Positions 1 through 64,000 of a stretch of 64,000 nucleotides of DNA are shown here, one piece after another. A model generated the notes under the pieces. The model had not been told where the DNA came from and made no database searches. It saw only the letters and a program-made list of their open reading frames with translations. A program made the translations under genes and the position numbers. The stretch is from a virus (taxonomy: Duplodnaviria > Caudoviricetes), in the IMG/VR virus record IMGVR_UViG_3300038828_000048, positions 1-64,000 of that record; one strand, 5' to 3'. The first letter of the stretch is position 1. Each line of letters begins with the position of its first letter.

Positions 1-98
1 AAACCTCTTGTCCAGAAATCTTGATGATGAGATGTGTGTTTTACAAATACATTGTAGCCGTGTATCGGCTCTTCTAATTCGGTTTTTTTAATTTCCAT
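1..98 (-). CDS. Partial hypothetical protein (MEIKKTELEEPIHGYNVFCK...) running off the left edge; probably another cassette gene
   Basis: ATG at 98 with an open frame to the window edge; lies next to attC-like site 1. Confidence 0.5.
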   Translation of the reverse strand, partial: MEIKKTELEEPIHGYNVFVKHTSHHQDFWTRG

Positions 99-111
99 AA
101 TAATTAACGTT

Positions 112-208
112 TGCTAACACAAGCTATACACCATAAAGCGGATAGGTTTGTGCTAAGATTAAAAATTCTGCTATGCTTTACGGTGCATAGCTTCAACCGT
201 TATGCGTA
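112..208. repeat. attC-like hairpin site 1
   Basis: TGCTAAC (112-118) ... GTTATGC (199-205) flank an inverted repeat 121-139/175-193 (17/19 complementary). Confidence 0.7.
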
Positions 209-211
209 ATA

Positions 212-481
212 CTACATTGCTGTAACAAAATGCACCTCGCCTTGTATCTGATGGGCAAAATCAATATAATCTTGCCCAAGTCGTTTAAAATCTTCTCTGT
301 AATGCTCACAGTTTTTGCATTCATAATGCCCATCACCCCAGCATTTTCCTTTTGGTTCTCCTTGCTTATAGCCGTTAGTTGGGCATTGTTCATCCAACAC
401 CGTACTACGCATAACAGCACCTACCAAAAAGGCGGGGCTTTCGGCTTCGTTAGAAGCATTTGTGGTTAAATTATTATTCAT
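212..481 (-). CDS. Hypothetical Cys-containing cassette protein whose N-terminus is encoded inside attC-like site 2
   Basis: 89 aa ORF with CxxC-type residues; FLVGAVMRS is the translation of the hairpin arm and core. Confidence 0.65.
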   Translation of the reverse strand: MNNNLTTNASNEAESPAFLVGAVMRSTVLDEQCPTNGYKQGEPKGKCWGDGHYECKNCEHYREDFKRLGQDYIDFAHQIQGEVHFVTAM

Positions 482-550
482 CTTTCTATGTTTATTTTTG
501 GTTAAAATCCCGCCCTTCTGGTAGCTGCTCCAACGTTATCAGATATCAAT
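406..550. repeat. attC-like hairpin site 2
   Basis: TACGCATAAC (406-415) ... GTTATCAG (535-542); arms 416-436/509-529 are 18/21 complementary. Confidence 0.75.
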
Positions 551-767
551 ATTCGTTTCCAAATTTTAAAGTCAATATTACTAATTCATGATTCTTTTTA
601 TTAAAATTTCTAAAATCTTCAGACTGTGAAAATCCAATTTCCAAAAGTCTTACTTTGTAATTTATAATATCTGACATTTTTTTAGACATTTTTTCTTTAT
701 CTTCAATCGGACCAAAATACTCTTCAATTTCTTTTCTTTTGCCTTGTAATTCAATACTATATTTCAT
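546..767 (-). CDS. Hypothetical protein (cassette 2)
   Basis: 73 aa ORF, start overlaps the stop of the upstream ORF. Confidence 0.7.
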   Translation of the reverse strand: MKYSIELQGKRKEIEEYFGPIEDKEKMSKKMSDIINYKVRLLEIGFSQSEDFRNFNKKNHELVILTLKFGNEY

Positions 768-1093
768 TATTTTATTTTTTTTACTACACGCACATAAATT
801 ATTTCATGATCTGGATTTTCATATTCAAACTTAAATTTTTCATTATAAGCATTTACCAAATCTTCAATACTTAAAAATTCCCTATCATCATTTTTAATAA
901 AATAGAAAGACTTTTGATTCGCAACACCATATCCGCATACGGTTTTATTTGTAATTGTTTCTTTTGACAATTTTAAATCTTTATCTTCAAAAACAGAATG
1001 CCATTTTGTTGCAAAATTTCTATGGCAAATCATTTTAAAATTTATATCATTTTGATTAATCATAACTATTTTTATATTTTCCCTTTCATCCAA
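767..1093 (-). CDS. Hypothetical protein (cassette 2)
   Basis: 108 aa ORF in a tightly packed trio. Confidence 0.7.
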   Translation of the reverse strand: MDERENIKIVMINQNDINFKMICHRNFATKWHSVFEDKDLKLSKETITNKTVCGYGVANQKSFYFIKNDDREFLSIEDLVNAYNEKFKFEYENPDHEIIYVRVVKKIK

Positions 1094-1278
1094 TCCGTGT
1101 TTTGTAATTCTTTTGGTATTTCAGGGTATTCAATTTCAGGATTTAAAGTTTTCCAATTCTCTAAATCTGCATGAGTAACCATTTTTTGATTTTCAATGCT
1201 TGTGTTTTCTGATCGTTCTTTTGACAATAAATAATTACCGAACGATACAACTTCATCTTCTAAATAAATTCTGTCCAT
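1072..1278 (-). CDS. Hypothetical small phage-type protein (VVSFGNYLLS...VTHADLENWK)
   Basis: ATG at 1278 after an A-rich leader is preferred over the TTG at 1338. Confidence 0.7.
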   Translation of the reverse strand: MDRIYLEDEVVSFGNYLLSKERSENTSIENQKMVTHADLENWKTLNPEIEYPEIPKELQNTDWMKGKI

Positions 1279-1308
1279 TTTAAAATATTTAAATTTAATT
1301 GTTAAATA

Positions 1309-1387
1309 ATTGACATCTGATAACACTGTACATAACAATAGCTTCCTTATCAGTCAGCCATCGTATGTACTTTGACGTTATCTGCAA
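1309..1387. repeat. attC-like hairpin site 3
   Basis: TCTGATAAC (1316-1324) ... GTTATCTGC (1377-1385); arms GTACATAACAATAGCT / AGCCATCGTATGTAC with one extra base. Confidence 0.7.
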
Positions 1388-1390
1388 CTG

Positions 1391-1810
1391 CTACGATACC
1401 GCTTCGATACAACGAATTTTAATAGTTGAACCATTTATGTATTTAATTTCTACATCTCTGACATTTTCTTTATCATAAACAGAAGAAATCTTCTCAATAC
1501 CGTAATTAGATATTTTACCGCATTGAATAAACATATCTTTCATTTTAGGAATTATAGCGTTAATAATTTCATCTCTTTTGTCGTAACTAATATCAAATCC
1601 TTCTCGGTTTTGGATTAGAATTTGCTCAACTTCTTTTACAATATTTAATCTATTGTATTCAAGTTTTACGGAACAATGCAATCCTGAATATTGTATAAAT
1701 TCAAGTTTGCATTTTTGTTCTATTGTTCCTTCAAGGAATAAACCATCTGATGAAATATAAGCCATTTTACTATCTAAATTGTCTTTGAAAAATTGCTCTA
1801 TATTATTCAT
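1391..1810 (-). CDS. Hypothetical protein (cassette 3); frame is open upstream to the ATG at 1918
   Basis: Internal ATG at 1810 after an A-rich leader. Confidence 0.65.
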   Translation of the reverse strand: MNNIEQFFKDNLDSKMAYISSDGLFLEGTIEQKCKLEFIQYSGLHCSVKLEYNRLNIVKEVEQILIQNREGFDISYDKRDEIINAIIPKMKDMFIQCGKISNYGIEKISSVYDKENVRDVEIKYINGSTIKIRCIEAVS

Positions 1811-1852
1811 TTTTATTTGTTTTAAAATTGACACCCTTGTAATTTGACCGCC

Positions 1853-1873
1853 ACTACCGCTAACAAGGGTTTG
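1853..1873. repeat. Truncated attC-like half-site (ACTACCGCTAACAAGGGTTTG)
   Basis: Same nnnTAAC-type left core as sites 1-3, but no partner arm downstream. Confidence 0.45.
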
Positions 1874-1941
1874 TACAAGTTTATGATTTGAAAAATCAAC
1901 TTTTGTTCGTTTAGACATAATAATTATATTATCTAATTTTT

Positions 1942-2631
1942 TTAATAAAATTTCATATCATTAAGATATGTTTTATATAATTCTACATCTTTACAATGTT
2001 TAAATAAATCTTCTAATATGTCAGGATTATCAAATATATTCCCTAATATTTCAATTTTATCTTGTATATAAAACAATACATCATCCATACTATCCCAAGG
2101 ATCATCTGGATCACCAGTTCCATTAAATGTTTCAACATCTAATGCTTGAAATGTATATTTATTATATACAACAATACCTAATACATCATTATCTTCACCT
2201 AAAAAGCTAGAAAACTTATTTCGTGGAGATTTAATTTTCCTAACAATATCTCCTCCCCATATAGTACGTCCATTTTTATCTTTAAGATTTGTGGTTCTAC
2301 ATGGATTTTCTATCTGATGATGGATTAAAGTTTTATCTATTAAAAAATGTTGATTTTGATGCTGATGGTGTATAATCGATACACCATACATCCATGACCA
2401 AGAATCTTTTGTTTTATAAATACCCTTATATTCGTGATTATCAGAAGGTACATCGTTATTTACAAATAAAACAGTGGTGGATTCTTCATCTATTCTATTA
2501 CTAAAATTAATCATTAATAATTGAATATCATCTTTATATTCCCAAATACATCCATCAGCAGTACCATTATCCGTTTGTTCTTTATAAAAAGCATCAAACA
2601 TTTCTCCTGCTATTACTAATTTATCACTCAT
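1942..2631 (-). CDS. YopX-domain protein
   Basis: TNLKDKNGRTIWGGDIV and IEILGNIFDNPDIL motifs. Confidence 0.8.
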   Translation of the reverse strand: MSDKLVIAGEMFDAFYKEQTDNGTADGCIWEYKDDIQLLMINFSNRIDEESTTVLFVNNDVPSDNHEYKGIYKTKDSWSWMYGVSIIHHQHQNQHFLIDKTLIHHQIENPCRTTNLKDKNGRTIWGGDIVRKIKSPRNKFSSFLGEDNDVLGIVVYNKYTFQALDVETFNGTGDPDDPWDSMDDVLFYIQDKIEILGNIFDNPDILEDLFKHCKDVELYKTYLNDMKFY

Positions 2632-2635
2632 AATA

Positions 2636-2869
2636 TTATAAATTTGTTTTGATTATACTTAATAATTCTTTACTTGTCTTAACTAGACATCTTTTCTTTA
2701 CAGATTCTACCATTTTTTTAGGAATATCGTAATGTGGATGTTTACCAGAATGATACCAACACCTCTTTATGTGCAAATCTTCAGCCATTTGATGAAGATT
2801 CTCTATAGAGTAAGGAATGCATATTAGATGTCGTGAATCATCGCATATATAAACCAAAGATGTTTTCAT
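2636..2869 (-). CDS. DUF4031-like small protein
   Basis: LHQMAEDLHIKRCWYH...HPHYDI pattern. Confidence 0.65.
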   Translation of the reverse strand: MKTSLVYICDDSRHLICIPYSIENLHQMAEDLHIKRCWYHSGKHPHYDIPKKMVESVKKRCLVKTSKELLSIIKTNL

Positions 2870-2876
2870 ACTCTAT

Positions 2877-3146
2877 TTATTCTAAAATCATCCAATCATC
2901 AGTTAATAAATCTGTTTGTGATGCTAACCAAGGAACAACCATATCATCTGCTGTTTTCATATCAATATGAGCATGATAACTAATTACTGCTCCTTCTGGG
3001 TAAATACCTAATAATGGAGGACGATTAACTGTAAAGGTAGATCCTGAAACAAGAAACAAAAACATTCCTTTTCCGTTCCAACCATTACGAGCTACTTTTT
3101 TACCTAATTTTAAAGCTTCTAAAGCTTGTCCGAAATTTAATGACAT
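2877..3146 (-). CDS. tad2: DUF2829 / Tad2-like anti-defence signalling-molecule sponge
   Basis: NFGQALEALKLGKKVARNGWNGKGMFLFL...VPWLASQTDLLTDDW family signature. Confidence 0.8.
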   Translation of the reverse strand: MSLNFGQALEALKLGKKVARNGWNGKGMFLFLVSGSTFTVNRPPLLGIYPEGAVISYHAHIDMKTADDMVVPWLASQTDLLTDDWMILE

Positions 3147-3161
3147 ATTATAAAACTTTAA

Positions 3162-3539
3162 TTAATTATTATTTAAAAAGTTATCCATTTCTTTACAAAA
3201 TAAATAACATAATTCATCCTGATCTTTATTAGATTTATTAATAACAAGAATATAACTAGTACCACGAATAGAAGAAGATATTGTAAATATTGACCCCATA
3301 AATTCTACAAACCAATTATATGATTTATACCAAGTAAGCCAAGTATAATCTGATTTACCAAATTTATTAAAAAAGATTTTCTTATTATCTCCAGCTATAT
3401 TACAATTAAACCATTCTTTATTATATTTATAATGATACTTTATTGCTAAGAAAGGAACATTGGCAATCGAATTAATAGATATATATTTATACGTTTCTTT
3501 TTCTTTTTTATCAAAAGTACATTTTTTAATACTACTCAT
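3162..3539 (-). CDS. Hypothetical protein
   Basis: ORF; ATG at 3539 preferred over the TTG at 3572. Confidence 0.65.
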   Translation of the reverse strand: MSSIKKCTFDKKEKETYKYISINSIANVPFLAIKYHYKYNKEWFNCNIAGDNKKIFFNKFGKSDYTWLTWYKSYNWFVEFMGSIFTISSSIRGTSYILVINKSNKDQDELCYLFCKEMDNFLNNN

Positions 3540-3544
3540 AAATA

Positions 3545-3823
3545 CTAATTTAGTTTTGGTATAGGAGACCAATATAAAGGATGAAGATCTAATAGATAAT
3601 CATATTCTGGATCTAATAAATCATTATAAATTCTACAATGATTTGATGCCATAGTGCGCCATCTAATAGGCATCTCATCTGCTACACAACCCAAATACAT
3701 AGATTGAATAGTATCAGTCTCTATATTACCATAATATAAGAAAACTAATTCTCCACATTCAGGTAAAGAATCGATATTTGTAATATCAATTTTATGTAAA
3801 TTTGGATACTTTAATGAAAATAT
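3545..3823 (-). CDS. Hypothetical protein missing from the ORF track (possible ATA start; ends ...LYWSPIPKLN)
   Basis: 93-codon open frame filling the gap between neighbouring genes. Confidence 0.5.
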   Translation of the reverse strand: MFSLKYPNLHKIDITNIDSLPECGELVFLYYGNIETDTIQSMYLGCVADEMPIRWRTMASNHCRIYNDLLDPEYDYLLDLHPLYWSPIPKLN

Positions 3824-4212
3824 ATATTTAGTTTAATATTACCTTCTTCATAAGTAACTTCTTTAGTGTACTTTTTAGGAAGTTTTACTGAAAATTCAAC
3901 ATAAGATTTCTTATTATCTTTAGTACTTTTAGTTAAATAATCTATTAGTTGAGATACACTTTTTTTTATATTATAGATTAGTGAAATATTACATTCATCA
4001 CAAAGAAACTCAATCTCTCCATCTGTAAAATTAGCGAAATCATTTATAATATTAATATTATCATCTTCATCAATTACCCACAAATGATTTTTAAGTTCAG
4101 ATAATTCAAAAATAAGTTCTTTATGATTATCATCAATAATTCTATATTGATTTTTTGTTTTTTTAATATGCTTATATACAGCTTTGAATGTCTTTTTTCT
4201 ACTTAATATCAT
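3811..4212 (-). CDS. Hypothetical protein
   Basis: 133 aa ORF. Confidence 0.7.
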   Translation of the reverse strand: MILSRKKTFKAVYKHIKKTKNQYRIIDDNHKELIFELSELKNHLWVIDEDDNINIINDFANFTDGEIEFLCDECNISLIYNIKKSVSQLIDYLTKSTKDNKKSYVEFSVKLPKKYTKEVTYEEGNIKLNIYFH

Positions 4213-4220
4213 ATTTATAC

Positions 4221-4787
4221 TTATTTTAAATTGAAAAATTCCTTGATTGTTTTTGGTGTATATTTTAATCGTCGAGTATCTTTTTTAATTTTTGTAAAAA
4301 GATATTTTTGTGGAGTAAATGTTTCTTCAAAGAAAGATGGGAGTTTAATTAAATTAATATAAATTTGATACTTATCAAATAACCAAGCTTTATTTTGTTG
4401 AAATAATCTAGTCATATTATTTCTATCAAAAATACCTTTAGTTTCAACATACGATATTAATTGAATTGTATCATCGCTTTGTTTTTCTTTTTTATATAAA
4501 AAAGGACAAGTAATTTTTAGTATTGTATCATCAATATCTTGTGCAATTATCGAAATATCTTTATCGGGATTCCATACTATCTTAAAATCAGTAGTATATA
4601 TTTTTTTACCTATAACTTTTTGAGTTAAGATTTTGGTGGATTTTTTTAAAATTTTCTGATACTCCTTGTTAAATCCTTTAGTAAGCACAAAAGGTTCTGG
4701 ATTATGCTCATAGGAAAGTATCACTCCAATAGATAATAATTCCTCTAAAAAATAAGAAAAATATAATTCTTCATCTGAATCAAACAT
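4221..4787 (-). CDS. PD-(D/E)XK endonuclease (DUF1064/resolvase-like)
   Basis: FDSDEE, YTTDF and VETKG motifs; ATG at 4787. Confidence 0.7.
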   Translation of the reverse strand: MFDSDEELYFSYFLEELLSIGVILSYEHNPEPFVLTKGFNKEYQKILKKSTKILTQKVIGKKIYTTDFKIVWNPDKDISIIAQDIDDTILKITCPFLYKKEKQSDDTIQLISYVETKGIFDRNNMTRLFQQNKAWLFDKYQIYINLIKLPSFFEETFTPQKYLFTKIKKDTRRLKYTPKTIKEFFNLK

Positions 4788-4809
4788 TAGCAATAAGTTA
4801 AAAATTAGT

Positions 4810-4839
4810 AAAAAGTGCAGTGGAAAACCCCACTGCACT
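4810..4839 (-). terminator. Intrinsic terminator
   Basis: AGTGCAGTGG/CCACTGCACT stem with U-tract on the minus strand. Confidence 0.7.
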
Positions 4840-4873
4840 ATAATCAAAAAATCACAATGAAATATAAAATATT

Positions 4874-5542
4874 TTATTCATCATCATCTACTAAAATAGC
4901 ATTTTCAGGATTTATATCATCATTATCATCATTTTGAGTAGATGATTCAAATTCCATTTCAGCCTGTACCCCATTAGTAGATGTACTATTAACAGGATCA
5001 ATATCGGTAGCAGCACTACTAGTTGGTTTTACAATACTACTGATATAATCTGTAATTTCGCCTTGGTTAAAAAATTCACTCAAATCATAAGATCCTAAAA
5101 ACATATCTGATAAATATACATCAACACTACTAACATCGTTACAATTAACTTGAAAAATAGCATTAGATGCGTTTTGTGCAACTGTAACAGCAAATACCCC
5201 AGTATCCGCAAACTTTCTAGAGTTTTGGAATCTAATTACTTTTCCTGATATAGGATTTTGAGTAAAACTTCCATCAAATAATTTATCAAATAAGTTTTTG
5301 ATAATTCTTTTATCTTTACTAACTACTAATCCAGTATGACGAAGCTTTCTATTATTACCAAATTTAGTAATACTTTCAGAAAAACTTGTTGATGGATTCC
5401 TTTCTTCATTTTCTAGAAGTTGTTTTAAGAACTCTAGAACATTTAAGTTCTCTCTTTCTCGAATTATATCAAGAAATTTTGTAGAAATTGTTTTAGATTT
5501 TCTTTCTACTACTGTTTTTGTTTCATCAACTACTACATCCAT
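4874..5542 (-). CDS. Hypothetical protein with acidic C-terminal tail
   Basis: 222 aa ORF. Confidence 0.75.
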   Translation of the reverse strand: MDVVVDETKTVVERKSKTISTKFLDIIRERENLNVLEFLKQLLENEERNPSTSFSESITKFGNNRKLRHTGLVVSKDKRIIKNLFDKLFDGSFTQNPISGKVIRFQNSRKFADTGVFAVTVAQNASNAIFQVNCNDVSSVDVYLSDMFLGSYDLSEFFNQGEITDYISSIVKPTSSAATDIDPVNSTSTNGVQAEMEFESSTQNDDNDDINPENAILVDDDE

Positions 5543-5548
5543 TTTTTT

Positions 5549-6304
5549 TTAATTTAAATTAACGTTTATAAAATTATTATTCAATAAATTATGCATATTT
5601 GCATAAATCTTATCATCATCAAAATCATTTTGAGCATTACTATTTATAAGTTCTTCATAACTATTCTTTATATACTTATTATAAGCTAGTAATATATTTT
5701 TTCTAATATAATGACAGTGAATCAATCTTTTGATAAGTACTTCATAATCAAAACTCATTTCGCAAATTCTAATCTCTATTGTTTTATATCTTGATGAAAA
5801 TCTTACCCAACATCTATAATCGATTTTAACATCTCTTGCATTATAAGAACCTTTATAATCCCAACTGTCCAACTCATTTAGAATAAAATCTTTGATTTTG
5901 GAAAAAAATATACTATCATTTATTATATTAAAATGATCAGTAAAATCAATATGAAAATGTATTCCACTATCGGTCAATGCACAATTCGATTTCATTAACT
6001 TACAAATATTATATAATGCTTTCATTCCAGGTAAACCTGGAGCAATTCTAAATCTTAATTCTGAAGTTGATGATCTATTTTCTTTTAATCCATCGATGGT
6101 ATCAAAAACATTACTATTTGTTAGTAAATTACATTCAACTTCAACACCACTATCTACAGGTAAATAGTGAAGCGCTTGTTGTTCAAAAATATTATCATCT
6201 AAAATATAAGGATATTTGAATATAAAATTCTCTGAGTTATAATAAGATTCAAAACTTGCTACATCATTAAATTCAGCGAATACTTTTGGATTATCATTCA
6301 TCAA
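5549..6304 (-). CDS. Putative amidoligase-like enzyme (COOH-NH2 ligase fold)
   Basis: GVEVEC, SELR, SGIHFHID and TIEIR motifs. Confidence 0.7.
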   Translation of the reverse strand: MMNDNPKVFAEFNDVASFESYYNSENFIFKYPYILDDNIFEQQALHYLPVDSGVEVECNLLTNSNVFDTIDGLKENRSSTSELRFRIAPGLPGMKALYNICKLMKSNCALTDSGIHFHIDFTDHFNIINDSIFFSKIKDFILNELDSWDYKGSYNARDVKIDYRCWVRFSSRYKTIEIRICEMSFDYEVLIKRLIHCHYIRKNILLAYNKYIKNSYEELINSNAQNDFDDDKIYANMHNLLNNNFINVNLN

Positions 6305-7029
6305 TATTCTTTATTACTGGATTTTTGTACTGGAGGAATAACAGCATTTTTTTTATCATCATTAACAGACCTATTTACTGCAACTTCTTTTTCTGAGAAA
6401 CGCTTGCGCATCTCCTCTCTCAATACAGGATCAGTAATGGTATTAAGTAAATCTTCATTGGATAAAGATTCCAGTGATAGTTTATCGTCTATTGGTTTTG
6501 CAATATCTACTTTTGATTTAAAGAAAATAATCAATTCATCTTTTAGTTCTTTAGTATTCTTAGTATTATAAGATAAAACTTTTTGTTTGATATCATCTCT
6601 TGTACTTTTATCTTCTACTTTTTTACTATAAGATGTGTTGTCAATATTTAAAATGATATTTTGACCAACTTGTCTAAATGATATTTGATCTTTTATTTGA
6701 GTTTCAACAACTTCTTTCTTTGGTTTTACAATCTTATCTTTAACAGATTTAACTACAGATCCTACCCCATTATCTTTTTTCTTACTATCTTTTTTCTTAT
6801 CATCTACCTTTTTAGTTTCTATTTTCTTAATATCTACCTTTTTCTCAACTTTTTTAGTAGATTTAATATTTGTTGGTGTAGAATCACCAGAAGCACTTAG
6901 AAATTTAATAAATTTTTTCTTAATGTCATCTGTAGAATCTTTGGTTCTATAGACAAAATTATTTGCATCACAATAAGCTTTTAACTGATTGCGATCAAAA
7001 TCTTGAATTTTTTTAAAATCATGTTTCAT
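6301..7029 (-). CDS. Lys-rich hypothetical protein at the usual rIIB position
   Basis: ORF overlapping the rIIA stop. Confidence 0.7.
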   Translation of the reverse strand: MKHDFKKIQDFDRNQLKAYCDANNFVYRTKDSTDDIKKKFIKFLSASGDSTPTNIKSTKKVEKKVDIKKIETKKVDDKKKDSKKKDNGVGSVVKSVKDKIVKPKKEVVETQIKDQISFRQVGQNIILNIDNTSYSKKVEDKSTRDDIKQKVLSYNTKNTKELKDELIIFFKSKVDIAKPIDDKLSLESLSNEDLLNTITDPVLREEMRKRFSEKEVAVNRSVNDDKKNAVIPPVQKSSNKEY

Positions 7030-9937
7030 TTCCAACGAATTTTAGTGAATGAATTTTATTTAATGGTTTTAATTTTATATATTTACTAAGAATTAGTTCT
7101 CGTAAATCTAATGGTTGATTAGTATTAGTACATTCTCTAATTATACCCCAATTTACTTTAATAAATCTATTTACTAATTCTAATATATATTTATATTTTT
7201 CTATACTAGATAATACTAAATCGAATTTAATACTCGCATCAAGTTCTTCAAAGAAACTAAAATAATCTTCAAATTTGTATCTATTAATAAAAGGATTTTC
7301 TTTAATTTTAATTGGGTCTAATTCAATATGATCATTATGGTTAGTATGACTATCAGTATTACAATCAAAATAAAATAAAAATTCTCTTAATAAATCATAA
7401 TATTCTACATAAATAGTTGATTTGAAAATATTTGCAAAATCCCATATTTTTTGAATAATACATGCATCAAAAAATGTAATATTTGAACGACTTATATCAA
7501 ACATATCATAATTAGAAAAATCATTAGCTTTATATATATTATAATTATGGGTTTTAAATAGTTTATAAAAAACTGCTTTTTGTAAATAATCATAAAACAG
7601 ATCCAAAATATAAATATTTTCTTTTAAAAATAAATCATCTACTTTAATTATTTTAGATCTGAACAAGTTATAAAAATTATTTTTTTCAATTTTAGTATAA
7701 TTACTAATATCACATAATAAAAAGCTATTTGTATTTTTAACTAATTGATCATCTTCTACTGGTTGTAATTGATAAATTGTATCACGATATTTACCAAACG
7801 TTCTTATAAAATTATACTTATGATCTGTTATACAATTATTTTTTTTATTTTCGTCTCTAATTATGATATAATCATGCTTATTAATTTCATCATGATTTAA
7901 AACTATACTTGAAGAAGAAAAAATAGATGAATAATCATAATAATTAGATAAAGCTAATGAAAATTCAATATCGGTTTTTTCTTTTTTTGCACTAATTGTT
8001 TTTTTTCTTTTCTCTCGTATAGCTAGAATAGATTGTTTCTTTTTTTCAATAAAACTATCAATTTCTTCTTGAATATGTTCAATAGGAACATCTGGAACAA
8101 CACCTAATTTAACTATTTCATAATATATATCTTTATATACACGAATAGCATCTTTTATATAAGTTAAATTTAAATATCTTTTTATTGTTTTATAAACAAA
8201 ATAACCAGGATATTTATGTAATCTAGAAATATAATTATTACTACCTTCCAAAATGCTACGTTGATAATCTATTATAATATTTGTTATAATGTTATCTGTA
8301 ATAAACTTCCAAGTTTTATTATCCGTAATATTCAAGTTTAATTTAATATTCGATATTTTATTTGAATCGAACACGGTATCATCTACATTATAATCATCAT
8401 ATATTTTATAATATCTTTTAGAATCATGATAACTTGTTTTTCCATATGCTAATCTTACATCAATATTTCTAAAAAGCTTATTAAAAACTCTTGAAAATTT
8501 TGATTGAGATAAATAGCTGAATTTATTATAATTCAAAAGGTAATAAATTCTTTCACTGGAACTAATTGACTTCAAATATGATATGAATGTATTGATTAGA
8601 TCATCATCATTACTTCCTTCAATCATTTCTGGACTACAAACCTTAAAATCTTCGTTAACTTCTTTAATAATACGATTTCTTATATTAAGATATTCTAATG
8701 TATTAAATGGTTCATTGTAATTAATAAGTTTTCGTGTAAGTAAAATTTTAAAATAAGAATCAGAATGTTTTACTCTAAGTATTATATTTTTATTATCATT
8801 ATTATTATTACTTTGATTATTAAAATTTAAAATAACTCCGAGTGATGAATCATAATTATCTATACAATGATGGTATTCAGCAATATTATCAATATATTCA
8901 TAATGTCTAATAATATTATTACTTATAAGATCAAATACTTGTATATATTTTTTAATAATATTATTTATAGATAACTCGGTATATTCAATATTTTCTCTAT
9001 TCAAAGTTACATTAAGATCTCCAATATTGAATTTTAAATGTACCCCTGATAAAAAGTTCATATCATATTGATAATAATCACCTATATTATTTTTCTTTAT
9101 ATATTCATTAAACTTTGGTTCAATTAAAGAATGATCTAACTTATAAGATACACAATCTAAACTAATTCTTAGCGAATCTTCATTATTTGAAGTATGATAA
9201 AAAAGATCGTGTTCATAAATTAATCTATTATTAAATTTATCTACTTTAGTTGCAAGATCTTGAAGTTTAGAAGCATATAGCATATTACTATATGACAAAG
9301 TATTTTGAAGAACGAGTGGGTTTATTTGAAAATTGAAATAGATATTTTTAAATAAATATAATTGCTGCGATACTTTTACTACAAAAGAAAATAAATCATC
9401 ATATTTTACAGAAAAATATATTTTTGTTCCATTTCTCTCCGATGTTGGAACTTCATTCAACAAACTTATCTCTGGTAAAGTAGGAGTTTTATTTAAAATA
9501 TAAGTATATTTAGTACCAGAATACTTAGTTTCTATATAAAAGAAATCAACATAACCCAGTGGTGATTTTGATCCAATACCCCAACCGCCTATAAAATCTT
9601 GACTTAATCTTTTAGTACTATCGAAATATGACATATAATGTTTCTCAATAAATTGAGGTGACATACCAATACCATCGTCTTTCACAGAGAATGTTATTTC
9701 TGAATCAATATCACAATATAAAGATATCAATATTGGATTATTTACATTATCCAATCTATTTGCATCTAAAGCATTAGATGTTAATTCTCGAATAATCGAT
9801 CCTATAAGATCAGAATATAAGTTTTTACTCACAGCAGATATCGCAAACATCATGTTGGATGCACTAATATTAGCTTGTGTAGCTTTTCCTACACCAATAC
9901 TATCAATCTCAATATTTTCTAATATTTCTACCTTCAT
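7019..9937 (-). CDS. rIIA: rIIA-like protein with N-terminal GHKL/HATPase domain
   Basis: LYSD..IRELTSNALDA, VKDDGIGMS, STKR and GGWGIGSKSP motifs. Confidence 0.8.
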   Translation of the reverse strand: MKVEILENIEIDSIGVGKATQANISASNMMFAISAVSKNLYSDLIGSIIRELTSNALDANRLDNVNNPILISLYCDIDSEITFSVKDDGIGMSPQFIEKHYMSYFDSTKRLSQDFIGGWGIGSKSPLGYVDFFYIETKYSGTKYTYILNKTPTLPEISLLNEVPTSERNGTKIYFSVKYDDLFSFVVKVSQQLYLFKNIYFNFQINPLVLQNTLSYSNMLYASKLQDLATKVDKFNNRLIYEHDLFYHTSNNEDSLRISLDCVSYKLDHSLIEPKFNEYIKKNNIGDYYQYDMNFLSGVHLKFNIGDLNVTLNRENIEYTELSINNIIKKYIQVFDLISNNIIRHYEYIDNIAEYHHCIDNYDSSLGVILNFNNQSNNNNDNKNIILRVKHSDSYFKILLTRKLINYNEPFNTLEYLNIRNRIIKEVNEDFKVCSPEMIEGSNDDDLINTFISYLKSISSSERIYYLLNYNKFSYLSQSKFSRVFNKLFRNIDVRLAYGKTSYHDSKRYYKIYDDYNVDDTVFDSNKISNIKLNLNITDNKTWKFITDNIITNIIIDYQRSILEGSNNYISRLHKYPGYFVYKTIKRYLNLTYIKDAIRVYKDIYYEIVKLGVVPDVPIEHIQEEIDSFIEKKKQSILAIREKRKKTISAKKEKTDIEFSLALSNYYDYSSIFSSSSIVLNHDEINKHDYIIIRDENKKNNCITDHKYNFIRTFGKYRDTIYQLQPVEDDQLVKNTNSFLLCDISNYTKIEKNNFYNLFRSKIIKVDDLFLKENIYILDLFYDYLQKAVFYKLFKTHNYNIYKANDFSNYDMFDISRSNITFFDACIIQKIWDFANIFKSTIYVEYYDLLREFLFYFDCNTDSHTNHNDHIELDPIKIKENPFINRYKFEDYFSFFEELDASIKFDLVLSSIEKYKYILELVNRFIKVNWGIIRECTNTNQPLDLRELILSKYIKLKPLNKIHSLKFVGNET

Positions 9938-9939
9938 TT

Positions 9940-10431
9940 CTATTCTATTTTCAAAATTGGTGTTTGATCTAATTCAGTACCAGGAACTTCAATTCCTAAT
10001 TTTAATGCAGCTCCTATAGCAATCTTATTTGGTTCATCTTTTGGTATCGGTGGAGTTCTCATATACTCATCAGGAATCAAGGTTACATCTACAATGTTTA
10101 CTTTAGTATTATTGCGATAAGAAACATCCCCTTGGTCTGTCTCGATAGATTTTAATTCTAATTTTTTCATCACAAAATCAATTCTATCTTTCCAATATTC
10201 CATTGACTTTTTCTTTACTTCTATAGATTTTTCTAATTTTTTTAATCTATTACTTCTATCTAAAATAATATTATTATTTTCTTTATACTTCTTTATAAAA
10301 AATTCAATAGAACTTTTACCTTCTTTATCTAACTCATCAATTAAAAATTGAATATCATCTGTTATAACACCCTCACTATCTATTAGTAAATGCTCTATTT
10401 GCGATTTTATATCTAAAATATTTATTTCCAT
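9940..10431 (-). CDS. Siphovirus Gp157-family protein
   Basis: Coiled coil plus IPDEYMR...EPNKIAIGAALKLGIEVPGTEL. Confidence 0.8.
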   Translation of the reverse strand: MEINILDIKSQIEHLLIDSEGVITDDIQFLIDELDKEGKSSIEFFIKKYKENNNIILDRSNRLKKLEKSIEVKKKSMEYWKDRIDFVMKKLELKSIETDQGDVSYRNNTKVNIVDVTLIPDEYMRTPPIPKDEPNKIAIGAALKLGIEVPGTELDQTPILKIE

Positions 10432-10450
10432 AAACTTATTATTTAAAATT

Positions 10451-10484
10451 AAAAAAAAAATGGTAGGTATATTTCAACCTACCA
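10451..10484 (-). terminator. Intrinsic terminator
   Basis: TGGTAGGT/ACCTACCA stem next to A10. Confidence 0.7.
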
Positions 10485-10521
10485 TTCATTACCAACGAAA
10501 AAAACCTATTAAAAGAGTATC

Positions 10522-10812
10522 TTAATTATCTATTATAGATTCTATTTCTTGAGTAGAATCGACTGATTTGGTATCAATTGAATCGGTATTAATAATATCA
10601 TAACATCCATCTATAACTTCTTTAAACTTAGCAAGATCCCCAGCTTTCAATATAATAATATCTACTGATTGATTTCTAACTAAATTATTCAAATTTACAA
10701 TTTGATGATCAGATAATTCATTTAAATACAATGTGATCTTTTTTGATAAATCTGCCATTGTTCCATTGTCTTTTAATAAACAACCTTCCGATTTGAAAAG
10801 AATTTTATCCAT
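10522..10812 (-). CDS. Hypothetical protein
   Basis: 96 aa ORF. Confidence 0.7.
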   Translation of the reverse strand: MDKILFKSEGCLLKDNGTMADLSKKITLYLNELSDHQIVNLNNLVRNQSVDIIILKAGDLAKFKEVIDGCYDIINTDSIDTKSVDSTQEIESIIDN

Positions 10813-10835
10813 TTTTCATTTTTTTTTTACAATGA

Positions 10836-10843
10836 CAAATTTA
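10836..10843 (-). promoter_or_regulatory. Bacteroidota -7 promoter element TAAATTTG
   Basis: Matches TAnnTTTG in an intergenic gap upstream of the gene starting at 10812. Confidence 0.5.
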
Positions 10844-10853
10844 CAAAAAAAAA

Positions 10854-11174
10854 TTATCCCAGAAGTGTTTTTAACTTAATAAATCTAATTAATTTACTTT
10901 GATCTAGTAACAATTTAACATCATCGAAATTTACTAGAGTAAACGTAGGAGAATCTTGATTTTTATTTTCAAATTCATTAAAAGTATCATTATATATACT
11001 AGATTCCTTATCAGTATAAAAATTAATAGCATTCCCTTTTGCAATTGCAAATTTATAAGTTACAATATTAACACCATTTCTATTTGTATCAAAATAATTC
11101 AGAATTATATTATTATCATCGATAGATTCGATAAATATGGTATCAAGATTTTTATTTACATGAACTCTCCACAT
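10854..11174 (-). CDS. Hypothetical protein
   Basis: 106 aa ORF. Confidence 0.65.
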   Translation of the reverse strand: MWRVHVNKNLDTIFIESIDDNNIILNYFDTNRNGVNIVTYKFAIAKGNAINFYTDKESSIYNDTFNEFENKNQDSPTFTLVNFDDVKLLLDQSKLIRFIKLKTLLG

Positions 11175-11176
11175 TC

Positions 11177-11827
11177 TTATTTTAATTTATCTTCTGAATA
11201 ATATTCTCTAGAAGGATCGAATTTTGGAAAAAATTCATCACCAATTTCACTAACATTAAGTTCGGTTTTCATTGTATTTTCTAAAAATGATTTTTTATAT
11301 ACAATGTTGTGTGCTAAATTTTTAGATACAATATATCGAATATAAATATTATTAATAACTGGTACAGATTTATAAGAAATACGCATCTGTTCTTTAAACA
11401 AAACTGATGTTTCTGAATATTTCGATTCTGAAATTTTTAAAATATCATTTTTATATTTTTTAGGTATTTTTAACGTTATATGTATAACATCATCAACAAC
11501 TGTTATATAATAAAAATTATCATGATTTATTAATAAATCAATTACATTTACTAGAGAAGAATCTGTTAAATTACGATCATCAATAGCATCTATATCGAAT
11601 AATAAATGTAATAAAGTATGATCTGGATCTAAATAACATTGTATTAAATTATACTCACTTACCAAATATAACAATGGATAATTTAATTTTGAATCCTTAT
11701 TTACTATATTAATATTATTATCAAATAAATTTATTAATAATATTGTAGAAATATTTATATTTTCCCAAATATCTTGAATAGTTATCTTATTTATATTAGG
11801 ATTTTGAAATTTGATTTTCCCACTCAT
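11177..11827 (-). CDS. Hypothetical protein
   Basis: 216 aa ORF. Confidence 0.75.
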   Translation of the reverse strand: MSGKIKFQNPNINKITIQDIWENINISTILLINLFDNNINIVNKDSKLNYPLLYLVSEYNLIQCYLDPDHTLLHLLFDIDAIDDRNLTDSSLVNVIDLLINHDNFYYITVVDDVIHITLKIPKKYKNDILKISESKYSETSVLFKEQMRISYKSVPVINNIYIRYIVSKNLAHNIVYKKSFLENTMKTELNVSEIGDEFFPKFDPSREYYSEDKLK

Positions 11828-11844
11828 CTTTTTTAATTAATTTT

Positions 11845-13197
11845 TTAATTATCATCAATATCATCCACACTATCCTGGTAATCAATATTCATCTTATAAG
11901 GTATTACATAATGTTCTTTAAGAGCTTTATATCTTTCTGGATCTAAATCTAAATAATCCCTAAGATTTCTTATTTCTAAAAAATCTATTTTAGCATATGG
12001 GTTATTAATTTTTATACAATCGTTACCCTGATAATTTATCCCAACTTCTTTATTTATTATTTTTTCAAGATCTTTATTAAATTCCTGGAAATAAATATCC
12101 AAAATTGAAATATCTATTTTACTATTAAATATAAGATGTTTTATATCTAAGTATTTATACATTTCGAATGGTAATGTATTCACTAATTCATAGTATTTAA
12201 TAGTACTTAAATCTTTACCACCATGTAATAAATTTTGAAGATCTTCTGATATTAAACTATTTCTTAGTACACCAAGATGACTTAAATAAAAAGTTGCTAA
12301 TTCTTTAATTGGTGCTTTAGATTCTCTATATTTCGCAATCAAAGAAGAAAATTTATTAATAATAAAACTAGTATATAAAAAAGTATTTATATCGTTTAGA
12401 TGATTATATGAATATAAGATTTCACAACCAATTATTTTAGAACTATCATTCGATAATAATCTAATAATATTATTATAATCAGAAATAGTCATTCTTTGTT
12501 TAAGTATTTCAGTACTATTAATGTAATCACTAAAACCAATTACTTTTGTAGAACTATCTCTGCAATATTTATTAAAAGTATTTAATAAACATTGCACATT
12601 AAATACGATACTTTCTATATCTACTGTTTTAAATACTTTTCCTGTAGCTATTACTTGATTTGGTTGTAATTGAACTGTATCCAATTTATCATATAAATTC
12701 TCAGGAATAAATTCATATAAAATAGTTCCACAAATATCTTCTAAATCACTCTTATGAAATCTTTGATCATTTATAATATGATATTCATCTATATCAGCAA
12801 TATTTATTTTTTTAAAATAAACATCTTTTAATAAATCATTTATACATATTTTTGATGAATCATCATGTCTGCTTGATAATATATTCTTTACATAATCTAT
12901 TGCACGTTCGAGATCAAAATCATTAAAAACTGTTAATGTTGCATTATTTACAGATCTTACTTGCTTTACTACAATACCTTTTTTTAATAACTCAATATTA
13001 TTTGTACTAATAATTTTTTTTAATTCTCCATGTACTGAAAAATCATAATAAATTCTATCTCCAGATCTTACATTATCTATAAACAAATCATTAATTTTAT
13101 TAAGTATATTAATATCATTATTTGATACTAAATAATGATTACTAAAGATCTGTTTTTTCTCAATACCATCATATTCTAAAGAAACTATTTTCTTCAT
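11845..13197 (-). CDS. Hypothetical protein coupled to the MoxR/vWA pair
   Basis: 450 aa ORF overlapping the ATPase stop. Confidence 0.75.
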   Translation of the reverse strand: MKKIVSLEYDGIEKKQIFSNHYLVSNNDINILNKINDLFIDNVRSGDRIYYDFSVHGELKKIISTNNIELLKKGIVVKQVRSVNNATLTVFNDFDLERAIDYVKNILSSRHDDSSKICINDLLKDVYFKKINIADIDEYHIINDQRFHKSDLEDICGTILYEFIPENLYDKLDTVQLQPNQVIATGKVFKTVDIESIVFNVQCLLNTFNKYCRDSSTKVIGFSDYINSTEILKQRMTISDYNNIIRLLSNDSSKIIGCEILYSYNHLNDINTFLYTSFIINKFSSLIAKYRESKAPIKELATFYLSHLGVLRNSLISEDLQNLLHGGKDLSTIKYYELVNTLPFEMYKYLDIKHLIFNSKIDISILDIYFQEFNKDLEKIINKEVGINYQGNDCIKINNPYAKIDFLEIRNLRDYLDLDPERYKALKEHYVIPYKMNIDYQDSVDDIDDN

Positions 13198-14456
13198 ATA
13201 ATGCTTTGTTTACTCATTAATAAATCCATTACATACTTCTTACTCGTTATTCGAGATAATAAATTTTTACATGGATGAGTTGGTTTAGATATATCCATTA
13301 ATACATCCATCAAACTATCTTTGTGAATGATCTCTTTATCTAAGATATTTGAAAATCTATTTACTTCATCATCTGTAATTTTTGGATTACGGAAATAACT
13401 TTTCAATCTTAAACCTAATAATCCTTTAATATCAGATCTAATTATTTTTGATCCATTACTATTAGTACTATAAATACATTCGGTTAATTTATCCAAAACC
13501 ATCTTTTCATTATTTTTCGGATCAAATATCCATTTCAAAGATGGTATCATATCTAAATTATTATCAATAAATAGCAGAAACAATCTTGTCATAGATTCTC
13601 CAACACTACCGACACCGATTCTATGTACGGTTGTCAAATCATTTTTATCTTTTAAATCAAACATTGCTATTCCATGAAAGAACATCGACCATTTTCTATA
13701 AGAAGGAGTATCTTTTTTATCTCTAGCTTCATCGGTTTTATAAAGAAAGTTTATACAAGGTTCTGGAATATTATGCTCAGTAGCATAATCTACCCAGCTT
13801 TCTATGTTACCGACTACTTGATACGATAACATTCTATCCATACCAGCAGCATCAAAACTTGATACATTATAATTCCCATCTGTCGGATTATTACACAACA
13901 CAATAGTACAATTAGGAGGTAAACTCCAATTTGCATATTTACCATCCAATATAAGGTTCATACAAGCTTGTTGAATGTGTGGGAGTGATCTTTTATATTC
14001 ATCTAAAAGCAATATGCTATTATCTGTTTTTGCAAGCTCATTTACCCACTCAGGAGTAGCATAACTTAACTCTGGATTAATAGATACCTGTGTCCATCCA
14101 TTTGCTAAATATTGTTGAAGTTGTTCAATTTCGACTTTTCTATTATTAAGTACAACTTTTTCTTTTTTACCTTCTGGTGTAGTTTCTATTACTTTAGATT
14201 CTTTTTTTATCCTATAAACCTTTCTTGGATACCCGAATAACGATGTTTCATCTGTTATTTGAGCTAATTCTCGCTTAATAAAAGAATATCCTTTTTTTTT
14301 AGCATATTCTTCAACAAATTGGGATTTACCAATCCCATGCTCACCAATAAATTCTACCGCTAAATTTCTATTAGAAATTCCTTTTTTCTTATTATAAATA
14401 TTCGATTTTACAATCGAATCAAGAATTTGAGCTGCTTCATTTATACTATACGCCAT
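13194..14456 (-). CDS. MoxR-like AAA+ ATPase
   Basis: GEHGIGKS Walker A, ILLLDE Walker B, CNNP, DAAGMDR; ATG at 14456. Confidence 0.85.
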   Translation of the reverse strand: MAYSINEAAQILDSIVKSNIYNKKKGISNRNLAVEFIGEHGIGKSQFVEEYAKKKGYSFIKRELAQITDETSLFGYPRKVYRIKKESKVIETTPEGKKEKVVLNNRKVEIEQLQQYLANGWTQVSINPELSYATPEWVNELAKTDNSILLLDEYKRSLPHIQQACMNLILDGKYANWSLPPNCTIVLCNNPTDGNYNVSSFDAAGMDRMLSYQVVGNIESWVDYATEHNIPEPCINFLYKTDEARDKKDTPSYRKWSMFFHGIAMFDLKDKNDLTTVHRIGVGSVGESMTRLFLLFIDNNLDMIPSLKWIFDPKNNEKMVLDKLTECIYSTNSNGSKIIRSDIKGLLGLRLKSYFRNPKITDDEVNRFSNILDKEIIHKDSLMDVLMDISKPTHPCKNLLSRITSKKYVMDLLMSKQSII

Positions 14457-14482
14457 ATATTGATTTTTTAATTTAATTATTG

Positions 14483-15931
14483 TTATTTTGTTTTTAAATA
14501 ATCGATAGGAATTTGACACGATGTAATACCTGCCCAATCTACCAAAGAACCTTTAGATGATACCACTACTAAAATTGGAATATTACTTTTAACACTAGGT
14601 GGGGAAACCCAACCATCAGTTAAATAAATATGACCCGAATATTTAGGATTATCATTTGTATAAGAAACGGCAGGAGTAAATTCTGTTCCACCTCTGCCTG
14701 ATATACCTTTTTGAGTGAGGTATTCATTCATTTGATGAACATCTTTTAACTCCCATACATTATGAATAGTAGTATCTATTTCAGCAACATCTATTTTACA
14801 ATTAGTGATACGTTTGATATTACATAACTCCGTAAATACTTCCTTAAAATCTTGTTTACTCATAGAACCAGATGTATCAATACTTACAAAAATATATTTA
14901 TCGGGTTTCATTGCTAATCTATATAAATCTGGGATTATAAGCGTTGGTTTCGATCTTGTTCTACTTATTTGAGTAAAATTTCCAAAAATCGAAACCCAAT
15001 TTCTAATAAAAGATACATAATCAAATACAGGTTTGGGTGGATTTAATATTTTATCCAATAATTCTCTTAAATAAGCAGGCATATTACCTTGAGATTTATC
15101 AAATTCTTCCAAAGCTTGTTTTAAAATAAACTCTTGTTGATTTTTAATAAAATCTTTTACTTCTGGTGTAAGTTCTTTATTTAATCCATCCCAATCCTTA
15201 TGATCAGATGGATGTTTTGAATCAGTGTTCTTACATAAATCTAATATAAAAGATCCGCTACTTTGATTATTGTTTTCTTTAATCTTAAACAATTTTTGAT
15301 AAATCCAATCCGATCCTTTATTTATACAATTTGGTATTGAAATATCTGGATCATTATAATCATCAGGTAAAACAGGTCTTATAGGAATTTTCTCAAATTC
15401 TTTTTTAAACGTTTCTTCATCAATTATTTTATCAGATAAATCTTGCATTAATTTTTCTAAAGCAGGTTTGTGAACACTATTAAATATTTGTGTATTTGCT
15501 TCTCCTGGAAGTGATTTTTCTCCAAAATCATTTAATAAAACCGAATTTATAAATAAATCAGTTGCTTCATTATGCAAATTATGATCTGGATAATTTTCTC
15601 CCATTAATGGATGATTATATATAACATGCATTACTTCATGAACTAGTAGTCCAACTCTTTGTGATTTACTCATGTTGATTTTATCAATCCAAAATTTCCT
15701 ATTGATAAATAATTTATAGTTTAACCCTATTAAACTAATACCAGCAGTAAAAATCGGTACTTGTGGGCTATAATCCACAAACTCTTTTTGAATAGTTAAT
15801 AACATATAACCATAAAAACGCATGTTCTTATATCGATCTTCTATTAATAGTAATTCAATAGAATTTGAAACTGATTTATACAGATCTTCATCAGTTATTA
15901 CTTTACCATTTAAAGTAAGTACATCACTCAT
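14483..15931 (-). CDS. Metallopeptidase (DUF2201-like) plus vWA-domain protein
   Basis: HEVMH zincin motif; DTSGS, GGT and LTDG MIDAS motifs. Confidence 0.85.
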   Translation of the reverse strand: MSDVLTLNGKVITDEDLYKSVSNSIELLLIEDRYKNMRFYGYMLLTIQKEFVDYSPQVPIFTAGISLIGLNYKLFINRKFWIDKINMSKSQRVGLLVHEVMHVIYNHPLMGENYPDHNLHNEATDLFINSVLLNDFGEKSLPGEANTQIFNSVHKPALEKLMQDLSDKIIDEETFKKEFEKIPIRPVLPDDYNDPDISIPNCINKGSDWIYQKLFKIKENNNQSSGSFILDLCKNTDSKHPSDHKDWDGLNKELTPEVKDFIKNQQEFILKQALEEFDKSQGNMPAYLRELLDKILNPPKPVFDYVSFIRNWVSIFGNFTQISRTRSKPTLIIPDLYRLAMKPDKYIFVSIDTSGSMSKQDFKEVFTELCNIKRITNCKIDVAEIDTTIHNVWELKDVHQMNEYLTQKGISGRGGTEFTPAVSYTNDNPKYSGHIYLTDGWVSPPSVKSNIPILVVVSSKGSLVDWAGITSCQIPIDYLKTK

Positions 15932-15944
15932 ATTGCATATTATT

Positions 15945-16592
15945 TTATTTTCGATTAATTAAATTACAATCTATAAATAAGTTTTGTAATTCTTGCACTT
16001 TTCTATCTTGATTTACATAAGCAGCAGGATGAATTGCTGTATATATATTACCCATAAGGATTTCGGATTTTAATGCTTTAGCATCTCCTCCTAGCAATAT
16101 CCAATTTAAATTAGTTTTTTCTCTACTAATCTTATTAATTAAAATCTTTGTGAATTTTGACCAAACATCTATATGAGAGTTTGGTTGAGATCTAAATACA
16201 GTTAATGTTGTATTTAATAATAATACTCTATTGTCGAGCATAAAATCTTTAAATTCTAAAGGATCTATACCTAAACTTGCACTTAATATTCTAAGGGATG
16301 GATTTATATATCCATTTTCTGTTACAAAGCTTAATCCACACGCTGACGGAACATTATTATAAACATTATGATAAGGATCTTGTCCTATCAAAACATATTT
16401 ACACGTTTCGATATTTATTTCTCTAAAACATCTAAAAATATTACTCTTTTCTGGAAAAATCTTTCCTCTATATAATCCATATAAAGGTTCTATTTGTTGC
16501 ATTACAACATCCAACTCCTTCATGACTAAAGGATTATCAATAATAAGTTTACTCCAAGTATTAAACTGGAGATTTATTTCATCAATATTCAT
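15945..16592 (-). CDS. ung: Uracil-DNA glycosylase
   Basis: IGQDPYH, GLSF, PSL, LLLNTTLTV and HP motifs. Confidence 0.92.
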   Translation of the reverse strand: MNIDEINLQFNTWSKLIIDNPLVMKELDVVMQQIEPLYGLYRGKIFPEKSNIFRCFREINIETCKYVLIGQDPYHNVYNNVPSACGLSFVTENGYINPSLRILSASLGIDPLEFKDFMLDNRVLLLNTTLTVFRSQPNSHIDVWSKFTKILINKISREKTNLNWILLGGDAKALKSEILMGNIYTAIHPAAYVNQDRKVQELQNLFIDCNLINRK

Positions 16593-16630
16593 ACTAATGT
16601 TTGTTTATTTTTTTTTAACGATATATCCTA

Positions 16631-17125
16631 TTATAATATAGGATTGGGATGATTTATTATAAATTCTTTATAATTATCAAATTCAAGTTTAATACTATTC
16701 AATAGTAAATTAATACCTATTAATTCAGTATCTTTATTATATATATAATTATTAAGATCGTAATTATATAACCAAATAGTATAATCATTAAATTTATCTA
16801 CTAAGTTTAAATTAAATAGAATCTCCCCATAATATGGTTTTATTTGTAAAGAAAGAATATTAAATATAGGTGATACTATACCGAATCCTTTTTTTATATT
16901 ATAATTAAGTTTTAAAGATTTATAACCTTCTCTTTTAAATATAATAACATTGCACTTTTTGATTTTTAATAAATAATTAATTACATTAACCAGAAGATTG
17001 GTATGAATATTTGATGGTAATTCTATTAAAGATAATTTATTTGATTCTTTTGGAATATATAGATTTAAACCAAACATCGGTATAGGTTCTATAGAATAAT
17101 CATAATACTCTTTATTAGACTCCAT
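16631..17125 (-). CDS. Hypothetical protein
   Basis: 164 aa ORF. Confidence 0.65.
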   Translation of the reverse strand: MESNKEYYDYSIEPIPMFGLNLYIPKESNKLSLIELPSNIHTNLLVNVINYLLKIKKCNVIIFKREGYKSLKLNYNIKKGFGIVSPIFNILSLQIKPYYGEILFNLNLVDKFNDYTIWLYNYDLNNYIYNKDTELIGINLLLNSIKLEFDNYKEFIINHPNPIL

Positions 17126-18116
17126 CTCTTATAAATTTATCAATTATTAAATCGTTTAAAAGTTTATAATCAAAATGATCTACTACATCCCAAGGATCTT
17201 TAATCTTCAGATTATTATTTGATAATGAAATTGGTACATTTATATAATTTAGATGATATAATTCTGTAAATTCAATAGATCGCTTTATACCAGTAGAATC
17301 ATTATCGAAAAAAATATATATATATTTATATACTGATTTTAAGTAATCAATATCCCAGGGTGTTAGAAATAGATGTTCAGAATGCGGAGCTATAGCATCG
17401 TATCCTAATTTATTTAAAACCATACAATCTTTATAAGATTTAGTAATAAAAAGAACATCAGAACCAAATAATCCTATTTTATCATAATTCTGTATATGTT
17501 CTATAATATTGTTTGAGAAAAATTTAGGATTTGGTTCAACAGCATAGGGAAAATAACCTTTCCAAATCTTTTTCTGTTTATCAAATACATATATAAATAA
17601 AGGATTGCTATCTATAGATTTATACATACGAGTATTATTCCCCCATATTTCTCCAGTATATATATTATAAAAACTAAGATCTGTTTTTATAAATTCTCCT
17701 TTTTCCCAATACAAAAGTTGATCTTGTGTAAATTTTTTAGTAATTCTACAACTATAAATTATATTTTCAACTATTCTCTTTTTAATATTTTGTTCTAAAG
17801 GAATATCTTTTCCAAGAACTACTGTTAAATATATATATTCTAATGCTTGATAAAAGGATAATGAAAATTTTTTCTGTACAAAATCTATACTATCTTTTAA
17901 TCTAAAATCATCTCCATAATCAACCCAACACAATTTACCATTATCATATTTAAATTTAAATGAACCAAATTTTTCTTTACGAAATGGTGAATGATAAAAT
18001 TGATCTTCATTAAATGGTCCAAAAAAATACAAGTAAATTTGAACATCACTTATGTAAGAATTTAATTCTGCTTTAGATGTTGGGATATAATTACCATATT
18101 CATTTTCCTGCTCCAT
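17115..18116 (-). CDS. DNA primase (crAss-like, TOPRIM)
   Basis: SPFRKEKFGSF N-terminal motif, ITKSYKD, FDNDSTG. Confidence 0.85.
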   Translation of the reverse strand: MEQENEYGNYIPTSKAELNSYISDVQIYLYFFGPFNEDQFYHSPFRKEKFGSFKFKYDNGKLCWVDYGDDFRLKDSIDFVQKKFSLSFYQALEYIYLTVVLGKDIPLEQNIKKRIVENIIYSCRITKKFTQDQLLYWEKGEFIKTDLSFYNIYTGEIWGNNTRMYKSIDSNPLFIYVFDKQKKIWKGYFPYAVEPNPKFFSNNIIEHIQNYDKIGLFGSDVLFITKSYKDCMVLNKLGYDAIAPHSEHLFLTPWDIDYLKSVYKYIYIFFDNDSTGIKRSIEFTELYHLNYINVPISLSNNNLKIKDPWDVVDHFDYKLLNDLIIDKFIRDGV

Positions 18117-18145
18117 TGTTTGATCTCTTTAAAATTACATATCAA

Positions 18146-18568
18146 TTACATTTCTAAATCTATATTAGTAACAAGATATTTATTTATATCATAATGTTTA
18201 TCTAAAGCTTCAAATATTTGTCTAAAAATTACTTGAAGTTGTATCGAAAATATATCTTTTTGACTACTTAATTCAAAATCTGATGGAAAATTTAAAACGA
18301 TATTTTTAATTATTCCAAAACAACCATCATCAACAACTCTAATAGCTGTTTTTATTGAATAATCATCTTTTATCAACACAGATTTGCCATTATAAAAATA
18401 TATAAAAAATTTAGTTGTAGCAAAATGACGTTGTTCAAATGTATTTTCTATATCATATATAATTTGATTTTCAATATTATCTTGTAAAAAACGAATATAT
18501 CTTTTAAGATGAAAATTTTTAAGTTCATATTCTATATATTCTGATTTAATGATTTCACTATTATTCAT
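18146..18568 (-). CDS. Hypothetical protein
   Basis: 140 aa ORF. Confidence 0.65.
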   Translation of the reverse strand: MNNSEIIKSEYIEYELKNFHLKRYIRFLQDNIENQIIYDIENTFEQRHFATTKFFIYFYNGKSVLIKDDYSIKTAIRVVDDGCFGIIKNIVLNFPSDFELSSQKDIFSIQLQVIFRQIFEALDKHYDINKYLVTNIDLEM

Positions 18569-18655
18569 GATTAAAATTGATAAAAAATATCCCCGTACCT
18601 ATAATTGATACGGGGATTTCATTCTCAGGAAAATCTATTAAAAAACATTTTACAT

Positions 18656-19297
18656 TTAATCTATATCTAGATCATCATCTTCTTCTACAATATCAGATAC
18701 AGATCCTAATTTTGGTATTGATGCTTGTATTTTCTTTATTTGCTCCATATCCTGTAGAGTATATTTCAGAATACATTCTGAATCATCACTCATTACTTGA
18801 AGAAATGGAGGGAATTTTGGAAGTGCAGGACGATTATCTTTATCAGCCATAAATTTAACATATAACAATCGATCATCTATTCTTTCATTTAAAAGTAATT
18901 GATACTTAGAGCTGAAATCTTTGAAAGATGTAGAGTTCCCCGTTACTTGAGTTAATTCTTCTACTGTAATATCAAATTTTGAAGCAATATGCTTCATCTT
19001 TGTATTAAAAGCTCTTTTTTCTTGCTCATAAGTTTCTTCTAACGAAGTTTTATGTCTCCAAGATTTCATTGCTTCTTTGTTTAAAGGCATAACCTGATCA
19101 ATAAAAGATTGAGTTACCCAATTCGTAAGATCTTTTTGATAATAAAATTTTAATGCTTCATACGCATTCCCACCTTTAGATGTACCACTATAGTACTCTA
19201 CCTTCTTTAATTTAACCCCAACTGCAATCTTACAAGAATCAAATCCAGTAAACTCTTGATCAGATAAGTTACTAAAATCACCATATTCATTTGACAT
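18656..19297 (-). CDS. Putative single-stranded DNA-binding protein
   Basis: Acidic tail (EEDDDLDID) and position between the AAA ATPase and the primase. Confidence 0.55.
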   Translation of the reverse strand: MSNEYGDFSNLSDQEFTGFDSCKIAVGVKLKKVEYYSGTSKGGNAYEALKFYYQKDLTNWVTQSFIDQVMPLNKEAMKSWRHKTSLEETYEQEKRAFNTKMKHIASKFDITVEELTQVTGNSTSFKDFSSKYQLLLNERIDDRLLYVKFMADKDNRPALPKFPPFLQVMSDDSECILKYTLQDMEQIKKIQASIPKLGSVSDIVEEDDDLDID

Positions 19298-19346
19298 ACA
19301 AAATTATTTAAATTGTTATTTATTAATTATTAATTTGTTTAACTTA

Positions 19347-20081
19347 TTATTTTTCTTTGATATAAATATCATCCCAATATGTAGTTACTATTTTAGTATC
19401 AGGATTCTTTTCTGATATTAAAAATTCTTCCCCACTCAAATGTTTCGATCTAGTATCAGCAATTTCATTATCAGCTATAAAACTAAGATAATTTTTATTC
19501 TTTTCTTTTCTATATAATAATCCTAATGCATCCACATCTGCTGCTAAAATATTCTTTAACTTACCCGTCATATCCAAACTCTCAAAGGTAAGATTCTCAC
19601 CTTCTTTTATAATATCTTTATCTAATGTATGCGCACTGATTATAAGATATTTACACAATGGTTTTAAAATCTCAATAAGCTTCTTTGATGCTTCACGTAT
19701 ATACACTTGACCTTTACCATAAGGAAGCACTTCTATATTCCAGGTTAAAGGTTGACCTTGATCTTCATCTTTATTATACTCTCGTACTGCCATTGCTCTA
19801 ATGATAGTATCTAATGCTTTAGTAAAAGTATCTAATACTATAAAATCAAATACAATACCATCTTCTCTAATCTCTTTCACTAATGATGCAAATACTTCAT
19901 AAGTTTTACATACAACAGCGTTACATTTAAAATATCCAGAACTACCATCCACATCAATAATAAGATGATTCGGTAATTGAGAATACAAAGTTGTCTTACC
20001 AATTTTTGGTTTAGAGTAGAAAATTGCTACTCTAGGATTAACAAGATCGGGTTCAGTAACCCCTTTGATCAATTTACCCAT
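19347..20081 (-). CDS. AAA_24 / Sak4-like ATPase
   Basis: YSKPKIGKTT, IIDVD, IVLDT and ISAH motifs. Confidence 0.8.
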   Translation of the reverse strand: MGKLIKGVTEPDLVNPRVAIFYSKPKIGKTTLYSQLPNHLIIDVDGSSGYFKCNAVVCKTYEVFASLVKEIREDGIVFDFIVLDTFTKALDTIIRAMAVREYNKDEDQGQPLTWNIEVLPYGKGQVYIREASKKLIEILKPLCKYLIISAHTLDKDIIKEGENLTFESLDMTGKLKNILAADVDALGLLYRKEKNKNYLSFIADNEIADTRSKHLSGEEFLISEKNPDTKIVTTYWDDIYIKEK

Positions 20082-20085
20082 TTAT

Positions 20086-20778
20086 TTACTTTTTTGAATT
20101 TAAAATTAAAATATCCAACCATTCTGATCCACTATCTGGTACTTTTAATAAAATACAAGCCATTTGTCGTTTAGTAAAATTACTGGCTAGTTTCTCCATA
20201 TCATATACTTCTTTGGAAATCATACCTACTGATGAAATATTTTCATCTAAATCTTTATCTATAGCTTTAATTTTATCCTTGTTTTCTTGTTTTTTACTTA
20301 TCTTATCTACTTTCTTATTTATAGTATCTACACTATCTTCTTTATTACTAATATCCTCACCTTCACCGATTACAATATCATTTAAACTTACAGGATATTG
20401 TGCATTATTATTTATTTGTCCAAAAGTACTAGATATTCTATGCTTTAACTCTATAGCTGTATTTTTTGATATATATGCAATAGAATAATTTGTAAAATCA
20501 TATATATAACCATATTTATTATTCATTACACCTTTAGTCCATGTATTAGGAATAAGAACAAACATACCTGTTGTAACAGCTTTTGATATTTTATCACCCC
20601 AAATGTTGATAGTATTATTTCTTAATCTAACACATACTATAAACGGTATATTTATATTTCCATTATTCGGAAGGAATAACTTATGTTTATAATAATAATT
20701 AGTTATCAAGCTCTGCGCAATATCAAAAGTAATATTATCGATTTTGGAAATATCTATATTCTCTATATTATCTTGCAT
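20086..20778 (-). CDS. Hypothetical protein (C-terminal ACILLKVPDSGSEWLD motif)
   Basis: ORF; ATG at 20778 preferred. Confidence 0.7.
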   Translation of the reverse strand: MQDNIENIDISKIDNITFDIAQSLITNYYYKHKLFLPNNGNINIPFIVCVRLRNNTINIWGDKISKAVTTGMFVLIPNTWTKGVMNNKYGYIYDFTNYSIAYISKNTAIELKHRISSTFGQINNNAQYPVSLNDIVIGEGEDISNKEDSVDTINKKVDKISKKQENKDKIKAIDKDLDENISSVGMISKEVYDMEKLASNFTKRQMACILLKVPDSGSEWLDILILNSKK

Positions 20779-20788
20779 ATTTAATAAT

Positions 20789-21289
20789 TTAAAATGGTAA
20801 TTCTTGATATTGATGTCCAATTAAAACAGAGTGTTTTAAGCTATCATCATATAAATCACTATCCTTAAATGAATTTAATAAAATTGATTCTGCTATAGGA
20901 TATGTAGATTTGTTAAAAAATAAATCTATTACTTTATCAGGAACATCTATTATTATTTGTGGCTCTAAAATATCAACATATTTACTTATTTTTATATGAC
21001 TTGTAACTTTTCTATTATTAATAACAACATATTCATCATCAAGCGATAATAATGTTAAATACCAGTTTGAATAAATTAATAATGGTTGATCTTGATCAGC
21101 ACTAAATCTTTTTTGAATAAATGTAGCTATAAATTTTACTTTCGATGATACTTTACTAATTTTAGCTATTAATTTTTTAGCAATTATATCTATAGTTTCA
21201 TTTTTTATTTCTTCAACCATATTAGCAAAATCTGGATCTCTTAGATATAATGCTGTACCATATTCTACTATGTCATCTTTATTTACCAT
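20789..21289 (-). CDS. Hypothetical protein
   Basis: 166 aa ORF. Confidence 0.7.
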   Translation of the reverse strand: MVNKDDIVEYGTALYLRDPDFANMVEEIKNETIDIIAKKLIAKISKVSSKVKFIATFIQKRFSADQDQPLLIYSNWYLTLLSLDDEYVVINNRKVTSHIKISKYVDILEPQIIIDVPDKVIDLFFNKSTYPIAESILLNSFKDSDLYDDSLKHSVLIGHQYQELPF

Positions 21290-21300
21290 AATACGATAAT

Positions 21301-22254
21301 TTACACATTATATTTTTTAAAAAAATTTTCTCTACCTTTAATTGAAAATTCTTCCAAAGAATTTATTTCCAATCTATCTATTAAAGGATCTAATCCAGGT
21401 ACACCATCTCTAGCTTTAATTGTATGAATATAAAATAACCTAACTTCACCTTTAGTTTTAGATTCTATTTTAAAAGGTAAATTATTAGGTCCATAACTAT
21501 CACTTGGTAAATTTAATGCAGAAGGGTTAACAATTGCTAAAACATTATTAGCTACATGATAAAGATATTTAGAACCAAATATATCAGTTTGATTAGGATA
21601 ATGACCACCCTTATACACCATCCTTTTAGGATCTAACATTGAATTATTAAGCTGAGAAATTAAAAAGAATACTCTATCATAATTTTTCTTCTCAATATTA
21701 ACTAGTTGACTCAATGCAATTAAAGTATCATTTTCACTATCTCCTTGTCGTCCAGATACAAGCAAAGTATGATCAAAAAAAATATGAACTCTTTCTAAAG
21801 GATGTTTTTCACTATATTTTTGAAGTACATTAGCTATTACTGTTACATCAATAGGCACTTCTATTATATCAAATGGTATATTTTTAAATTTATCAAAATT
21901 AGATTTATCAACCAAACCATTACTATATAATTGATTAAGAGATAAGTTCAAATCTTTACCTACTAATTTAGCAGCTATTTTTCTCCCAGGAACTTCAAAA
22001 GATAAATATAAACATCTTGTATTTTTATTTAATGTAGCAAGATTATATGCTAATTGAATAGCTAATGTGCTCTTACCTACTCCACTCAATCCTGCTAACA
22101 GAATAACATCTTCTTTATTAGTACCTTTTAACAAACGATCATTAAGAAATCTAAAACCAGTATCGCATGGGATTATCTCATTATTATATATCTTCTGTTG
22201 ATACAAATATTCTTCATTAGCTACTGAATTTAAACTTCTTAATTTAGCCATCAC
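21301..22254 (-). CDS. dnaB: DnaB-like replicative helicase (C-terminal domain only)
   Basis: AGLSGVGKS, LSFE, FFDH, ISQLN and KARDG motifs. Confidence 0.85.
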   Translation of the reverse strand: MMAKLRSLNSVANEEYLYQQKIYNNEIIPCDTGFRFLNDRLLKGTNKEDVILLAGLSGVGKSTLAIQLAYNLATLNKNTRCLYLSFEVPGRKIAAKLVGKDLNLSLNQLYSNGLVDKSNFDKFKNIPFDIIEVPIDVTVIANVLQKYSEKHPLERVHIFFDHTLLVSGRQGDSENDTLIALSQLVNIEKKNYDRVFFLISQLNNSMLDPKRMVYKGGHYPNQTDIFGSKYLYHVANNVLAIVNPSALNLPSDSYGPNNLPFKIESKTKGEVRLFYIHTIKARDGVPGLDPLIDRLEINSLEEFSIKGRENFFKKYNV

Positions 22255-22669
22255 TACTATTTAATTGATTAATTTTATCGCTACAAATACGAATTACATC
22301 TTTACATCTATCTTCGTCAAACATACCTATATGAGTTTCATTCAAAGGTAGATTTAATTGCAAAGATAACCATAAATAAGATTTATTTCTTCTCGAAAGA
22401 TCTGATTTTTTTTTATAAATCTGATCTATTAATTTTTCCTTATAAAACCTATCAAAATATGAATGAGCTTTTTTTCTCAAATCTCTAAGGATTCTATTAG
22501 CAAGTGTACCCAAAGGTATATTAGTTCCTTTGTGTACACCACAATAAGCATTACAATCTTCACATAAATAAAGCATTCCATAATCTTTACCATAGATTAT
22601 AGAACTATTTACATACTTTGATTCTTTATTACAATAAGGGCAAATCGGATTAATAATTTTATTATCCAT
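22244..22669 (-). CDS. DUF3268 zinc-finger protein
   Basis: CPYC...YLCEDCNAYCGVHKGT..PLGTLA...AHSYFD...THIGMF. Confidence 0.8.
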   Translation of the reverse strand: MDNKIINPICPYCNKESKYVNSSIIYGKDYGMLYLCEDCNAYCGVHKGTNIPLGTLANRILRDLRKKAHSYFDRFYKEKLIDQIYKKKSDLSRRNKSYLWLSLQLNLPLNETHIGMFDEDRCKDVIRICSDKINQLNSSDG

Positions 22670-22676
22670 AATTATC

Positions 22677-22967
22677 CTATAATTTAGCAAAACTATTAGC
22701 TCTACTTGTTTCTAATTTTAATAGATAAGAATCTATAATCTCTTGTTTTGATTTTGTTAGTAATAACTCTGGATTAACAAATATAGATGTTGCTCTATCT
22801 ATAGATATTTCAACTTTATGTTTATTCTTTGATTGTATAGATTGTAATAAACCCCCTTTTATATCCTTATTTTCTCTAATTGATTCTAGAGAACCAACTG
22901 GTCCTTTTTTTTGAATAATATTACCAGCTTTTAATTTATTTTCTTTATTTCTATCACTACTACTCAT
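22677..22967 (-). CDS. Hypothetical protein
   Basis: 96 aa ORF. Confidence 0.65.
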   Translation of the reverse strand: MSSSDRNKENKLKAGNIIQKKGPVGSLESIRENKDIKGGLLQSIQSKNKHKVEISIDRATSIFVNPELLLTKSKQEIIDSYLLKLETSRANSFAKL

Positions 22968-23000
22968 ACATGTTATATTTTTTAATTATTAAAATTGTTA

Positions 23001-23264
23001 TCACTTACCAAAATATTCTTGTTGAGTTTCCAGATTTGCATCTCTAAAATCTGTCGATGGATAATCTGGTAAATCACTAGACATTTGTTTTAAAATATTT
23101 ACTTTTTGATGCTCTATCTTATTCTGCGCATACTGCGGAGGTAAACCTGTTAATTCAGAAATAATTTTTGTTCCATTACAAGTTGAGCAAACATCAAAAG
23201 ATGCGAGTAATGAAGTATTATGTATTTTACCAGTACCATTACAAATTGGACATTTTTGCCACAT
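23001..23264 (-). CDS. DnaJ-type zinc-finger small protein
   Basis: CPICNGTG and CSTCNGTK repeats. Confidence 0.75.
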   Translation of the reverse strand: MWQKCPICNGTGKIHNTSLLASFDVCSTCNGTKIISELTGLPPQYAQNKIEHQKVNILKQMSSDLPDYPSTDFRDANLETQQEYFGK

Positions 23265-23310
23265 ATTTTATACCATTTATTTGTTAAAAAAAATTATAAA
23301 ATTCACAATA

Positions 23311-23817
23311 TTAATCTTCAATGGACGTTAGATCACTACTATATGTATTCTTTTCACTATACTTATCAATTAATGTTAGAATAGGAATTTTCTCCCCACC
23401 AACATCTCTTTTATAAAATATATTATCCAAATCATATAATATATTTTGTTTAGAAGAATATATTAATTCTTCAGAATATAATTTTATAATATTAAAAATA
23501 ATATCTGGAGTATATTGCGGATAATTAGTTAAAAATCTATTTAATTTAGATTTAATTATATCCTTTGTACCTTTTCTATCAGAGTTTTGAGGATATAAAT
23601 CTCTTAGTTTAACAATAAAGTCATCATCTATTGGATCAGTATCAATAATATCTTTATATTCTTTAGAAACAGATAAATTATCAAATTTATTAATAATAGA
23701 TTTGATAGATTTATTTTTAGGAGATCTTCTATAAGTACATATCTTATTTTCTATCAAAATTCCACATAATTGAGGTTCTATCAACCTCGCTAATTGCGCT
23801 ATTTGCTTGTCGGTCAT
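23311..23817 (-). CDS. Hypothetical replication-region protein
   Basis: 168 aa ORF coupled to the helicase. Confidence 0.7.
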   Translation of the reverse strand: MTDKQIAQLARLIEPQLCGILIENKICTYRRSPKNKSIKSIINKFDNLSVSKEYKDIIDTDPIDDDFIVKLRDLYPQNSDRKGTKDIIKSKLNRFLTNYPQYTPDIIFNIIKLYSEELIYSSKQNILYDLDNIFYKRDVGGEKIPILTLIDKYSEKNTYSSDLTSIED

Positions 23818-25097
23818 ATGATTTTAATTTTATTTGAATCGAGATTTATAAGAGCTTCTTTTATCCATCCTAATTCAATAGAATTTGTATATGGAATATA
23901 TACATTAAGTGGATTTTCAGAATCTTTTACCAAACCTCTTGATAATTTTTGAGTAATGTTAGTATTACTACTATTTACTGATAATATAATACAAGTATCT
24001 ATATTATGGAAATTAAATCCTGTAGCAGCTTTTTCTATCAAAACAATATGATTAATCTTATTTAATTGAAAATCTTCTAAAGATTGCTTATCTGTTTTAG
24101 AATTATAATTGTTTTTTGATATCTTATTAGAAACATCTGTATTACTTGCGAATATTAAAATTCTTTTATCAGGATTGTTTACAATAAAATTTTGTGCAAA
24201 CTTTATCTTTGTATCAAATGAATTAGATGTCTGCATTAAGGAAAAAGATATTTTTTTTTTCTTTTCCCATAATGGTTTTGATAAATCAACTAAAACTCTA
24301 TTTCTTTGATATAAATTTCTTAAAAGTAATTGATTTTTTTCATCTTCATCTTCATATGCTTTATATGAATTTATTTGCTCTTGAATAGTTTTTCTTTCAG
24401 TATTATAAGGAAGTAATTCTGTATTAATATCAGATAATTTATTGATGTAATTATCAACCATACTTTGTTCCGATAGATAAAAAGTTGCGGGTTTATTGGT
24501 TACTTTATTATGATATTCAATTTTAATATTCTTTTCTGTAGATAACCCTAAATTATTCACAATTATATTATAATCAGAAATAATATCGTCATCAACAGCT
24601 TCAGAAAATGAATATAAAAATATAATATTATCTAACCCAATATCTTTAAGATACTGTTGTTTTTCTAATTTATTTGGATATGTACCAGTTAAACCTATAA
24701 TTCTACTATTATATCCAAACGATGTAAGATACTCACTAATATGTTGGGTAATAGTATGACACTCATTATATATAATTAAATCATATATACTAATATCTGT
24801 TTTAAACAATCTAGTTGATTTATATATAATTTTATCTATATTAGATAATAAATGTTCACATTCCCAATACTTAAATTCAGCATCTAATTGATGATCTTGT
24901 TCATCTTTATCATAACACAACCATAAAACTTTTAAATTAGGATTTTTTAAAACTAAATGATTTATGTATGAGATCATTACAGACGTTTTCCCAGATCTTG
25001 GGGATTTTAGGATAGTTCCATTAGAATTTGAAATTTTTAAAGCATCAGACGCTTCTTTCGCACTTTCTCGTAAATCAATATCAATATTCATAAACAC
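23814..25097 (-). CDS. SF2 helicase with atypical Walker B (NECH)
   Basis: PRSGKT, IYNECH, GLTGT, GFN and QKLSRG motifs. Confidence 0.8.
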   Translation of the reverse strand: MFMNIDIDLRESAKEASDALKISNSNGTILKSPRSGKTSVMISYINHLVLKNPNLKVLWLCYDKDEQDHQLDAEFKYWECEHLLSNIDKIIYKSTRLFKTDISIYDLIIYNECHTITQHISEYLTSFGYNSRIIGLTGTYPNKLEKQQYLKDIGLDNIIFLYSFSEAVDDDIISDYNIIVNNLGLSTEKNIKIEYHNKVTNKPATFYLSEQSMVDNYINKLSDINTELLPYNTERKTIQEQINSYKAYEDEDEKNQLLLRNLYQRNRVLVDLSKPLWEKKKKISFSLMQTSNSFDTKIKFAQNFIVNNPDKRILIFASNTDVSNKISKNNYNSKTDKQSLEDFQLNKINHIVLIEKAATGFNFHNIDTCIILSVNSSNTNITQKLSRGLVKDSENPLNVYIPYTNSIELGWIKEALINLDSNKIKII

Positions 25098-25111
25098 TTA
25101 TTAAACTTATT

Positions 25112-25144
25112 AAAAAAAAGTAGGTGAGATTTGTCTCACCTACT
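25112..25144 (-). terminator. Intrinsic terminator
   Basis: AGTAGGTGAGA/TCTCACCTACT stem next to an A-run. Confidence 0.7.
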
Positions 25145-25165
25145 ATACACATACATCCATTATCA

Positions 25166-25852
25166 CTAAATCCTCACTTTCAATATTCTATTTTTTGTAT
25201 TAGCATGAAGGAATATTTCAATTTTATCACATATTCTATCAGATACAGGTTTTCTATTAAAATAATTACCCAATACCATTGCACTTACACCAATTTCCTT
25301 AGCTATTTCAGCTAAAGTATTTAACGAATATACAACAGAAGCTTTTGGATTAATGATTTTATTTGCTTCTTTTAAAACAGCTTCTAATTCACTATGTGTT
25401 AAATCCGATACCTTTTGTTTCATACCAAGATTTTTCATAGATTTAGCAATCATTTGTTTTTCAATCCTAATCCATCTAGTTGAATCACTTTCTTTTAACT
25501 CCTTAGTATTTTTAGGTTTAGCAATAACTTTAGGTTTAACTAAACTTATATCAACATTATCTGGATGCTCAGAACCTAAATCTTTAGATACAATAATTGT
25601 TTTACCTATATTTGGTCGATCTACATATTCCGCTGCTACAAGACGAGCAGTAGCATCATCTACATCTACAGGAATATATGGATCATAATTATCATCCAAC
25701 TCATCAGTAGTATCTTTTTTATTAATTGTATTAACTCCTAATACAATTGCAGCAAGAAAAACAATAATAATAATTATTACTCCAATAGATGTAAGACTTG
25801 GGTTGTTTAAATTAAATGTTAATAACCCCAGAATAAAATTTAAAATACTCAT
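25166..25852 (-). CDS. Membrane-anchored protein with C-terminal HTH-like segment
   Basis: N-terminal hydrophobic helix; TLAEIAKEIGVSAMVLGNYFN. Confidence 0.65.
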   Translation of the reverse strand: MSILNFILGLLTFNLNNPSLTSIGVIIIIIVFLAAIVLGVNTINKKDTTDELDDNYDPYIPVDVDDATARLVAAEYVDRPNIGKTIIVSKDLGSEHPDNVDISLVKPKVIAKPKNTKELKESDSTRWIRIEKQMIAKSMKNLGMKQKVSDLTHSELEAVLKEANKIINPKASVVYSLNTLAEIAKEIGVSAMVLGNYFNRKPVSDRICDKIEIFLHANTKNRILKVRI

Positions 25853-25922
25853 AATATTGATGTTTTTGATTAAATGAAAAAAAAAATGATTAAAATTATT
25901 AAATTTACTATTAAATCTATTA

Positions 25923-26960
25923 TTAAATTATTTCAAAATCTGATTCATCTAAATCAATTATTTTAGAAACAATTTCTTTTGCTTTATTTATATAAAATTC
26001 TCTATTGATATCGGAATATCTATGTGTACACATTTTCTTACCAGTTTTACCATAATAAAATGAAACAGAATTGTTTTCTTTCATCGGATAAAACTCAGGG
26101 TTTCCTATCTTATTAATGATAGTTATAGGATCATTTGCTTCCAAAGATGTAAACTTCAATCCTTGAACAGAATTTTCATACCAAAGTTTAGTAAGAGTTA
26201 CACCCTGGTTAGATATATAATATCTAATGACCCTTTGATCTATAATTTTATTTCTAATAATCTTTAACTTCTCATCAAACTCTTGTTTGTTGAATACAAA
26301 TTTATACCTACCTGTAAGTTCAGTATTATTAGATAATGGATCATAATCATTAGGATCAGTTTCTATATGTTCCATAAAAGTAAATGATGATGTCAACTCA
26401 CCCATTTCATCTACAATATCATCTAATGAAACAGATTCTCCATCAACCATTTCGTTAATGAATAGATCAAAAGTACTTCCACCTTTTGCAGCAATACAAA
26501 AATCAAATATATTATTACTACAATATATTGTTTCTTCTATAGAAATTCCATTGATAAAATATTCATACAATGCTTTTGCGATAATCTTCATAGATGTATC
26601 TTTATGATATTCACTATGTGAAACTATCGTTTCGTATCTTGTAAAACATCCTTTTTCTTTAATCTTTCCTTTTTTAGTTTTCAACAAATAATTATTAACA
26701 TCAAGAGCATAAAAAGTATCAACATCTTCATACTCTAATGGAATATTTATTTGTTTAGCAAAATCAAATAATATGTTTGATATTTTATCTAATTCTTCCT
26801 TTTTACAACGAATCATAAAACCATCAGTATTTTGATATAATACTTCTACACCATTAAGGAAACATAACTCACTCATTTTTGTAATTAAAAGAATACCATT
26901 AATACATACCCCTAATTGTCCTTTTTGATCTAATAATGGTCCATAATCAGAACCTAATAA
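25923..26960 (-). CDS. polB: Family B DNA polymerase, exon 2
   Basis: Frame resumes LLGSDYGPLLD..CING in frame with the listed ORF at 26876; motif C YQNTDG; VNNY; KG. Confidence 0.88.
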   Translation of the reverse strand, partial: LLGSDYGPLLDQKGQLGVCINGILLITKMSELCFLNGVEVLYQNTDGFMIRCKKEELDKISNILFDFAKQINIPLEYEDVDTFYALDVNNYLLKTKKGKIKEKGCFTRYETIVSHSEYHKDTSMKIIAKALYEYFINGISIEETIYCSNNIFDFCIAAKGGSTFDLFINEMVDGESVSLDDIVDEMGELTSSFTFMEHIETDPNDYDPLSNNTELTGRYKFVFNKQEFDEKLKIIRNKIIDQRVIRYYISNQGVTLTKLWYENSVQGLKFTSLEANDPITIINKIGNPEFYPMKENNSVSFYYGKTGKKMCTHRYSDINREFYINKAKEIVSKIIDLDESDFEII

Positions 26961-27246
26961 CGATTTGTTACCTTACAAGCTCTTTATCTTGTAATTCTAC
27001 ACTTTCTATTTTAGATTATATGTGTAGTCCAGACTATATCATCATCTTCATAATTTCTTATGATAAGATGTTCCGCACTCGTGGAATTTTACTTTCTTCA
27101 GCATTATCTGGTAAGAATCCATATTCTAGTCGTTGCACTTTCAATATATTTCTATATTGTTTAGCTCAGGATTGTCTATCTCTAGAGTTTCCCTGAATTC
27201 ACGGAATTCTAATATTATATTTCTATAACAAAGGGCTTACAATAAA

Positions 27247-28143
27247 TTATAAGCTTAAATTAATTACAGGTATTTTTGAATTTTCATATCTAAATTGCAA
27301 ACCTTTATAATGTGTTGATAATTTTTTACAATTATTTGTTACATTTATTTTACTTAAATAGTAAAATGGTTTACCATTTCTTCCACTTTTATTTCTAAGA
27401 ACAAGCGGAAAAAAATCTTTATTTATTAAAGAAAACTCTTCTATATCTGTTGCACTTCTAAACGTTTTAAGATAATTACCATTATAATCATAAACTAATA
27501 TATTAGGAGTTCTATTTTCTCTCGAATTAATAGACTGCTCTTTATATTTTTTATTAGTTTTTTCGGATAATGTTTTTTTATTACCTTTTAAAAATGACCA
27601 ATCGTAACCATTAGCAATAGTTTTACCTTTTGCCCAATGATTTTCTCTTTTATCTAAATAAGCTTTAACTATTTTAACATATTTTTTAGGTATGTTTTCA
27701 ATACTTATCATATTATTTAAATATTGTTCATAATATTGATGAGCTATAGTATTAGTTTTTACTAATGTTTTTGCTCTACGTTTATAAGTTTCTTTATCAA
27801 ATTGAGTACTACCAGTAGCTTTACAATTAATATTATATGATTTAGATTTTTTATGAGCTTCATATAAATCTAGATAATATTGTTCACGAATTAATATTAA
27901 ACCAATATCATTTATTATTTCTAATATATGAAATTCAAAATATTCTAACCCATATTTATTAACTGCATTTTGTAAATAGATGTTTTTATGACAATTATTC
28001 TTGAGAGATTTATAATGCTCTGAATATCTATCGTTAAAACTTCTAGTCGTACTACCTATGTATATTTTTTTTCTACATAAGCATTTGATAATATACACTC
28101 CTTTTAAATGTATATTTTTTATATCTTCTTTTTGTATATTCAT
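27247..28143 (-). CDS. GIY-YIG homing endonuclease with C-terminal NUMOD1-like domain
   Basis: GVYIIKC...IYIGST, REQYYLD...YN, VYDYNGNYLKTFRSA. Confidence 0.88.
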   Translation of the reverse strand: MNIQKEDIKNIHLKGVYIIKCLCRKKIYIGSTTRSFNDRYSEHYKSLKNNCHKNIYLQNAVNKYGLEYFEFHILEIINDIGLILIREQYYLDLYEAHKKSKSYNINCKATGSTQFDKETYKRRAKTLVKTNTIAHQYYEQYLNNMISIENIPKKYVKIVKAYLDKRENHWAKGKTIANGYDWSFLKGNKKTLSEKTNKKYKEQSINSRENRTPNILVYDYNGNYLKTFRSATDIEEFSLINKDFFPLVLRNKSGRNGKPFYYLSKINVTNNCKKLSTHYKGLQFRYENSKIPVINLSL

Positions 28144-28147
28144 ACCA

Positions 28148-28155
28148 CAAAGATA
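28148..28155 (-). promoter_or_regulatory. TAnnTTTG (TATCTTTG) promoter inside the intron
   Basis: Ends 4 nt before the endonuclease ATG at 28143. Confidence 0.55.
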
Positions 28156-28217
28156 TAAAATAATAATTAATTTAACCTCTAATTTAAGGAAAAATGAAAA
28201 ATTTTTCATTTTAATCC

Positions 28218-29411
28218 ACCATAACAAAGATTCATTATTATCTTAATTGCATAGTTCAATTCATAGTGTGTATCTTTTTTAAAGATATTATTTCGCTCAT
28301 GAAACCAAGTTTCAACTAATTGTTTTCCTAATAATCCTTCGATTAAATGTTTGGGTTCAAAACCAAATATATAAATTAAATGGGGATAATAACTCCCGTA
28401 ATCAAAATCTCTAATTACATATTCATCATCTGATTTATATATTCCAGATGGTACAATTCCATGAATACCACCAACACCTATAGTAGTAGTTAACCCATTA
28501 TCATAAGTAATGGTTTTAGAAATAGCACCATCAAATTTAATAAGATTACCTTGTTTTTTAGGATCTATTTCTAGTTTGGTATTTAAGTAAAAACTATATA
28601 AATCTTTGTTTATATCTAGTTCAAAATCAAAGATATTACCATACTTTTCTGGAAACTTCTTAGGAATTAATACATCAGCTATAGATATTTCTTTATAATA
28701 AGTTCTTAATTTACTAAATTCATAAGGTGTAAGATTCATTTTTTTACCTAATACCTTTCCTAAAACTGCTTTAGCAAATTGCACTTCGGTAGTATTAACC
28801 AAAGTTAATCCAAAACCAAAAGTTTTACCAAATTCTTGACGATATTTGATCAAAGGTTTAGTAATATTAAAATGTTTAAATGTTTTTTTACAGTCATTTT
28901 TACAATACTCAATGATTTTATCTATATTAGGACGAGTATTTACTTTACTATCATGTTTTAATGGTAAATCTTCTACATCACTTTCTCTAAAATTAAATCC
29001 TAACATTTTTAAGCTAGTAGTTTTAGCTGATCCTATACCATAATTATTAATTTTCATAGTATCTATACCCAATCTTATATATTTAGGGTATATTTCATTA
29101 TCTTTAAATAAATTCCATTTAGATTTAATAATCTGATTTGCTATATTTTTATAATCAATTACAGATGCTTTCGGATGTTTAATAATATAATATAATAATT
29201 GATCATCGAACGAATAACTATTATACCCTATTAATACTAGTTTTCCAGAATTTGAAGTAATAAACTCTAATAATTCTTTTCTCTGATCTATACCTTTATT
29301 ATCTTTTAATTCAGAATACTCAAATACGAGATATTCATCATCAACAATCGAATAAAATACTATAATCAAAAGATTATTAAATATTTCGATATCGTATATA
29401 TATAATTTCAT
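28218..29411 (-). CDS. polB: Family B DNA polymerase, exon 1 (exonuclease plus motifs A and B)
   Basis: YDIE, GYNSYSFDD, YCKND, DFDYGSYYP and KIIMNLCYG motifs. Confidence 0.9.
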
Positions 29412-29413
29412 AT

Positions 29414-29746
29414 TTATAACGAATTATGCATTAAAAATTTTATTAAAAGTTCTCTACCAATATTGAAAGTACTTAAATTTCCAAGATATTGTACAATAGG
29501 AGATGAATTTTTTAAAAGAATAACTCGTTCTATATTAATATTTTGATATTTTTTTGGTAAAATTTTATAAGAAAAATGAGTTATCGTTGCTATATAACTT
29601 ACATGTTTTGTTCCATTATAATAAGCAATATGGTTTATTATATATGCTAGCTCAACACCATCACCTAATAATTTAATACTTAATTTATGCACTCTATCAA
29701 AAGAATCATGCTCAATCTTACCTTTATCTTTTAATTTACTCATCAT
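29414..29746 (-). CDS. Hypothetical protein
   Basis: 110 aa ORF. Confidence 0.6.
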   Translation of the reverse strand: MMSKLKDKGKIEHDSFDRVHKLSIKLLGDGVELAYIINHIAYYNGTKHVSYIATITHFSYKILPKKYQNINIERVILLKNSSPIVQYLGNLSTFNIGRELLIKFLMHNSL

Positions 29747-29849
29747 ATAATAATCTGGTTTAAAAAAAAGAGAGAGTGGTTTCCCACTCCCTATAAAAAA
29801 CTGAACTGAACATCTCTTTCAGTTCTACTACACAAAATCTACCACACTA

Positions 29850-30347
29850 TTAATTTTCAATATGGTCTTCGTTTAAAACAAGATCTCCTTCTAATACATC
29901 ATCCGAAATATCATCTGTAACATTATTCTGATCTACATCTTCTACTGAATCTGACAATACTATGTCCGATGATAATTTTTGATTTTTAAAACTTATCGAA
30001 GATATATATCTTTTATACACTTGATCTAATAGATTAAATTGTTCTGTGGAAAACTGTTCTTCTAATGCCCATATTGATATTCCATCTTCTCCAGTTGCAA
30101 TTTTTAACCCAAATGTACTTAATAATTTTTGAATTATTAAGAATCTTTCATTATCAGTTAATTTAACCAAACTATTAAACGATAATGCAGTAAGTCCTGT
30201 ATTAGAATTTACAAATCTTTTAATATCAAAAGGATAAACGGGAACTTGAATCTTTAAATCAAATAGAAAACTATTAATTCTCTGCCAATCTTCTTTACTA
30301 GCAGTAATTATTCTTTTTTCTACTACTTTTTCTGTTTGCGGTGTCAT
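29850..30347 (-). CDS. Hypothetical protein with acidic tail
   Basis: 165 aa ORF. Confidence 0.7.
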   Translation of the reverse strand: MTPQTEKVVEKRIITASKEDWQRINSFLFDLKIQVPVYPFDIKRFVNSNTGLTALSFNSLVKLTDNERFLIIQKLLSTFGLKIATGEDGISIWALEEQFSTEQFNLLDQVYKRYISSISFKNQKLSSDIVLSDSVEDVDQNNVTDDISDDVLEGDLVLNEDHIEN

Positions 30348-30555
30348 AATAAAATTATTTTAGTGATTATGGATTACTATTTAATTAAAAGTATAATTAT
30401 AATTACATCATTCGAGATAATAAATAAAATATGATAATTATATCTTTATATCTTTATTTATTATTTGTGATTTAGATTTTTCATCACATTAACGAACCAA
30501 CTTCATCTCTTTAATTAATTTATATTAACTTAGAGATGAAGTATTTAAAAACAAA

Positions 30556-30954
30556 CTATTGGTTTTGGTTATTAGTCAAATTATTATTTGCTGTGTTTAT
30601 TGCAGCAGTACCCAATAATTCTGCTTTGAAGGAGTTTCTAATTCCTTCTATTGTAGTAGAACTATAAAATTTTTGATGATCCTTTATAAGGATATATAAT
30701 TTACTATCTTTAATATATTTTATCTCCCACATAATCTTAATAGATTTTATATGGGTTTCCCATCTCAAATCTTGCTTGGGTTTTATAAAACTGCTGGATG
30801 CTTTTACTGCTTTTTCTTCATCGTTTAATTCTACAGTATATTTACCATCAGAATTAACTGTGATTGATTGTGTATAAGCAGGAACGCTTATACTTATAAA
30901 AAATGCTAGTAATACTAGAGAAAAAAATGATTTAAAAGAAAAATGACGTTTCAT
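30556..30954 (-). CDS. Hypothetical exported protein
   Basis: N-terminal signal-peptide-like sequence. Confidence 0.65.
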   Translation of the reverse strand: MKRHFSFKSFFSLVLLAFFISISVPAYTQSITVNSDGKYTVELNDEEKAVKASSSFIKPKQDLRWETHIKSIKIMWEIKYIKDSKLYILIKDHQKFYSSTTIEGIRNSFKAELLGTAAINTANNNLTNNQNQ

Positions 30955-31018
30955 GTTTTTTGATTTTTGATTTTTGATTTTTAATTAATATAGAGAAAAA
31001 GAAAAAAAAAAGAGGAAA

Positions 31019-31165
31019 TTATTTATTAGATATAGATATACCATAAGTATATCCTAACCAATAAAATATAAAGAATAATATAATAATATAAGTTAGGATA
31101 AAAGGAATCCATTGTTTTTTTAATTCCACATTGGTATCTGGAACTTTTCTTCTAATAAGAGTCAT
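31019..31165 (-). CDS. Small single-TM protein (48 aa, below the track cutoff)
   Basis: MTLIRRKVPDTNVELKKQWIPFILTYIIILFFIFYWLGY... Confidence 0.5.
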   Translation of the reverse strand: MTLIRRKVPDTNVELKKQWIPFILTYIIILFFIFYWLGYTYGISISNK

Positions 31166-31198
31166 AAAATTGTTTAATAATGATTAAAAAAAAAAGAA

Positions 31199-31374
31199 AA
31201 CTATTGTATTTGTTTATAAGTTCTTTTTATTATAGTGGATCTCACCACCCATTCTTTAGGATATTCAATCTTTAGAACAAAGCATACGAGTTTCTAACCT
31301 AACATATAATAAATAAACAACCTGGAATTAACTAATGAAGGGTTCCAGAACTTTCTCCTTTCTATACAATAGTT
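31199..31374 (-). ncRNA. Candidate structured ncRNA, about 175 nt
   Basis: Perfect 11-bp closing stem enclosing nested helices, followed by a U-tract on the minus strand; non-coding. Confidence 0.45.
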
Positions 31375-31433
31375 ATAAATAATAAAAATGTCTAATTGCT
31401 TATGGGTTTACAATTAATCTTTTAAATATATTT

Positions 31434-31838
31434 CTATATTTTCTTTTTAATTCCAGATGTGATTGGTGGAAATAATCGATGTTGTAAGTCAACAAGGTAT
31501 TCATACATATCTTGAATCTTTTGAAAATTATCCTTAGCACCTTGTAAATTCACTTCAGCTTGTAAATATTCGGTTCTAGCATTAACTATACTTTGAACCA
31601 ATATTTCGGGTGAGCTACTAATCAATATAGATTTCTCTTTATTAAAAGCAGCTTCCAATGCAGCTTCACAAGATAATACAACACCATTTCTCGTAATCAA
31701 TTGGAGTTCTAATGAATTTAATCCTGCCTTAAAATGAGCTTCTGCTGTTTTAACATATTGATCCAAATTTTCTTCTTTGAGTTTAGTTTCTGGTTGACTT
31801 ATCAACTCCCGATAAGTGAGGACTTTTACTTCTGACAT
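31434..31838 (-). CDS. Hypothetical coiled-coil protein
   Basis: 134 aa ORF. Confidence 0.7.
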   Translation of the reverse strand: MSEVKVLTYRELISQPETKLKEENLDQYVKTAEAHFKAGLNSLELQLITRNGVVLSCEAALEAAFNKEKSILISSSPEILVQSIVNARTEYLQAEVNLQGAKDNFQKIQDMYEYLVDLQHRLFPPITSGIKKKI

Positions 31839-31895
31839 ACCTTTTATGTTTAAATTTAAATATTAAATAATTATATAATAATGATTGCAAAAATA

Positions 31896-32585
31896 CTAAA
31901 TCTTAAGATTAATTTTTGGAATATTAATCTGTATATTTGGAATAACTTTTATACAAGATGTACTTTGTGGTATAATTATAGGAATAATATTACCAACATC
32001 AAATGATACATTTGTTTCAGGTATAGTTAGAAATGGTACATTAATATTTACATCACTAGAATTTACATTTTTATTAGAATCTAATATAGGTAATCCAACA
32101 TCTAATTTCAAATCTAAATCTTTAAGTACATATTTTCTAAATTGATCTAAAGAGATTTCTATACCATATACTTCTAATGTCCAATAACCCCAACCTAAAT
32201 CATACACACTTTCAGAAGTTATATATCCATTATTTAAAGATAATTCTCTCAAATGTTTAAATACAGCATACGATTCTGGTGTTACTTTTAAGCACCATTT
32301 TTCAGGTAATATAGAATCAAAATCATCATGTGTAATTTTCGGTATTAAAATTTTATCAGGATGATTGTCTGGAAGATACTCATCAATTTCTAATAAATCG
32401 GTTATTTCTGTTAAACCCGACGATGGTATTCTCCAATAAAATATTTCGTTAAAACATTGATATCCATCATCAAAATTAATTCTTTCATTATAATAGATAT
32501 AATCATACTTGTTCATTACTGCTTTACAAGCTATCTGGTTATTATTACTAAAACCTTTATACCATTTACCAATTTCTATTTCCAT
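31896..32585 (-). CDS. Hypothetical protein (EIDEYLPDNHPDK and LPEKWCLKVT modules)
   Basis: 229 aa ORF. Confidence 0.7.
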   Translation of the reverse strand: MEIEIGKWYKGFSNNNQIACKAVMNKYDYIYYNERINFDDGYQCFNEIFYWRIPSSGLTEITDLLEIDEYLPDNHPDKILIPKITHDDFDSILPEKWCLKVTPESYAVFKHLRELSLNNGYITSESVYDLGWGYWTLEVYGIEISLDQFRKYVLKDLDLKLDVGLPILDSNKNVNSSDVNINVPFLTIPETNVSFDVGNIIPIIIPQSTSCIKVIPNIQINIPKINLKI

Positions 32586-32596
32586 ACTCGAATTAT

Positions 32597-33076
32597 TTAA
32601 TCTATTTTAGTTAATAATTTTTGATGTATTATTTTTATGTCACCATTGGATTTATAAACAGAATATTTATCATTTCCTTCATATTTTTTAATAGTACCTG
32701 TCCAATTTTCCCAAGGTTGTTCTAACTCTACAACATAAACCATATCGTTTGATTTAAATAGCAGTGATGATGTACGACAAGTTTGATTTTTTACAATGTT
32801 TTCTATCTCATTTGCTCCATTTTCATCTTTGTATATTTCAGATATTATTTTAGATGTAAGTAAGTTTAAAGCTACTATTCCAGATAAAGATAATAATGAA
32901 ATAACAGTACTAATATTTCTCTCTACTATAGATATATATCCTGGTTGCTCCTTATCTTCATTCTTATCTAATAATCTTTTAAACATAACCACATAATTAC
33001 CATCTTCTTTTTGATAAATTATAGCTCTTTTATTCTTTTCTTTTATTTGATATGAATATGGATGTTTATTCACCAT
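32597..33076 (-). CDS. Hypothetical protein
   Basis: 159 aa ORF. Confidence 0.7.
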   Translation of the reverse strand: MVNKHPYSYQIKEKNKRAIIYQKEDGNYVVMFKRLLDKNEDKEQPGYISIVERNISTVISLLSLSGIVALNLLTSKIISEIYKDENGANEIENIVKNQTCRTSSLLFKSNDMVYVVELEQPWENWTGTIKKYEGNDKYSVYKSNGDIKIIHQKLLTKID

Positions 33077-33112
33077 AATGATATTATTTAATTGTTTAAA
33101 AAAATATTAATC

Positions 33113-33156
33113 AAAAAAAAAACTGAATGATGAATAATTAAATTCACCATCCAGTT
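33113..33156 (-). terminator. Intrinsic terminator
   Basis: Imperfect stem AACTGAATGATGAAT/ATTCACCATCCAGTT next to A10. Confidence 0.55.
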
Positions 33157-33322
33157 AACCTACTATGCCCACCAAACTAGGTTTTGTTATGATAGCATTT
33201 TTTCTAATTCTTCTATTGAAAGATTAGATAATACATCATCTTTTTTACTTTAAATAATACCCTAAATCTATTTTGTTTGGGGATATTAGAAATATTGATG
33301 GTTTTGTTTATAGGCAACATTT

Positions 33323-34537
33323 TTATGTAGTTTTTATTCCTAAATTTAAATGCTTTTTAATAAAATCTATAACTATAGACGAAGAAGTGTTACTATTAAA
33401 CAATATATTAGCTCCATGTTTATCTAAATAAACAGCTCTAATTAAACCATCTTCATAAGTATCCATATTAGAAACAGTATTAATACCACACTCTAAAGAA
33501 CCACATTGAAACATTTTTTGTGGTGTAGTTTTAATAGTACCTTCAAGTTTTAAAGGGTTATGTGTATGAATAATACAATCATATCCTGGATTTTCTTTAA
33601 ATATCATCCATTGAGATCTAGCACCAACAGATGCTTTTTTATCTCCTACAACTGTAAACTTATCATCTTTAACTATAACTAAAGACATACCATTTTTAAA
33701 AACTTCATTATGGTTAGCCTTTCTTTGTGAAGAAACAAAAGTAGTTTCAGAAGTTTTATAACAAAAATGTCCAGGAGTAAATCCGTTCCCATTATTTTCC
33801 ATAAAACCCCGATTATCAACTAAAAATTGAATAACTTCTTGAAAAGATTTAGGAGCTTTTTGCATAAGAACATTTTCAGAAGTTTTTATAAAATTAGTTG
33901 GATTATAGTTTCCTTGACTTCTTGCAATAGTCATTTCTACTAATTCTTTTAAAGTTTCTTCTCTCGTTGATTGTTTATAAATAGTTTCTTCAGCTGTAAT
34001 AATAAAATTATTTCGAGTTATTGTATCATTACAAAACAATAAGTTGCATTTTACTGATTTCATCATTTTTAATCCTATAGAAAACTGTTCTTCTTCAGTT
34101 TTATTTGTAGTAGTTTTAAACCCGACTAAAAATATATCAGGTCTTTGTTTTCTAATTTTACTTATGATTTTGTCTGTAGGAGTTAATTCTAATGAAATAT
34201 TACCATTAGATGTTAATAATCTTTCTGCATGACTATTATTTTCTATGTTATCAATAGGTAAAGATGTATAATCACAAAAAGCTACATTTAAAATGATAGT
34301 TCCAACCTCTTCATTTAATAATAACTTATCAATTAATTTCTCTACGTCTTCATTCGTAATTAAATTAGAAGTATTTTCAGCCATTTTAGTTAAATATGAT
34401 TCATATATAACTTTATTTTTTTTATATATTTCAGTTATTTGTCTAGCAGTATTGCCAAAAGCAGGCGCTGCTAATGATAAATGATTTCTTATAGGTTGAA
34501 ATGTTCCTCCACCTAATATAATTGTTTTTCTAATCAT
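33323..34537 (-). CDS. CoaB/DFP-like domain fused to a class II aldolase-like domain
   Basis: ILGGGT..PIR, NVAFCDY, LVGFK and CND in the N-terminal half; IIHTH and DKHG in the C-terminal half. Confidence 0.65.
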   Translation of the reverse strand: MIRKTIILGGGTFQPIRNHLSLAAPAFGNTARQITEIYKKNKVIYESYLTKMAENTSNLITNEDVEKLIDKLLLNEEVGTIILNVAFCDYTSLPIDNIENNSHAERLLTSNGNISLELTPTDKIISKIRKQRPDIFLVGFKTTTNKTEEEQFSIGLKMMKSVKCNLLFCNDTITRNNFIITAEETIYKQSTREETLKELVEMTIARSQGNYNPTNFIKTSENVLMQKAPKSFQEVIQFLVDNRGFMENNGNGFTPGHFCYKTSETTFVSSQRKANHNEVFKNGMSLVIVKDDKFTVVGDKKASVGARSQWMIFKENPGYDCIIHTHNPLKLEGTIKTTPQKMFQCGSLECGINTVSNMDTYEDGLIRAVYLDKHGANILFNSNTSSSIVIDFIKKHLNLGIKTT

Positions 34538-34652
34538 GTTTTTATTTTTAATTAAAAAAAAGGATAGAAACTTTAATACTATAAAGTATTTGTTTCTATC
34601 CATTCTAAAACAGTAAAACAGTAAAATATATATATAAGAATAGAAAAGTAAT

Positions 34653-34844
34653 TTAATTATGATATCTTAGAAACTGTCTAGTATCATTACCTAACCTTCT
34701 TGTTTCTATTATTGCAAAAACCATTATACCACCTTGAGTATAATCTTTTACTTTGATTTGTTCTCTTTTAACTACAACAGCTATTTCTGCTTGTTCTTGA
34801 GATTGTGTTTTTTGATAAGAATGTGCTCTTTCTACTTTTGACAT
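34653..34844 (-). CDS. Hypothetical small protein
   Basis: 63 aa ORF. Confidence 0.45.
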   Translation of the reverse strand: MSKVERAHSYQKTQSQEQAEIAVVVKREQIKVKDYTQGGIMVFAIIETRRLGNDTRQFLRYHN

Positions 34845-34881
34845 TGGATGTTATATTTAATAAGTTAATAAATTAATAAGT

Positions 34882-35424
34882 TTATTCTTTATCGACAGGT
34901 TTATCATGCAAACGATATTTCCAAATATTATTGATAGAATCTTGAATTTCTTCAATCATACATTTTGATGAACCAATAAGTTTTCTATTATCAGAAAATC
35001 CTTTTACTGACCCTAAAGATCTTATATAATGAGTGGATAAAGTATATATATTTTCTTGAAATTCATTCAACGCTTCTTCAGAAGAAATATTATTACTTAC
35101 AATCAAGATTATAGATTGTGAATCGTTTTTATCAACTAATTTCTTTAATCTTAATAATTTAGGATCAAGATTAATAGGGAGATAAATCTCTTTAATATAT
35201 TTAGAAGTAAAACACCATCTTGCAAATAAAAGCATAGTTATTGCAATTATCAGTGCTAAAATTAAAGTTCTTACAACACCAAATGTTATAGATGTTTTAT
35301 CTATTTCATACGGACAAGGTTTTGGAAAAATATATCCACATTCATAATTAGTAGTAAAGATAATTGTAAATATTACAAAACCTACTAAATAAAGAAGATG
35401 TATTGGTTTAAATATATACTTCAT
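34882..35424 (-). CDS. Hypothetical membrane protein
   Basis: Two hydrophobic helices. Confidence 0.7.
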   Translation of the reverse strand: MKYIFKPIHLLYLVGFVIFTIIFTTNYECGYIFPKPCPYEIDKTSITFGVVRTLILALIIAITMLLFARWCFTSKYIKEIYLPINLDPKLLRLKKLVDKNDSQSIILIVSNNISSEEALNEFQENIYTLSTHYIRSLGSVKGFSDNRKLIGSSKCMIEEIQDSINNIWKYRLHDKPVDKE

Positions 35425-35460
35425 AACGATTTGATTTTAATTAATAATGTTAATAAAATA

Positions 35461-35491
35461 GTATTGTGGAGATGCGAGATCTCCACAATAC
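35461..35491 (-). terminator. Hairpin, probable terminator
   Basis: Perfect 13-bp stem GTATTGTGGAGAT/ATCTCCACAATAC. Confidence 0.6.
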
Positions 35492-35525
35492 AGAAACACA
35501 ATAAAAATATAACAATGGCAAATTT

Positions 35526-36017
35526 TTAATCAGTATTATATGATTCCAACCAATTAAGCTTAGTTTTAGGATCATATACTCTTTCCACAGTATTAAATGT
35601 AGCTATTAGATAGCTAGTATCTCTACCAGCATCTATGGTCCAATTAGGACCATCATACAACATTTCACTATATTTTTCATCTTCGTTATATACTGTATTC
35701 ACAGAAATATAACCGTTTTCGATAAGGTAATTTATATCATTTTGATAACCAAGAACAGTACTATTATAAGCACTAGATTTTTCTATAAAATCATAAATTT
35801 CTTGTTTATTATCATACTTATATATTACAGTATCTACTTCAAACGAAATTTGAAGTTTATCAAGATCAATATGTGCAATATCATTACATAGATATTGATC
35901 AAATTGATTTTTACCAGATAATAATTGTGATACACCTATAGATTTAAATATAGTAGTATTTACTCCTGTACCTAAACCAAATAGATAAATTGTTAAAAAT
36001 AATAAAAACTGTTTCAT
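35526..36017 (-). CDS. Hypothetical exported protein
   Basis: Signal-peptide-like N-terminus. Confidence 0.65.
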   Translation of the reverse strand: MKQFLLFLTIYLFGLGTGVNTTIFKSIGVSQLLSGKNQFDQYLCNDIAHIDLDKLQISFEVDTVIYKYDNKQEIYDFIEKSSAYNSTVLGYQNDINYLIENGYISVNTVYNEDEKYSEMLYDGPNWTIDAGRDTSYLIATFNTVERVYDPKTKLNWLESYNTD

Positions 36018-36089
36018 TTTAGTTTGTTTTTAATGATGGATAAATAATTGATAATTAATATTTAAGATTATTTAAAGTTATATGTCTTT

Positions 36090-36290
36090 TTAAATTACTT
36101 CTTCATTATACATATAACCAAAACTGTATTCGGGAAAGTTATAATTCCTTATATTTTTATATGAATCTATTACTATGTACGGTTTTTCTAATACACAAGT
36201 ATATCCTATTTTTCCAGAATATAATTCTTCTATTCGCTTGATAATTCCTTTCCAACCATACTCAAATCCCTTACTAAGACTATTCTTCAT
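36090..36290 (-). CDS. Hypothetical small protein
   Basis: 66 aa ORF. Confidence 0.5.
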   Translation of the reverse strand: MKNSLSKGFEYGWKGIIKRIEELYSGKIGYTCVLEKPYIVIDSYKNIRNYNFPEYSFGYMYNEEVI

Positions 36291-36370
36291 AGCTGACGGA
36301 TCTTACACTAATCTATTAAACTTCTTCTATTTACAAACGTATTCAATGTTTAACGTTTTATTTTAAATAA

Positions 36371-37012
36371 TTAATCAGGAAATATTATTTGAGAGATATC
36401 TACATACTCTTCCATATACGCATGTACAATCCAATGTTGACGATTAAACAAATAATCACCATCATGTAATGCTTGTAAAGCACATAAAAAATCTTTATCA
36501 AATTTTTTCATCCACTCAGGTAACATATTAAATATATGATCATTACCTACACTAGACATTGTTAGAAGATCAAGTTTTTTAGATAGATCTTTTGGTAAAT
36601 ATCTACCAATCGCACAACCTTCAGATAGTGGATTTTTTTTCATAATCATTATTACCATATCTTTATTGCAAAGAATCAAATGATAACCATCATGCAATTG
36701 TTGTAAATCTTCTAAGAAATGCTTTCCTAGTTTTTTTAACCAATCAGGTAGTTTATAAAATATAGCATCATTATAAATAGCTGTGCTATCTATCACACCC
36801 ATATCATCCAATTTTATAGCAAGATCATCAGATATTAATCTACCAATAGCACAACCATTAGTATGATTAATTTTATTTTTACCAGGATAATATGAACACA
36901 ACCCTATATCATTAAAAGATTTTCTTTCAGGTTTACCCCAATAGTATTGTATTGTATCATTCAATAGTTCGATTTGAGTATTAAACTCCTTTAATTCTTT
37001 ATTCGTTTTCAT
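36371..37012 (-). CDS. Hypothetical protein with a tandemly duplicated GCAIGR...LQxLHDG domain
   Basis: Two alignable repeats of about 60 aa. Confidence 0.75.
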   Translation of the reverse strand: MKTNKELKEFNTQIELLNDTIQYYWGKPERKSFNDIGLCSYYPGKNKINHTNGCAIGRLISDDLAIKLDDMGVIDSTAIYNDAIFYKLPDWLKKLGKHFLEDLQQLHDGYHLILCNKDMVIMIMKKNPLSEGCAIGRYLPKDLSKKLDLLTMSSVGNDHIFNMLPEWMKKFDKDFLCALQALHDGDYLFNRQHWIVHAYMEEYVDISQIIFPD

Positions 37013-37055
37013 TGCACTTACTATTTAATATTTACTATTTACTATTTACTATTAA

Positions 37056-37093
37056 TAAAAGAGTAGTATAATATCTTTATACTATACTACTCT
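37056..37093 (-). terminator. Intrinsic terminator
   Basis: AGAGTAGTATA/TATACTACTCT stem next to an A-run. Confidence 0.55.
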
Positions 37094-37218
37094 AACTATT
37101 TGAACTTTTACAGACTAAACACTTATGTTTATTCTTCTTTTTTTATTTATTGATAATTATTTATAAGATTATCTTCTCTTACCTTATTATTAACTAATAT
37201 TAGTAGATAATAAGGATT

Positions 37219-37407
37219 TTATACAGTCGGATCTTTATTTTTACCCATAAATAATATCGTTATATAACTAAACTTATATTTATTGCTAAACATTAGTATA
37301 TACTCGATAATATTATTAGTATATGTAGAAGCAAGACTATAATCATCATCATCATAATATGGATAATCTGTACCACAACAATAACAAGTAATAATTGATG
37401 TATTCAT
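37219..37407 (-). CDS. Hypothetical small protein
   Basis: 62 aa ORF. Confidence 0.45.
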   Translation of the reverse strand: MNTSIITCYCCGTDYPYYDDDDYSLASTYTNNIIEYILMFSNKYKFSYITILFMGKNKDPTV

Positions 37408-37409
37408 TA

Positions 37410-37814
37410 TTATCTAGAATGCGTGATTGATACTAAAGATTTATATCCTAAAATATCATCTTCAGAACCTACAACAGGATCATCACCAGATAGAAAATCT
37501 GTTCTTTCAGGAAACATGCGAGCAATGATAGGATCTACTACAAAAAATATCCCAAATGTTTGTTTAGGTAATAGATTTATCAATTTATTTCTACATTCAT
37601 GAACTGGTATATCATCAATAGTAACTGTTATAAAATTAGTAACATAATCTACTTTATAACCAAGAATACTCAAACCATCTTCCAATTGATAGGTATAAGT
37701 ATCAATTACAGTTAATATACTCTCATCTTTATTAAAGATAATAATTGGTTCTCCTGTTAAAGAGAATACATGATTAGGAGTTTGTGATCCTTTTAATTCT
37801 AATTCAGTATTCAT
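37410..37814 (-). CDS. Hypothetical protein
   Basis: 134 aa ORF. Confidence 0.7.
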   Translation of the reverse strand: MNTELELKGSQTPNHVFSLTGEPIIIFNKDESILTVIDTYTYQLEDGLSILGYKVDYVTNFITVTIDDIPVHECRNKLINLLPKQTFGIFFVVDPIIARMFPERTDFLSGDDPVVGSEDDILGYKSLVSITHSR

Positions 37815-37853
37815 TATAATATATTTTATTATATTTAATTAATTAAAAATAGT

Positions 37854-37884
37854 AAAAAGGGTTGAGCATTAAACAGCTCAACCC
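37854..37884 (-). terminator. Intrinsic terminator
   Basis: GGGTTGAGC/GCTCAACCC stem next to A5. Confidence 0.7.
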
Positions 37885-37957
37885 AATTTCCAATCCCAAT
37901 TATGTAAGGACAATCGCAAGAAAGTTCAAGCATGTTGAGACAATCATCTGTATTTTA

Positions 37958-38128
37958 TTATGATTTATAAAACTTATATAAACCATTACCTAATTCAGCA
38001 CAAGATGAATAATGCTGGTTAATCATCCATTTAAGTCTGAGTTTCCAATCTTCGGATAACTCATCGAGTTTAGTTAATAGATCTACCAAATAGATCTTTT
38101 TAAGTTTAAGTTTATTATTGGTGGACAT
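37958..38128 (-). CDS. Small hypothetical protein (56 aa, below the track cutoff)
   Basis: ATG at 38128, MSTNNKLKLKKIYLVDLL..., lies between two terminators. Confidence 0.5.
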   Translation of the reverse strand: MSTNNKLKLKKIYLVDLLTKLDELSEDWKLRLKWMINQHYSSCAELGNGLYKFYKS

Positions 38129-38194
38129 AATAAATATATTTATATTAAATTAATAAATTAGTGTAAATAAGTATCTCTATCCTTATCTAATGAT

Positions 38195-38231
38195 AAAAAA
38201 AAAGGTAACACACTATTTCTAGCATGTTACC
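38195..38231 (-). terminator. Intrinsic terminator
   Basis: GGTAACA/TGTTACC stem next to A9. Confidence 0.6.
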
Positions 38232-38266
38232 AATTTCTTTAGAGCAAAAAATTCTAGGATGAGAGA

Positions 38267-38677
38267 TTAGATTGTATCATCATCATCTTGTAAAACTGGT
38301 TCTGTTGCTACCACAGGAGCACTAGAACCACTTAACCCCTTGGATACCAATCTTTTAGGAGTACCAAGCTCCTTCTCTGCACTGATTAATTCAAGCACCG
38401 AAATCTTACTAATGATTTCAGTATTCCATGCTGGAGTAGTAACTCCAGTTGTTCGATTAGTAACAGTTATTCTGTTACCATCCTTCCCCATTGCTGGGGA
38501 ATTCTTGCAAAGGTATAATGTACCTTCTACATAATTACCATTTTGGAATACAGTTCCATTGATGATGGATGAATGATATTCTCCAGCAACAACGTTACCT
38601 ACCATTGGTAAATTACCATTGGTATCTTGATCGAATGTTTCTTGGTTTCTTGGTTGTGAAAATGATGCAATGAACAT
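38267..38677 (-). CDS. Hypothetical protein, first gene of the leftward early block
   Basis: 136 aa ORF with acidic tail. Confidence 0.75.
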   Translation of the reverse strand: MFIASFSQPRNQETFDQDTNGNLPMVGNVVAGEYHSSIINGTVFQNGNYVEGTLYLCKNSPAMGKDGNRITVTNRTTGVTTPAWNTEIISKISVLELISAEKELGTPKRLVSKGLSGSSAPVVATEPVLQDDDDTI

Positions 38678-38942
38678 GATTAAATGATTTAAAAGTTATG
38701 GTACATAATCCCCAATGTACCGTGATAATTGGATTCTAAACACTAACGGGGGGATTAACCGATAGCAAAAATGTACCTGGGGGGTTGGGATTAACTAGTA
38801 CGAAAACTAATTCATACAATAATTTTTCAAAAAATAATATAGTAGTACGGGGATATCAATGAATTATTAAAATTGAATTATTGAAAATCACTTTTCCCAA
38901 AAAAAAATTAGGGTATATCACCTTTATGTTATTTTTTTTATT

Positions 38943-38950
38943 TAATTTTG
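38943..38950 (+). promoter_or_regulatory. TAnnTTTG (TAATTTTG) promoter for the candidate ncRNA
   Basis: Consensus match immediately 5' of the first helix. Confidence 0.5.
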
Positions 38951-38952
38951 TA

Positions 38953-39355
38953 TTACCGTTTACAAGTAACGCTTTTCAGCAAGTATTCTTGGGATTGAAT
39001 AAAACGGTAAAAGTGTTCAGTTAGATTCCTACACCCTAAGTTTGAAAATCGAAAGATCTGGTTAATAAGGATTTTGTAGGATGCGCTGTTTGAAAGTTGG
39101 TTATATGGGTGATTACCGCCGTGTTAAAGATAGTTTTTAACTTAGAAGTCAATACAATACTTAGAAGTTAATGTAAATCTCGGTAGGGTTCTAGAGTAAT
39201 CATTCGGAATAAAAAGTATATACACCTGTGGATGGTCCAAAAGTAATATCTATGGTGTACGCTTACAACACTTCCCTAAGTACCAACTAACGCTTTATAA
39301 GGTTAACTCGCTGTTATCAAACAAGGAAAAATTCCTGAGTTATAACCTTTTTTTT
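38953..39355 (+). ncRNA. Candidate large structured ncRNA, about 400 nt, possibly extending to 39536
   Basis: At least eight complementary helices including a crossing pair, a GAAA tetraloop and a terminal stem with T-run; no ORF. Confidence 0.55.
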
Positions 39356-39499
39356 ATTCAATGTAATTGATATGTTACATATAGTAAACATTTGTAATAA
39401 CGATGCTGGGGATGCTCCCTTTAAATAAAATAAAGAGTAAATTTTAAAATCTGATGCGTATGAAGTGATTTAATCGTTTTAATTTTAGTTAATTTGCGT

Positions 39500-39536
39500 A
39501 GAGTTCTGGGGTTAAAGATATCCCAGAACTCTTTTT
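39500..39536 (+). terminator. Intrinsic terminator, possibly bidirectional
   Basis: AGAGTTCTGGG/CCCAGAACTCT stem followed by T-run. Confidence 0.7.
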
Positions 39537-39740
39537 GTTTTATAGCTTAGTTTTAGGTTTCATAGCTTTATAAAGTCTTTTAAATTCTTCATCAATTGCT
39601 TCTCCATATATACCATGTAGGTTTACATTAACGTTGGATTTTGGAATATCAACCCATTTACCTTTTAATGCTTCTGCAAGCATAGCAAAACTGGCTACTG
39701 GATCACTACTAGCTTTTGGATTATTAACTATAGGTGAATC

Positions 39741-40619
39741 CTAATATTTACCAATCATATCTTTCATAATATCCATGCTAAAACCAGAATTAGGATGTGT
39801 AGGTGGATCTATAGTAAATTTATTATCTATATTACTTATATTATCACTATATAATTTATATTGAGAAGCTATAGCTTTAAGTTTCTTAACTTCTACTAAT
39901 GCTTTAGTATGTACCCTACTAAAATTATGATACATGTCTGTTACTAGTTTATTATAATCATTATCCTCTATCATATTCTCTATATTAATAATAGATGTTA
40001 ATCCTATTAAACATGTATCTTTATTAAATAGATATTGTACTAAAATATCTATTTGATCTAAATCAATATTAGCATACTTGTGTATTAAATCTCTAATAAC
40101 TAAATCATATTTAGTAGCTATACTATTTACTAATTTACAACTCGTATTAAAATAGCACGCTCTGAGGTTCTTTTTTAACTCTATGTTGGGAATCCCCGAA
40201 TTGATATTTGTATAATCTGTTTCCAGAAACCCTACATCTGCTGATTTATAATTCTTTAAATATGATAATAGTGCTAATATTGATGACCCTGTTCCACTAG
40301 TTATTATTGAATCTGGGGTATATTTAAGACCATTATCAGGAATATGCTCATCATTAACTAAGGAACTAAATAACTTCTTATTATAATTTCTATATCTTAT
40401 ATATCCTTCTAAAGGTAGTATTGTTTTAAAATATGGTGGTACGAACGTGGGAGTTTCTGGTGGTCCACCAACATTAGCGGAAATAGCATTTGGATAAGTA
40501 TTAAGTGTTCTTTCATCTCTTAATTTAGCACTATATTTAAATACACCATATTGACCTTTAACTCTAATAACAGATAGATATGGTTTGTATTCACTATTGT
40601 TTTTATTTAACTTACTCAT
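39741..40619 (-). CDS. Hypothetical protein, paralog 3 of a tandem family
   Basis: Shared C-terminal motif; frame stays open past the TAG to 39540. Confidence 0.75.
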   Translation of the reverse strand: MSKLNKNNSEYKPYLSVIRVKGQYGVFKYSAKLRDERTLNTYPNAISANVGGPPETPTFVPPYFKTILPLEGYIRYRNYNKKLFSSLVNDEHIPDNGLKYTPDSIITSGTGSSILALLSYLKNYKSADVGFLETDYTNINSGIPNIELKKNLRACYFNTSCKLVNSIATKYDLVIRDLIHKYANIDLDQIDILVQYLFNKDTCLIGLTSIINIENMIEDNDYNKLVTDMYHNFSRVHTKALVEVKKLKAIASQYKLYSDNISNIDNKFTIDPPTHPNSGFSMDIMKDMIGKY

Positions 40620-41353
40620 ATAAGTATTGTTTTTGATTCGTAATTAATATTTATTTGTATTTTATAATGATTTAGTTTGTTACAAAACTCAACAGTATCA
40701 TCTACTAATTCTCTATAATGATTTGGATGAATTTTCATTTCTAATTGTGTAATTAACTCATATCCTATTTTACTAGTAGTGCTTTGTTGTAAATAATTTA
40801 GCATTATATTTATATTATCGATAGAATCTCCAGTAAAGAATACTATCTTATGAATTAGATACTCTCTAAAAGCAAGTATATCAGCTTGTATATAAGTATA
40901 GTATTCATGTATTTGAGCATTAATTCCACGATTTATAGTGTCATCTAATCTTACATCTGTTTTATATTCAGGAGTATCTGGTTTATATTCTATATTATAT
41001 ATACTTATTACTTTTCTATCAAATAATACACTATCTAATTTTTGTATATATTCATTACTCATTTTATTTATCTGATTCCGAGTTGGTAAACAAAACAATA
41101 ATTGTTGAAAAACTAATAATGGTATTATAGGAATATCATATTCCCAACTTAAATATTTTAATGTTTCAAATTGTTGATTATATGATATTTTAACACTATA
41201 ATGTGCAGATGAATAAGTATAAGTATATAAATTGGTTAAAATGCTATTATTATTTTTAAAACAAAATGTATCAGGTGTGCTATTTGATTGTTTTTCTAAT
41301 TCTAAAAATTTTATAAATATATTTGCAATAATTGTTTTTGATTCTGATTTCAT
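40616..41353 (-). CDS. Hypothetical protein, paralog 2
   Basis: Shared C-terminal motif. Confidence 0.75.
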   Translation of the reverse strand: MKSESKTIIANIFIKFLELEKQSNSTPDTFCFKNNNSILTNLYTYTYSSAHYSVKISYNQQFETLKYLSWEYDIPIIPLLVFQQLLFCLPTRNQINKMSNEYIQKLDSVLFDRKVISIYNIEYKPDTPEYKTDVRLDDTINRGINAQIHEYYTYIQADILAFREYLIHKIVFFTGDSIDNINIMLNYLQQSTTSKIGYELITQLEMKIHPNHYRELVDDTVEFCNKLNHYKIQININYESKTILI

Positions 41354-41357
41354 AAAT

Positions 41358-42143
41358 TTATTTTTTTGTCATTGTAAATCCAGCAATATAATGAATTTGA
41401 TTTATAGTTGTTTTAACTAATTGAGAATATAACTCTGGTTCAACTATTTTTTCTATATTTAATAATAATGTTCTCCCTAAAGCTCTTGTATCTAGATTAT
41501 TATAATACTTTAATATATTATCTATTCCATCTGAATCATATTTATCTTTAATATTATCTTTTATTTTATCTATAGTTGTATTATGTAATAATATCATAGC
41601 ATGTATCGTAGATTCAACCAAAGTATCAAGGTTATATATCATATATCTATCTGATACAATACTAGGTGTTATATTATTCTTTATTACATCTAATCTATCA
41701 CCTCTTGGAGTATTATGCAGTATATACTCTTTTAAATTACTAATATCGACACTACTTAATATATCAATTATTTTCTTTTGAACTACTATTAAAGATTCGA
41801 TATCTGTCTCATAACCATCTTTTATATCTATAAAATTTGATGTTAGAGTAAATTTTAATATACCATTGTTTAAATTAGGAGGAGCTATATTATTATATGG
41901 TAAAAAATAAGTTATAAGATGTACATTAGTTAAATCTTTATAAGTTGGCATAAGAATATCGAATGATGCAATGAACATGTATGATTTGATGTTAAACTTA
42001 AATATCTGAAAGACTACATCATCTCTAAAATCTTTAATTATACGTTTATCTTTTGTAACTTTAATATCTTCATTATCATCTTTATCAATTAGTTTGGATT
42101 TTGGATTATAAAATATCCTTAATAATTTTGAGAGTGTTCCCAT
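41358..42143 (-). CDS. Hypothetical protein, paralog 1
   Basis: Shared C-terminal motif. Confidence 0.75.
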   Translation of the reverse strand: MGTLSKLLRIFYNPKSKLIDKDDNEDIKVTKDKRIIKDFRDDVVFQIFKFNIKSYMFIASFDILMPTYKDLTNVHLITYFLPYNNIAPPNLNNGILKFTLTSNFIDIKDGYETDIESLIVVQKKIIDILSSVDISNLKEYILHNTPRGDRLDVIKNNITPSIVSDRYMIYNLDTLVESTIHAMILLHNTTIDKIKDNIKDKYDSDGIDNILKYYNNLDTRALGRTLLLNIEKIVEPELYSQLVKTTINQIHYIAGFTMTKK

Positions 42144-42169
42144 TTTTTTTTATATTAATGTTTATTAAA

Positions 42170-43078
42170 TTAAATATTAATAGTTATATCCATAACTATC
42201 TCATTCATTTCATGCCTAATGTAATCAAAATCATAATTTTCTATTTCCCAGCTATCTGTAACCTCATCATACATTGAGTGCATTAATCTATTACCCATAC
42301 AAGTATATCCATATTCCTCTAGAATATAGGAATATACTCCCAATTGTATTCTATAATGGTTGTAGTTACAGTCATCAAAATGATTAATTGGATATTTCAT
42401 TTTCTGAAAAGGATTATTCATATTCATTTTTTCATTTGTTTTATGATCTCCTATCCAGAATACTATATTACCATTAAATTCTTCAACCCATAGTTGATCT
42501 ATTTGTCCTAATAACATACCAGAATATACAATTAATTCTGTGTAAAATCCTGGTTTTAAATCTTTTAAATCTACAACTAATCTTTTTAAATCTTGATTTA
42601 TAAATTCATTACATTGTATAACAGGAAGTTTATTTCCCGTAAAAGGATTGATCATAAAATCTTCTTGTAATGCATTAAATTCTTCGTTTGAATGATATTT
42701 TCCACCTTTGATTAATGAATTTTTATTTTTCTCATCCCAACTCTTTAATATATAAGATTGAATCTTCTTTACTTCATTCTCATCAGCATACATTCGTAGA
42801 TGTTTAAATAATCGATAGTCTGTTCCTATATATCCTTTCTTATATGGTTTAAAATAATCCTTTGGTTCTTTTGGTTTATTTAATAAATAATCATCTATAT
42901 GCAAAGTAGGATCTACATCAGTTTTATATAACAAAAACTCATATGCTTTATATAAACTCCAAAATACATCGTCAAATTCTTGCGAATATCGTTTCGAAAC
43001 AGAACTTGCTGAGATGTATTTGAAATTTTCATCTGGAAAATTTTTATAATATTTGTGGATTGATTCGATAAAATACAT
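42170..43078 (-). CDS. PD-(D/E)XK exonuclease (Cas4/RecB-like)
   Basis: YISASS, GGKYH, ELIV, GQIDQL, DHKTN and YRIQLGVY motifs. Confidence 0.82.
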   Translation of the reverse strand: MYFIESIHKYYKNFPDENFKYISASSVSKRYSQEFDDVFWSLYKAYEFLLYKTDVDPTLHIDDYLLNKPKEPKDYFKPYKKGYIGTDYRLFKHLRMYADENEVKKIQSYILKSWDEKNKNSLIKGGKYHSNEEFNALQEDFMINPFTGNKLPVIQCNEFINQDLKRLVVDLKDLKPGFYTELIVYSGMLLGQIDQLWVEEFNGNIVFWIGDHKTNEKMNMNNPFQKMKYPINHFDDCNYNHYRIQLGVYSYILEEYGYTCMGNRLMHSMYDEVTDSWEIENYDFDYIRHEMNEIVMDITINI

Positions 43079-43098
43079 TACTTTTGAGTTTTATTCTG

Positions 43099-43106
43099 CA
43101 AATTTA
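43099..43106 (-). promoter_or_regulatory. TAAATTTG promoter at the divergence point
   Basis: TAnnTTTG match upstream of the gene starting at 43078. Confidence 0.5.
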
Positions 43107-43136
43107 CGGAAATTTATCTAAAAAAATAAATAAGAT

Positions 43137-43499
43137 ATGTTTAAATGCAAAAATTTTGAAGAATTTTTATCTATTCAGATCGAATTGTTATTTTTGTTAA
43201 AAATTAAAAATAAAAAACTTCAATTAAAATCTAAACCAAAGAAATTTTATATTCATTGTATATACCTTCATGCTCAAAATATTGATATTTCATCAATTGA
43301 TGCAGCAGAAATGCTTCGTGATTATATGGGATGGATGACTTCTGATAATGTATATTCTTATAGAACTAATCTTAAAAAAACAGGTTGGTTTGTAGATGAT
43401 CCATCAGCAAAAGGTGGATATAATATATTACCGATATTTAGATATACTCAACTACCTACATCAAAAGAATATAAATTTGAATTAACTTATGACATATAA
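43137..43499 (+). CDS. Hypothetical (winged-helix-like) protein
   Basis: NVYSYRTNLKKTGWF segment. Confidence 0.65.
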   Translation: MFKCKNFEEFLSIQIELLFLLKIKNKKLQLKSKPKKFYIHCIYLHAQNIDISSIDAAEMLRDYMGWMTSDNVYSYRTNLKKTGWFVDDPSAKGGYNILPIFRYTQLPTSKEYKFELTYDI

Positions 43500-43809
43500 G
43501 GATAAATTTGAAAAAGAGGTGGTTCAGAATACAGCATTAAAAAGTAATTTATCAGAAGAACATGTATATATAATATATAAGATTACCTTTGTGACGTTAT
43601 ATAGATTGATGGTTAATCCATTTACCGAAAGAATTTGTTTACCAGTAATGGGTAAATTTTGTCTTAATATGGCAAGATGTAGGAGAATGGAAGATAAAAT
43701 ATATCATGATATTAATCAGAAATCTAAAGTTGCTGATAGAGTTTTAAGAGCTAACTTTAATTTATTAGCTAATGTTAAATTTTTTATAAATAAATATGGT
43801 AAGCGATAA
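43489..43809 (+). CDS. HU/IHF-like DNA-binding protein
   Basis: RICLPVMGKF segment; such genes are typical upstream of crAss-like terminase blocks. Confidence 0.55.
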   Translation: MTYKDKFEKEVVQNTALKSNLSEEHVYIIYKITFVTLYRLMVNPFTERICLPVMGKFCLNMARCRRMEDKIYHDINQKSKVADRVLRANFNLLANVKFFINKYGKR

Positions 43810-44020
43810 TCAACAAATAGATATTCAATTAGATAATGAACAATATGTAAAGTATTTAATTAATTATCTTGATATTTTACAAAAAGGAAGGGTAAAACCT
43901 AATTCATCAAAAGAAGCACAAGTACCTGTTATCTATGATTCGATTGATAATTTACCCGACATAAAGGGTGTAAAAAATAGATTAAACTTTATTTTTTCAG
44001 TAGCACCAGTTAACAACTAA
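43796..44020 (+). CDS. Hypothetical protein
   Basis: 74 aa ORF. Confidence 0.6.
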   Translation: MVSDNQQIDIQLDNEQYVKYLINYLDILQKGRVKPNSSKEAQVPVIYDSIDNLPDIKGVKNRLNFIFSVAPVNN

Positions 44021-44059
44021 GTATTATTAACATTATTAAATATTATAAACATTATTATT

Positions 44060-44701
44060 ATGGAATTTGAAGTTAAAATGAAAGCAGAGTTTTTAGCTTG
44101 GAAACGAGATAGATCATTTATTGATTTATTTAAAGAATCGAATCAAACCATTATAGCTGGAGGAAAACCTAGAGTATTGGTAGAAGCATTTTTATATATT
44201 CCTCCAAAAACTGATACAGATATTCTTACAACAGATACAGAACCGCAAATTTTGGCATTTAGCGATTTGAATTTATCCCAACAAAGAGGTTTAAGATCTT
44301 TACCGTTTGTAAAAGTAATACACTCAATAGGTAGTAGTTTTGAACCAGGTCAAATTTTTGGTGTAAAAGATCAACTTGCTAAGGTTGAATATAATGAAAG
44401 ATATAAAGAATGGAACTCGCAGCGAGCAATGCAACCTTCAATGGAAGGAAAAGTACCTATGCCTCCAATGTACTTTATGGGATGGGATGCTTGGGATGCA
44501 TTTAAATACAAGATTAATAAATTTACAGATGTAGTAACTTGTAAAGATCAAATGGTATTTTTGATACCAGAAGATTTTTTAATTACTAATTGTAATTATG
44601 GAGATGATAATCCTATTTTAGCTAATAAAGCTACAGAACAAGTTGCAAATAGTACATCTGTAGAACAATTAGCTCTTAAATTAGAATATAAGGAGAACTA
44701 A
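44060..44701 (+). CDS. Hypothetical protein
   Basis: 213 aa ORF. Confidence 0.75.
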   Translation: MEFEVKMKAEFLAWKRDRSFIDLFKESNQTIIAGGKPRVLVEAFLYIPPKTDTDILTTDTEPQILAFSDLNLSQQRGLRSLPFVKVIHSIGSSFEPGQIFGVKDQLAKVEYNERYKEWNSQRAMQPSMEGKVPMPPMYFMGWDAWDAFKYKINKFTDVVTCKDQMVFLIPEDFLITNCNYGDDNPILANKATEQVANSTSVEQLALKLEYKEN

Positions 44702-45090
44702 TGGTTATATTAATAACTCTAATATTATTTTATTTAGTAGTTATTATATCTATAATAACTCACACAGATCCTTGGGATTATTTTGATTATAAACGCTGGA
44801 GAAGTGTTAGTATTTGGTTAGCAAAATTATATTTGAAATCACAAGGAGAAACCACCACTTATCTCGATAGAACACAAATATTTAATTATGGATATAGATT
44901 TAGTAAATGTTATCCTTGTGTTATAGCAGGTAAATGTATTAAATGTAATTGTAATATAGAAGGTAGATTTAATAATTTTACTGATACTTGTAGCGATGAT
45001 AAATTCGGAGAAGCTCTTAGTGAAGAAGAAATTGATGAATATTTTTTTAATCCAGATAATAAATTTGAAATAACAGTTAAAGAATCATGA
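44701..45090 (+). CDS. Membrane-anchored Cys-rich protein
   Basis: TM helix plus CYPCVIAGKCIKCNC...C. Confidence 0.7.
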   Translation: MVILITLILFYLVVIISIITHTDPWDYFDYKRWRSVSIWLAKLYLKSQGETTTYLDRTQIFNYGYRFSKCYPCVIAGKCIKCNCNIEGRFNNFTDTCSDDKFGEALSEEEIDEYFFNPDNKFEITVKES

Positions 45091-45509
45091 TAGAAGTTTT
45101 TTTTAATAAAGGAGGAGTTGCTAATAATAAGAAAAGTTTATCCTTTCAAAATGAATCGATAGTATTAGACACTCCTATAAATGTTGGAGATACGAACGTA
45201 CCGCTTGTTTGGAAATATACAGGTAGTCCGCTAGATATTGTATATGTTAGACCTCATTGTGGATGTACTGCTGGAGTATCGTTTGTAGGTAATACAATTA
45301 TTGCTTATTATAATGATACATCAGTAGCTAATACTACAACTCAACATATTAAAAAACAATTATCAGTATATTTAGATGATGGTAAAGAGTTAAAGATTAA
45401 ACAAGGTTTAAATAGTGTTTTTAATGATAATAAAGCAAAGATTATTATAGAATTTACTGTTAAAATAAATCCATTACCAAAACCTCCTTATAATAAAAAG
45501 GATTATTAA
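45087..45509 (+). CDS. DUF1573-like (Ig-fold) protein
   Basis: VRPHCGCT motif. Confidence 0.65.
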   Translation: MIEVFFNKGGVANNKKSLSFQNESIVLDTPINVGDTNVPLVWKYTGSPLDIVYVRPHCGCTAGVSFVGNTIIAYYNDTSVANTTTQHIKKQLSVYLDDGKELKIKQGLNSVFNDNKAKIIIEFTVKINPLPKPPYNKKDY

Positions 45510-45510
45510 T

Positions 45511-46041
45511 ATGATTGAAGTAAATCTTAATAAAAAATTTGATGATTGTTTTCCAATTATAGCTAGATCACATGCTATACAAGAGATATATACAAGATAT
45601 CCAAAAATAGCAGATAAGATATTATGGAGTATATTTTTATTACATTATCCAAATCCAGATTTAAATCCTAAAATAAATATTCCTTATAATGAGAGATTGG
45701 TTGATATTAGAACTTCTTATTATGATTTAGATATAGCATCTGAATTAGTAAAAGATGCAATCAAATCATTTATATCACATATCGAACCAATAGAGTTAAA
45801 GTTATATACTATTCAACGTAAGAAGTTAGAAGAACTTACAGAACACTTTGGAGAATTGGATATGAAAGTGGAAAAGGATAAAGATGAATATTTAGCGATA
45901 AGTAAGATACTTCCGTCAATTTGGTCAAATTTTGATAAAGTTAAAAAGGATTATTTAGCAAATATATCTAAAGAAGCTTCTACTGAAATAGAAGGTAAAG
46001 GAAATCTTTCTAAAGCAGAAGAAAGAAGATTAAGAGGATAA
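45511..46041 (+). CDS. Hypothetical protein, candidate small terminase subunit
   Basis: Helical 176 aa ORF directly upstream of terL. Confidence 0.5.
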   Translation: MIEVNLNKKFDDCFPIIARSHAIQEIYTRYPKIADKILWSIFLLHYPNPDLNPKINIPYNERLVDIRTSYYDLDIASELVKDAIKSFISHIEPIELKLYTIQRKKLEELTEHFGELDMKVEKDKDEYLAISKILPSIWSNFDKVKKDYLANISKEASTEIEGKGNLSKAEERRLRG

Positions 46042-46079
46042 ATAAGTATTATTAGTATTATATATATAAGAGTGATTAA

Positions 46080-48497
46080 ATGAGTGATGTAAAAGTTTAT
46101 AATATAAACGGTCATAACATTGTAAGTTTAGCACCTTATATATATAATGCTAAGAATTTTTTATTTAGAGATCATCCTAAATATCATCCTGATAGTAGTA
46201 ATTACTTACCATATTGGGATAATGAAGCAAAAAAAGCTATCGAAGGATTTTGGGGATTGGATCAAAAAGGAAAAACTAATGATGATCAATTTGATCCTTC
46301 ATTACCAGGGGGATGGAGGTTTATAACACCTCAACATTACTGGCATATTAATTATTGTTTTCTACAACACTTACCAGATCCAAAATCTCCACCAATAACC
46401 CAATTAGCAGATTTTAGAGATATAGATACCTATTGGTTTTATTTATATCTTATAGCATGTGGATTTTCAGGATTTTATGGAGATGAAAATAGAAATTGTC
46501 ATTACTTATTAAAAAGGTATGAAGATTGTTTAACTTCCAAAAATAAACATTTTACTCTTACTCCGAAAGAAAAAGATTTATGGGATTCTATACAAGATAC
46601 TATCAAAAAACCAGATGGTTCTTATAAAAAATATATATCTCCTCTTTATTATCTTAAAAGTACATTTTCTAAACCAATGGGTTCTATTATATATGAGAAT
46701 CCAATGTACAATATGGCAGATCTAGAAGCTAGGGGATCTGGAAAAACCTATAGACTAATAGCTGTTGCATCTCAAGCATTTAATTTCTTTGGTGCTAGAA
46801 CATTCGATCAATATTTAAAAGTAAAAAAAGGTCCTACTATTTGTGTAGGTTCTGCATTATCATCCAAATCAGGTGGATTACTTAAGAAATTTGAGTTTAG
46901 TCAGAATATGTTGGTTGATAATTTTGGTGAATGGGATGACGGTGTTACGTTTATACCAGGTTATTTTCATAAAGAAACATCTGGGGTAATATCATCTGGT
47001 AATGAAAAGAACCCATACCGTCATGAATTTAAAGCTAAAAAAGGTAAAACTTGGAAAAAAGCAGGTACATTTACATCTATTGTACATCAGTCTTATGAAA
47101 ACAATCCAGAAGCATTTGTAGGAAATAGATCTATCTTAATGATAGAGGATGAGTTTGGATTAAATGAAAATGCTGAGAAATGTGCTCATGCTGACAATAC
47201 TGTAATGAAAATGTCAGGTGTTAAGATGGGTATTGCAGTTAAATCTGGTACGGGTGGAAACATATTAAAAGTAAAAGGAGCTAAAGCTATCTTTTATAAT
47301 CCAGATGATTTTGGATATTTAAAACTAGAAGATCATTGGGAACATAGTTCTCGTGGTATATCAGTATTTATACCATCATATTATGTCGATAGTTCGTTTA
47401 GAGATGAGAACGGTAATCAAAATATAATTCGTGCATATCAACAAGAGATGCATAATAGAGCAAAACTCATTAATGGTGCTAGCTTAACTATGCTTGATGG
47501 TTATATAATTGACCACCCAATAGTTCCATCTGAAATGTTTTTAGCACCAGAAACAAATATATTTCCTGTAGTATTGCTTAGAGAACATAAAGCAAGATTA
47601 GAAGCTAAAAATGTATTTGAAAAAATTACTAGTTTTGGACATTTAGAATATACTGATAAAACAGAAAAACAAGTAAAGTGGGTTGTTAATACAGATAGAT
47701 ATAGACAACCTATTAAATCTTATGATTTAAAATCTCATGATGGAAATTTAGGAGGTTGTATTAGTGTATTTCAGCATCCTGTAGATGGTATTCCAGATCC
47801 AACATATAATTCATCTTTGTATAAAATAGCAGTTGACCCTGTTCGAGATGATAATGGAGGTATATCTTTGTATGCAATTTCAGTATATAAAGGATATACT
47901 TTAGCTGGATGGAATGATGATTTTCAAAATACAATTGTAGCCGAATATTATGGTAGGTTAGATGATGTTGATGAAATGCATGAAATAGCTATTAAATTAT
48001 GTTTATATTATAATTGTAAAAATCTTCCAGAAACAAATATTCCAGATATTATTAGATACTTTAAAAGGAAGAAAAAATTACATTTATTTCAAGCAAAACC
48101 TTGGGATAGTATATCTCACGCTATTGCATCACCTAGTGCTAAATATGATATAGGTGTAGATATGAGTTCTCCTAAATTAAAAATACAGGGTGAGCAATTA
48201 ATAAATAAATGGTTGAACGAAAAAAGAGGAGTAGATGAAAGTGGAAAAAATATATTAACTTTGCATTCTATAAACTCTTTGAGATTAATAGATGAGTTAT
48301 TAGTATATGATCGTAGTAAAAATACAGATGGTGTAATAACATTGATGCTTATAATGTTTTGGATACATCAGGAAGAATTAGTTCCTGTTCAGAAAAAAGA
48401 TAAAGCATCTCATAAATCAAAGGTTGATGAGTTTTTTGAAAATAATCAAAAACTTAAAGGATTAAATAATATTATGCATAATGAATATATATCATAA
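46080..48497 (+). CDS. terL: Terminase large subunit
   Basis: ARGSGKT Walker A, IEDEFG Walker B, GTGG, AVDP nuclease motif, AEYYGR, ETN, NTD. Confidence 0.92.
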   Translation: MSDVKVYNINGHNIVSLAPYIYNAKNFLFRDHPKYHPDSSNYLPYWDNEAKKAIEGFWGLDQKGKTNDDQFDPSLPGGWRFITPQHYWHINYCFLQHLPDPKSPPITQLADFRDIDTYWFYLYLIACGFSGFYGDENRNCHYLLKRYEDCLTSKNKHFTLTPKEKDLWDSIQDTIKKPDGSYKKYISPLYYLKSTFSKPMGSIIYENPMYNMADLEARGSGKTYRLIAVASQAFNFFGARTFDQYLKVKKGPTICVGSALSSKSGGLLKKFEFSQNMLVDNFGEWDDGVTFIPGYFHKETSGVISSGNEKNPYRHEFKAKKGKTWKKAGTFTSIVHQSYENNPEAFVGNRSILMIEDEFGLNENAEKCAHADNTVMKMSGVKMGIAVKSGTGGNILKVKGAKAIFYNPDDFGYLKLEDHWEHSSRGISVFIPSYYVDSSFRDENGNQNIIRAYQQEMHNRAKLINGASLTMLDGYIIDHPIVPSEMFLAPETNIFPVVLLREHKARLEAKNVFEKITSFGHLEYTDKTEKQVKWVVNTDRYRQPIKSYDLKSHDGNLGGCISVFQHPVDGIPDPTYNSSLYKIAVDPVRDDNGGISLYAISVYKGYTLAGWNDDFQNTIVAEYYGRLDDVDEMHEIAIKLCLYYNCKNLPETNIPDIIRYFKRKKKLHLFQAKPWDSISHAIASPSAKYDIGVDMSSPKLKIQGEQLINKWLNEKRGVDESGKNILTLHSINSLRLIDELLVYDRSKNTDGVITLMLIMFWIHQEELVPVQKKDKASHKSKVDEFFENNQKLKGLNNIMHNEYIS

Positions 48498-48512
48498 TAA
48501 AATAGATAAATA

Positions 48513-51023
48513 ATGAGTATATTAAATCAAGAAGATTTATTACCTTTTTATAGAAAAAATTCTTATGAGGAGAAATTTGCAGATAATGCAAAATGGATCG
48601 AACTCTGTGTAGATTCTATAGATAAAAATATGGGATATTCCGATATAGCTTATCATACTAAGCTTGATGTAAACTATAGTATTATTAAAAATAAAAGTGG
48701 ATCTGTTGTTTATCAGGATTTAATAAAATCAAGACAAATTATAGATCCTAGTATTACAAATAAAAAACAACATCGAAAAAATTATGATATACTTTCTCCC
48801 ATATATAAATCGATGGTTGGTGAACAACAAAAGAGAGAGTTATTTGCTATTTGTAAAGATATATCTGGATATAATCAATCATTGTATAAAAAGAAAAAGT
48901 TAGATTTATATACGGGACATGTTAAATCTAATATACATGCTCCATTACAACAACAAGCTACACAAGAGATTCTTTTAAAACATCAAATTCAAGATCCCAA
49001 ACAACTAAAACCAGAAGAACAAGATCAGATATCTTTTGAGATAGAAGAATTAATGAAATTCAAAACTCCAAAAGATATTGATAAATTTATGACTGATGAT
49101 TATAAATCTCCTAGTGAAACCCAACTTCAAGAGATTTTAAACTGGGTTATATCCGAATTTAATATCAAATTTATTACAGATGAAGCATTTAAACATTTTA
49201 TTCCATCTGGTAGATCAATTTGTTATACTAATATAGAAAATTTTAAACCTGTTGTAAAGATTATAAACCCTCGTGGTTTTAGATATGTAGCAAAAGATAA
49301 TAGTTACTTTATATCTGAAGGTGAACAATGGATGAATGAAGAATTTATTACTTATGGAGAATTATTATCATCTATTCCTCATGATTCTAATATAGAAAAA
49401 GTTTTACAAGATAGTTTTTCATCTTTTGCGTATGGAGATAGAAGAGATCATCGAAGATATATAACTGGAGAGATGCCATCTAATATTCTTACAGGAATAG
49501 CAGATTATGATTCTCAGCATGATAACTATATTACTAGAAGTTTACCAAATAATTTAGCAACTAATGATGGTCAAGGTTATTTATCATATTTATATTCTAA
49601 ATTTGGTAATACATCATTATTTAATAATAAAATAAGAAAAGTAAATATTTGTTATACTGCATATTCAAAAGGATATCATGTACAGAGATATAATAAATCT
49701 TCTGATACAATGCAGTATTATTGGGTAGGAGAAAATTATGAAACAAACAAAGAGTTAGATGTTAATGTTACTGAATATTGGTTTCCAGAATATTATCAAG
49801 CAGATAAGATAGGATATGATAGTTCTTTGATATATAATAAAAAAAGAGTTGAGTTTCAAAATAGATCAGTTAATAATCCTTGGGATATTACTCCACCTTA
49901 CGATGGAATAGAATATGCAAGATTATTTAATAATACATCGCTAGTTGCTCCGTTAGATTATGGTAAAGCTTATCAAGAAGAATTTAATGATGTTAAAGAA
50001 AAGATTGAAGAATTAGATAAAACTAATATTGGTAGAATTTTTGCTTTACCAGAATCTTTTATTCCTACAGACTGGAGTTTGGAAAAATTTGTAGCATTTA
50101 TTAAAGAACATAAAATCGCTGTTATTAATGAGAATAATAGTAGTATAAACCCAGCAATTGCATCTCAAATCTTAAAATCAATTGATGCAACAAACAATAA
50201 TGATATTATTGGATATATTAATCGTTTATCATCTATACGATCAGAAGCGGAAATAGCAATGAGTTATAGTCCTAGTAGTTTAGGACAAGCTCCTGCTTCT
50301 ATAACAGCTACAACAAATCAACAAAATGTAATACAATCATCTTATAAAACAGAAGATATATTCTCATTACACAGCATGTTTATTAATAGATTACTAACTA
50401 ATGCTGTATTAATGGTGCGAAATGCATTAACTAAAAATGATGAATTAAAACAAGCATTACTTAGTATTCCTAGTTTAGCAGCATTAGATATAGATACAAA
50501 TCTTTTGATCGATTCTGTTCCTTTTATAGATATAATAAATAGAACAAATGAGGTTAAAGCGGTAAATGATGTTAAAGATCTATTACAACCAATGATTCAA
50601 AATCAGATTATCACTAAGATATCTGATGTAATGAAACTTCAATTTAAAAATAATCCTGCTGAAATGCTAAATGTAGCAGAAAATGCAGAAAGACAAATTG
50701 AACAACAAAGACAAGAAACGATAAAACTAGAACAAGAAAATCTTGAAAAAGATAGAAGATCTCGTGAAATGATGGATGATAAACGATTGGAATTTGAAAA
50801 ATATAAATTCGATAGAGAACAAGAAACTAAACGATATATATCCGATAATGATGCTGCTAAATTTGAACGTCAAATGGATGCAGATAATAACGACGTTCCT
50901 GATTCTGTACAAGTTGCGTTGATTAATAGAGATAAAGAATTAGAAAAAGAAAGAATACGATCGGGAGAAGTTGTTAATAAAGCAGCTAATGATGTAAAAA
51001 TAGCTAAGATTAATGCGGAGTGA
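48513..51023 (+). CDS. Portal protein
   Basis: 836 aa ORF after terL with C-terminal coiled coil and DADNNDVPD; crAss-like gene order. Confidence 0.85.
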   Translation: MSILNQEDLLPFYRKNSYEEKFADNAKWIELCVDSIDKNMGYSDIAYHTKLDVNYSIIKNKSGSVVYQDLIKSRQIIDPSITNKKQHRKNYDILSPIYKSMVGEQQKRELFAICKDISGYNQSLYKKKKLDLYTGHVKSNIHAPLQQQATQEILLKHQIQDPKQLKPEEQDQISFEIEELMKFKTPKDIDKFMTDDYKSPSETQLQEILNWVISEFNIKFITDEAFKHFIPSGRSICYTNIENFKPVVKIINPRGFRYVAKDNSYFISEGEQWMNEEFITYGELLSSIPHDSNIEKVLQDSFSSFAYGDRRDHRRYITGEMPSNILTGIADYDSQHDNYITRSLPNNLATNDGQGYLSYLYSKFGNTSLFNNKIRKVNICYTAYSKGYHVQRYNKSSDTMQYYWVGENYETNKELDVNVTEYWFPEYYQADKIGYDSSLIYNKKRVEFQNRSVNNPWDITPPYDGIEYARLFNNTSLVAPLDYGKAYQEEFNDVKEKIEELDKTNIGRIFALPESFIPTDWSLEKFVAFIKEHKIAVINENNSSINPAIASQILKSIDATNNNDIIGYINRLSSIRSEAEIAMSYSPSSLGQAPASITATTNQQNVIQSSYKTEDIFSLHSMFINRLLTNAVLMVRNALTKNDELKQALLSIPSLAALDIDTNLLIDSVPFIDIINRTNEVKAVNDVKDLLQPMIQNQIITKISDVMKLQFKNNPAEMLNVAENAERQIEQQRQETIKLEQENLEKDRRSREMMDDKRLEFEKYKFDREQETKRYISDNDAAKFERQMDADNNDVPDSVQVALINRDKELEKERIRSGEVVNKAANDVKIAKINAE

Positions 51024-51095
51024 AAAAATACATCATAATTAAAACACAAATCTAAAAAAAAAAATAACCATATATTATTATTATTATTAACCATT

Positions 51096-51103
51096 TAAAT
51101 TTG
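51096..51103 (+). promoter_or_regulatory. TAAATTTG promoter
   Basis: Ends 4 nt before the ATG at 51108. Confidence 0.5.
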
Positions 51104-51107
51104 CAAC

Positions 51108-52313
51108 ATGATTTCAGATAATCAATCAAATTATTTAGATATAGATGAGTCTATATTTACCGATGTAGTTCCAAGGGATCTATCAGATAGTGATTTTATT
51201 AAACCAAGTGATAATATCATTCCTGATTCTAATGTTACTCCTGGTATAACACCTATTGAATCTAAACCAGAAACACCTATACCAGCAGATAATAAACCTG
51301 CTCAGGATACTAGTAAACCAGTTGATCCTGCTAATCCCGAACCAAAAGATAAAGATCAGAACAAACCTGATGATTCATCGAATGATGATTTTTCAGATTA
51401 TTCTCAACCAGCATTATTTGCCCAACTTTTAGCTGAGAATAATTTAAACTTTTTTGGTGATGAAATACCAAAAGATTTAGATCCTATAGGTTTTGTAGAA
51501 AAGTTTTCTGAAGCATCTAATGCTTTTATATCAAATGTAATTAATAATAAATTACAGGAGATGGGTGCAATAGCAGATTATATTCAATTTAGATTAAATG
51601 GAGGATCTAACGAAGCAATAGATCCTATTTTGGAGATAGAGAGAGTTGCTAGTTTTAATATAGATGATCCAAATGTTACAGATGATGATCTTATAAGAGT
51701 AGTTTCATCCATGTATGAGAATCAAAATATACCAAAACACTTAATACCCAATTTGATCAAAGTTGATAAAGAAAACGGTGTTTTGGATGTAAGAGCTAAA
51801 GAATCCATTGATTTTCATAAAAAGTATAAGGATGATTTATTTACAAAAGCAAAAGATGATTATGATGTTAGTATTCGTGCAGAACAATATCAGAAAAAAC
51901 TTGAAGCAAATGCTTTTGCAAATAAATTAAAAGAAACAGAGAAGATTGGTACTATTGTGCTTACTGATGTTGATAGAGCAGAAATATTCGATTTTCATCA
52001 TAAACGTGATCAGTTAGTTAAGTACAAAGATGATGCTGGGAATATTGTATCTGATTATGTTACTAAGTATGAGTTGGATATGTATCAAGCAGTAAATGAT
52101 CCAGAAAAATTAATCAAGCTTACTTATTTTTTAAAACATGGATTTGATCTATCGTCGGATTCAAAAATAGTAAGCAATTTAAAAAAAGATGCTAATGCTT
52201 CGTTGCTTAGAGCAATTGAAGGAAATAGATCTAGAGTTGATAACACAAGTACATTAAAGAATAATGCTAATGCTTCTAGAGAGGAGTTTATAGCAGATAT
52301 TGATATTAGATAA
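51108..52313 (+). CDS. Putative scaffolding/structural protein
   Basis: Acidic Pro-rich N-terminus; between portal and major capsid protein. Confidence 0.7.
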   Translation: MISDNQSNYLDIDESIFTDVVPRDLSDSDFIKPSDNIIPDSNVTPGITPIESKPETPIPADNKPAQDTSKPVDPANPEPKDKDQNKPDDSSNDDFSDYSQPALFAQLLAENNLNFFGDEIPKDLDPIGFVEKFSEASNAFISNVINNKLQEMGAIADYIQFRLNGGSNEAIDPILEIERVASFNIDDPNVTDDDLIRVVSSMYENQNIPKHLIPNLIKVDKENGVLDVRAKESIDFHKKYKDDLFTKAKDDYDVSIRAEQYQKKLEANAFANKLKETEKIGTIVLTDVDRAEIFDFHHKRDQLVKYKDDAGNIVSDYVTKYELDMYQAVNDPEKLIKLTYFLKHGFDLSSDSKIVSNLKKDANASLLRAIEGNRSRVDNTSTLKNNANASREEFIADIDIR

Positions 52314-52341
52314 TAGACATTAATTAATTAAAAAAATTTAT

Positions 52342-53880
52342 ATGAGTATTAATTTGGTAGAACCTAGTGGATGGAAAATATCCAAAATTGCTGCAAACGA
52401 TTTTGTATATGCGAATTTTACAGACGAAAATGTATTATTCAAACATAATCCATCTTACACTCCTTGGGTTGATCTAACTAGAGGTAAAGCTCTAGAAACA
52501 ATTGCGAGTATATCCAAGAACATATACGGAAAATCATCTAGTATGTTGGATATGTTTAAAACTAATGGTACAACTATGTATTCTGATTCAGAATATATTA
52601 GGTGGTCATTAAAAGGTACTAACAACACTAAAGTGTATGCTTTAGAGAATTTACAACGTGATAATCCTACTCCATGTATCGGATTTTCTCCAATTGTTAT
52701 GAAATTCTCACATGGCTTGTGGGTTAGTTCGGATGTAATATATCCAGAAAATAATCCTAGTATTGAGTTTATGATTAATGAGGTTGTGAGTGATGGTACT
52801 GCTTATAATTATACTCTACAACTTAAAACGAGAAGTGAATATGATTATGTTGAGCAAGATGTATTAGAACCTAATATCGTTTGGTGTAAGCGTGGTGCAA
52901 ATCATTCAGAATCATCTGGAGAATATGGTAGTTCTCAAATCAAAGGTGGACCAAGTATTATTACTTTCCAAACTCAATTAGGATCTTATTCTAAATCACA
53001 TGAGATTACTGATAAAGCAGCTCATAACATCTTACGCATGAAAGCCAAAGATGCTCAGAATAATTTGATTCCTAATTTCCCTGATCAGTTTGTACATTTT
53101 GATGAAGCAGAGTTCCATCTCGAAGTAAAACATGAAAGAGCAGCTTCGTTATTCTGGGGTAGAGATGCAGGATATAATCTCATTGATCCTACAACAGGAT
53201 TCCATAGAAGAACATCTCCAGGTGCATTAGAATTTTATGAAGATGGTAATCTTTTAGAGTACGATGAAACGAATTTTACTGTAGATTTTCTTAGAGAACA
53301 ATTTAAGAGTTTCTTCTATGGTAGAGTATCACCAGAAAATGCGAGAATTAAAGTTAAAGCTGGTATTGAATTGTTATCTTTAGTTAATAAAGCATTAACC
53401 AAAGAATATGCAATGAAACCTACACAAAAACCTTATGCTGATTTTGTTAAAGATGGTAAATCGTTCCCTGGATCTAATCAACCTGGAAAACATTTAACAG
53501 ATCCTCAATTTATGGGATTTGATTTGTTCCCTTACGGTACTATTGAATTTGAACACTTCCCTATTCTTGATGATGTAGAAATGAATGGTGGTATGGTACA
53601 TCCACAAACTGGTCGTCCACTTACATCATATTGGGGATTTATTGATGATATAGGAATAGGTGTAGGTAACAATCTAAAGCATTATATACTTAAAGGATCA
53701 GAATATTTTAACTATATTTGTGGTACTTACTCTCCTGCTGGTGCAATTGATGTAAACAACTCTAAAGGTTTTGTTTGTACGCACGGTAAGAGAAGTTACA
53801 AAATGGTATATTCAGTTATTGAAGGGGTAATGATGACAGATACAAAAAGATCGTTGTTCTTACACCCATCTGTAAACTAA
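52342..53880 (+). CDS. Major capsid protein (crAss-like)
   Basis: 512 aa; YIRWSL, NYTLQL, IEFEHFPILDD; followed by a strong terminator; gene order. Confidence 0.85.
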   Translation: MSINLVEPSGWKISKIAANDFVYANFTDENVLFKHNPSYTPWVDLTRGKALETIASISKNIYGKSSSMLDMFKTNGTTMYSDSEYIRWSLKGTNNTKVYALENLQRDNPTPCIGFSPIVMKFSHGLWVSSDVIYPENNPSIEFMINEVVSDGTAYNYTLQLKTRSEYDYVEQDVLEPNIVWCKRGANHSESSGEYGSSQIKGGPSIITFQTQLGSYSKSHEITDKAAHNILRMKAKDAQNNLIPNFPDQFVHFDEAEFHLEVKHERAASLFWGRDAGYNLIDPTTGFHRRTSPGALEFYEDGNLLEYDETNFTVDFLREQFKSFFYGRVSPENARIKVKAGIELLSLVNKALTKEYAMKPTQKPYADFVKDGKSFPGSNQPGKHLTDPQFMGFDLFPYGTIEFEHFPILDDVEMNGGMVHPQTGRPLTSYWGFIDDIGIGVGNNLKHYILKGSEYFNYICGTYSPAGAIDVNNSKGFVCTHGKRSYKMVYSVIEGVMMTDTKRSLFLHPSVN

Positions 53881-53896
53881 AAAAAGTAGATTATAT

Positions 53897-53939
53897 GAGA
53901 TGATGTAGTTATAATAGATATCTACATCATCTCTTTTTT
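53897..53939 (+). terminator. Intrinsic terminator after the major capsid gene
   Basis: GAGATGATGTAG/CTACATCATCTC stem followed by T6. Confidence 0.8.
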
Positions 53940-53972
53940 ATTATTATTATTATTAAAAAATAAATATTTATT

Positions 53973-55253
53973 ATGAATCTTGAATTTAGACCAGGTTTAA
54001 CAACCTGTAAAACAGAAATCTTTAATAGTTCAACTATTATTAAACCAGCACCAAATTCATCTAAATTTTTTAGAATAGATAAAGGTAGTAAAATTGGTGA
54101 TGCTGTTGTTAACCAGTATGGTATTGATCAATTTGGTCAAGAAGTACTTTTAAACTCTGAACCTTATAAACAAGAGCGATTTGGAGATACTATACAATCT
54201 CACGGATTAGAATTTAATTACTCAAAGAATAAGTGGTTGATTATAGATCCAACAGATCCTATGAAAAAAAGAGTATTAGAATCCAATAGTGATATTATAA
54301 ATGAATTAGTTGAAAAGTGTCGTCTTATCAACCAAAGAATAGATCATCCTGATAGAGGTAAGTACATCACATCTGCTAATATATTTGATAGATATGATCC
54401 TTTTTTTACACACACAGAAGCAAGAATAAGTTTGAATGGTGGTAACGCATTTCTTAAAACAACTAATTCCGATTATCTAAATGTCGTAGTACTTTTGGGT
54501 TTATTAGCTCGAAAGAAATTTCAATTAGGTACTAATACAAAAACTGGTTTAAGTGGTACACAAGTAAAATATATTGTTATAGATACTCAGCTTGAAAGAA
54601 AAGAAAAGAGTGATAAAAGACGAAGGGATGAGCGAGTTAGAGAAACTTTTAGTGCTCTTGATAATGAAAGAAAATTAAAAATATTGATTGCACTAGGTAT
54701 AACAACTATTAATATTGATAATCCAGATTATGATTTAATAGATAATTTGTTATATGATTTCAGTAAAGATTTTGAAACTAAGTATCAAAATACTTTAATG
54801 ACAAGAGGAGAAGCTTATTTAGCAATGGTAGAAAGTCCACCAGATACAATAGAAGCACATTATGCTTTTTATTATGGTAAAAAGACAAATGTAATTACTA
54901 TTCTAAATAAATCATATAATGCTTTTGGTCAAAGATTGGGTGTAACTGTAAAAGAGTGTATTCAATTATTACTATCTCCAAGTAATAATTTACTACAAGA
55001 TATTTTAGCAGCAGCAGAATCTTATCAAAAAGATTTACTTGCCAATAGAGTTAAACCAGTATCTAATAGTAATAATAATACTGATACTATTACTCCTATT
55101 GTAAATAAAGCATCAAAAGTAACTAAACAATCTAAAGCAATTAGTGATACTACTGTTACAGAAGATGAATCTGATGATCAATCTAGTAACATAAGTGATC
55201 CTAATTCATTAGATGATATGACAATAACACCAGATAATTCATTATTAGATTAA
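53973..55253 (+). CDS. Conserved crAss-like capsid-block protein
   Basis: 426 aa ORF directly after the major capsid gene. Confidence 0.65.
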   Translation: MNLEFRPGLTTCKTEIFNSSTIIKPAPNSSKFFRIDKGSKIGDAVVNQYGIDQFGQEVLLNSEPYKQERFGDTIQSHGLEFNYSKNKWLIIDPTDPMKKRVLESNSDIINELVEKCRLINQRIDHPDRGKYITSANIFDRYDPFFTHTEARISLNGGNAFLKTTNSDYLNVVVLLGLLARKKFQLGTNTKTGLSGTQVKYIVIDTQLERKEKSDKRRRDERVRETFSALDNERKLKILIALGITTINIDNPDYDLIDNLLYDFSKDFETKYQNTLMTRGEAYLAMVESPPDTIEAHYAFYYGKKTNVITILNKSYNAFGQRLGVTVKECIQLLLSPSNNLLQDILAAAESYQKDLLANRVKPVSNSNNNTDTITPIVNKASKVTKQSKAISDTTVTEDESDDQSSNISDPNSLDDMTITPDNSLLD

Positions 55254-55265
55254 TATTAATAAATC

Positions 55266-55991
55266 ATGGTATCAGTACACACATTACATTATAATTTTGA
55301 GAGAGTATGTCATAGATTACATACAAGTATCGAAAAAGATGTATCTGCTGTAGATATCGATTCTTATTTAAATAAAGCTAAAAATATTTTATTAAACAGA
55401 TATGATCAGTTTATCCAAATAAATAGAGAGTTTTCTAAAATTTTAAAAGATATAGAAGTTCATGATAAAGAATTGAAATTATTTAAATCAAATTCAGAAT
55501 ACTCTCTTTATAAATTACCTGATAATTATTATAACTATCTGCGAGTTAATTTAGATGTTTTTACTGATAAATGTACTGATAGACAAGCTATTAGAACAAC
55601 AACTTATGTTACTCAAGATACTCTAAACGAAACTCTAAAAGATTCTTTTAGAAATCCATCTTGGTACTTTAGAAGATGTTTATATACCTTTGTTGACGAT
55701 AAGATAAAGATCTATCATAATTCTAAATATAAGATTGATAATGTTAAACTTTCTTATATAAGATGGATACCTGATGTAGCTGCTGCAAGTTTATCAATAA
55801 AAGGTAAATATCTTTTATCTGATCAAAAAACAGTCATAACAGAAGATATAGATTTAGATGTTTCTGAAAGAAGTATTTTTTGGGATAGAATGGTTGATAT
55901 AGCAGCATATTTGTTTAAAAAAGATGTAGATGATAATTATAAAGTTGATTTAGAATCATATCTTTTTAATCAAAATTTAGGTGTTAATTAA
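55266..55991 (+). CDS. Putative head-tail ring/connector protein
   Basis: DIDSYLNKA, LPDNY, LSYIRWIP and MVDIAA motifs; position. Confidence 0.65.
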   Translation: MVSVHTLHYNFERVCHRLHTSIEKDVSAVDIDSYLNKAKNILLNRYDQFIQINREFSKILKDIEVHDKELKLFKSNSEYSLYKLPDNYYNYLRVNLDVFTDKCTDRQAIRTTTYVTQDTLNETLKDSFRNPSWYFRRCLYTFVDDKIKIYHNSKYKIDNVKLSYIRWIPDVAAASLSIKGKYLLSDQKTVITEDIDLDVSERSIFWDRMVDIAAYLFKKDVDDNYKVDLESYLFNQNLGVN

Positions 55992-56021
55992 TTTGATTTT
56001 TTAATTTTTAAATAATTATAT

Positions 56022-57719
56022 ATGCCGAGCGATCGCAAAATAAGGGAGAATATACTTGTACCTACGGGTACGGTTGTTGCACCAAATAAATATCTATACT
56101 CTTTAGATGGAGAATTAGCATCTCTCAATGATTCTATTGGTTTGGGTGATATTGTATTCTATGATCCTAGAAATAATATGACAGTTGGACCAGGAGTAAC
56201 ACCAACCCAAGTACCTAAATTAGGTATAGCAGTAGCTTTGGATAAAGAGGGAAAAGGATATCCTACAGTACTTAGAAAAGTATTCGGTGATTCGTTGAAC
56301 TCTTTTGCTAGAGATACAATGAAACTTACAACCGAATCTACTTCTTTTGGTTGTAATCACATCATGGATTTTTATACAACTTGTACTTTTAAAGGTGAAA
56401 GTTATAGTATAGAAATTCATACCAGAGGAGCATCACAACTTACAGATAATAACTGGAATGATTGGAGAAAAGAAACTTTTACTGTAAATCTAAAAGATTA
56501 TGCTTGTGAAAGTTGTGAATTTGGTATAGATTGTAAAGCTGTAATGTGTGCATTAGCTCATAAAATTAATTCACATTTTACTAAACGTAATGTAAATAGG
56601 AGTGGTAAATTGCTCAAACGTATGTCAGCTAAAAATGCTGAATCTAGAGAATGGACAGCATATGCATTATTCGAGAATGATTGTATTTATACAATTACAA
56701 ATGCTTCTCCAAATACTTGTACTGATTGTACGCATATCACAGGAATTAACGGTATAACAATAGGTGCTAATCCACCTGTTATCTTTAATACAGCGAGTTT
56801 GATAGGCGGTGTTTCTCTAACATCTAAAGAGAAAAAAGAAAGAGTTCTTGCTTTGATTAATAAAGCATTTAGGGATGCTAAAGTTGAAGGTTCAGCAGTA
56901 TTGGATGAACAATTAGTTGGTTCAGGTGCTCCTTGTGCAGATTTCAAAATAAGAGTAAACTCATGTGTTACATTTGATCTTTTAGATGCGAATAATGCAC
57001 CATTACCAAAAGTTTGTTCTAATCCATTCCAAACTATAACAACCGATCCAGAATGTGTGGGATGTACTCCAGGATCTTCTTGGACACCAACATGTGGTTT
57101 AAGAGTAGTAGCACATCCAACTGAGATTATATGTGATTGTAATGAATTTGATAGAACATATTGGTTTCACAGAGAGATTAGAATAGCTGTTCCAGATAGT
57201 ATGAATAATTGGTCTAAGTTTGTAACCAAAACAATTCAGAAACCTTTAGCACCTAAAGGATTAGGTATTCAATGGCAAAAACGTATCATTGATATGTCAA
57301 ATGGTGGACCAGGATATGCTTACGATAATTTTGTAAACGATGTGGTTGGGTTGTATGGTGCGCAAAGAAAGAATACCGCTCTAAAAGCATCTACACAAGG
57401 TTTGGAATGTAGAGGAGAGTATTGTTCAATCAATATAGAACATGGTCTTAGATTTACTGAAACTGGTGTATCAGATCCATTATCAGAATCTAAAGGTAGA
57501 TCGATAATTTTGGTTAATAACAAACATACAGCTTTATATGCTGCTATTAAAGCAGTATTAGATCCTTGGTTGGGAGCATTAGGTTACAAACCTATTAATT
57601 GCGGAGCTGATGTTGATCAAATTGAACCAATTGATTATGAAACTGAAGTAGTTACCACAGATCCTAGTTATGATCCTAGTGCTGATGAAGGAGAATCTGG
57701 ATTAGGTACTATTGGATAA
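56022..57719 (+). CDS. Cys-rich structural protein (auxiliary capsid/tail)
   Basis: 565 aa ORF followed by a terminator; position in the block. Confidence 0.6.
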   Translation: MPSDRKIRENILVPTGTVVAPNKYLYSLDGELASLNDSIGLGDIVFYDPRNNMTVGPGVTPTQVPKLGIAVALDKEGKGYPTVLRKVFGDSLNSFARDTMKLTTESTSFGCNHIMDFYTTCTFKGESYSIEIHTRGASQLTDNNWNDWRKETFTVNLKDYACESCEFGIDCKAVMCALAHKINSHFTKRNVNRSGKLLKRMSAKNAESREWTAYALFENDCIYTITNASPNTCTDCTHITGINGITIGANPPVIFNTASLIGGVSLTSKEKKERVLALINKAFRDAKVEGSAVLDEQLVGSGAPCADFKIRVNSCVTFDLLDANNAPLPKVCSNPFQTITTDPECVGCTPGSSWTPTCGLRVVAHPTEIICDCNEFDRTYWFHREIRIAVPDSMNNWSKFVTKTIQKPLAPKGLGIQWQKRIIDMSNGGPGYAYDNFVNDVVGLYGAQRKNTALKASTQGLECRGEYCSINIEHGLRFTETGVSDPLSESKGRSIILVNNKHTALYAAIKAVLDPWLGALGYKPINCGADVDQIEPIDYETEVVTTDPSYDPSADEGESGLGTIG

Positions 57720-57729
57720 ATAATTTAAA

Positions 57730-57767
57730 AAAAGATAGCTCTTAAATAAAAATAAGAGCTATCTTTT
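57730..57767 (+). terminator. Intrinsic terminator, possibly bidirectional
   Basis: 15-bp stem AAAAGATAGCTCTTA/TAAGAGCTATCTTTT. Confidence 0.7.
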
Positions 57768-57790
57768 ATACCTTTTAAACTTAATTTGTT

Positions 57791-58006
57791 ATGAGTAAAC
57801 CAACCAATAAAGGGGAAGTATTTGTTCCAGGAGCATTTAAAATAGATAGAAAAGGAAATCCTGTCAATGTTCCTTCGATAATTGCGCAAGAACCAACTGA
57901 TTGTTGTGGTATTGATTGTTGTAAAAAGGTTATAAAATTTATAGATGATACTAATGTTCCAAGAGAGATATCTCTACAAGCTATCTATAATTTATTAAAT
58001 CCTTAA
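57791..58006 (+). CDS. Small Cys-rich protein
   Basis: DCCGIDCC. Confidence 0.65.
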   Translation: MSKPTNKGEVFVPGAFKIDRKGNPVNVPSIIAQEPTDCCGIDCCKKVIKFIDDTNVPREISLQAIYNLLNP

Positions 58007-58032
58007 TTTTAATAATTAATAAGTAATAAGTA

Positions 58033-58512
58033 ATGAGTAATTGTCTTTGTATAATCGATAATGAATTTAATTTCACTATATCATATAGAGACAATTACTT
58101 TATTTTTACTGATTATAGTAGCTGGGGAGAAATAAAAGATGTAAATGATAAGGTGTCAGTTACTATCAAACAAAACGAAATATCTAAAGAAATATTTATC
58201 TATCCAAATCAAGCTAATATTGTTAAATATGATAATTTAATTCCTGGTGAATGTGGATATGATGGGATATATCAATTTATTATAAAAACATGTAGTGATA
58301 CACAAATATTATGTGTTAACTATTATATTCTTAAAAATATCGAGTGTGCTTATAGAACACTTGTTTTGAAAGAAGATTGGGATAATGCTAAAATCTTACA
58401 ACAATATATAGAGCTTATAAAAGCTAATGCATATTTTAAAGATTTTGATAAAGCAAAGGAGTTTTACTCAATAGCAGTAAAATTTATAAAAAAATTAAAT
58501 TGTAATTGTTAA
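58033..58512 (+). CDS. Cys-rich structural protein
   Basis: DGIY motif; C-terminal CNC. Confidence 0.7.
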   Translation: MSNCLCIIDNEFNFTISYRDNYFIFTDYSSWGEIKDVNDKVSVTIKQNEISKEIFIYPNQANIVKYDNLIPGECGYDGIYQFIIKTCSDTQILCVNYYILKNIECAYRTLVLKEDWDNAKILQQYIELIKANAYFKDFDKAKEFYSIAVKFIKKLNCNC

Positions 58513-58514
58513 GT

Positions 58515-59021
58515 ATGATTAGTAATCCAAATAGATGTGGGTGTATTAGTACTGAGGTAATATCTCCTTGTGATCATCCGAATGATGAATGTTGTTTAAC
58601 AGTTTGTAATATATTAGCTGATAAAGAAACATATCCGTGTGGAGATAGTAGAGTATTGGATATAACTAAATTTATCAAAATACCATCATGTTGCGATAAT
58701 TCTTCAGTACAAATAACCATAAAGGAATCATCTAATAACTTAAAAGATGTAGTTGCATCTTATAATTATACGGCAAAATTATTTTCAGTATCATACACAT
58801 CAAATTATGATGATGGTAAAGATTATAAATCTGCTAAAATTGTATATCAAGTTAAATGTGGATTATTACGTTTAAATGCAACAATAATCATACCATTTAA
58901 ACAACATAATGAGAATCCAGATTGTCCTAGCGAACATTATAACCCTTGTACTGGTGATTGTATAGAAATACAAAACGAAGTATCCATTGGATCAAAAGGA
59001 AATGAAATAACCATATCATAA
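58515..59021 (+). CDS. Cys-rich structural protein
   Basis: ATG at 58515; many Cys residues. Confidence 0.7.
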   Translation: MISNPNRCGCISTEVISPCDHPNDECCLTVCNILADKETYPCGDSRVLDITKFIKIPSCCDNSSVQITIKESSNNLKDVVASYNYTAKLFSVSYTSNYDDGKDYKSAKIVYQVKCGLLRLNATIIIPFKQHNENPDCPSEHYNPCTGDCIEIQNEVSIGSKGNEITIS

Positions 59022-59035
59022 AATAAAAATAGATA

Positions 59036-61063
59036 ATGATACAACCTAATAGTATAAGTATTATAAATTCAATAGTTGTTTGGTCTGGTAAAGTTACAAA
59101 CGGTAATACTCAAAATAATGGAGTAAATATACATTTTGATATACCGAATGATTTTGAATTAGTTTATCAACCTACTTTAACAAAAGGAGTATATAATAAT
59201 ATAACATCTACTGTTATAGTAGATATGTCTCCTAATGAAGTTATTGATTTTAATTTTGTTTTAAAACTAGCCAATACAACCCAAGGGTTTAATTATAATT
59301 ATCACTTTATCGCTAGTGTTACTGGTTTAGATACAATATCTACAAATAATATTTTAGATGATATAGTTAATTATAATACAGCAGCTTGTGGTCCATTAGG
59401 AGGAGGAGTGGAAGATTTTTTTGGTTGTTTATGTATAGACGTATCACTTAACGATACTCCTTGCACAGAAGGTACATCTCAATGGGTATTAAATGCATTA
59501 AGTGTTGTAAATTCTAATTCATATAGATGGGATGCAAATACTGGTAAAGGTAGTTTTACACCAATTGATCCGTCAAAACCTGTAACTGGTACTTATAAAC
59601 TTAATTGTATAAATGGATTATCTGTTGTAGAAGTAAGTTGTGGTGTTCCTTTTACAATTTATCCACAATTAGAAAGCAAAAAAATATTTGATCATAAAGT
59701 TGGTTATAAGTGTGGTGTTGATTTAACAGAAGCAGAAATTATCGTACTTCAATCACAAACACAATATGCATTATTAGATAGTAATGAAATTAGATCTTAT
59801 TGTTGGGATATAATATTAAACAATGACGGAGAAATTGTCGGTGGATTTGCATTAACTTGTAATGAAAAACAAAACACTAGAACTTTTTTTGAATGTAGTA
59901 TAGAAGAATGTGTTGTTATAGATCCACCATGTCCAGATTGTAGTGGAAATCCACAAGGAGATTTACCATCTGATGTATATACAGTAATAAGTGCTTATGA
60001 AGATTATTCTCCAGAAATAGGAGATATAGTATATGTATCACATCCTTTACATAACGCTATTTATAAATGGAATGGGAGTCAATGGAAAATATGGGATTGT
60101 GGATGCCAAGCTAAACCAATAAATGTAGTAGGTTTTGCAATTACAGGTACTACTACTAAAACAGCAACTATTACATTAAGTAATGGCACTACTTTAGAAG
60201 CTGTATTTGATGATATAGACACTGACACAGATACTGATACTAATACTACTTACACATTAGACGATACAACTACTCCAGGTACAATATACCTAAAAGATAA
60301 CACAGGTGCTATTATAAGCACAGTAGTGTTACCTACAGCATCAGGTGATAACTGGGGAACACAAGTAATACAACATGCAGTGGGTAGTGCATCAAGTGGT
60401 GGCGGTACAATATTAGATCCGTTATTAGTAGAAAAATGTTTACCTATAGACTTATTTATACCACCCTTTATAACTGATGTTGGAAATAGTGCCGTATTAA
60501 ATGTTTCTGGTATAACTAATGTAGATACATTGTGGAATACATGGATATGGCAAGCAGCAATAAATTATATACCAGCTATAACACCAAATCCTACGTGGAC
60601 AGATGTACAAACAGGTGGGGTAACTTATACGGTTGGAACAGATGATACAATAGTAAGAGTAGTTCTTACAGATGGTAACTGTACATGGTGGTCGAATGAG
60701 AGTGGATATGAACATGCATTTGATGTTATAGAATGTCCTATTAGATTAGAGGCATTTCTGGGATCAAATGTGGATGTATTCCCTGTAATAACGGGACCAA
60801 ATAATATAGAATATAAAACAAATAATTCTCCAATAAGGCCAGTACTCGCACCCCCGTATTCTCCAAATTCTTTTATATTTCAAGAACTTGGGAATCTTGC
60901 AGGTGGACCCGCATTTACCTGGACAGATGTGCAAACTGGCGAAGATCCAGCATCAGATATATTAAAATATGTTGGGGGAGATGGAAAATTTTACAGAATA
61001 AAATATACACATACTGATGGATGTGTATATTATTCAAATATAGTAGGAACGTATTTTGCATAA
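59036..61063 (+). CDS. Putative fibre/adhesin with Ig-like domains
   Basis: DUF11-like N-terminus, DTDTDT linker, two WTDVQTG repeats. Confidence 0.65.
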   Translation: MIQPNSISIINSIVVWSGKVTNGNTQNNGVNIHFDIPNDFELVYQPTLTKGVYNNITSTVIVDMSPNEVIDFNFVLKLANTTQGFNYNYHFIASVTGLDTISTNNILDDIVNYNTAACGPLGGGVEDFFGCLCIDVSLNDTPCTEGTSQWVLNALSVVNSNSYRWDANTGKGSFTPIDPSKPVTGTYKLNCINGLSVVEVSCGVPFTIYPQLESKKIFDHKVGYKCGVDLTEAEIIVLQSQTQYALLDSNEIRSYCWDIILNNDGEIVGGFALTCNEKQNTRTFFECSIEECVVIDPPCPDCSGNPQGDLPSDVYTVISAYEDYSPEIGDIVYVSHPLHNAIYKWNGSQWKIWDCGCQAKPINVVGFAITGTTTKTATITLSNGTTLEAVFDDIDTDTDTDTNTTYTLDDTTTPGTIYLKDNTGAIISTVVLPTASGDNWGTQVIQHAVGSASSGGGTILDPLLVEKCLPIDLFIPPFITDVGNSAVLNVSGITNVDTLWNTWIWQAAINYIPAITPNPTWTDVQTGGVTYTVGTDDTIVRVVLTDGNCTWWSNESGYEHAFDVIECPIRLEAFLGSNVDVFPVITGPNNIEYKTNNSPIRPVLAPPYSPNSFIFQELGNLAGGPAFTWTDVQTGEDPASDILKYVGGDGKFYRIKYTHTDGCVYYSNIVGTYFA

Positions 61064-61077
61064 AATAAAAAACCGCA

Positions 61078-61836
61078 ATGTCACAACTAACAGATAAGCA
61101 TTTAACAGATATAAGCGATGGTGTAAGATCCATCAATAATAAATTGTGTGAAAATGGTTCTTCTGCATCACAAGTAGAAGTTATTAACGATTGTACAAAA
61201 CCTATTCCTGTATTCTTTTGTAATACAGAAACAAAATTGGATCCTGAAGTAGTATGTTTATCTAATGATGGTGGGGTTTCTATAATTAAAGGATGGGAAG
61301 TATTTGATGTAAGTACAAACCCACCAACAAGTAAGTTTTATATTGGTGGAGTAGAAGTTACAGGATATAGTGTAATACCATGTTCTTCAAACATAAAAGA
61401 TAGAGAAATTATTACTGTCTGTGTAGATGGTAAAGAATGGACTAAAGTAATTGTATTTGAAGCTGACTTGCCCGTAAGTTTTTTATGGTTAGATGAAACA
61501 GATGCTCCAGTAGCAACCCCAGATCCATTATTAATAAATAATATTAAATGTTTACCTTTACAACAAATAGGAATAGAACAGTATTCTGGATTAAGTAACA
61601 CAACACAAAATTCAACATTTAGTGCTAATGAAGTTACTATAACTTACGATACATCTACTTTTACTACATCCCCATTGACTATTACTTTAATATCTAGTAA
61701 TGCATTGGGTAGTAAAGAATTTAAGGTTCAACCCAATACTCAAGAAACTCGAAAATTTAAGTATCCAGTTATAACAGGAGTTATTATATCAGGAGCAGTT
61801 GATAGTAATGTAACAGTAGAATTTCAATTGAATTAA
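61078..61836 (+). CDS. Putative structural protein
   Basis: 252 aa, beta-rich, several Cys. Confidence 0.65.
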   Translation: MSQLTDKHLTDISDGVRSINNKLCENGSSASQVEVINDCTKPIPVFFCNTETKLDPEVVCLSNDGGVSIIKGWEVFDVSTNPPTSKFYIGGVEVTGYSVIPCSSNIKDREIITVCVDGKEWTKVIVFEADLPVSFLWLDETDAPVATPDPLLINNIKCLPLQQIGIEQYSGLSNTTQNSTFSANEVTITYDTSTFTTSPLTITLISSNALGSKEFKVQPNTQETRKFKYPVITGVIISGAVDSNVTVEFQLN

Positions 61837-61856
61837 TTTTAAATATAATATATAAT

Positions 61857-62134
61857 ATGACGACTCATAATTTAATAAAAGATACAGAAGTAGCTGTACG
61901 CCAATGTCTTCAAATCATTAATATTGCAACTAAAGCAGTTATATCATCTTGGGAAAAGGTGATTTTAGTACAGGAACAGTAACTATATTAGGTACTAGTA
62001 GTAATATTCAAGCACTTACTGGTACTGTTGGAGCAACTACATCTTTAGGGGCACACTCAGCAGCAGGGTTAGGATTACGACATTCATTTACAGCTGTTAG
62101 TATTGGGGGTGTTGGTGTTTGGATGAGAATTTGA
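61857..62134 (+). pseudogene. Frameshifted or deletion-remnant gene
   Basis: 41 aa ORF 61857-61982 overlaps a coding-like -1 frame 61949-62134. Confidence 0.45.
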
Positions 62135-62168
62135 TTTTCTTATTTAAAATAAAATAAAATACAAAAAG

Positions 62169-62363
62169 ATGTATGAAATTAGAGATAATAAAATAGTAAA
62201 GATAGATTTAATAGAAGTTATTGATGATATAACATCATAATCTATAATAATTGAGATACAATCTATAAATGATACTATCTCTAATTTAACAGATAAAGTA
62301 ACTAAATTAAATGATGATTTAAAAATAGTCATTGATTTAGAGAATCAATTAAATAATAAATAA
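62169..62363 (+). pseudogene. Small coiled-coil gene interrupted by an in-frame TAA
   Basis: MYEIRDNKIVKIDLIEVIDDITS*SIIIEIQSIND...NNK*; stop at 62238-62240. Confidence 0.5.
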
Positions 62364-62373
62364 AGAAAAAGAA

Positions 62374-64000
62374 ATGAGAAGTTGTGGACGAGTAATTTTT
62401 GAGTATAATAATACACCTTGTAATTGTGTTACATCAGAAACAATTAGTGGATTATATATAAACGGAGGTGCAAATTTTCCATCAAATGCAGCTAATAATT
62501 CGTTACATTTTGTAAAATATGACGATAATGTTGTTGTTTATAAAAAAACAAATACTGGTTGGATAGAAGTGCAAAATTATTCAATAGGTGGTAGTGATAC
62601 CGATACTATTATAAGATTTGTTGAAATATTACCTAGTGGAGAATGGAAGTGGGAAGTATTTGATGTGGTGAATAATGTTGTTATATCGAATTTTAATACA
62701 CCACCTGTAATTGCACAAATACAATCGTTTGAAGAACAAAATGTAAATTATACTGGAACACAATTGCCGATTTCTCCAGGAATAAATATAGGAGATACAA
62801 AAAGAGTAAAGTTCTCTAATTTTGTATATGTAAATTATACATGGGATGGTACAATTTGGGTTAAAAAATATCACGAATGGAATCCTTATACTGAATCATA
62901 TTGGGATGATACTATGCTTTGTGAACCCATTGGTGCGATAAATAGTGGTGATGTATATGTAGCACAATATGGAGTAGGTTTTATAGGTATAGATCCACAA
63001 TATATACCAGAAAACGGTGTTATAATAGTAACTAATTCATGTGGTAAACTACACCTACACTGGGATGGTACTAATTTAATTTTTGATGGTTTTCAAAAAA
63101 TAGAAGAATGGTATGAAAAGAGAATATGTCTAAACACAGCAACACCACCATTTACACCAGTAGATCCTAATAACCCTACTATTACAGAAGTAGAAGCGTG
63201 GAAAAATACTAACTTATCTCTACTAGACCAACAGAATGGTACAATATTAACATATTATGATCCTACTCCTATATATACTATACAACCAACGTTAACTATT
63301 AATAACCCTAATTCAGGATTTTCAGTATATTCATATAGAATTACATCATGTATAATAAATAGTACAGAGTTGTTAACAGCTCCTATTGATGTGTGGATAG
63401 CAAATTCTTATGTATATATAGGTCAAATAGGTACTCTTATTAGAAATTATTTTACTAGCAATAATATAATAGGACAAGTAGATGATGGTGCATTTGGTGA
63501 AACAAATGATGTTTTTATATATGGAGTTCAAGGAAGTACGTTAAGTTTTTCAATGACTACCGAATATAGCTTAGATGTAACTCCTACTACATTCGTAACA
63601 ACAACTGTTTCGGGTACTACTACAGCAACATTAGCTCCACAAGTATATGATTGTAATACCCCTTTATACACATTTATTTTAAATAAAAATAATACTATAT
63701 CTAAAATATCACAACCAGAATCTTTGTTTTTTAAAGAACAAACTATTATTGATGCTGGTGTAGATAAATATGGAAGAATATATCGATATGGTTATATAGG
63801 TATAGGTATGAATAGACCTAAAGCACCTTTGCATATATTGGGTTTAGGTGATTCATCAGAACCTTATTTATCAGATGCAGCAATATATATAGGCGGAAAT
63901 GGGAAAAAAATTTATTGGGGGGATAACTTTAAAACTCCTGAAAGTGGAATTAATGTACATAATTTGTCTTTAGGAGAATGGAACGGAGATAGTGACGCTT
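62374..64000 (+). CDS. Tail fibre-like protein (partial, runs off the right edge)
   Basis: Open from ATG 62374 to the end; WDG motifs; GYIGIGMNRPKAPLHI fibre repeat. Confidence 0.75.
   Translation, partial: MRSCGRVIFEYNNTPCNCVTSETISGLYINGGANFPSNAANNSLHFVKYDDNVVVYKKTNTGWIEVQNYSIGGSDTDTIIRFVEILPSGEWKWEVFDVVNNVVISNFNTPPVIAQIQSFEEQNVNYTGTQLPISPGINIGDTKRVKFSNFVYVNYTWDGTIWVKKYHEWNPYTESYWDDTMLCEPIGAINSGDVYVAQYGVGFIGIDPQYIPENGVIIVTNSCGKLHLHWDGTNLIFDGFQKIEEWYEKRICLNTATPPFTPVDPNNPTITEVEAWKNTNLSLLDQQNGTILTYYDPTPIYTIQPTLTINNPNSGFSVYSYRITSCIINSTELLTAPIDVWIANSYVYIGQIGTLIRNYFTSNNIIGQVDDGAFGETNDVFIYGVQGSTLSFSMTTEYSLDVTPTTFVTTTVSGTTTATLAPQVYDCNTPLYTFILNKNNTISKISQPESLFFKEQTIIDAGVDKYGRIYRYGYIGIGMNRPKAPLHILGLGDSSEPYLSDAAIYIGGNGKKIYWGDNFKTPESGINVHNLSLGEWNGDSDA

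Follow-up and report, generated by a model that had tools for sequence, protein, structure and literature searches.

Integrons, which owe their definition to the integrase IntI with its extra helix, are to our knowledge seen as the only machinery that bacteria have specifically for the capture of gene cassettes. In the CTX phage, Xer-family enzymes act on a folded single-stranded site, attP(+), the pdif modules of Acinetobacter are bounded by inverted Xer sites, and IMEX elements also exploit Xer. All three use the host XerC/D and dif-like sequences, and we know of no dedicated array-side recombinase gene, cassette-specific arms or long arrays of small cassettes in any of them. The promoter-early stem-loop (PeSL) cassettes of T4-type phages are small accessory ORFs in hyperplastic regions, which are separated by stem-loops and have been proposed to shuffle. 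PeSLs are thought to act via homologous recombination between near-identical repeats, and we are aware of no recombinase, G|TT core or cassette-specific arms described for them. An integron remnant (CALIN) has been reported in the virulent Polaribacter phage P12002L (Qi et al., 2023; PMC9892861). The arrays of this phage were filed under the classical integrons, and the arms, wobble and Xer-like enzyme considered below are undescribed there; IntI1 failed on the site P12002L_attC1 and worked only on attC2, a 75-nt sequence at the left boundary of both arrays (PMC9892861).

The DNA analyzed here (64,000 nucleotides, the window) is the left part of a 122-kb phage contig from activated sludge with a completeness of only 72%. 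The contig matches the PHROGs families for the terminase large subunit, the portal and the major head protein. The terminase gives its best match with that of Cellulophaga phage phi14:2 (E 4e-82, 30% identity, 95% of the protein aligned), with crAss-like phages of Flavobacterium and Bacteroides next in rank, and by the sequences of these packaging and capsid hallmark genes the phage is classified as crAss-like. A megablast search of window positions 1–6000 against GenBank phages gave zero matches. The left end of the contig is a real, recombinase-less cassette array and not a canonical integron. Positions 1–1390 (Table 1) are probably the recombinase-distal end of a cassette array of Bacteroidota and their phages, which works in an integron-like manner with a different enzyme and site design.

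Table 1. Features of the array end in the window; positions are window coordinates unless indicated.
Feature	Position	Strand	Description
Cut cassette end	1–118	-	Truncated by contig start; 3' part of a 67-aa ORF (3–98) and right arm
Right arm of cut cassette, ATTAACGTTTGCTAAC	103–118		Pairs with GTTAGCAAACATTAAG at contig 121508
Site hairpin 1, attC-like	112–205	-	Ends at junction G199|TT; model R1 49.2 bits, E 5e-9
Cassette c7	199–535		Left arm 199–213, one ORF, right arm 401–415, own hairpin up to G535; GC about 40%
c7 ORF	212–481	-	89 aa from hairpin-loop ATG, or 66 aa from within-arm ATG at 412; Cys-rich
Site hairpin 2, attC-like	409–541	-	Ends at junction G535|TT; model R1 74.9 bits, E 3e-14
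Cassette c8	535–1377		Left arm 535–550, three ORFs, right arm 1309–1324, hairpin up to G1377; GC about 25%
c8 ORFs	546–767, 767–1093, 1072–1338	-	
Site hairpin 3, short type	1318–1383	-	Ends at last junction G1377|TT; model R1 31.7 bits, E 1.7e-5
Array distal boundary	1377–1392	+	Arm-like backbone flank GTTATCTGCAACTGCT
175-aa ORF	1391–1918	-	Just outside array; without right arm

Three imperfect hairpins had been noted in the preliminary description of this DNA. Within window 1–6000, a covariance model (R1) built from 44 sites, all from other phage contigs (G000 excluded), recovered exactly these three, all on the minus strand, with the next best match at 10.9 bits. The minus strand of site 1 folds with -19.2 kcal/mol (z -4.15, compared to -1.58 for the plus strand) and that of site 2 with -21.4 kcal/mol (z -3.42), and the bottom strand outfolds the top strand in the sites. 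Across the alignment of the 44 sites the hairpins share a common fold and not a common sequence: 16 of 21 stem pairs show compensatory changes, and 43 of the sites retain, only on the bottom strand, a G-U pair adjoining the AAC/GTT core. The hairpin of site 3 has a near-identical twin in an unrelated HK97-type phage contig (L014). A search with the short site 3-type pattern returned 22 viral loci, of which only L014 is real and the others are chance matches inside genes; in Rfam there was only a sub-threshold match, of an L014 site to WsnRNA46 (33 bits against a gathering score of 65). A generic energy scan for YAAC...GTTR hairpins was unspecific (54 matches, compared to 36–45 in shuffled sequence), and the covariance model was used in its place together with a rule for the arms.

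It had further been proposed that complementary sequences mark the two ends of each ORF block, and this holds. The arms of c7 (199–212 and 402–415) match at 13 of 14 positions and those of c8 (535–550 and 1309–1324) at 15 of 16 (inverted repeat I24, 94%). In both pairs the sole mismatch is at position 11, where the left arm has A and the reverse-complemented right arm has G, and five more cassettes in the contig follow the same position-11 rule. As a control for chance, we applied a strict version of this rule (GTTR start, 14 nt, A/G at position 11, at most one other mismatch, partner within 4 kb) to the 122-kb genome, which yielded six pairs in the array, one elsewhere and none of the opposite polarity. 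GCAAT is conserved at arm positions 8–12. In the computed circle the linear ends of a cassette reconstitute one paired site, which is one of the marks of integrons. The bottom strand of c7 folds with -31.1 kcal/mol as a circle and -22.6 kcal/mol in the array, and that of c8 with -17.5 and -9.6 kcal/mol. The gain in the circular form is 6–9 kcal/mol for the six cassettes with clean arm pairs and 2.5 kcal/mol for cJ1-J2.

Counting both ends of the contig, the array comprises at least nine cassettes. The suggestion that it continues past the left edge was correct, as window positions 1–127 are identical to contig 121625–121751, within a further array segment at approximately 118,790–122,259. The left border of the array, at contig position 118,880 approximately, is degenerate, with CCG replacing GTT. 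The right arm of the cut cassette matches its partner in that segment at 14 of 16 positions, position 11 being among the mismatches. The first part of the window is indeed GC-rich, with values of 0.355–0.405 over positions 1–600 and 0.23–0.30 afterwards. At the other end, the array had been drawn to position 1875. It extends to junction 1377, and the region 1391–1875 lies outside, because GTTATCTGCAACTGCT has no reverse-complement partner in the whole contig when up to three mismatches are allowed. The ORF at this position, which has no Pfam or PHROG family and no relative in viral contigs, is phage backbone or an immobilized last unit, and not a cassette.

Sister loci were found with a DNA pattern based on the hairpin only, after a recombinase-protein search of genome contigs had returned only distant Xer-like genes (26–38% identity). 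The pattern identified at least 120 loci each in viruses and in bacteria, the latter mostly Bacteroidota. Among the viral loci listed, 103 have arm pairs that obey the rule; 311 of the 409 arm pairs in the viral loci mismatch at position 11 and only one pair is perfect. Within these 311 mismatches the polarity is A/G in 287 and G/A in two, and the ORF is on the bottom strand in 280 of 287 viral cassettes among the loci listed. From contig to contig, cassettes that share their arms differ in what lies next to them. By covariance model and arms, the window sites are assigned to this unnamed family of arrays, defined here from the sister loci, with an Xer-like recombinase. The phages that carry such sites include crAss-like and HK97-like types as well as P12002L. 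These data also bear on a reading of the arms as targets of site-specific inversion, with each gene block being flipped as in an inverton or shufflon. The inverted repeats of 14–16 nt on either side of each block are as this reading would have them. However, we give it a negligible probability, since frequent flipping would randomize ORF orientation and the observed ratios are 280 to 7 for the ORFs and 287 to 2 for arm polarity.

The enzyme had been expected to be a tyrosine recombinase from elsewhere, and sister arrays do carry a small one beside the first G|TT junction, while the cassettes recur in other contexts. A gene for an Xer-like tyrosine recombinase of 277–282 aa lies beside the array in 5 of the 50 phage records checked; the other 45 hold orphan arrays without an adjacent recombinase. 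The start codon is about 45–50 nt from the first G|TT. This junction has no hairpin, which assigns every hairpin to the unit that lies left of it; the junction is attI-like, consisting of an RTAT motif followed after 4–8 nt by G|TT. Homologues are present in 15 of the 120 bacterial loci listed, and whenever such a locus also had a detected array, the homologue was on this same side of it. Isolates with a homologue include Epilithonimonas mollis and Maribacter sp. 4G9. The catalytic residues R, K, H-x-x-R, H and Y are all present. The protein aligns end to end with XerA, and its best alignments are with XerA and XerD. Compared to VchIntIA (2a3v), it is short by about 43 residues between two aligned stretches (21 residues instead of 64), at the expected place of the IntI-specific insertion. 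Judged by its sequence, the enzyme of the sister arrays is thus Xer-like and without the IntI insertion. It had been suggested to look for an IntI-like gene in related phages and hosts; a small tyrosine recombinase was found there, but it falls below the cut-off of the IntI model TIGR02249 (162 compared to 265 bits). The phage contig has no PF00589 gene, in line with the earlier description of the array as recombinase-less, and tblastn of the sister-array recombinase against the whole contig, 72% complete, gave nothing below E 6. As both an adjacent recombinase and an attI-like first junction are absent from this 122-kb, 72% complete contig, the array is a CALIN-like orphan.

The family of arrays shares with integrons and CALINs the organization in promoter-poor small cassettes and a conserved G|TT/AAC core. 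As in integrons, the circle reconstitutes a paired site from two cassette ends, folding favours the bottom strand, the tyrosine recombinase and an attI-like site without a hairpin are located at one end of the array, and arrays without a recombinase are common. The core, the fold preference and the cassette logic, together with the YAAC/GTTR pair, would suit a canonical integron remnant with ordinary attC sites served by a host IntI, and HattCI called same-type sites of P12002L attC (PMC9892861). We nevertheless consider such a remnant very improbable. The R' boxes of the window sites are GTTATGC, GTTATCA and GTTATCT; the fifth base is T in each, whereas GTTRRRY calls for R there. Over 287 arms this position holds mostly T (46%), G (39%) or C (13%). 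The site boxes keep only YAAC and GTTR and not the full RYYYAAC/GTTRRRY. Arm pairing extends over about 15 bp, with position 11 fixed as G-T, compared to an integron R box of 7 bp, and the bulge is one-sided. The ORFs in the window are all on the minus strand with the G|TT reading on the plus strand, opposite to integron cassettes, so the gene orientation is reversed and the hairpin is upstream of the bottom-strand ORFs. The recombinase of the sister arrays (Xer-like, about 280 aa) lacks the IntI insertion, and the host range is Bacteroidota and their phages. Of the integron or CALIN identity proposed earlier, the cassette logic with a paired circle stands, but the IntI insertion, the GTTRRRY box and the gene orientation do not. 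P12002L_attC1 (about 30005–30060 of P12002L), a hairpin with the same TAAC...spacer|GTTA anatomy, is of the same type as the window sites, and it alone was not recombined by IntI1 (PMC9892861). That phage also resembles ours in its cargo (methyltransferases, Mom) and in being a Bacteroidota phage without an integrase.

We propose that the mobile unit, read on the plus strand, consists of TT with the left arm, one to three minus-strand ORFs, a right arm ending in YAAC, an imperfect hairpin of about 20–130 nt and a spacer of 4–6 nt ending in G. The left-arm consensus is GTTA-K-NN-GCAAT-NN-T, counted from the G that closes the preceding unit. Excision as a circle would bring the arms together, and on the bottom strand these may pair over about 15 bp with the G-T wobble at position 11 and stack on the hairpin over a one-sided bulge of 4–5 nt. 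The resulting pseudo-duplex would present two recombinase-binding elements flanking an unpaired centre. A small Xer-like recombinase, supplied in trans by the Bacteroidota host or a co-resident element, would cut the bottom strand at AA|C (G|TT on the top strand) and exchange this single strand with another site or an attI-like site, and the junction would be resolved by replication, as in integrons and the CTX phage. The hairpin is upstream of the genes of its own cassette, and may also carry expression signals. As a caveat to this mechanism, the favoured fold is that of the mRNA-sense strand, so that a role at the RNA level would explain the polarity of the wobble equally well. In the literature searched we found neither a biochemical test of the recombinase-site pair nor a description of an Xer-like cassette system in Bacteroidota.

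The same cassettes and enzyme could also operate on double-stranded dif-like sites with no folded single strand, the left half-site being the foot of the hairpin stem, the centre the spacer of 4–6 nt and the right half-site an 11-nt TT arm, an arrangement that resembles the pdif modules of Acinetobacter plasmids. With the CTX phage and pdif our locus would share Xer-family enzymes combined with a folded-strand site or with modules between inverted sites. The conserved GCAAT at arm positions 8–12 would fit a duplex site, as would the 11-nt TT arm, which may resemble XerD half-sites, and the absence of a hairpin from the attI-like sites. The best alignments of the enzyme are with two recombinases of duplex DNA, XerA and XerD, and the insertion that it lacks is the I2 helix, which has been credited with making single-strand recombination possible (PMC7790495). 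However, a duplex site would select for neither stem pairing nor a wobble on one strand, so the compensatory changes and the G-U and G-T pairs fixed on one strand only count against it, and the arms of a cassette are complementary only when brought together in the folded circle. We therefore regard a dif-like mode of action as unlikely.

Junctions were compared in assembled contigs only, from the source run and other runs; such contigs drop rare forms. Differences in content with breaks at G|TT, as had been predicted, were observed at junctions 199, 535 and 1377 or no more than 3 nt away from them (source sample and an independent sludge metagenome). In the independent run X3, foreign DNA extends up to 198 and c7 follows from exactly 199, a contig begins at 532, and after the hairpin of site 2 comes the arm of another cassette (GTTAGCAGTC...). 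The source run contains, next to the main form (69x), a minor form (14x) with a different hairpin end joined at 1375. Forms of c8 that diverge after 1065 are present in X3 and X4, and the X3 form rejoins at 1311, omitting ORF 1072–1338. At the last site the X3 breakpoint is 1387, 10 nt inside the backbone arm, and not 1377. Neither circle junctions (535 to 200, 1377 to 536) nor strand-changing joints were listed among the assembled contigs, from which rare forms are dropped. The two copies of the first cassette diverge within the hairpin, 9 nt past TAAC, and the hairpin of the copy at the contig end is a short hybrid. The pattern suggests recombination or deletion inside a site, and not at G|TT.

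Such a divergence would fit hairpins that are only regulatory or structural (terminators, mRNA stabilizers or PeSL-like modules), with similar repeats recombining homologously or illegitimately and so shuffling the blocks without a site-specific enzyme. Small accessory phage ORFs between stem-loops are indeed a likeness to PeSLs. It is the mRNA-sense strand that folds stably, and a terminator-like sub-hairpin with a T run after it lies in site 1, at 191–170. The loops have A-rich stretches and ATGs, and in 129 of the 280 viral cassettes that were examined the reading frame of the ORF stays open as far back as an ATG in the loop. However, sites 2 and 3 have no T tract, and hairpins with a common fold but without a common sequence would give homologous recombination little to act on. 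Nor would this reading account for arms that are specific to a cassette and have a fixed polar wobble, for breakpoints no more than 3 nt from G|TT, or for a tyrosine recombinase that is constantly found at one array end. Purely regulatory repeats are thus, in our view, quite improbable.

With slightly less confidence than for the locus itself, we are inclined to see here a second integron-type capture system in Bacteroidota, with an Xer-like enzyme without the IntI helix, 15-bp wobble-marked arms and hairpins upstream of reversed genes. Virulent phages would routinely carry its orphan arrays, rely on the enzyme in trans, and swap accessory, probably anti-defence, genes. The same cassette logic would then be at work with another recombinase lineage and site design, at hundreds of loci in Bacteroidota and many unrelated phage types. 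If confirmed, this would indicate that cassette capture through folded DNA evolved or diversified beyond IntI, provide a mechanism for the fast turnover of small accessory genes in Bacteroidota phages, and make the fixed wobble a simple mark for strand selection. Tools that find attC sites, and reports of CALINs in phages, would partly mix two systems.

The cargo of the array is made up of accessory genes. The four cassette ORFs in the window belong to no Pfam or PHROG family, and a protein atlas gave nothing usable for them, with matches of the c7 ORF below threshold only. ORF 546–767 has only a sub-threshold Pfam match, to zf-CCCH_Mcm10 (19.4 bits compared to a cut-off of 26.8). A Mom gene is present in the contig-end part of the array, and DNA methyltransferases are among the cargo of the sister arrays.

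The hairpins and paired arms at the left end of the window form a real orphan array, which functions like an integron. The three hairpins, the arms that pair across ORF blocks and the shift in GC content listed in the preliminary description are all borne out in the sequence; the GC content of the first part, described as higher than the backbone over 540 nt, is 0.355–0.405 at positions 1–600 and 0.23–0.30 further on. In both arm pairs the sole mismatch lies at position 11 (the G of GTT being position 1): the left arm has an A there, and the right arm, once reverse-complemented, a G. Folding z-scores of the three hairpins are -4.15, -3.42 and -1.31 on the minus strand and -1.58, -1.57 and +0.20 on the plus strand, and the minus strand also carries every ORF of the array region in the window.

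Features of the cassette array and its surroundings (window positions unless marked as contig)
Feature	Position	Strand	Remark
Site 1, hairpin	112-205	-	49.2 bits with model R1
Site 2, hairpin	409-541	-	74.9 bits with model R1
Site 3, hairpin	1318-1383	-	31.7 bits with model R1
Cassette c7	199-535		
Arms of c7	199-212, 402-415		13/14 identical (second arm as reverse complement)
Candidate c7 ORF starts	481 and 412	-	ATG in hairpin loop / ATG in arm
Cassette c8	535-1377		three ORFs
Arms of c8	535-550, 1309-1324		15/16 identical (second arm as reverse complement)
175-aa ORF	1391-1918		backbone
Junctions J0-J6	contig 118880-122137		within the last 3.5 kb
Copy of window 1-127	contig 121625-121751		exact repeat
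Hybrid hairpin	contig 121743-121764		L002 ~1520-1541
Adjacent cassettes, one PHROG 10066 paralogue each	contig 120532-121414		L003 12532-12942, 13034-13414
Segment skipped in X3 and X8	2869-3532		664 nt
Tad2-like gene	2877-3146		Thoeris anti-defence; Pfam E 1e-25

The window covers the first 64 kb of a contig of 122,259 bp (record class linear, 72% complete, GC 27%). The best match for the contig's large terminase, at 30% identity across 95% of the protein, is the terminase of Cellulophaga phage phi14:2, a crAss-like phage; crAss-like phages of Flavobacterium and Bacteroides come next. PHROGs families for the terminase large subunit, portal and major head protein were matched as well, so that the label ‘crAss-like’ is reasonable. 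Runs containing 98% of the window are activated-sludge metagenomes; sludge, wastewater and biofilm samples contain parts of it.

As had been supposed, the array continues past the left edge of the window, the first 127 nt of which recur at the contig end among seven further junctions of like build (J0–J6). The arms of five contig-end cassettes obey the position-11 rule, and a strict search for such arms over the whole genome yielded six pairs in the array, one elsewhere and none with opposite polarity. On the right, the span to 1875 proposed earlier has to be shortened: nowhere in the contig is there a partner for the arm beyond junction 1377, and the array therefore ends at that junction. The first cassette exists in two copies, in the window and at the contig end, which part company inside the hairpin; at this point the contig-end copy has a hybrid hairpin of very short length (ACAAGCTAT + GCATGTACTTGAC), whose 5′ part is that of site 1 and whose 3′ part resembles a different site type. 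It could be a product of recombination or deletion within the site, or a join in the assembly graph. At least five other phage arrays have cassettes with homologues of PHROG 10066, a family of unknown function with paralogues in two adjacent contig-end cassettes.

For a structural description of the sites we used a covariance model (R1) built from 44 sites, all from contigs other than this one. Compensatory changes occur in 16 of the 21 predicted pairs of the alignment, a G-U beside the AAC/GTT core is conserved in 43 of 44 sites, and the model has a 5-nt bulge on one side only. Applied to window 1–6000, R1 recovered the three sites (31.7–74.9 bits; runner-up 10.9 bits), and with default filters also the contig-end sites J6, J1 and J3. 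When the cassette ends were joined as in an excised circle, the computed fold became one continuous hairpin, favoured on the bottom (minus) strand and stabler than the array form by 6–9 kcal/mol in six of seven cassettes; for the cassette between J1 and J2 the difference was 2.5 kcal/mol.

The hairpin sites may also act in expression, since the favoured folding strand is the mRNA strand too, site 1 has a terminator-like element, and reading frames are open into the loops in about half of the cassettes. The loops (loci L026–L144 and window 440–481) are rich in A and contain ATGs and recurrent ACAAA(T)G motifs. The distance from ATG to GTT is bimodal among 280 viral cassettes: the main ORF frame is open to a loop ATG 50–79 nt upstream of GTT in 129, c7 being such a case, and in 137 no ATG comes before the end of the arm, the first one mostly being 20–59 nt downstream of GTT.

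Mobility was assessed on assembled contigs, not reads. In X3, an independent sludge study, one contig matches from exactly 199 onwards with unrelated DNA before it, a second from 532, and a third follows the site 2 hairpin to 528 and continues with AAAAC and GTTAGCAGTC, the arm of another cassette; at the last site the X3 breakpoint is 1387, not the predicted 1377. The source run itself contains, beside the main form (69x; backbone 78–79x), a minor form (14x) with a different hairpin end joined at 1375. The source unitig over window 1–836 extends 116 nt further left, and because of the repeat of window 1–127 its end would fall at about contig position 121509, at junction J4. Cassette c8 looks composite, as its variants in X3 and X4 depart after 1065: X4 continues with different sequence, and X3 has a 23-nt linker in place of ORF 1072–1338, its match resuming at 1311, where the right arm begins. 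When cassettes sharing their arms were compared across the retrieved loci, the neighbours differed in half of the comparisons. Locus L086 (1–960) carries the arms and hairpin of contig cassette 120158–121053 around unrelated cargo, right beside an attI-like site; the 19-nt left arm is identical and the final 100 nt, comprising right arm and hairpin, are 92% identical. The recombination module seems to be reused around different genes. Circle junctions were absent among the assembled contigs, which drop rare forms.

Contigs from X3 (depth 110) and X8 also skip a segment with the Tad2-like gene and the larger part of the ORF that follows. The joint connects one gene start to another, with 5 nt of shared letters, and lacks a flanking hairpin site, which sets it apart as a separate kind of gene-module indel.

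Hairpin site 3 is nearly identical to one in an unrelated HK97-type phage fragment (L014), where four such sites surround a methyltransferase cassette and other cassettes. The hairpin at L014:8175–8327 matched Wolbachia sRNA 46 in Rfam below the threshold (33 bits, gathering score 65), probably by chance or through a palindromic repeat. A pattern of the stem only (TTGCAAAAGC, 60–90 nt, GCCTTCGCAA) matched at least 120 viral and at least 120 bacterial contigs, the latter overwhelmingly Bacteroidota, including isolates of Flavobacterium, Chryseobacterium, Epilithonimonas and Maribacter. Although this pattern ignores the arms, rule-obeying pairs on the same strand were present in 103/120 viral and 68/120 bacterial loci, often in chains of 5–17 cassettes with intervening hairpins of about 110–129 nt. 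An unbiased tally of 409 distinct arm pairs placed a mismatch at position 11 in 311 (A/G in 287, G/A in 2), with pairing extending to position 15 and a single perfect pair. The arms have the consensus GTTA-K-NN-GCAAT-NN-T, and of 287 cassettes 280 have a bottom-strand ORF.

The absence of an integrase, reported earlier for the window, extends to the whole contig, in which no PF00589 gene or remnant was found. Five of the 50 sister phage records contain a gene for a tyrosine recombinase of 277–282 aa, in four with its start codon about 45–50 nt from the first G|TT junction; this junction has no hairpin, and ACATAT precedes its G by 4–5 nt. Homologues (31–50% identity) occur in 15 of 120 bacterial loci, on the same side wherever an array was also detected and in either gene orientation, and there a similar RTAT motif precedes the first G|TT. 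The recombinase aligns end to end with XerA structures and scores under all curated cut-offs (XerA_Arch 199 vs 220 bits; XerD 170 vs 330; IntI 162 vs 265). Compared with VchIntIA it is short by about 43 residues between two aligning stretches, the expected place of the IntI-specific insertion. The order within the unit, TT-arm, ORFs, arm-YAAC, hairpin, G, follows from the lack of a hairpin at the first junction and its presence at the last, and consequently the DNA polarity of the unit is that of integrons but the cassette genes are reversed.

CALINs have been described in virulent phages, including Polaribacter phage P12002L, of which P12002L_attC1 was the one site without recombination by IntI1 and attC2 recombined (Qi et al., 2023; PMC9892861). 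The P12002L genome has the same site type between its methyltransferase and Mom genes, and P12002L_attC1 is one of these hairpins. The attC2 sequence corresponds to about 75 nt at the left boundary of both arrays (L280 29170–29245 and 37199–37270), ending in ...ATCCGTT|GTTA, and may represent an attI-like boundary instead of an attC. The earlier reading as a CALIN-like array was thus right in kind, and its integron-like logic stands; the assignment to integrons proper fails on the enzyme, the R-box consensus, the gene orientation and the published IntI1 activity. No description of a Xer-like cassette system in Bacteroidota was found in the literature searched, and the array belongs to a widespread, apparently undescribed variant. 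Elsewhere in the array, as in sister arrays, the cargo has anti-restriction as a theme (Mom, methyltransferases).

Follow-up and report, generated by a model that had tools for sequence, protein, structure and literature searches.

Genomic context of the locus

The stretch of DNA analysed here (the window, 64,000 nt) is the first 64 kb of a 122-kb phage record from IMG/VR. As its relatives carry the crAss capsid domain, the source is assigned by sequence to the uncultured crAss-like phages, a group that is among the most abundant viruses in guts and oceans. Genes lie on the minus strand to the left of 43.1 kb and on the plus strand to the right of it. The longest ORF-free stretch in the 122-kb genome, at 38678-39539, is flanked by genes for a 136-aa and a 364-aa protein (Table 1), both on the minus strand; a plus-strand transcript of this gap is therefore antisense to its neighbours, as proposed in an earlier reading of the sequence (the original prediction). 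The G+C content of the gap is 31%, compared with 20-27% in other gaps and 27% in the genome as a whole, and alternative genetic codes (TAG as Q, or code 4) opened no frame in it.

The gene on the right is split by an in-frame TAG at 39741-39743. Stop-codon recoding was ruled out, as all seven relatives checked have TGG (Trp) at this place, and the TAG is best read as a nonsense allele or an assembly variant (TGG to TAG). The region towards the exonuclease gene (39741-42143) differs in content between close relatives. In L011 the three genes after the exonuclease gene are absent, and the latter directly abuts a 47-aa C-terminal piece and the RNA gap; L012 has a short ORF at its start, immediately before the gap. 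By this comparison, such differences from the window represent a presence/absence polymorphism inside one phage species.

Table 1. Features of the ORF-free gap and its surroundings (positions in the window)
Feature	Position	Strand	Remarks
136-aa (OB-fold) gene	38267-38677	-	left flank of the gap
Hypervariable block	38300-38797		136-aa gene and start of its leader
Leader hairpin	38700-38721		directly before the OB-fold start codon
G6 element	38735-38800		plus-strand G6 runs 38748-53 and 38779-84; core GTACCTGGGGGGTTGGGATTAAC 38773-95
AT-rich control region	38800-38942		common to the RNA and the divergent OB-fold gene
Repeated box GGG(G/T)ATATCA	38849-59, 38911-22		two copies in the AT-rich spacer
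Promoter-like -7 box	38943-38950	+	TAATTTTG; Bacteroidetes type, TAnnTTTG; 2-5 nt upstream of the first helix
Candidate RNA gene	38951-39355	+	about 400 nt; core 39010-39296
P1, accessory 5' hairpin domain	38953-39010	+	stem 38953-61/39002-10; inner CAAG/CUUG 38963-66/38988-91
P0, 5' strand	39010-39017	+	AAAGUGUU; pairs with 39289-96, closing the predicted three-way junction
P2 arm	39027-39081	+	P2 39027-33/39075-81; P2a 39035-39/39066-70
P2b	39046-50/39055-59	+	GAAA loop 39051-54; invariant CUGGUU 39058-63
Conserved junction	39077-39094	+	UAGGAUGC (39077-84) ... UUUGAA (39089-94)
P3 domain	39095-39288	+	closing helix 39095-101/39282-88; P4 39110-16/39196-202; variable interior
P0, 3' strand	39289-39296	+	AACGCUUU; immediately abuts the P3 3' strand
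Terminator-like hairpin	39299-39349	+	T8 run 39348-55; from the fold, below terminator-scan criteria
Downstream unit	39397-39540	+	box TAATAAYGATGCTGGRGATGCTC 39397-39420; strong terminator 39500-39532 and T-run (scan)
364-aa gene	39540-40619	-	right flank of the gap; split by in-frame TAG
Exonuclease gene	42170-43078		query for distant relatives

Homologous loci in other phages

A search with the 136-aa protein returned 12 metagenome loci (L002-L013), which belong to the same phage species and are about 99% identical. No substitution was found among them in 38798-39449; as many neighbouring stretches are equally invariant, this is uninformative on conservation of the RNA. More distant loci were collected from homologs of the exonuclease and by a profile search with the 136-aa family. 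Four of them match the gap by sequence or synteny: L014, with a syntenic gap of 814 nt, L023, L025 and one contig with a 731-nt gap. In L023, a partial contig, the RNA is 85% identical to that of the window, compared with 68% for the adjacent gene and 66% for the spacer.

A covariance model of the 5' domain (R1; 39007-39117, 17 pairs) was built from the window, L023 and L025 only. It recovered lineages that it had not seen, namely L014 (E = 9e-8), L019/L021 (E = 5e-4) and L016 (E = 0.03), which score 74-81 bits with a six-lineage model (R2). All these matches are located on the strand opposite to the exonuclease gene, as in the window; they fall inside an ORF-free gap in L014 and L016, and overlap a lineage-specific 118-aa ORF call in L019/L021. 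By synteny and the three-lineage model the RNA is present in six diverged lineages, all of them uncultured crAss-like phages: the window group, L023, L025, L014, L019/L021 and L016. It is single-copy in the genome as judged by the model, which spans the 110-nt 5' domain, and the locus is syntenic in all lineages. L024 carries a gene of the 136-aa family, and the model did not detect the RNA in the 589 nt of sequence upstream of it.

Searches of wider collections yielded no further members. The RNAs of the window, L016 and L021 had no blastn match among GenBank phages, nor had the 136-aa protein one by tblastn, and protein patterns together with two DNA motifs retrieved no true relative from IMG/VR, where ten motif matches were dismissed as chance (by eye they are coding-like and lack the GAAA hairpin). 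In GTDB genomes, 32 of 32 motif matches failed the covariance model. Since Rfam gave no match either (see below), the RNA of the window appears to constitute a new family.

Elements surrounding the fold

According to the original prediction, a promoter stands before the first helix. The -7 box is indeed there, and a TAnnTTTG box occurs at the same relative position in L014 (TATATTTG), L023 (TATCTTTG) and L016 (TATATTTG), but it is missing from two of the six lineages (L025 and L021), and TAnnTTTG, with 129 occurrences in the window for an expected 113, is a common word in this DNA and shows no enrichment. The box is thus regarded as a putative promoter. The AT-rich spacer upstream contains a repeated box in two copies, with a possible role as operators or iterons; two boxes of similar sequence (GTATCCCAA) are found in L014.

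P1, the first helix, holds in L023, where seven of nine pairs are retained with one compensatory change (C-G to U-A), and, by our reading, in L025, which has CUUC/GAAG and CAGG/CCUG at equivalent places. The domain is absent from L014, L021 and L016.

The two terminators of the original prediction were both recovered, the downstream one by the terminator scan and the upstream one as a hairpin followed by T8 in the fold. The latter (39299-39355) likely forms the 3' end of the RNA. A hairpin with a T-run is also found behind P0 in L025, L021 and L016, and in L014 the T-runs alone are clear. The downstream unit has its box and terminator in common with L025 and may supply the 3' part of a longer isoform produced by read-through; a second terminator is present in L021 and L016 as well.

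Several minor differences were noted in this region. Box TAATAAYGATGCTGGRGATGCTC opens a possible ORF of 14-17 codons in the window and L025 (MLGML... and MMLEML..., respectively). At 39475, between both terminators, the window is without 13 bases (GTTTTAAGTTTTG) that are found in all 12 close relatives. The place just downstream of the RNA, which in the other lineages holds a convergent gene, is taken in L014 by a DUF559-type endonuclease gene (9034-9555 of that contig) on the strand of the RNA, probably a mobile insertion.

A three-way junction conserved by compensatory changes

The folding energy of the window sequence was not above that of shuffled sequences (z = -1.06 on the plus strand and -1.57 on the minus strand), and the fold was assessed by comparing lineages. 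The six-lineage alignment of the 5' domain (A11, 39007-39117) was fitted to the model structure and is hence biased towards it, with half of the lineages unused in model building; in it, 97.8% of pair cells are paired, compared with about 40% in controls with slid partners. Thirteen of the 17 pairs changed on both sides, and covariation in crAss-like homologs, which the original prediction had named as its check, is accordingly found. The covariation score is 0.824; sliding the partners by 1-3 columns lowers it to 0.22 or less, and none of 500 shuffles scored as high. One P2 pair, for instance, is C-G, A-U or U-A depending on the lineage. The hairpin cap is GAAA in five of the six lineages, L016 having GAUG instead, and is closed by C-G, A-U or G-C.

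The same alignment contains 11 G-U cells and one A-C cell, and only 87.1% of pair cells are paired when it is read on the minus strand. The excess of G-U over A-C pairs indicates that the plus strand is the folded one. On this strand T-runs follow the fold in all lineages, mostly behind a hairpin. No conserved reading frame exists, stops being present in every frame except for one lineage-specific ORF in L021.

Unpaired elements are conserved too. In the P2 arm the internal loop UUUGAG/CUGGUU is invariant. At the junction, UAGGAUGC and UUUGAA are conserved in the four-lineage alignments A6 and A8; L021 and L016 retain UUUGAA, while UAGGAUGC has diverged (UAGGUGC and UAGUUGC, respectively) and, by our reading, the two blocks are further apart.

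P0 and P3 lie outside the modelled domain. P0 is formed by the strand that directly precedes P2 and the strand that directly precedes the terminator, P3 by the strand directly behind the conserved UUUGAA and the one that adjoins the P0 3' strand on its 5' side. The strands are unrelated in sequence across five lineages: in the window P0 is AAAGUGUU/AACGCUUU and P3 AGUUGGU/ACCAACU; in L025 they are AAAUAGU/ACUAUUU and AAUGAUGU/ACAUCAUU; in L014 AUCAUAAU/AUUAUGGU and UAUUAAUC/GAUUAAUA; in L021 GUUGUAGU/ACUACAAC and UUUUGAAAUA/UAUUUCAGAA (10 bp); and in L016 GAUUCAA/UUGAGUC and AGUUUGA/UCAAGCU (7 bp). The 3' strands are nevertheless always 0-2 nt apart, just before the terminator. Neither helix is significant singly, and 7-8 bp complements are frequent by chance in such sequence. 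However, an unbiased search for two helices with abutting 3' strands returned the same positions in five of five lineages, with p values from 0.0025 to 0.11 per lineage and a combined p of 1.6e-4 (Fisher). The single-sequence minimum-energy folds of L021 and L016 contain the same three-way junction. These comparisons indicate a junction closed by P0, with P2 and P3 as its arms, the helices of which are kept by compensatory changes in six lineages.

Most of the helices in the original prediction agree with this fold. Its inverted repeats are present and fully Watson-Crick in the window: 38953-61/39002-10 (P1), 39027-33/39075-81 (P2), ATC-GAAA-GAT at 39048-57, 39095-101/39282-88 (P3), 39110-16/39196-202 (P4), 39221-26/39254-59, and 39011-17/39267-73, the last having been proposed as a pseudoknot. 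Homologs confirmed P2, the GAAA hairpin and the P3 closing helix, and P4 holds with a change of U-A to U-G in L023 and, by our reading, of U-A to C-G in L025. The helix at 39221-26/39254-59 is not conserved in L023. A further helix, 39123-30/39134-41 (H5), exists in the window, but includes one G-T pair and competes with an overlapping hairpin. The pseudoknot strands can pair; however, the covarying partner of 39011-17 is the nested 39289-96, and the fold is therefore probably unknotted there.

The direct repeat of ACTTAGAAGT was also verified. The P3 interior carries a lineage-specific 18-nt duplication (39140-72), and in L023 the hairpin that competes with H5 has a loop shorter by 18 nt, which removes one copy of the direct repeat.

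Screening against known RNA classes

No Rfam 15 family matched the whole window at gathering score. Within 38600-39650, matches at E <= 10 were at chance level (at most 31 bits, compared with gathering scores of 40-102), and none was to GOLLD, ROOL, HEARO, RNase P, 6S, group I or II introns or ribozymes. The Rfam comparison suggested with the original prediction thus leaves the novelty of the RNA intact.

ARAGORN found no tRNA or tmRNA in the window or the 122-kb genome, which rules out these classes, and the same tools do detect a tmRNA in Cellulophaga phage phi14:2 (see below). Together with the missing Rfam intron match, this bears out the earlier statement that the RNA resembles neither tRNA, tmRNA nor a group I core. 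Group I and group II introns were rejected on the additional grounds that no gene is split and both flanks are non-coding. A retron, DGR or UG-RT RNA was rejected because no RVT_1 match was found in the genome (72% complete), and a DGR template because the gap and the hypervariable gene have no repeat in common. A riboswitch or other cis leader was rejected because a convergent gene comes next in the window, L025, L021 and L016.

The neighbouring putative OB-fold gene

The family of the 136-aa protein, which is named in neither Pfam nor PHROG, comprises about 70 clusters that have in common the N-terminus MFIAKF..., the motif LYLCxN and a variable acidic tail. The best structural matches of the protein's AlphaFold model (pLDDT 89) are weak (Foldseek E of at least 0.04, VIA Z of at most 4.9) and all are nucleic-acid-binding OB folds, namely SSB, the cold-shock/S1 domains of RNase R and Dis3L2, and the Rho RNA-binding domain. 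As no canonical SSB was found in the genome, the modelled protein may be the SSB of the phage. Its gene is adjacent to the RNA and divergent from it in four of the six lineages, and not adjacent in L016 and L021; a 151-aa neighbour in L016 was considered as a family member and rejected, having no detectable homology.

Among 13 genomes that are otherwise about 99% identical, the hypervariable block shows 33-51 variable sites per 100 nt, compared with 0-3 elsewhere, and the alleles of the protein are 98, 74, 67 and 58% identical. The pattern suggests an arms-race gene whose alleles are replaced through recombination.

In the OB-fold mRNA, the G6 element forms a C-rich leader. Four lineages retain it, L016 has it in looser form and L021 has a single G-run. 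In the mRNA sense the leader has no consensus fold, and the hairpin before the start codon differs in sequence between lineages.

Interpretation and alternative explanations

Based on these observations, we suggest that 38951-39355 of the plus strand encodes, as a gene of its own, a structured non-coding RNA about 400 nt long, a reading to which we give a probability of roughly 0.78. Compensatory changes in six lineages, the lack of a shared open frame and the lack of an Rfam match together agree with the undescribed phage RNA of the original prediction. The transcript would consist of an optional 5' hairpin (P1) and a 287-nt core, in which P0 would close the three-way junction between a P2 arm with a GNRA-capped hairpin and a large, variable P3 arm. 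It would be transcribed by the host RNA polymerase from the Bacteroidetes-type TAnnTTTG promoter, divergently from the small OB-fold gene and convergently with the exonuclease operon, and be ended by an intrinsic terminator, with a second one 150-190 nt further on.

As to function, we tentatively propose a stable, abundant, trans-acting RNA that might bind a protein via the invariant P2 loop and the junction, acting as a scaffold or decoy; this is conceivable, though we would not count on it. P0 and P3 would merely hold the shape, and the adjoining OB-fold protein would be a candidate partner. More specific roles seem unlikely. In one, the RNA would act in counter-defence or takeover as a decoy, trapping a host protein such as an immune sensor, a nuclease or RNA polymerase; in another, it would be the RNA subunit of a new ribonucleoprotein formed with the OB-fold protein. 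The decoy reading would make the locus an arms-race hot spot, lying as it does beside a gene whose alleles differ by 26-42% in protein. The position next to this hypervariable gene provides a testable link to replication or host defence.

An RNA gene has to be weighed against a replication-origin element, in which the transcript, or folded plus-strand DNA, primes or marks the start of phage replication. Primer RNAs of this kind have precedents in RNA II at ColE1-type origins and in the R-loop primers at T4 origins. The cumulative GC skew has its minimum between about 38 and 44 kb, and the locus lies in the replication/recombination arm, beside the exonuclease operon and the SSB-like OB-fold gene. 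The AT-rich spacer with its two repeated boxes and the two conserved G6 runs just upstream would be parts of the origin, and folded single-stranded DNA tolerates G-T pairs as well. However, genes change orientation at 43.1 kb, 4 kb away, where the skew also turns, and this can account for the turn; the G6 runs precede the RNA and belong to the leader of the gene on the other strand, and no initiator gene was identified. Moreover, the locus has features of an RNA: a hairpin with a GNRA cap, a promoter-like box next to the 5' helix, and ends made of a hairpin plus T-run. We therefore find an origin improbable, and the folded-ssDNA version, the alternative given in the original prediction, less likely than an RNA gene.

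It is very improbable that the fold is a cis-acting leader or attenuator that senses a signal, with the terminator at 39299-39355 gating read-through into 39397-39540. Two plus-strand terminators do stand in succession, and the downstream box (GATGCTGGRGATGCTC) is conserved in L025, where, by our reading, it opens a short ORF as it does in the window. This box (see TAATAAYGATGCTGGRGATGCTC in Table 1) is, however, absent from L014, L021 and L016, all of which have the RNA; no conserved co-oriented gene follows, the exception being the inserted endonuclease gene of L014, and no conserved alternative, anti-terminator pairing was found.

Still harder to sustain is a selfish or catalytic RNA, either the remains of a self-splicing intron or a novel ribozyme that cleaves itself. 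In size and in having a junction of several helices the RNA is similar to small ribozymes, but Rfam models of introns and ribozymes gave no match at E <= 10, no gene is interrupted by the locus, which has non-coding flanks on both sides, and the element is single-copy and syntenic in all lineages. Least credible of all is that no functional RNA exists and that the gap is a divergent-promoter/terminator region with chance inverted repeats in AT-rich DNA: the folding-energy z of -1.06 and the abundance of single 7-8 bp complements would fit, but not the 13 covarying pairs out of 17 in the P2 domain, the model matches in unseen lineages, the conserved architecture (combined p = 1.6e-4) or a G+C content above that of other gaps.

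Comparison with known phage RNAs

The RNA of the window shares general properties with GOLLD, ROOL and HEARO (Rfam accessions RF01998, RF03087 and RF02033), being a big, elaborately folded, phage-borne RNA that is supported by covariation and orphan in function. It differs from them in its smaller size (core of about 290 nt), in having no Rfam match at E <= 10, and in not lying beside tRNA genes, of which the genome has none. Another stand-alone, phage-encoded RNA with a three-way junction is the pRNA of phi29, a trans-acting scaffold that binds protein. The two are alike in principle only, as neither sequence nor model gave a match, interlocking loops were not identified, and the phage group of the window is an unrelated one that packages its DNA with a terminase.

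A closer parallel in setting is offered by the marine crAss-like phage phi14:2, from which two abundant, early and persistent long non-coding RNAs were reported, transcribed from the long g004-g005 and g005-g006 intergenic regions (Drobysheva et al., bioRxiv 10.1101/2020.03.07.982082). In this transcriptome, the one available, unexplained long non-coding RNAs were among the most abundant products (bioRxiv 10.1101/2020.03.07.982082). As in the window, the ORF-free gaps are about 0.7 kb long and lie beside a small gene; the RNA starts inside the gap, as that of the window is predicted to. On the other hand, neither model R1 nor R2, covering the 110-nt 5' domain, has a match anywhere in the 100-kb phi14:2 genome, and tblastn found no homolog of the neighbouring OB-fold gene there. 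Between the g004-g005 RNA and that of the window, short word resemblances (CUUACAACAC, AGGAUG) are all that was seen, and they are unproven. The locus described here adds an RNA family with covariation support; its defined architecture and invariant loops offer concrete targets for experiments such as mutagenesis, pull-downs and structure work.

The second phi14:2 RNA is of a different kind from that of the window. The role of the g005-g006 RNA was left open in the preprint (bioRxiv 10.1101/2020.03.07.982082). In our search, positions 4031-4502 of the phi14:2 genome (NC_021806) matched the Rfam tmRNA model with 46 bits (gathering score 47) and E = 1.4e-16, and ARAGORN predicted the tag peptide GSSVQKLAMVA. 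By these matches this 'long non-coding RNA' is a phage-encoded tmRNA, which the RNA of the window is not.
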